IMG/VR virus record: IMGVR_UViG_3300020040_000015
Span: 1 to 6,311 of that record
Length of the DNA stretch: 6,311 nucleotides
Source: a virus
Strand: one strand, 5' to 3'
The notes beneath the pieces were generated by a model. It searched no databases, was not told where the DNA came from, and saw only the letters and a program-made list of their open reading frames with translations. This document shows, piece after piece, positions 1 to 6,311 of this stretch. Positions within the stretch are counted from its first letter, which is position 1. The number at the start of each line of letters is the position of its first letter. Made by a program: the position numbers and the translations under genes.

Positions 1-75
1 ATAGTCAATGAATCCATATTTTGCAATTCTTTTTGGCGTTGAGTGTACAGCGCGAAGAACTCGAGCAATCGCAAT
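1..75. repeat. Terminal redundancy, copy 1 of 2. It is identical to 6237-6311 and marks a circular genome or assembly overlap.
   Basis: Base-by-base comparison shows atagtcaatgaatccatattttgcaattctttttggcgttgagtgtacagcgcgaagaactcgagcaatcgcaat at both window ends. A minus-strand ORF reads through the junction in frame. Confidence 0.95.
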
Positions 76-1149
76 ACTATCGTCATTGCGAGCAGACGAG
101 AATCGGGGCAATAAGGTACGGATATACGACATGGGTGGAGTTGACCGAACACTGACTCCGTTGAAATTATAGATTCTTCCATTAACGACAGAATCGATTT
201 TTTGCTCAATCTGCGCATAAGGGTCCTCACCTTCCACGAAATCACAACCTTTCTCAAAGAATCCGAGAGATGCTCTCGAGCGGGGTCTAAACGCGCGGCA
301 TGAACGATATAATAAGGGAGCAGAACTAAGGCTATTAACGTAACTCGAAACGTATGAAGAAGCCCCACCTCGGGCAATCTGGAAATCTGAACGACCGAAT
401 TTCCAACTCTTATCGTGACAGTATCGTAATACCTCTGAGACTTCTTTCGAGTTTGTGAATAATAAGATATGATAATGCGGACGGAAATGGACAGGGCCGT
501 ACTCACCGACAGCGTAGAAATGTAACGTCTCATAAGAACCTAATTGTTTATATAAATATTTACGTAATCTTTTAATATAGTTCTGAACATCAACATAGTT
601 TAAAAAGGGAATAAGGTTATCACAACCATATTGTTCAGAAGCGGGATAATCCGTTTTGTCAACCGATTGCGTCTTATAGATAAAATTACGAATAGCAGCC
701 ATACTGAGAAACCAATTATCTCTAACAGGAATATATTCCTTAATCGCACGGTCAAACGGCACTGTGCCTTGTACTTGCTCGAAGAATATATGACGCAACG
801 CGGAGTCATCATCACATTGATATTCGGAAACAGGGATATATTTATGACGTTCATCACCAAAATGGATATCCCCTGAGATACCTACAACGTCCTCATATTC
901 ACTATGCAGAACTTTACAATTAAACAGAGGAATATGTTCGTTATCATACGTAAGCGTCACAAAATAAGAATACTTAAAAGCACTTCCAGCGGTCTTCACA
1001 CGCATGGACGCCTTTTTAGCACGCTTATGAATACAATAATCACATTGACCACAATCTACGGCAATGCGTGCACCAGTGTAACGATTAGTAATAAACGAAC
1101 GATACTGACAATGATCAGTCGCTTTCAATAAATCAGGAGAAAATTTCAT
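1..1149 (-). CDS. VP4: Replication initiation protein (Microviridae VP4 / protein A-like HUH endonuclease), N-terminal 383 codons. The ORF runs off the window edge and continues at 6236 on the circle.
   Basis: My own translation from the ATG at 1149..1147 gives MKFSPDLLKATDHCQYRSFITNRYTGARIAVDCGQCDYCIHKRAKK...FVTLTYD...EYGPVHFRPHYHILLF...GGASSYVSSYVNS...AKYGFIDY, with no stop down to base 1. It contains a Cys cluster (CGQCDYC), motif I (FVTLTY, aa 63-68), HUH motif II (HYH at nt 469-477) and a YxxxY catalytic pair (Y266/Y270, nt 340-354). The supplied ORF track does not list it, apparently because it has no in-window stop. Confidence 0.93.
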   Translation of the reverse strand, partial: MKFSPDLLKATDHCQYRSFITNRYTGARIAVDCGQCDYCIHKRAKKASMRVKTAGSAFKYSYFVTLTYDNEHIPLFNCKVLHSEYEDVVGISGDIHFGDERHKYIPVSEYQCDDDSALRHIFFEQVQGTVPFDRAIKEYIPVRDNWFLSMAAIRNFIYKTQSVDKTDYPASEQYGCDNLIPFLNYVDVQNYIKRLRKYLYKQLGSYETLHFYAVGEYGPVHFRPHYHILLFTNSKEVSEVLRYCHDKSWKFGRSDFQIARGGASSYVSSYVNSLSSAPLLYRSCRAFRPRSRASLGFFEKGCDFVEGEDPYAQIEQKIDSVVNGRIYNFNGVSVRSTPPMSYIRTLLPRFSSARNDDSIAIARVLRAVHSTPKRIAKYGFIDY

Positions 1150-1151
1150 AA

Positions 1152-1460
1152 TTATTTACGTTTATCAATCACTTGATGACGGTTACGCCTACCAAATGAA
1201 ATATGAATAAATGTAGGATATAATATTAGCTGATCAAATACATGAACATTGTCTGAATAACTATGAATATGTTCAAGTAATCGACCATAAGTAGTAGAGC
1301 CATAAGGTTTAATATCAATAACCTCTCCAAACAGATGCTGCGAATTAGAAACACCACCGGCAGCCTTATTTTCAGCAACAGAACGTTTAGCGCTTGTTAT
1401 CGTAAAATGCAAATTAAAACATAACAGATGCTCAAGAAAATCCATAAGAGTAGAATTCAT
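1152..1460 (-). CDS. Zinc D-Ala-D-Ala-carboxypeptidase-like cell-wall peptidase (Peptidase_M15_3-like), a putative endolysin.
   Basis: The 102-aa ORF contains ITSAKRSVAENKAAGGVSNSQHLFGEVIDI, which fits the family pattern S-x-x-R-S-x-x-x-N-x-x-x-GG-x-x-x-S-x-H-x-x-G-x-x-x-D. A downstream FIHISF could supply the third metal ligand (the fvHvD position). Its ATG (1460..1458) overlaps the upstream stop as ATGA, and its stop lies 2 nt before the rep ATG. The family assignment is from remembered motifs, not a search. Confidence 0.72.
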   Translation of the reverse strand: MNSTLMDFLEHLLCFNLHFTITSAKRSVAENKAAGGVSNSQHLFGEVIDIKPYGSTTYGRLLEHIHSYSDNVHVFDQLILYPTFIHISFGRRNRHQVIDKRK

Positions 1461-1540
1461 AAGCCAATAGCATTAAGGACATAACCCAAGGCAGCAGACA
1501 CAGCGCCAATTATAATTTTCCAAATATTACTACTTTTCAT
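1457..1540 (-). CDS. Small membrane peptide of 27 aa with a single Gly/Ala/Ser-rich hydrophobic helix. It is a candidate holin-like or signal-anchor element coupled to the peptidase.
   Basis: The ATG at 1540..1538 gives MKSSNIWKIIIGAVSAALGYVLNAIGL. It has Lys at positions 2 and 8, followed by 19 uncharged residues. Its TGA (1459..1457) overlaps the peptidase ATG. The track shows a 74-aa version from a GTG/ATG at 1681/1678, but that would lie almost wholly inside the 64-aa ORF in another frame, so the true start is uncertain. Confidence 0.45.
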   Translation of the reverse strand: MKSSNIWKIIIGAVSAALGYVLNAIGL

Positions 1541-1724
1541 CACTCTGAGATTTAAGTTCAACAAAATTATTTTCCTCTTTAATCGAATCCACAATGACAA
1601 TAAGACCCAGCGAAGAAACTCGCTCAGAATAATCTCCAAGGCCATCGAGAGAATTGACAATATAAGGCGAAATAACATCACGACCAGTGTTTTTGTCTTT
1701 AACTGAAATAATAAACTTTTGCAT
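1530..1724 (-). CDS. Hypothetical protein of 64 aa and unknown function. It is the first gene after the predicted promoter.
   Basis: The ATG at 1724..1722 lies 51 nt downstream of a TAtaTTTG box. The composition is balanced and hydrophilic (MQKFIISVKDKNTGRDVISPYIVNSLDGLGDYSERV...SQSDEK). It ends with TAG at 1530-1532, overlapping the start of the small membrane peptide by 11 nt. I recognise no motif. Confidence 0.55.
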   Translation of the reverse strand: MQKFIISVKDKNTGRDVISPYIVNSLDGLGDYSERVSSLGLIVIVDSIKEENNFVELKSQSDEK

Positions 1725-1775
1725 AATTATAAAAATTTTAAAGGGTTAATAATAGTTGTAACTTCTAACTGGGGG

Positions 1776-1806
1776 CAAATATACAGATTATTTTTATCAA
1801 ACCAAA
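1776..1806 (-). promoter_or_regulatory. Candidate Bacteroidota-type promoter with a -33 TTTG, a 19-nt spacer and a -7 TAtaTTTG.
   Basis: The minus strand reads cTTTTGgtttgataaaaataatctgTATATTTGccc. The -7 box is the complement of 1776-1783 and the -33 TTTG is the complement of 1803-1806, separated by 19 nt. This matches the published Bacteroides consensus (TTTG / TAnnTTTG). It is followed by the ORF64, peptide, peptidase and rep genes. Confidence 0.5.
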
Positions 1807-1874
1807 AGAAAACTGTTTTTTTTTAGATTCTACCATAGAGTGTGAGTTGTGCGTTTATAGACAAGAGATAGGAG

Positions 1875-1897
1875 AATTCGAGAGGATAACTCGAATT
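1875..1897. repeat. Perfect 8-bp inverted repeat forming a stem-loop with a 7-nt loop.
   Basis: The arm aattcgag (1875-1882) pairs with ctcgaatt (1890-1897) around the loop aggataa (1883-1889). It is nested inside an imperfect helix of tgtgcg (1848-1853) with cgcaca (1903-1908), extended by agt (1845-1847) with act (1911-1913) after a 2-nt bulge. Confidence 0.65.
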
Positions 1898-1963
1898 TGC
1901 TTCGCACACAACTAGGGGCTTCGCTTAATTAACAAGTGGATGTATACAGAGGTGTATAGGCAC

Positions 1964-1986
1964 GGCAAGGCAGAAACTGTCTTGCC
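1964..1986. repeat. 10-bp inverted repeat forming a stem-loop.
   Basis: The arm ggcaaggcag (1964-1973) pairs with ctgtcttgcc (1977-1986) around the loop aaa. There are nine Watson-Crick pairs and one G:T on the plus strand, which becomes an A:C mismatch on the minus strand. Confidence 0.65.
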
Positions 1987-2127
1987 TTTGCGCACCTACG
2001 TGCTAAAATACCGAAGCGGAACGCTTCTCTAAGGAAGTCGCTCCGCTCCATATTTCGATCAGGCCCTACGCGGGCGGCGGGTGTATATCGCTCAAACGCC
2101 GCGATGGGCTTTTAGTCCTGAAGAATG

Positions 2128-2295
2128 CTACCTAACAATCGGCTCTTTTTTATATGATTGTTTAGGAATTATACGATAAGTATAAATAGGATTAGACTCA
2201 AACTTAGAAATCCATTTAAAAGCATCATCCATAGAGTTAACACGCAATGAAAATACAACTTTACGTCCTTCTGTAATTCTTAATTCGTAATACAT
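2128..2295 (-). CDS. Hypothetical small protein of 55 aa. It falls below the ORF-track length cutoff.
   Basis: My own translation from the ATG at 2295..2293 gives MYYELRITEGRKVVFSLRVNSMDDAFKWISKFESNPIYTYRIIPKQSYKKEPIVR, ending with TAG at 2128-2130. An in-frame TAA lies 5 codons upstream of the ATG. The composition is protein-like, and a TAtaTTTG box sits 26 nt upstream. Confidence 0.5.
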   Translation of the reverse strand: MYYELRITEGRKVVFSLRVNSMDDAFKWISKFESNPIYTYRIIPKQSYKKEPIVR

Positions 2296-2321
2296 AATAT
2301 ATCTGTTTTAGTTTCACATTA

Positions 2322-2355
2322 CAAATATACGAAATAGTTTGCAAAGTACAACAAA
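2322..2355 (-). promoter_or_regulatory. Candidate Bacteroidota-type promoter with a -7 TAtaTTTG but suboptimal -33 spacing.
   Basis: The minus strand reads cTTTGttgtacTTTGcaaactatttcgTATATTTGtaatg. The -7 box is the complement of 2322-2329. TTTG elements lie 12 nt (2342-2345) and 22 nt (2352-2355) upstream. The octamer is identical to the one at 1776-1783. Confidence 0.35.
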
Positions 2356-2377
2356 GTTGGAGTTAAAAAGTATTAAT

Positions 2378-3493
2378 TTATCTACGGCCAATACTATTGC
2401 CAACACCTTGAAAAACACGAGTACCATAATCAAGAGCATTACGCAATTCATAAGAATTAACGTCCTTCTGTTTCTGTTTGGAACTCCACTTATAATAATC
2501 ACGCAAGGCTTTTTCTTTAGAATACTCCATATTCTTAAGAACATTCGTATTCTTAGAATCCCATAATGAACCTAAACCACGAGCACGATTAGACTGAATA
2601 TTTGCATAAATCAAAGAATCAGCAGTCTGAGAAGCAATCCTATTGTTGATACGAATACCGTTCGTTTCAGCAGCAGTCTTTACAGCCTGTGCCATTTGAT
2701 TTTTATACTGGGCTTCAGAAAGAGCACCTTGGGCATACAAATTAGCCAAAGTCTGACCTTTAATAAACAAGTCAGCTTGTTGTTGTTCATCAAGGTACTT
2801 ATTAAGTACCTGTTGGGCTTCAGAATCAAGAAGAATCTGTGATTCTTGGGCCGATGTAAGACGACCTGCAAACTCCATATTCTTAAGTTCCTGATACTCC
2901 TTAGACTGATCTAATAAAGCAGAACGTCTACCAGTAGAAGCATTCCAATAGCCAGACTGGCCGACACCGATATTACGATAATTGGTATCACCAAGAATCT
3001 GATTAATACGGTAGGGGGTAAGAGCAGCATTTTGTTCCGCATTCATCATCGAAGCACGAGCCTGAGCCATAGAAGCAAGAGCAGTACCAACATCCGAAAA
3101 ATCAGGACGGAATGCCTGTAAACTAGGAGCGGGAGAAGCGGAAGCAGCAGCACCACCAGAAGCGGGAGACTTAGAGCCAGCCATAGCGGCAGAACCTTGA
3201 ACAAACGGGTTTAAACCACGAGAAATCATCGCATTAGGAGAATTATAAGAATTATTCATTCCCCACATTTTCTCGTGCCAATCACGTTGAATTTGAGCTT
3301 GCTGAGCATTAAATGCATTATTTTCACGGTTAATATCAATACTAGTCTGGTTGGTCTTATTCTGTGAAGAAGCGCCAATAGCATTACCAGCAAGTGAAGC
3401 ACCAGCAGCAATAACGCCACCAAGAACAAGCGGAGCAATATGCTTTTCGGAAAGCCCCATTAAGGGGCTTTCTCCAATATCATAGAACCTCAT
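2378..3493 (-). CDS. VP2: Minor capsid / DNA pilot protein (VP2 / protein H-like).
   Basis: This is a 371-aa ORF. It has an N-terminal Gly/Ala-rich hydrophobic segment (LVLGGVIAAGASLAGNAIGASS), an Ala/Ser/Gly-rich low-complexity stretch, then a Gln/Ala-rich region that looks helical. Size, composition and position next to the capsid genes fit microvirus pilot proteins. The ATG (3493..3491) overlaps the upstream TGA as ATGA. Function is assigned from composition and synteny, not from a motif. Confidence 0.72.
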   Translation of the reverse strand: MRFYDIGESPLMGLSEKHIAPLVLGGVIAAGASLAGNAIGASSQNKTNQTSIDINRENNAFNAQQAQIQRDWHEKMWGMNNSYNSPNAMISRGLNPFVQGSAAMAGSKSPASGGAAASASPAPSLQAFRPDFSDVGTALASMAQARASMMNAEQNAALTPYRINQILGDTNYRNIGVGQSGYWNASTGRRSALLDQSKEYQELKNMEFAGRLTSAQESQILLDSEAQQVLNKYLDEQQQADLFIKGQTLANLYAQGALSEAQYKNQMAQAVKTAAETNGIRINNRIASQTADSLIYANIQSNRARGLGSLWDSKNTNVLKNMEYSKEKALRDYYKWSSKQKQKDVNSYELRNALDYGTRVFQGVGNSIGRR

Positions 3494-3933
3494 TGAACAG
3501 AAGCGTCAGGGGCGGGCGATGGATCGGGCGCTGACTGTTGCTCTGCCAACATTTCCTGAGCGAACTTAGTAAGTTCAGACTTCTCACTAGCCAATTGTTG
3601 AAGAACAGCCTGTCGTTCCGACATCGTCTGACAATGTCGGGAAATAACACAAGCGAATCGTTCCTCATCAGTCATGCCATCCATAACAGTAGACTGAGTA
3701 GGGTGCATCTGGGCAAGGATGTTCTGAACGTTCATATCACCAAGGAGACGACGATATTTTTCTTGATTCAGCAGAATCTGAGTCATATCAGCTTGAATCA
3801 AATCACCGTCTGAAGTTTCATCGTACATGACTGAATCATATACAGATTGCTGATAACACGGATTATCCTCAACCAATTCGGGGATAACCTCATTTTTAAT
3901 ATAATCGGGATTTTTATAAGCAAAACTTCTCAT
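3490..3933 (-). CDS. Hypothetical protein, possibly an internal scaffolding protein (VP3-like by size and position).
   Basis: The track ORF (3490..3942) begins at a TTG. The first ATG is at 3933..3931 and gives a 147-aa product (MRSFAYKNPDYIKNEVIPELVEDNP...). The protein is acidic, has a Pro/Ala/Ser tail and sits between the capsid and pilot genes. No diagnostic motif was recognised. Confidence 0.6.
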   Translation of the reverse strand: MRSFAYKNPDYIKNEVIPELVEDNPCYQQSVYDSVMYDETSDGDLIQADMTQILLNQEKYRRLLGDMNVQNILAQMHPTQSTVMDGMTDEERFACVISRHCQTMSERQAVLQQLASEKSELTKFAQEMLAEQQSAPDPSPAPDASVQ

Positions 3934-3944
3934 AATAAACAAAA

Positions 3945-5687
3945 TTAATAAGGTAAACCATTACGATCCAAATTCTGCACAGCATACACTTGGAAATTAA
4001 CATTACACAGTAATTGATCGAATGCAACAGAACAATTGGCAGAATCGATCTGAGGAACAAATATAGAGTTTAACTGTTGAGGACGAACCTTCATGGACTG
4101 ATAAGACCAAGCACCAGCGGAAGTAAGAACTTGCCAACCATCAAGAGGAGCAGCCCAAGACTGATAAGCAGCACCAGCACGGAATCCAGCGTGGACAGTA
4201 TCAATATTAGATTTCCACTGCCAGTAGCGTAGATTATAACCTAAAGCACCAGAAACATTACGGCCAGGATTATTTTGAAGATTAAGAGCAGGAACAGACT
4301 GCATACCAAGCTGGTCAAACGCAGGCTGGGGGAAGTCAGAAATAGCAGTCACAGTCAGCTGAGGAGCCTGTCCTGTCAAATTCCAATCCAACATAGGTAC
4401 AGCATGGTAAACACACATAATTATCTGATGTTCAGCACCACAATCATAAGTAAGAGTATGGCCAGAGTTACTAGAGATACCTTTACCAGCAATAGATGCC
4501 TGAGAAGTATCAGTATCGAGATTAGTATTAACAACCTCATTGATATTGATTACACTAGACCAACCTCCGATATAATGTGCATGATTGCCCATATATTCGG
4601 GAGCCTTAATACCAAACTGAGCAGCCATCTGATCTGAATAATCCTTGCTAGAAAATTGAACTACTTCCTTCCAACGTTGAAGATATTCGGTGGCACGGAT
4701 TGAGAGGGCAGAGAGGTCAGTATTGACGCGAAGCAGTCTATCAGAACTAGTAGAGTTAGCTGAAGTTGTTTGCACAGTATTACCGCCAGAAAGATTACGA
4801 ACAGATGAATTACTAATACCATCAGTAGCACGAGCAAGAATAACATTAGACGCAACAGTTTTATCAAGAGGTTGGAGGAATGCTACTGAACCATACTGAG
4901 AAGAGGGTAACATACCCATGAAATAATCCTTAGGATAATTGGCGTAGCGCAACTGAACCATATCCGTAACCAATCCAATATTACCAGTACCAGACCAATA
5001 GTCTACATTATAAGCATAAGCTTTATGTTTCTCCCATTGACTATTGCTGAAAAAGTCATAATAAATCTTCTGATACGCAAGGAATGGAAGAGCATTAACT
5101 GTCTGTGAAACCTGATAAACCAAGGGGTTGGCAGCGTCACCAAGATTATCAACGCCTAGATATTTCTTAGTAATAGCAGCCTTACCTGTATTAGAACTAG
5201 AAATCATAGAGCCATAACCAAGCAAATCAAGCAACTTACAGGAACCGTAGACAATAGGGAGGCCAGCATCATCACGGGTATTAGTCTGGTCACCAGCATT
5301 AGCTGTCTGAAGAAATAGACTAATAATCTGTTGGGAAACATTAGGTACAGAAGTAAGCGCAGAGGTATTCGCAGTAGAACTAGCAGCACTAGTCATATAA
5401 TCCGTCATCTGAGTAAATGCCTGCGGAAGCGCACGGGAAATCAGACGCAACGGCACAGCATAGAAATCATAATACTCCTTAATACGAGTATAAGCGGCTG
5501 TATTTACCGGAACAGTACGCGTAAACCAGTCAGAAGAAATACGATACTTAGTATCGGGAATAGCAATCTGCCAATAACAAGGAAGGATCTCACCAACCTT
5601 GGCTGTAAACAATTTTTTCGAACTTAAATCGAAAGAAGACCGATGGGTAGAAATTTTAACTCGGTCTAAAGGATTAAAATCACTCAT
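3945..5687 (-). CDS. VP1: Major capsid protein (Microviridae VP1 / protein F family).
   Basis: This is a 580-aa ORF with an ATG at 5687..5685 and a TAA at 3945-3947. Its N-terminus (SSFDLSSKKLFTAKVGEILPCYWQIAIPDTKYRISSDWFTRTVPVNTAAYTRIKEYYDFYAVPLRLI) follows the characteristic F/VP1 pattern. That pattern is FDLS...G.L.P, then a short hydrophobic stretch, then PGD/PDT, then a Y/F-F-VP-R-L block. It is the largest ORF, as expected for a microvirus. Confidence 0.95.
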   Translation of the reverse strand: MSDFNPLDRVKISTHRSSFDLSSKKLFTAKVGEILPCYWQIAIPDTKYRISSDWFTRTVPVNTAAYTRIKEYYDFYAVPLRLISRALPQAFTQMTDYMTSAASSTANTSALTSVPNVSQQIISLFLQTANAGDQTNTRDDAGLPIVYGSCKLLDLLGYGSMISSSNTGKAAITKKYLGVDNLGDAANPLVYQVSQTVNALPFLAYQKIYYDFFSNSQWEKHKAYAYNVDYWSGTGNIGLVTDMVQLRYANYPKDYFMGMLPSSQYGSVAFLQPLDKTVASNVILARATDGISNSSVRNLSGGNTVQTTSANSTSSDRLLRVNTDLSALSIRATEYLQRWKEVVQFSSKDYSDQMAAQFGIKAPEYMGNHAHYIGGWSSVININEVVNTNLDTDTSQASIAGKGISSNSGHTLTYDCGAEHQIIMCVYHAVPMLDWNLTGQAPQLTVTAISDFPQPAFDQLGMQSVPALNLQNNPGRNVSGALGYNLRYWQWKSNIDTVHAGFRAGAAYQSWAAPLDGWQVLTSAGAWSYQSMKVRPQQLNSIFVPQIDSANCSVAFDQLLCNVNFQVYAVQNLDRNGLPY

Positions 5688-5705
5688 AATTAATTAATAT
5701 TTAAA

Positions 5706-6311
5706 TTAAACCATACGGTTGAAAACACCATTAGCGTCATTAAGCTTTTTATGCTTAATCATATCACGACAGTATGTCGCACTACGGTGCCGGAGTTGTT
5801 CAAGGAGTTGAGACGTTTCACTTAAAACATTCTGCAAGACATCAATTTCCTGCCCGTTCTGAGGCAACACAAACATACAATCTGATATTTCTGGGTTAGC
5901 GGATCGTATGTTGAATGCATCTCGTAGACTTTCATAATCCTTTTTCTTCTCATATTCTATACCTTTTCTAAGAATAAATAAAATACGATTGGTGTAAGAA
6001 CTAAGATCGCAACCGAAGTCAGGCAAATGCCAATTACGGAAGAACTTATAGACATATAAGAACAAACGGTATAACCGGTCAACATAACGTTCAATATCAA
6101 CATCACTAGAACAGTTAACAAACCTAGTAAGACACCGAGAAGTATGTAATATAATTTTGTCATCATCAGTAAGAATAGAATTAGCTTTAAGATATTGATA
6201 ATAAGTACGAACAAGGCTCAAGACTGAATCCTGTCCATAGTCAATGAATCCATATTTTGCAATTCTTTTTGGCGTTGAGTGTACAGCGCGAAGAACTCGA
6301 GCAATCGCAAT
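5706..6311 (-). CDS. VP4: Replication initiation protein, C-terminal part. The unique portion is 5706..6236 (176 aa plus stop), and 6237..6311 repeats codons already counted in 1..75.
   Basis: The frame is open from the window edge (6311) down to the TAA at 5706-5708. The offsets 6311-6236=75 and 6236-6221=15 are both multiples of 3, so it is in phase with the 1..1149 ORF. The track's 171-aa ORF starts at an internal TTG (6221) and is a truncation. The junction reads ...KYGFIDY|GQDSVLSLVRTYYQYLK.... Confidence 0.85.
   Translation of the reverse strand: MAIARVLRAVHSTPKRIAKYGFIDYGQDSVLSLVRTYYQYLKANSILTDDDKIILHTSRCLTRFVNCSSDVDIERYVDRLYRLFLYVYKFFRNWHLPDFGCDLSSYTNRILFILRKGIEYEKKKDYESLRDAFNIRSANPEISDCMFVLPQNGQEIDVLQNVLSETSQLLEQLRHRSATYCRDMIKHKKLNDANGVFNRMV
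6237..6311. repeat. Terminal redundancy, copy 2 of 2. It duplicates 1-75, so the unique genome is 1..6236.
   Basis: This is the same 75-nt string as 1-75. It lies inside the rep reading frame, so it is not a biological terminal repeat. Confidence 0.95.

Follow-up and report, generated by a model that had tools for sequence, protein, structure and literature searches.

The window, that is, the whole stretch of 6,311 nucleotides that was analysed, is a complete circular microvirus genome encoding MCP, VP3, VP2 and Rep, the last of which (584 aa) wraps the window ends and reaches position 5706. The locus belongs to a mammalian-gut microvirus clade. On the minus strand, a compact chain of overlapping genes leads from an acidic open reading frame, ORF64, through a predicted small membrane protein and an M15 peptidase into Rep, and the peptidase-membrane module abuts this replication gene (Table 1). 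The elements on which the initial annotation was built, a 102-aa ORF, a 27-aa ORF and an ATGA overlap between them, were all recovered on this strand at the positions it had given. Scans of the window for tRNA and Rfam families returned no match.

Table 1. Features of the peptidase-membrane locus, numbered from the first nucleotide of the window.
Feature	Position	Strand	Description
M15_3 (LAS-type) zinc peptidase, 102 aa, truncated, signal-less	1152..1460	-	Pfam match, PHROG match, catalytic triad
27-codon hydrophobic ORF MKSSNIWKIIIGAVSAALGYVLNAIGL	1457..1540	-	short basic N-terminus, then one Gly/Ala/Ser-rich helix
73-aa ORF	1457..1678	-	from ATG (74 aa from GTG at 1681); same frame as the 27-aa ORF
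ORF64, acidic, 64 aa	1530..1724	-	hosts the overprinted membrane frame
ATGA overlap (membrane-ORF stop and peptidase start)	1457..1460	-	plus strand reads TCAT
Peptidase stop and Rep start	1147..1154	-	TAA, two bases, Rep ATG (TAATTATG)

The 102-aa protein is a known type of microvirus enzyme and is not new, as the initial annotation had suspected. Its assignment as an M15_3-type peptidase with H/D/H metal ligands was borne out by a profile check, in which Pfam PF08291 Peptidase_M15_3 was matched with E = 2.2e-8 (34.6 bits, cut-off 23.2), and PHROG 894 'endolysin' was matched with E = 2.6e-13. The zinc ligands, arranged as H-x6-D plus a distal H, correspond to H42 (1337..1335), D49 (1316..1314) and H86 (1205..1203), and are invariant across 39 close homologues as well as in 11 microvirus M15 peptidases at 32-47% identity. 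In addition, the zinc DD-carboxypeptidase 1lbu aligns with the SxHxxGxxxD stretch. Close homologues are labelled 'peptidase' in Dulem, bajarodmic and mar microvirus GenBank records, tailed-phage homologues are annotated as endolysin, and an earlier study describes an M15_3 peptidase gene of gut Microviridae as a horizontally acquired, proposed endolysin (Roux, 2012; PMC3394797). For gut microviruses, the view that lysis by Microviridae involves no muralytic enzyme is out of date. Homologues of the peptidase fall into 1725 clusters, mostly on contigs of ~6 kb, and the gene evolves with pN/pS = 0.36.

The enzyme is an incomplete domain, since it covers positions 38-107 of the 108 in the PF08291 profile and the N-terminal third of M15_3 is missing. 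Compared with microvirus M15 enzymes of 138-178 aa, the 102-aa form lacks the N-terminal ~40 residues with their hF.LsEF motif; this short form is itself conserved throughout the 1725 clusters. As previously proposed, it has no signal sequence of its own, nor a TM segment (N-terminal maximum KD17 0.6-1.1). An AF2 model reached pLDDT 76.7 and gave no Foldseek match against the PDB at E <= 0.001; the BFVD fold matches were predicted microvirus and caudoviral M15 peptidases with TM scores of 0.5-0.7, the best E among non-close relatives being 3e-4. No NCBIfam match lay near a curated cut-off, the sole one being at chance level (E = 0.1) and to a Rep C-terminal fragment, and a search of IMG/VR for L155-type peptidase relatives confirmed none.

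The 27-codon frame directly upstream carries a strong signature of protein-level constraint. Among 37 unique relatives, third codon positions vary at 20 of 20 codons and second positions at 2 of 20, pN/pS is 0.15, and none of 40 sequences contains a stop, against 32 and 38 of the 40 in the other two frames. The ORF is present in 105 IMG/VR microvirus contigs retrieved through a peptide motif and in 74/74 evaluable loci retrieved independently through ORF64; altogether, the membrane ORF is intact in ~180 related microvirus loci. Judged by this conservation, which lies far beyond chance, the 27-aa ORF is a real gene. It is annotated in none of the GenBank records inspected, where the membrane gene is either omitted or overwritten by an extended peptidase CDS, and NCBIfam contains no match for it.

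The helix encoded by these codons is only weakly hydrophobic (maximum KD17 2.05; summed Hessa dG ~ +1.4 kcal/mol; G+A+S 37%), and the C-terminus of the protein, ...YVLNAIGL, lies inside the TM helix with no charged hydrophilic tail. The small residues show no significant clustering on one face of the helix (2050/10000 shuffles), and the idea of a glycine zipper was dropped on that ground. A lipoprotein or spanin identity was ruled out as well, there being no Cys and no lipobox. Neither the 27-aa nor the 74-aa ORF matched any family in Pfam or PHROG, those of holins among them.

The ATGA junction is kept in 98/105 contigs selected by the motif and in 70/74 loci anchored on ORF64, to which one GTGA is added. 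The conservation of the peptide-peptidase pair and of its overlap in relatives, which the initial annotation had proposed as a check, was thus confirmed. The bases preceding ATGA vary (GGATTA, GGACTA, GGTTTA, GGCTTA and others), and there is therefore no slippery site. A search of GTDB genomes for hosts or prophages with the peptide DNA motif gave 17 matches, none in a microvirus-like record; they lie mostly on chromosomes or large contigs of Dehalococcoidia and similar organisms and were taken as chance.

The 27 codons could be either the product of an internal start or the non-overlapped C-terminus of the 73-aa ORF, of which codons 1-47 overprint ORF64 in the +1 frame. The ORF64 stop lies 8 nt past the internal ATG, giving an overlap of 11 nt including the stop. 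Several pairwise and position-level statistics on overprinting and selection bear on the longer frame. Going upstream from the internal ATG, 80/80 unique relatives keep the membrane frame free of stops for at least 53 codons, against a chance expectation of 0.007, and synonymous codons of ORF64 that would create a stop in it account for 0 of 1082 uses, compared with 39.6% and 28.3% in control genes. Furthermore, pS in ORF64 is 0.46 ahead of the conserved ATG and drops to 0.15-0.20 once that ATG is reached (Mann-Whitney p = 5e-4). ORF64 itself is under purifying selection, because its codons 1-14, outside the overlap, show pN 0.087 and pS 0.459. It has 117 relatives in IMG/VR and a homologue of 57-58 aa in both a sister clade and the microvirus mar63, and it matches nothing in Pfam, PHROG or NCBIfam.

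The predicted layout of the 73-aa protein is a long N-terminal hydrophobic or amphipathic helix, a basic linker (RLKRK...) and a C-terminal TM helix, and an AF2 model (pLDDT 89) contains two helices, 2-49 and 51-71. For this frame, 160 protein clusters have already been called, all of them uncharacterised. On these comparisons, this clade probably encodes a 73-aa membrane protein by overprinting, with the 27 aa as its C-terminal helix. The initial annotation was thus right that the peptide is real and conserved but, in treating it as a gene of its own, most likely described the tail of the longer ORF; the 74-aa version, which it had touched on in passing, proved important.

The distribution of the two genes differs. 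The membrane gene and an M15 gene occur together in 98/105 motif-selected contigs and 71/74 ORF64-anchored loci, and the peptide in 74/74 of the latter. Seven related genomes keep the membrane gene and were found by an M15 search to have no M15 gene anywhere; these peptidase-less genomes are scattered in a Rep NJ tree (without support values) and have one conserved spacer haplotype in common. Conversely, in mar63 the peptidase is coupled directly to the ORF64 homologue with no peptide between them. Across these genomes, the membrane gene forms the conserved core, and the peptidase is an accessory gene of the module placed behind it; the membrane protein is taken to be independent of the peptidase because the seven relatives retain it alone. 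The earlier suggestion of a dedicated export partner for the enzyme does not fit this pattern, given both the seven genomes and mar63.

Comparable arrangements are found in other lineages. In the sister clade, whose MCP is 37% and whose peptidase is 47% identical to those of the window, a 29-aa peptide (MKSETKSKIWSAIIAAAVSLLTSIAQIFS) stands directly before the peptidase in the same frame with one stop between; the junction there is a stop, one codon and ATG, unlike ATGA. In mar56 a gap of ~9 nt separates peptide and peptidase, and in a third lineage a conserved TM ORF of 29-30 aa extends over the 3' end of a full-length M15 gene. Elsewhere among microviruses, several M15 lineages showed no convincing adjacent mini-TM ORF.

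Taken together, these observations are best explained by a two-component lysis cassette, in which a holin-like or E-like membrane protein would be coupled to a signal-less endolysin, a reading to which we give an even chance. Read in the +1 frame relative to ORF64, the membrane protein would begin at the upstream ATG and have 73 aa, possibly with an extra 27-aa product from the internal ATG beside the ORF64 stop. Ribosomes ending the membrane ORF at ATGA would reinitiate on the peptidase by translational coupling. The membrane protein would then accumulate in the inner membrane and permeabilise or depolarise it in the manner of a holin, and the 11.7-kDa signal-less zinc peptidase could reach the peptidoglycan and cut its peptide cross-links. 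By comparative sequence evidence both genes are real, their frames and the coupling junction are conserved, overprinting is supported and the triad is intact; membrane insertion, hole formation, muralytic activity and a role in lysis are what we infer from them.

The cassette reading is favoured because relatives within the peptidase's family serve as endolysins, as indicated by Pfam, PHROG, the tailed-phage homologues and Roux (2012), and because this signal-less enzyme has a conserved membrane ORF directly upstream with overlapping start and stop. The pairing of the sister-clade 29-aa peptide and of the third-lineage TM ORF with M15 genes argues in the same direction, as do the overprinted-gene signatures of the 73-aa frame. 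The weak hydrophobicity and G/A/S-rich composition of the helix, set beside comparator sequences, likewise place it in the range of SAR and pinholin helices and not in that of phiX174 E. The reading is weakened, however, by the membrane gene without M15 in seven genomes, the mar63 peptidase without a peptide and the several M15 lineages that show no convincing mini-TM neighbour. The lack of a holin-family match, a protein that ends in its TM helix without a charged tail, and a single helix of 19-22 residues that at ~ +1.4 kcal/mol is a marginal TM segment count against it too, as do the small residues not gathered on one face, a peptidase that lacks the N-terminal third of M15_3 and whose model has no solved-structure match, and the fact that no outer-membrane (spanin-like) component was seen. 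More tentatively, and with somewhat less confidence than in the cassette as such, the overprinted 73-aa protein, perhaps together with the 27-aa form, may be a minimal holin for a coupled, truncated M15 endolysin in gut microviruses outside the phiX174 group.

Comparison with known systems helps to place the locus. The M15_3 genes of gut Microviridae represent the same enzyme family, the same kind of virus and the same proposed endolysin role, from which the form described here differs in its 102-aa length and the absence of the N-terminal third of the domain (Roux, 2012, PMC3394797; Kirchberger et al., 2022, PMC9239249). The latter speaks of 'lysis-associated accessory genes' and leaves overprinted genes out of its analysis. 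Term searches of the two texts met no membrane partner: 'holin' occurs only in bacterial prophage contexts and 'transmembrane' only for VP2; beyond these two works, the open-access literature yielded no microvirus holin, membrane partner or lysis protein, an absence that is not proof.

Tailed-phage holin-endolysin cassettes likewise place a small membrane gene upstream of, and overlapping, a muralytic gene whose product is signal-less or membrane-dependent. The size of 73 aa, the G/A/S-rich helix and the two candidate starts resemble class II holins and pinholins such as S21; the differences are that no family match and no charged C-terminal tail were found, that the membrane gene also occurs without an endolysin, and that the second start lies 46 codons downstream, compared with 2-3 codons in known dual-start motifs. 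The 29-aa single-helix peptide of the sister clade is shorter than any holin known to us. In composition, the helix is similar to those of the SAR endolysins P1 Lyz and R21, being weakly hydrophobic and Gly/Ala/Ser-rich; SAR endolysins, however, carry the SAR helix within the enzyme polypeptide, whereas in this locus a conserved ORF of its own encodes the helix, in a frame other than that of the enzyme.

In phiX174, the E protein, whose N-terminal TMD is strongly hydrophobic, targets MraY by itself, no muralytic enzyme being involved. Like E within the scaffolding gene D, the ORF described here encodes a small membrane protein in the +1 frame of a microvirus gene, and in both cases selection maintains the overprinted frame free of stops and lowers synonymous change in the gene that carries it, here ORF64. 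Unlike E, to which it has no sequence similarity, its best TM helix is C-terminal, G/A/S-rich, outside the overlap and coupled to a peptidase.

This parallel underlies the strongest alternative, in which the membrane protein would be a stand-alone, single-gene lysis protein that blocks a membrane step in peptidoglycan precursor supply, the peptidase merely speeding or completing wall breakdown. We regard it as unlikely, yet as the most serious competitor. Overprinting on another gene, exactly as for E in D, speaks for it, and so do the retention of the membrane gene with ORF64 in the seven genomes without an M15 peptidase and its presence in all ORF64-anchored loci against 71/74 for the peptidase. 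Very small single-TM lysis proteins do exist: LysM (SglM) of the ssRNA phage M has 37 residues and a single TM, acts alone and blocks MurJ (PMC12506998). Like LysM, the ORF would encode a tiny membrane protein with a single pass, and both phage genomes are minimal, but the ORF has no sequence relation to LysM and is coupled to a peptidase. Against single-gene lysis, the protein shows no similarity to E or to any PHROG lysis family, and its helix differs from that of E in dG (+1.4 vs -3.4 kcal/mol) and in G+A+S content (37% vs 11%). Moreover, ATGA coupling in ~95% of genomes is most simply explained as wall access for a signal-less enzyme, and the window itself encodes an M15 peptidase, the M15-free state being confined to the seven relatives. 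This alternative overlaps the cassette reading, and sequence cannot separate the two.

A role unrelated to lysis is more doubtful still. The protein might modulate the burst in the manner of phiX174 K, take part in superinfection exclusion, or pair with or mimic the N-terminal TM domain of VP2, the pilot protein; adjacency to the peptidase would then reflect only where accessory genes can insert. Such a role would suit the occurrence of each gene without the other, as well as the single spacer haplotype of the peptidase-less genomes, which fits cassette-like gain or loss. The peptide also resembles the Gly/Ala-rich VP2 N-terminal TM (G.V.AA...NAIG), a score reached by 113 of 5000 composition-matched shuffles; at p ~0.02 this similarity is marginal for such short, biased sequences, and homology to VP2 was not accepted. 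Against such a role, the conserved start/stop overlap with the peptidase goes beyond mere proximity, and in two further lineages an M15 gene is accompanied by a different mini-TM ORF.

Finally, the possibility raised by the initial annotation of one gene for a SAR or signal-anchored endolysin, split by an assembly error or by a real frameshift repaired in translation, is hardly credible and already largely refuted. In its favour, the basic n-region and G/A/S-rich h-region of the peptide do recall a signal-anchor that has become detached, the two ORFs would fuse exactly if ribosomes shifted by -1 at ATGA, and in the sister clade the two ORFs share a frame one stop apart. However, the same two-ORF layout in >100 independent assemblies rules out an assembly error or split SAR endolysin, while the freely varying bases before ATGA, with no slippery heptamer, and the clade-dependent junctions (ATGA, GTGA, stop+3 nt+ATG, the mar56 gap) rule out a programmed -1 frameshift or readthrough fusion, the peptide persists in genomes that have no peptidase to fuse to, it is under tighter purifying selection than the enzyme (pN/pS 0.15 vs 0.36), and the peptidase frame upstream of its own ATG has stops in 32/40 relatives.

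To our knowledge, there is no account of how the signal-less M15 enzyme crosses the inner membrane, though it has been a proposed endolysin since 2012. The conserved membrane gene to which it is coupled, just upstream, suggests an answer that is concrete and can be tested. In addition, the evidence for overprinting extends the theme of E in D from phiX174 to abundant gut microviruses, and shows that at least one real gene is missing from current microvirus gene catalogues. Should the forms of 27-29 aa be active alone, they would rank with the smallest known lysis effectors and be easy to synthesise and test. If the minimal-holin reading is true, an ssDNA phage would possess a holin-endolysin system, its holin-like component would be the smallest known, and the lysis gene so far missing from a large group of gut microviruses would be found.

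The 6311 bases of the window make up a complete circular microvirus genome, all of whose genes lie on the minus strand. The coordinates, ATGA overlap and both translations that the initial annotation gave for the 27-codon hydrophobic ORF and the 102-aa peptidase were all confirmed on the sequence. A 171-aa TTG-start ORF at 5706-6221 was rejected as a separate gene, being the in-frame C-terminal part of Rep.

Features of the circular microvirus genome
Feature	Position	Strand	Remark
Major capsid protein (MCP)	5687..3945	-	PHROG 514, E = 7.8e-53
VP3-like protein	3942..3490	-	
Pilot protein VP2	3493..2378	-	
Intergenic region	1725-2377		654 nt
ORF64	1724..1530	-	
Small hydrophobic ORF	1540..1457	-	
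Peptidase	1460..1152	-	
Rep	start 1149, wraps window ends to 5706	-	584 aa

Among public genomes, the nearest belong to uncultured microviruses found in dog, lemur, marmot and human samples. No gene of the window is preceded by a Shine-Dalgarno motif; the usual start context is 'taatt ATG', which would fit a Bacteroidota host, and a genome scan for the host returned matches only in unrelated bacterial records, read as chance. Within the intergenic region, a GC-rich island at 1900-2100 (52% GC vs ~30% nearby) is predicted to form several stem-loops as ssDNA (-41.7 kcal/mol, z = -3.67), a stability reached by 0/200 shuffles. Read as a pseudo-ORF ('MERSDFL...'), the island is found again in relatives, where it carries frame-shift-like changes; what is conserved thus seems to be the nucleotides, not the protein. 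It had no match in tRNA or Rfam scans, and could be a complementary-strand origin or other structured element.

The peptidase scores above the Pfam gathering threshold for Peptidase_M15_3 and also matches an endolysin PHROG, in agreement with its first description as an M15-type enzyme. Its metal ligands H42, D49 and H86 do not vary among close homologues, nor across eleven microvirus M15 enzymes that are 32-47% identical. Coverage of the Pfam profile is confined to positions 38-107, and relative to the 138-178-aa microvirus M15 enzymes the protein is truncated, lacking ~40 residues at the N-terminus. This short form is abundant (1725 clusters), and the peptidase is under purifying selection (pN/pS 0.36). 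An AF2 model (pLDDT 76.7) matched predicted viral M15 peptidases and none of the solved structures searched; the M15 fold is supported by sequence and, weakly, by structure. As had been supposed, the enzyme has no signal sequence of its own and is already known. M15_3 peptidases were reported in 11 gut and lung Microviridae, with horizontal acquisition argued and an endolysin role proposed (Roux et al., 2012; PMC3394797), and peptidases were classed among lysis-associated accessory genes in an analysis that omitted overprinted genes (Kirchberger et al., 2022; PMC9239249). The homologue is also annotated 'peptidase' in many GenBank records.

Conservation marks the 27-codon ORF as a real gene, kept in relatives under purifying selection. 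Among 37 unique relatives retrieved via the peptidase, its frame shows pN/pS 0.15, no stops, and variation at 20/20 third and 2/20 second positions; the other two frames contain stops in 32/40 and 38/40 sequences. In IMG/VR, 105 microvirus contigs matched a degenerate DNA pattern for IGAVSAALGY, and the end of the ORF overlaps an M15 gene in 98 of them. In a second sample, anchored on the 64-aa acidic protein ORF64 and independent of the peptide, all 74 evaluable loci carry the peptide and 71 the peptidase (70 ATGA, 1 GTGA). The peptide is annotated in none of the GenBank records inspected. In Dulem viruses 226, 238 and 243 (PP511396, PP511323 and PP511322; L008, L009 and L010; locus 838-1212), a CDS labelled 'peptidase' or 'hypothetical protein' extends 21 codons upstream of the true peptidase ATG and overwrites the peptide gene. 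The extension follows the peptidase's own frame, which lacks conservation there and has stops in most relatives. The earlier alternative of an assembly error or split SAR endolysin is rejected by the conserved peptide frame and junction across relatives. A programmed frameshift joining peptide and peptidase is unlikely, because the bases before ATGA vary freely and other junctions differ, with stop, one codon and ATG in a sister clade of related microviruses and a gap of ~9 nt in the microvirus mar56.

Upstream of its internal ATG, the peptide frame is the +1 frame of ORF64. In 80/80 unique relatives it stays open over 53 codons or more, a stretch that includes a conserved ATG at ORF64 codons 16-17, from which a 73-aa product would result. 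Randomizing synonymous codons while keeping the ORF64 protein fixed gave such an open frame in only 0.7% of trials. Synonymous change at 21 ORF64 codon positions could introduce a stop in the +1 frame; the codons that would do so occur in 0/1082 instances. At equivalent positions, stop-creating codons are used at 39.6% (peptidase gene), 28.3% (Rep) and 4.2% (ORF64 codons 1-15). Counted by position, the figures are 0/21 versus 18/29 and 19/56 in controls; all these counts are taken over related sequences and are not independent trials. Many of the 21 positions do vary, among allowed codons only. Furthermore, ORF64 synonymous diversity drops from 0.46 in codons 1-14, equal to that of peptidase and peptide, to 0.20 in codons 15-30 and 0.15 in codons 31-45, with 0.36 in codons 46-60 (Mann-Whitney p = 5e-4), because every third position of ORF64 doubles as a second position in the +1 frame. 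Outside the overlap, ORF64 is under purifying selection (pN 0.087, pS 0.459). At the sequence level, the open frame, avoided stops and synonymous drop are classic signatures of an overprinted gene, of the same kind as E overprinted in D of phiX174.

Some 160 existing gene calls correspond to the 73-aa ORF, each labelled a hypothetical protein; no Pfam domain is present in it. In its AF2 model (pLDDT 89, pTM 0.43), residues 2-49 form one long helix and residues 51-71 a second, C-terminal one. By hydropathy, the protein starts with a hydrophobic stretch in which E15, E20 and R23 are embedded, continues as a basic linker, and ends in a C-terminal segment that is the best TM segment. A 74-aa version had been mentioned in passing; the longer frame does matter in this clade, where it is open and probably overprinted on ORF64, but in the sister clade it is closed 12-14 codons upstream. 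Only the short peptide is present there, which makes the C-terminal helix, on comparative grounds, the functional unit common to both clades. In the 5571-nt contig L095 (IMGVR_UViG_3300014538_000037), a deletion takes out most of ORF64 and the membrane ORF is still open as a 66-aa fusion (MVLSPQFLKINLEFLRWVLLLLWIRLRKK...); the contig may come from a defective genome, or may hint that the overprinted frame outweighs ORF64 in importance. Separately, in L121, P0151, P0154, P0198, P0220 and others, the membrane frame is open further upstream, as putative 126-aa ORFs beginning MVLSPQFL... ahead of ORF64.

The peptide-peptidase pair and its start/stop overlap are kept in relatives, but the link is not obligate. 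In the sister clade (MCP 37% and peptidase 47% identical to those of the window), a 29-aa peptide, MKSETKSKIWSAIIAAAVSLLTSIAQIFS, weakly similar to that of the window (20/5000 shuffles), immediately precedes the peptidase in 9/9 genomes. In a third lineage (bajarodmic 465, mar57), a conserved 29-30-aa TM ORF overlaps a full-length M15 gene at that gene's 3' end. Within the window's own clade, seven genomes (IMG/VR contigs L072, L085, L093, L095, L106, L121 and L144) carry ORF64 and the peptide, then one shared, conserved T-rich spacer of ~50 nt from peptide stop to Rep ATG, then Rep. Twelve diverse queries found no M15 gene anywhere in these seven, and all 12 found the positive control. Most share a distinctive peptide C-terminus (...ILSAIGV), and they occupy five or more positions in a Rep NJ tree without support values; one spacer with scattered Rep positions suggests cassette exchange by recombination. 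In mar63 (L336, MZ089809, 4577-5055), a 58-aa ORF64 homologue is joined directly by ATGA to a 101-aa peptidase; a small TM ORF is absent both from between the two and from the 820-nt region upstream. The annotated Rep CDS of mar63 overlaps its peptidase by 120 nt. Several other M15-bearing microviruses have no convincing adjoining mini-TM ORF. By gene content, these cases make the membrane gene the constant element of the clade and the peptidase its accessory, nearly always present.

Peptidoglycan lies beyond the inner membrane. The signal-less enzyme, the membrane-ORF stop overlapping the enzyme start, as in a holin-endolysin cassette, and a helix within the SAR and pinholin range together favour a membrane protein that would permeabilise the inner membrane and a translationally coupled endolysin, the peptidase, that would act with it, a reading to which we give about an even chance. 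Its values (summed Hessa dG ~+1.4 kcal/mol, KD 2.05, G+A+S 37%) mark that helix as weakly hydrophobic and lie outside the range of phiX174 E. The genomes without peptidase point instead to a lysis protein that acts alone, as E or LysM does, with the peptidase as helper; this is the main rival, though an improbable one. Somewhat less probable still is a non-lysis role, as a K-like protein, in exclusion or in interplay with the VP2 TM domain. The Gly/Ala-rich N-terminal TM of VP2 (residues ~14-40, LVLGGVIAAGASLAGNAIG) resembles the small peptide (IIIGAVSAALGYVLNAIG), with NAIG in common; the local alignment outscores no more than 98% of shuffles of equal composition (113/5000). The likeness could stem from a partial duplication, reflect an interaction surface or be convergent. 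The three readings of the membrane protein's role are inseparable by sequence analysis. Altogether, the observation in the initial annotation stands and its interpretation is borne out in part only. New relative to the findable literature are a membrane gene that is conserved, unannotated and translationally coupled, the evidence for its overprinting, and its independence from the peptidase.

Follow-up and report, generated by a model that had tools for sequence, protein, structure and literature searches.

The GC-rich island in the 6,311-nt viral DNA analysed here (the window) is best explained as a composite non-coding control region of a Bacteroidales-type (Alpavirinae-like) microvirus, whose hosts are probably Bacteroidales. 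The element is modular and consists of a structured core module, designated 5D, combined with clade-specific modules, and the packaged (viral, gene-sense) strand is the window minus strand. We consider there to be about an even chance that the island combines a complementary-strand origin signal on the viral single-stranded DNA (ssDNA) with a terminator and clade-specific accessory hairpins. A complementary-strand origin had been the conservative reading of the initial annotation and is the best supported one after testing, with a packaged-strand loop signature, near-pure Watson-Crick covariation and deep conservation of the core now added to its support. Our literature search found no earlier description of the element.

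A conserved, modular element in the largest non-coding gap

The island lies inside positions 1725–2127, a gap bounded by the ORF55 stop at 2128 and the ORF64 start at 1724. This is the largest non-coding gap in the genome, in agreement with the initial annotation, which had also described the island correctly as GC-rich: the G+C content is 68% over 2061–2110 and 50% over 1840–2113, compared to 39% for the whole genome. Conservation places the limits of the element at approximately 1838–2125, a little wider than the 1840–2113 given originally. The promoter-like boxes said to lie on both sides of the island were found as Bacteroidetes-type TATATTTG on the gene strand at 1783–1776 and 2329–2322. 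The flank box is TAnnTTTG in most sequences of alignment A1 and also in L198; in Dulem 242 and 254 it is TTCCTTTG.

The island was found in 34 GenBank phage records (72–90% identity) and in more than 130 IMG/VR microvirus contigs, and it is kept in all relatives examined. Matches of the 17-mer used to gather sequences in two large viral contigs (L024 and L036) were attributed to chance. Host-derived sequence and prophage copies were rejected as a source, as a conserved 21-mer, looked for in one genome from each of 185,579 species, occurred in one contig only, and this bacterial contig had no match to the element profile or to covariance model R1. A search for integrated relatives via close capsid homologues returned only ~6 kb contigs, tandem dimers and one probable chimera. 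The parts of the element and the flanking promoter box are as follows.

1776–1783, minus strand: –7 promoter box TATATTTG, Bacteroidetes-type, for the ORF64-peptidase-Rep genes; flank, outside the element.
1838–1933 (95 nt), minus strand: core module 5D, a three-way junction followed by one extra mini-hairpin; window clade and distant microvirus clades.
1845–1913, minus strand: helix P1, which closes the junction (1845–1851 with 1907–1913); covariation.
1852–1873, minus strand: single-stranded junction with GACAAG (1860–1865; CTTGTC on the viral strand), then a purine-rich spacer.
1874–1898, minus strand: hairpin P2 (1874–1882 with 1890–1898), a perfect inverted repeat.
1898–1906, minus strand: mini-hairpin P3, viral strand TGC-GAA-GCA, which includes GCGAAGC.
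1917–1925, minus strand: mini-hairpin P4, viral strand (A)GC-GAA-GC(C), the second GCGAAGC.
1926–1950, no strand assigned: variable linker (alignment A2 columns 101–175); some relatives have lost it, and others carry an optional hairpin inserted here.
1951–1963, minus strand: single-stranded motif GGTGTATAGGCAC with the first constant octamer copy; nearly invariant in 42 non-redundant copies.
1964–1986, minus strand: hairpin P5 (1964–1970 with 1980–1986); covariation.
1992–2003, minus strand: hairpin P6, GCAC/GTGC; pair 1994:2001 switches between AT (102) and GC (28), and no wobble pair occurs.
2003–2049, minus strand: predicted sense-strand intrinsic terminator, a hairpin then GGTATTTTAG.
2063–2075, minus strand: hairpin P8, GCCC/GGGC (2063–2066 with 2072–2075), loop TACGC; covariation.
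2076–2086, minus strand: highly conserved single-stranded GGCGGGTGTAT with the second octamer copy; invariant in alignment A2, whose sequences were gathered with a 17-mer spanning this stretch.
2087–2105, minus strand: hairpin P9, ATCGC/GCGAT (2087–2091 with 2101–2105); pair 2090:2102 is GC in 111, AT in 13 and CG in 6.
2106–2125, minus strand: conserved tail GGGCYYYTAGTCCTGAAG, directly adjoining the upstream gene at its stop codon.

Comparison with shuffled controls, as suggested in the initial annotation, revealed that the island folds better than 200 dinucleotide shuffles on both strands and with either RNA or DNA parameters (z of –3.68, –3.91, –4.54 and –3.68 for the strand and parameter combinations; –4.5 for the viral strand as DNA). 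The Rfam search suggested there gave no match for the window among 4227 models at E ≤ 10, nor did five relatives match these models at E ≤ 1, and a tRNA/tmRNA search found none. Protein coding, raised as an alternative on the basis of a 40-codon ORF, was rejected because the frame is not conserved: the length of the ORF40-homologous stretch modulo 3 is 0, 2 or 1 in 53, 47 and 30 sequences, respectively, and the ORF is intact in 15 of 130. ORF calls within the region of the island call for caution by annotators.

Compensatory base changes are seen in relatives for several of the stems originally proposed. The stems at 1875–1897 and 2013–2027 are present and carry such changes. The stem at 1845–1853/1903–1913 holds for 1845–1851/1907–1913, and the 10-bp stem at 1964–1986 for its outer seven pairs (1964–1970/1980–1986), with compensatory changes in both. 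In P5, pair 1968:1982 is GC in 64 and AT in 64 sequences and pair 1969:1981 is GC in 122 and AT in 8, while in P8 pair 2064:2074 is CG in 124, GC in 4 and AT in 1 and pair 2066:2072 is CG in 126 and TA in 4. By contrast, the proposed stem gcggcg/cgccgc plus gccc/gggc (2063–2109) failed: gcggcg/cgccgc was discarded because of its non-compensated changes (2076:2100 is A.C in 13 and 2079:2097 is G.A in 14), and P8 and P9 covary there instead.

The single-stranded stretches also recur beyond the window clade. The octamer ggtgtata is present at 1951–1958 and 2080–2087, as annotated, and is found again in distant clades, where GGGGTATAGC at an equal relative position is the counterpart of the 1951–1963 motif and AGGTGTATAACC that of 2076–2086. 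In sequences collected with other patterns than the 17-mer, 2076–2086 does vary, G2076 being A in 13 of 130. Positions 2110–2112 of the tail vary almost exclusively between T and C, with one A at 2111. A candidate hairpin of GTATAC (1942–1947) with GTGTAT (1952–1957) was discarded; it lies partly in the variable linker that is absent from some relatives and shows no covariation. The initial annotation had overlooked the modularity of the element, the predicted intrinsic terminator in its middle and the fact that one stem was untenable.

The segment 2003–2049 is predicted to be a Rho-independent terminator, as it combines a GC-rich hairpin with a T-tract on the sense strand directly downstream of a gene, and GAAGCGTTCCGCTTC plus GGTATTTTAG is the only terminator-like site in 1650–2400. 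The hairpin can be drawn as GAAGCG-TTC-CGCTTC or as a longer alternative, GGAGCGGAGCG-A-CTTC...GAAG-CGTTCCGCTTC, followed by GGTATTTTAG. The stem covaries: pair 2014:2026 is GC in 76 and AT in 49 sequences, and the competing agcgga/tccgct pairing noted in the initial annotation is backed by pair 2019:2043, which is G-C in 118 and A-T in 4. Wobble pairs in the long form occur on the minus strand only. This segment may serve as the intrinsic terminator of the upstream structural-gene transcript. Type-B relatives have another minus-strand terminator hairpin, different in sequence, at the equivalent place, where it separates the pilot gene from 5D; with the next promoter box situated past 5D, the core falls in a gap between sense-strand transcription signals.

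The 5D core and its packaged-strand loop signature

The 5D core is present in distant microviruses with capsid identities of only 36–50%, every time downstream of the pilot-protein gene and in one constant orientation. Distant cores were aligned by covariance models, a MAFFT alignment being out of register. The models R1 and R2 match 46 of 60 and 59 of 71 distant genomes, respectively, always on the strand opposite the capsid gene. In R1 and R2, 96.3% and 97.4% of the 5D cells are paired, compared to 27–54% in slid controls, compensatory changes are found in 19 and 17 of the 21 pairs, and the covariation score was reached by 0 of 500 shuffles. G.U makes up only 12 of 915 and 9 of 1190 cells (~1%), and transition-type covariations show hardly any G.T intermediates; wobble pairs this scarce fit DNA hairpins better than RNA. 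Such deep conservation of the core, despite so much divergence in the phage proteins, suggests that host machinery recognises it. In an attempt at strand assignment, G.U and A.C each accounted for ~1–2% of cells, and an apparent plus-strand excess came from one unproven long-range helix and from helix ends.

Every pair of helix P1 is Watson-Crick in 129–130 of 130 window-clade sequences, with switches among GC, CG, AT and TA, and the helix has very different letters in distant clades, for example GAGTTTGC/GCAAACTC and CACTTATC/GATAAGTG. In P2, seven to eight of the nine pairs covary across the family, and the conserved 7-nt loop AGGATAA reads TTATCCT on the viral strand (family consensus TTAYCYY). 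The junction motif GACAAG is family-invariant, at 70–90% or more in the family consensus (alignment A5).

The two mini-hairpins share a signature, C-GNA-G or C-GNNA-G, which exists only on the packaged strand and in which the loop G and A are fixed and N is free (GAA, GGA, GTA, GCA). In the window, the viral strand contains GCGAAGC twice, as the reverse complement of 1899–1905 and of 1918–1924. Among 127 unique window-clade copies, P3 has a GNA triloop in 106 and a GNNA tetraloop in 13 (GAAA in 11, GTAA in 2); its closing pair is constantly C-G and the next pair varies among GC, CG and AT. P4 is GCGNAGC in all 127 copies (GAA in 121, GGA in 6). In distant clades P3 is C-GNA-G in 41 of 45, most commonly as CCGAAGG (29 of 45), and P4 carries a GNA loop in ~40 of 45, with covarying stems such as GAC-GAA-GTC and GGT-GAA-ACC. 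Across 172 unique homologues, the loops adhere to the GNA/GNNA rules and the closing pair stays C-G. These loops obey the sequence rules of the GCGNAGC and GCGNNAGC DNA mini-hairpins, which have been reported at the complementary-strand origins of G4, St-1 and alpha3 and at RSF1010 ssiA (PMC13037366). Such mini-hairpins are poorly bound by single-stranded DNA-binding protein (SSB) and are far more stable than their RNA counterparts (PMC13037366). A dependence of the DNA mini-hairpin on its closing pair has also been reported (PMC3201870).

Candidate functions of the element

We propose that 5D would act as folded ssDNA on the packaged strand. In such a mechanism, the injected genome would be coated by host SSB while the core remained folded as a three-way junction (P1, P2 and P3), followed by the fourth small hairpin, P4. 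As C-GNA-G mini-hairpins, P3 and P4 would be unusually stable and poor in SSB binding. The folded core would then display fixed single-stranded motifs, namely the junction CTTGTC, the P2 loop TTAYCYY and, further on, TATACACC. Reading these motifs, a priming enzyme of the host, be it primase, RNA polymerase or PriA, would begin complementary-strand synthesis and so convert ssDNA to the replicative form. The clade-specific P5, P6, P8 and P9 may be accessory parts of the same origin signal. The analysis itself establishes the structure with its conservation and modularity, the packaged-strand loop signature and the terminator-like site; SSB exclusion, the identity of the priming enzyme and origin function are the parts of this scheme that we infer.

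Several features count against a complementary-strand origin. An element of ~290 nt in which helices are nested and long single strands are invariant is like large structured RNAs; the T/C positions 2110–2112 could face the G's at 1915–1917 as G.U/G-C on the plus strand; the plus strand also allows P3 of distant clades (CCCTNCGGG) to be read as the RNA tetraloop c(UNCG)g; and 5D alone, folded as DNA with standard energy models, has a z of only –2.6. In addition, 5D could itself be the viral-strand (+) origin, a reading that we regard as unlikely. Here Rep, an HUH endonuclease, would nick and religate within CTTGTC, the hairpins (as a cruciform in the supercoiled replicative form) would hold the junction open, and the region might hold both origins. 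CTTGTC is the only family-invariant junction motif, it is on the viral strand, and it resembles CTTG^ATA, at which phiX174 gpA and Reps of the pC194 type nick. A DNA or cruciform structure would also be consistent with covariation that is exclusively Watson-Crick, and with no phiX-like CTTGATA conserved elsewhere in these genomes, no other site is assigned; the one copy of CTTGATA, considered as an alternative (+) origin, lies in the capsid gene and is unconserved among relatives. However, the likeness to the nick sites amounts to a 4-mer and the junction motif is CTCG in some members, and a search for a phiX174-type 30-nt origin (CAACTTG^ATATTAATAAC-like with an AT-rich spacer) found only the CTTGTC of the junction. 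Moreover, a site read by Rep should drift with Rep, yet the loops and junction are kept across 36% capsid identity, and the places where GNA mini-hairpins have been documented are priming sites rather than Rep nick sites (PMC13037366).

The initial annotation had also considered a regulatory or anti-host non-coding RNA (ncRNA) or a 3′ UTR. This fares less well than the origin, given the lack of an Rfam match, the very rare G.U pairs and the terminator found upstream of the core in some relatives, which would leave the core outside the sense transcript if the terminator is efficient. In one form, which we judge improbable, the 5D core and clade-specific domains would make up a structured ncRNA of ~290–350 nt transcribed from the plus strand, antisense to all phage genes, representing a new class with a regulatory or anti-host role; if true, it would have no described precedent in Microviridae, either as a non-coding RNA gene or as an antisense transcription unit. 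The consensus fold is slightly better on the plus strand (–152.9 vs –138.6 for the minus strand), a candidate long-range helix, ACTAGGGGCT/GGGCYYYTAGT, has T or C opposite G at its variable positions, P3 of distant clades fits c(UNCG)g, and the multi-helix layout with long invariant single strands and optional expansion hairpins is typical of large structured RNAs. But UNCG loops are impossible for P4 in every clade and for P3 in the window clade; these hairpins are compatible only with T-N-C triloops, for which no role in RNA is known. G.U at ~1% of paired cells argues in the same direction, as do the type-B genomes, which keep ACTAGGGGCT without its long-range partner, and the wobble pairs of the optional hairpin and the terminator hairpins, which are on the minus strand. 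No plus-strand TAnnTTTG box was found upstream of 1838 and no plus-strand terminator was found. Antisense genes are also almost unknown in Microviridae (PMC3394797).

We hold it to be no more probable that the island works as a sense-strand RNA. It would then form the structured 3′ UTR of the capsid-scaffold-pilot (and ORF55) transcript together with its terminator, and might yield a stable 3′-derived RNA. Consistent with this, the only terminator-like site lies within the island on the minus strand, the wobble pairs of its long form are confined to that strand, P3 variants with GAAA would have a GNRA tetraloop at the RNA level, and in 5D plus-strand A.C (which is G.U when read on the minus strand) slightly outnumbers plus-strand G.U (19 vs 12 of 915 cells). 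Yet the terminator precedes 5D, P5 and P6 in the window clade, and 5D in type-B genomes, and wobble is far rarer than usual in RNA. The C-G-closed GAA, GGA and GTA triloops, furthermore, are a DNA motif that is much weaker in RNA (PMC13037366). Finally, a dif-like XerC/D attachment site in the island, which might fold single-stranded as in CTXphi, is highly improbable: Bacteroidales microvirus proviruses do have an att site upstream of Rep, in the same VP2-Rep interval as the island, and some have a second dif-like site reminiscent of CTXphi (PMC3091885), but against the dif consensus (XerC arm, 6-bp spacer and XerD arm) the best dif-like 28-mer in the window scores 20/27 compared to a mean of 20.3 and a maximum of 22 for shuffles and lies outside the island, the helices are at most 10 bp rather than a 28-bp folded site, among the bacterial genomes the 21-mer occurs only in the single contig described above, and a recombination site leaves the 21 covarying pairs unexplained.

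Relation to known priming signals and structured RNAs

Microviruses are among the commonest viruses of the mammalian gut, and to our knowledge neither the place nor the mechanism by which copying of the injected strand starts is known for any microvirus outside the phiX174/G4 group. The element provides a concrete, sequence-defined candidate, common to several deep clades of Bacteroidales-type microviruses, and its precise, mutable features (the two mini-hairpins with GNA loops, the junction motif CTTGTC and the P2 loop TTAYCYY) make the priming mechanism in Bacteroidota directly testable. A complementary-strand origin here, if true, would extend the link between mini-hairpins and replication origins to a new host phylum. 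The covariance model also supplies a nucleotide marker with which to recognise and orient these genomes.

Similar to the oric of G4, St-1, alpha3 and phiK (Bullavirinae), the island is a GC-rich cluster of hairpins in an intergenic region on the packaged strand of a microvirus, and it shares with that type a non-coding packaged-strand location, stable hairpins and a viral-strand mini-hairpin. The mini-hairpin is of the GCG(N)NAGC type in both; in G4 it is GGCGAAAGCC at 3976–3985, adjoining the annotated origin in a GC-rich intergenic region. A proposed SSB-free state would mark the priming site in each case. The G4 genome gave no match to model R1 at E ≤ 10, sequence homology is likewise absent, and the island is an analogue of the G4-type oric only, not a member. 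The G4 origin lies between F and G and has three tandem hairpins, whereas the island follows the pilot gene and contains a three-way junction and a second mini-hairpin.

The RSF1010 ssiA and ssiB sites and the phiX174 PriA site are likewise folded ssDNA signals that recruit a priming system, and the ssiA mini-hairpin CCGAAGG (PMC13037366) is exactly the commonest P3 heptamer of the distant clades. However, ssiA is read by the plasmid-encoded primase RepB′ and phiX174 uses PriA, and there is no homology past the mini-hairpin. Large ncRNAs known from phages and gut bacteria, such as GOLLD, ROOL and raiA of Rfam, resemble the island in size, multi-helix architecture, invariant single strands and optional expansion hairpins, but the island has no Rfam match and nearly no wobble, and its loop motifs fit DNA on the opposite strand. 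Conserved intergenic hairpins with compensatory substitutions have been described in reekeekee- and roodoodoo-microviruses and tentatively read as a negative-strand initiation site (PMC9865509). Those are single hairpins of 13–64 nt in unrelated clades, whereas the element described here is a multi-helix module of 95 to ~290 nt found in several deep clades, and the island is more elaborate than the known microvirus complementary-strand origins.

Genome setting and composition of the island

The window covers a complete, circular 6,236-nt microvirus genome, its two ends overlapping by 75 nt (1-75 = 6237-6311). Every gene lies on the minus strand, and the gene identities are borne out by annotated relatives and precomputed Pfam hits.

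Genes of the window
From 1149 across the circle junction, minus: Rep
1460-1152, minus: M15-type peptidase
1724-1530, minus: ORF64
2295-2128, minus: ORF55
3493-2378, minus: pilot protein
3942-3490, minus: scaffold protein
5687-3945, minus: capsid protein

Microviridae package the gene-sense strand, which makes the window minus strand the viral ssDNA. TAnnTTTG boxes match at nine sites, eight on the minus strand, and two of these eight immediately precede ORF64 and ORF55. The boxes, the gene order and the peptidase jointly point to an Alpavirinae-like phage with a presumptive Bacteroidales host (PMC3394797, PMC3091885). Within window 2128-2329, ORF55 has its own TATATTTG box at 2329-2322, in a near-repeat of the box region 1776-1794. 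MG945488 and MG945572 lack the gene, and their island abuts the pilot-protein gene directly; ORF55 looks like a small gene cassette, gained or lost recently. One contig (L306, ENA vOTU_07226, 14,089 nt) holds two tandem genome copies, then a capsid gene cut short at 332 aa and joined to TauE-like bacterial genes; it represents an assembly chimera or else an unusual integration within the capsid gene.

The initial annotation singled out 1840-2113 as a GC-rich, multi-hairpin, non-coding island that it could match to no RNA family, and these points held. G+C is 0.68 over 2061-2110 and 0.50 overall versus 0.39 for the genome, and either strand folds significantly better than dinucleotide shuffles whether RNA or DNA parameters are used. 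Searched up to E ≤ 10, Rfam gives no match, and the island contains no tRNA or tmRNA. The 40-codon ORF that might have made it coding is intact in 15 of 130 relatives, and the homologous stretch shifts length out of frame. A 108-aa hypothetical protein annotated in GenBank over the island of Dulem virus 242 (PP511392.1, 650-976) is probably spurious, because the reading frame is not kept among relatives.

Helices, modules and a probable terminator

The island is present in 34 phage records at 72-90% identity (blastn), and the records with a capsid protein at least 60% identical also number 34. In IMG/VR, three pattern scans and one capsid-based scan yielded over 130 microvirus contigs, each about 6 kb long, that carry it; large contigs matching a pattern were rejected as chance hits. 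Conservation places the element at about 1838-2125, with invariant single-stranded blocks separating helices in which compensatory changes are abundant.

Supported pairings
P1: 1845-1851 with 1907-1913
P2: 1874-1882 with 1890-1898
P3: 1898-1900 with 1904-1906
P4: 1918-1919 with 1923-1924
P5: 1964-1970 with 1980-1986
P6: 1992-1995 with 2000-2003
P7: 2013-2018 with 2022-2027
Competing pairing: 2015-2020 with 2042-2047
P8: 2063-2066 with 2072-2075
P9: 2087-2091 with 2101-2105

A gcggcg/cgccgc stem proposed earlier is contradicted by uncompensated changes. The competing pairing, also proposed earlier, covaries as does P7, because on the gene strand P7 can be extended to a hairpin of about 15 bp that absorbs the competing pairing. 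Since P7 with GGTATTTTAG is also the sole terminator-like site in 1650-2400 (gene strand), segment 2003-2049 most plausibly terminates the structural-gene transcript.

Two copies of the octamer GGTGTATA (window 1951-1958 and 2080-2087) persist in each element, down to clades of 36% capsid identity (L197/L198), and in the window clade they lie outside the supported helices, i.e. unpaired. The pair may be a binding site for a putative dimeric host factor, or two start sites.

The 5' 95 nt (1838-1933), hereafter 5D, form a three-way junction of P1, P2 and P3 followed by the mini-hairpin P4, and were found with differing partner modules.

Arrangements of 5D
Type A: as in the window
Type B (L122, L129, L142): 5D, then a different hairpin with wobble pairs and a T-tract on the gene strand, called a terminator by a terminator scanner
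L113: 5D and the P7 module only
L009, L135: further module inserted

The island region seems to swap modules through recombination. The inserted module (L009:3600-3760, L135:2985-3160) is about 140 nt long (…GGCGRTAAGGTTTAGGTTAAAAAAATAGGGGAAGACAACAAGTGAGTC…) and lies 3' of the core. Some copies, for example L008:1785-2119, L041:2663-2999 and L048:2814-3147, carry after window ~1933 an optional hairpin of 30-45 nt, TCCTAGATCC-ATTACTAAT-AGATCTAGGA, in several of which the mismatches are G.T wobbles on the viral strand only; it may be a mobile mini-insertion.

Deep conservation and strand of 5D

Capsid identity drops to just 36-39% in the next relatives. Their gene order is identical, and downstream of the pilot gene they have a non-coding gap (175-575 nt) that holds an element of the same architecture with differing helix sequences. 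Model R1, a covariance model for which only window-clade sequences were used, matches in 46 of 60 distant genomes, and a second model (R2) in 59 of 71 further genomes, its misses being mainly partial contigs, the G4 negative control and a capsid group still further away (about 37-39% identity to L200). All matches lie opposite the capsid-gene strand, bar one duplicate on the other strand. That duplicate is in a 7.8-kb contig (L275) with cores in opposite orientations at both ends, 191-289 (-) and 7472-7570 (+), probably an artefact from assembling a circular genome.

Pairing in two alignments of distant-clade cores (A5; A6), both fitted to the model structure, so that pair counts are biased towards it
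Cells paired: 96.3%; 97.4%
Pairs with compensatory changes: 19/21; 17/21
Shuffles reaching the covariation score: 0/500; 0/500
Paired cells, 3' partner slid 1-3 columns: 27-54%; 29-50%

Pairing, covariation and the shuffle and slide controls therefore establish the 5D structure beyond reasonable doubt.

G.U and A.C each account for about 1-2% of cells, a count that leaves the strand undecided, and their scarcity is informative. In RNA families G.U usually makes up several percent of pairs, and such wobble rarity is unusual. Transition-type covariations, for instance at 1994:2001 (AT 102, GC 28) and 2014:2026 (GC 76, AT 49), are essentially without G.T intermediates. The decisive clue, to strand and to DNA versus RNA, comes from the loops. 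On the viral strand the P3 and P4 loops read C-GNA-G. P4 is GCGNAGC in 127/127 unique window-clade copies (GAA 121, GGA 6); P3 of the same copies includes 106 GNA triloops and 13 GNNA tetraloops (GAAA 11, GTAA 2). P3 is C-GNA-G in 41 of 45 distant copies (CCGAAGG 29, CCGGAGG 5, GCGAAGC 3, others) and P4 is GNA in about 40. Their closing C-G is never flipped, while the adjacent stem pairs covary freely. Exactly these rules apply to GCGNAGC and GCGNNAGC, DNA mini-hairpins described as "extraordinarily stable": GNA loops alone work, SSB is bound poorly, and as RNA the hairpins are much less stable (Tm 39 versus 76.5 °C for GCGAAAGC) (PMC13037366). PMC3201870 states a dependence on the closing pair. 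Read on the plus strand, P3 and P4 become U-N-C triloops, for which no role is known. A plus-strand re-reading as c(UNCG)g could fit distant-clade P3 only, not P4 in any clade nor window-clade P3.

Proposed function and comparison with known systems

All that we say of function is drawn from sequence. We give roughly an even chance to 5D being a complementary-strand start signal on the viral ssDNA. Its junction would stay folded and SSB-free, displaying CTTGTC (junction), TTAYCYY (P2 loop) and the viral-strand octamer TATACACC to a host priming enzyme, which would begin complementary-strand synthesis; P5, P6, P8 and P9 would be clade-specific accessories and 2003-2049 the transcription terminator.

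A Rep nick origin at CTTGTC is unlikely: the motif resembles CTTG^ATA sites and no other site is assigned as the (+) origin, but the likeness is short, and its conservation while Reps diverge speaks for a host reader. A phiX174/pC194 CTTG^ATA-like sequence in the capsid gene, CTCTTGATAAAA (window ~4862-4873, minus), was rejected, its position not being conserved among relatives. We doubt still more that the plus strand encodes an antisense structured RNA. Its consensus energy is slightly better and a candidate long-range helix has variable positions with T or C opposite G; however, the helix partner is absent from type-B genomes and the loops speak against it. Window 2110-2112, which varies almost exclusively between T and C across 130 sequences (a single A at 2111) and could face GGG at 1915-1917, is the one feature favouring that strand. 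We hold a sense-strand 3' UTR or RNA to be just as doubtful; 5D lies beyond the terminator in type-B genomes and before the next promoter box in all genomes, and therefore between sense-strand transcription signals. An Xer attachment site is very improbable, as no dif-like site is detectable, although Bacteroidales proviruses have their att site in the same interval.

Returning to the start signal, DNA mini-hairpins occur at the complementary-strand origins of G4, St-1 and alpha3, in RSF1010 ssiA (CCGAAGG) and in the N4 hairpin promoters (PMC13037366). In the annotated G4 record the complementary-strand origin, which lies in an intergenic region rich in GC, shows GGCGAAAGCC. We found no description of the element in the searchable literature, and Rfam lacks it. 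Its kind would be a known one, the single-strand initiation signal; new in form are the three-way junction with two GNA mini-hairpins, the modular 3' region and the Bacteroidales-type microviruses that carry it.
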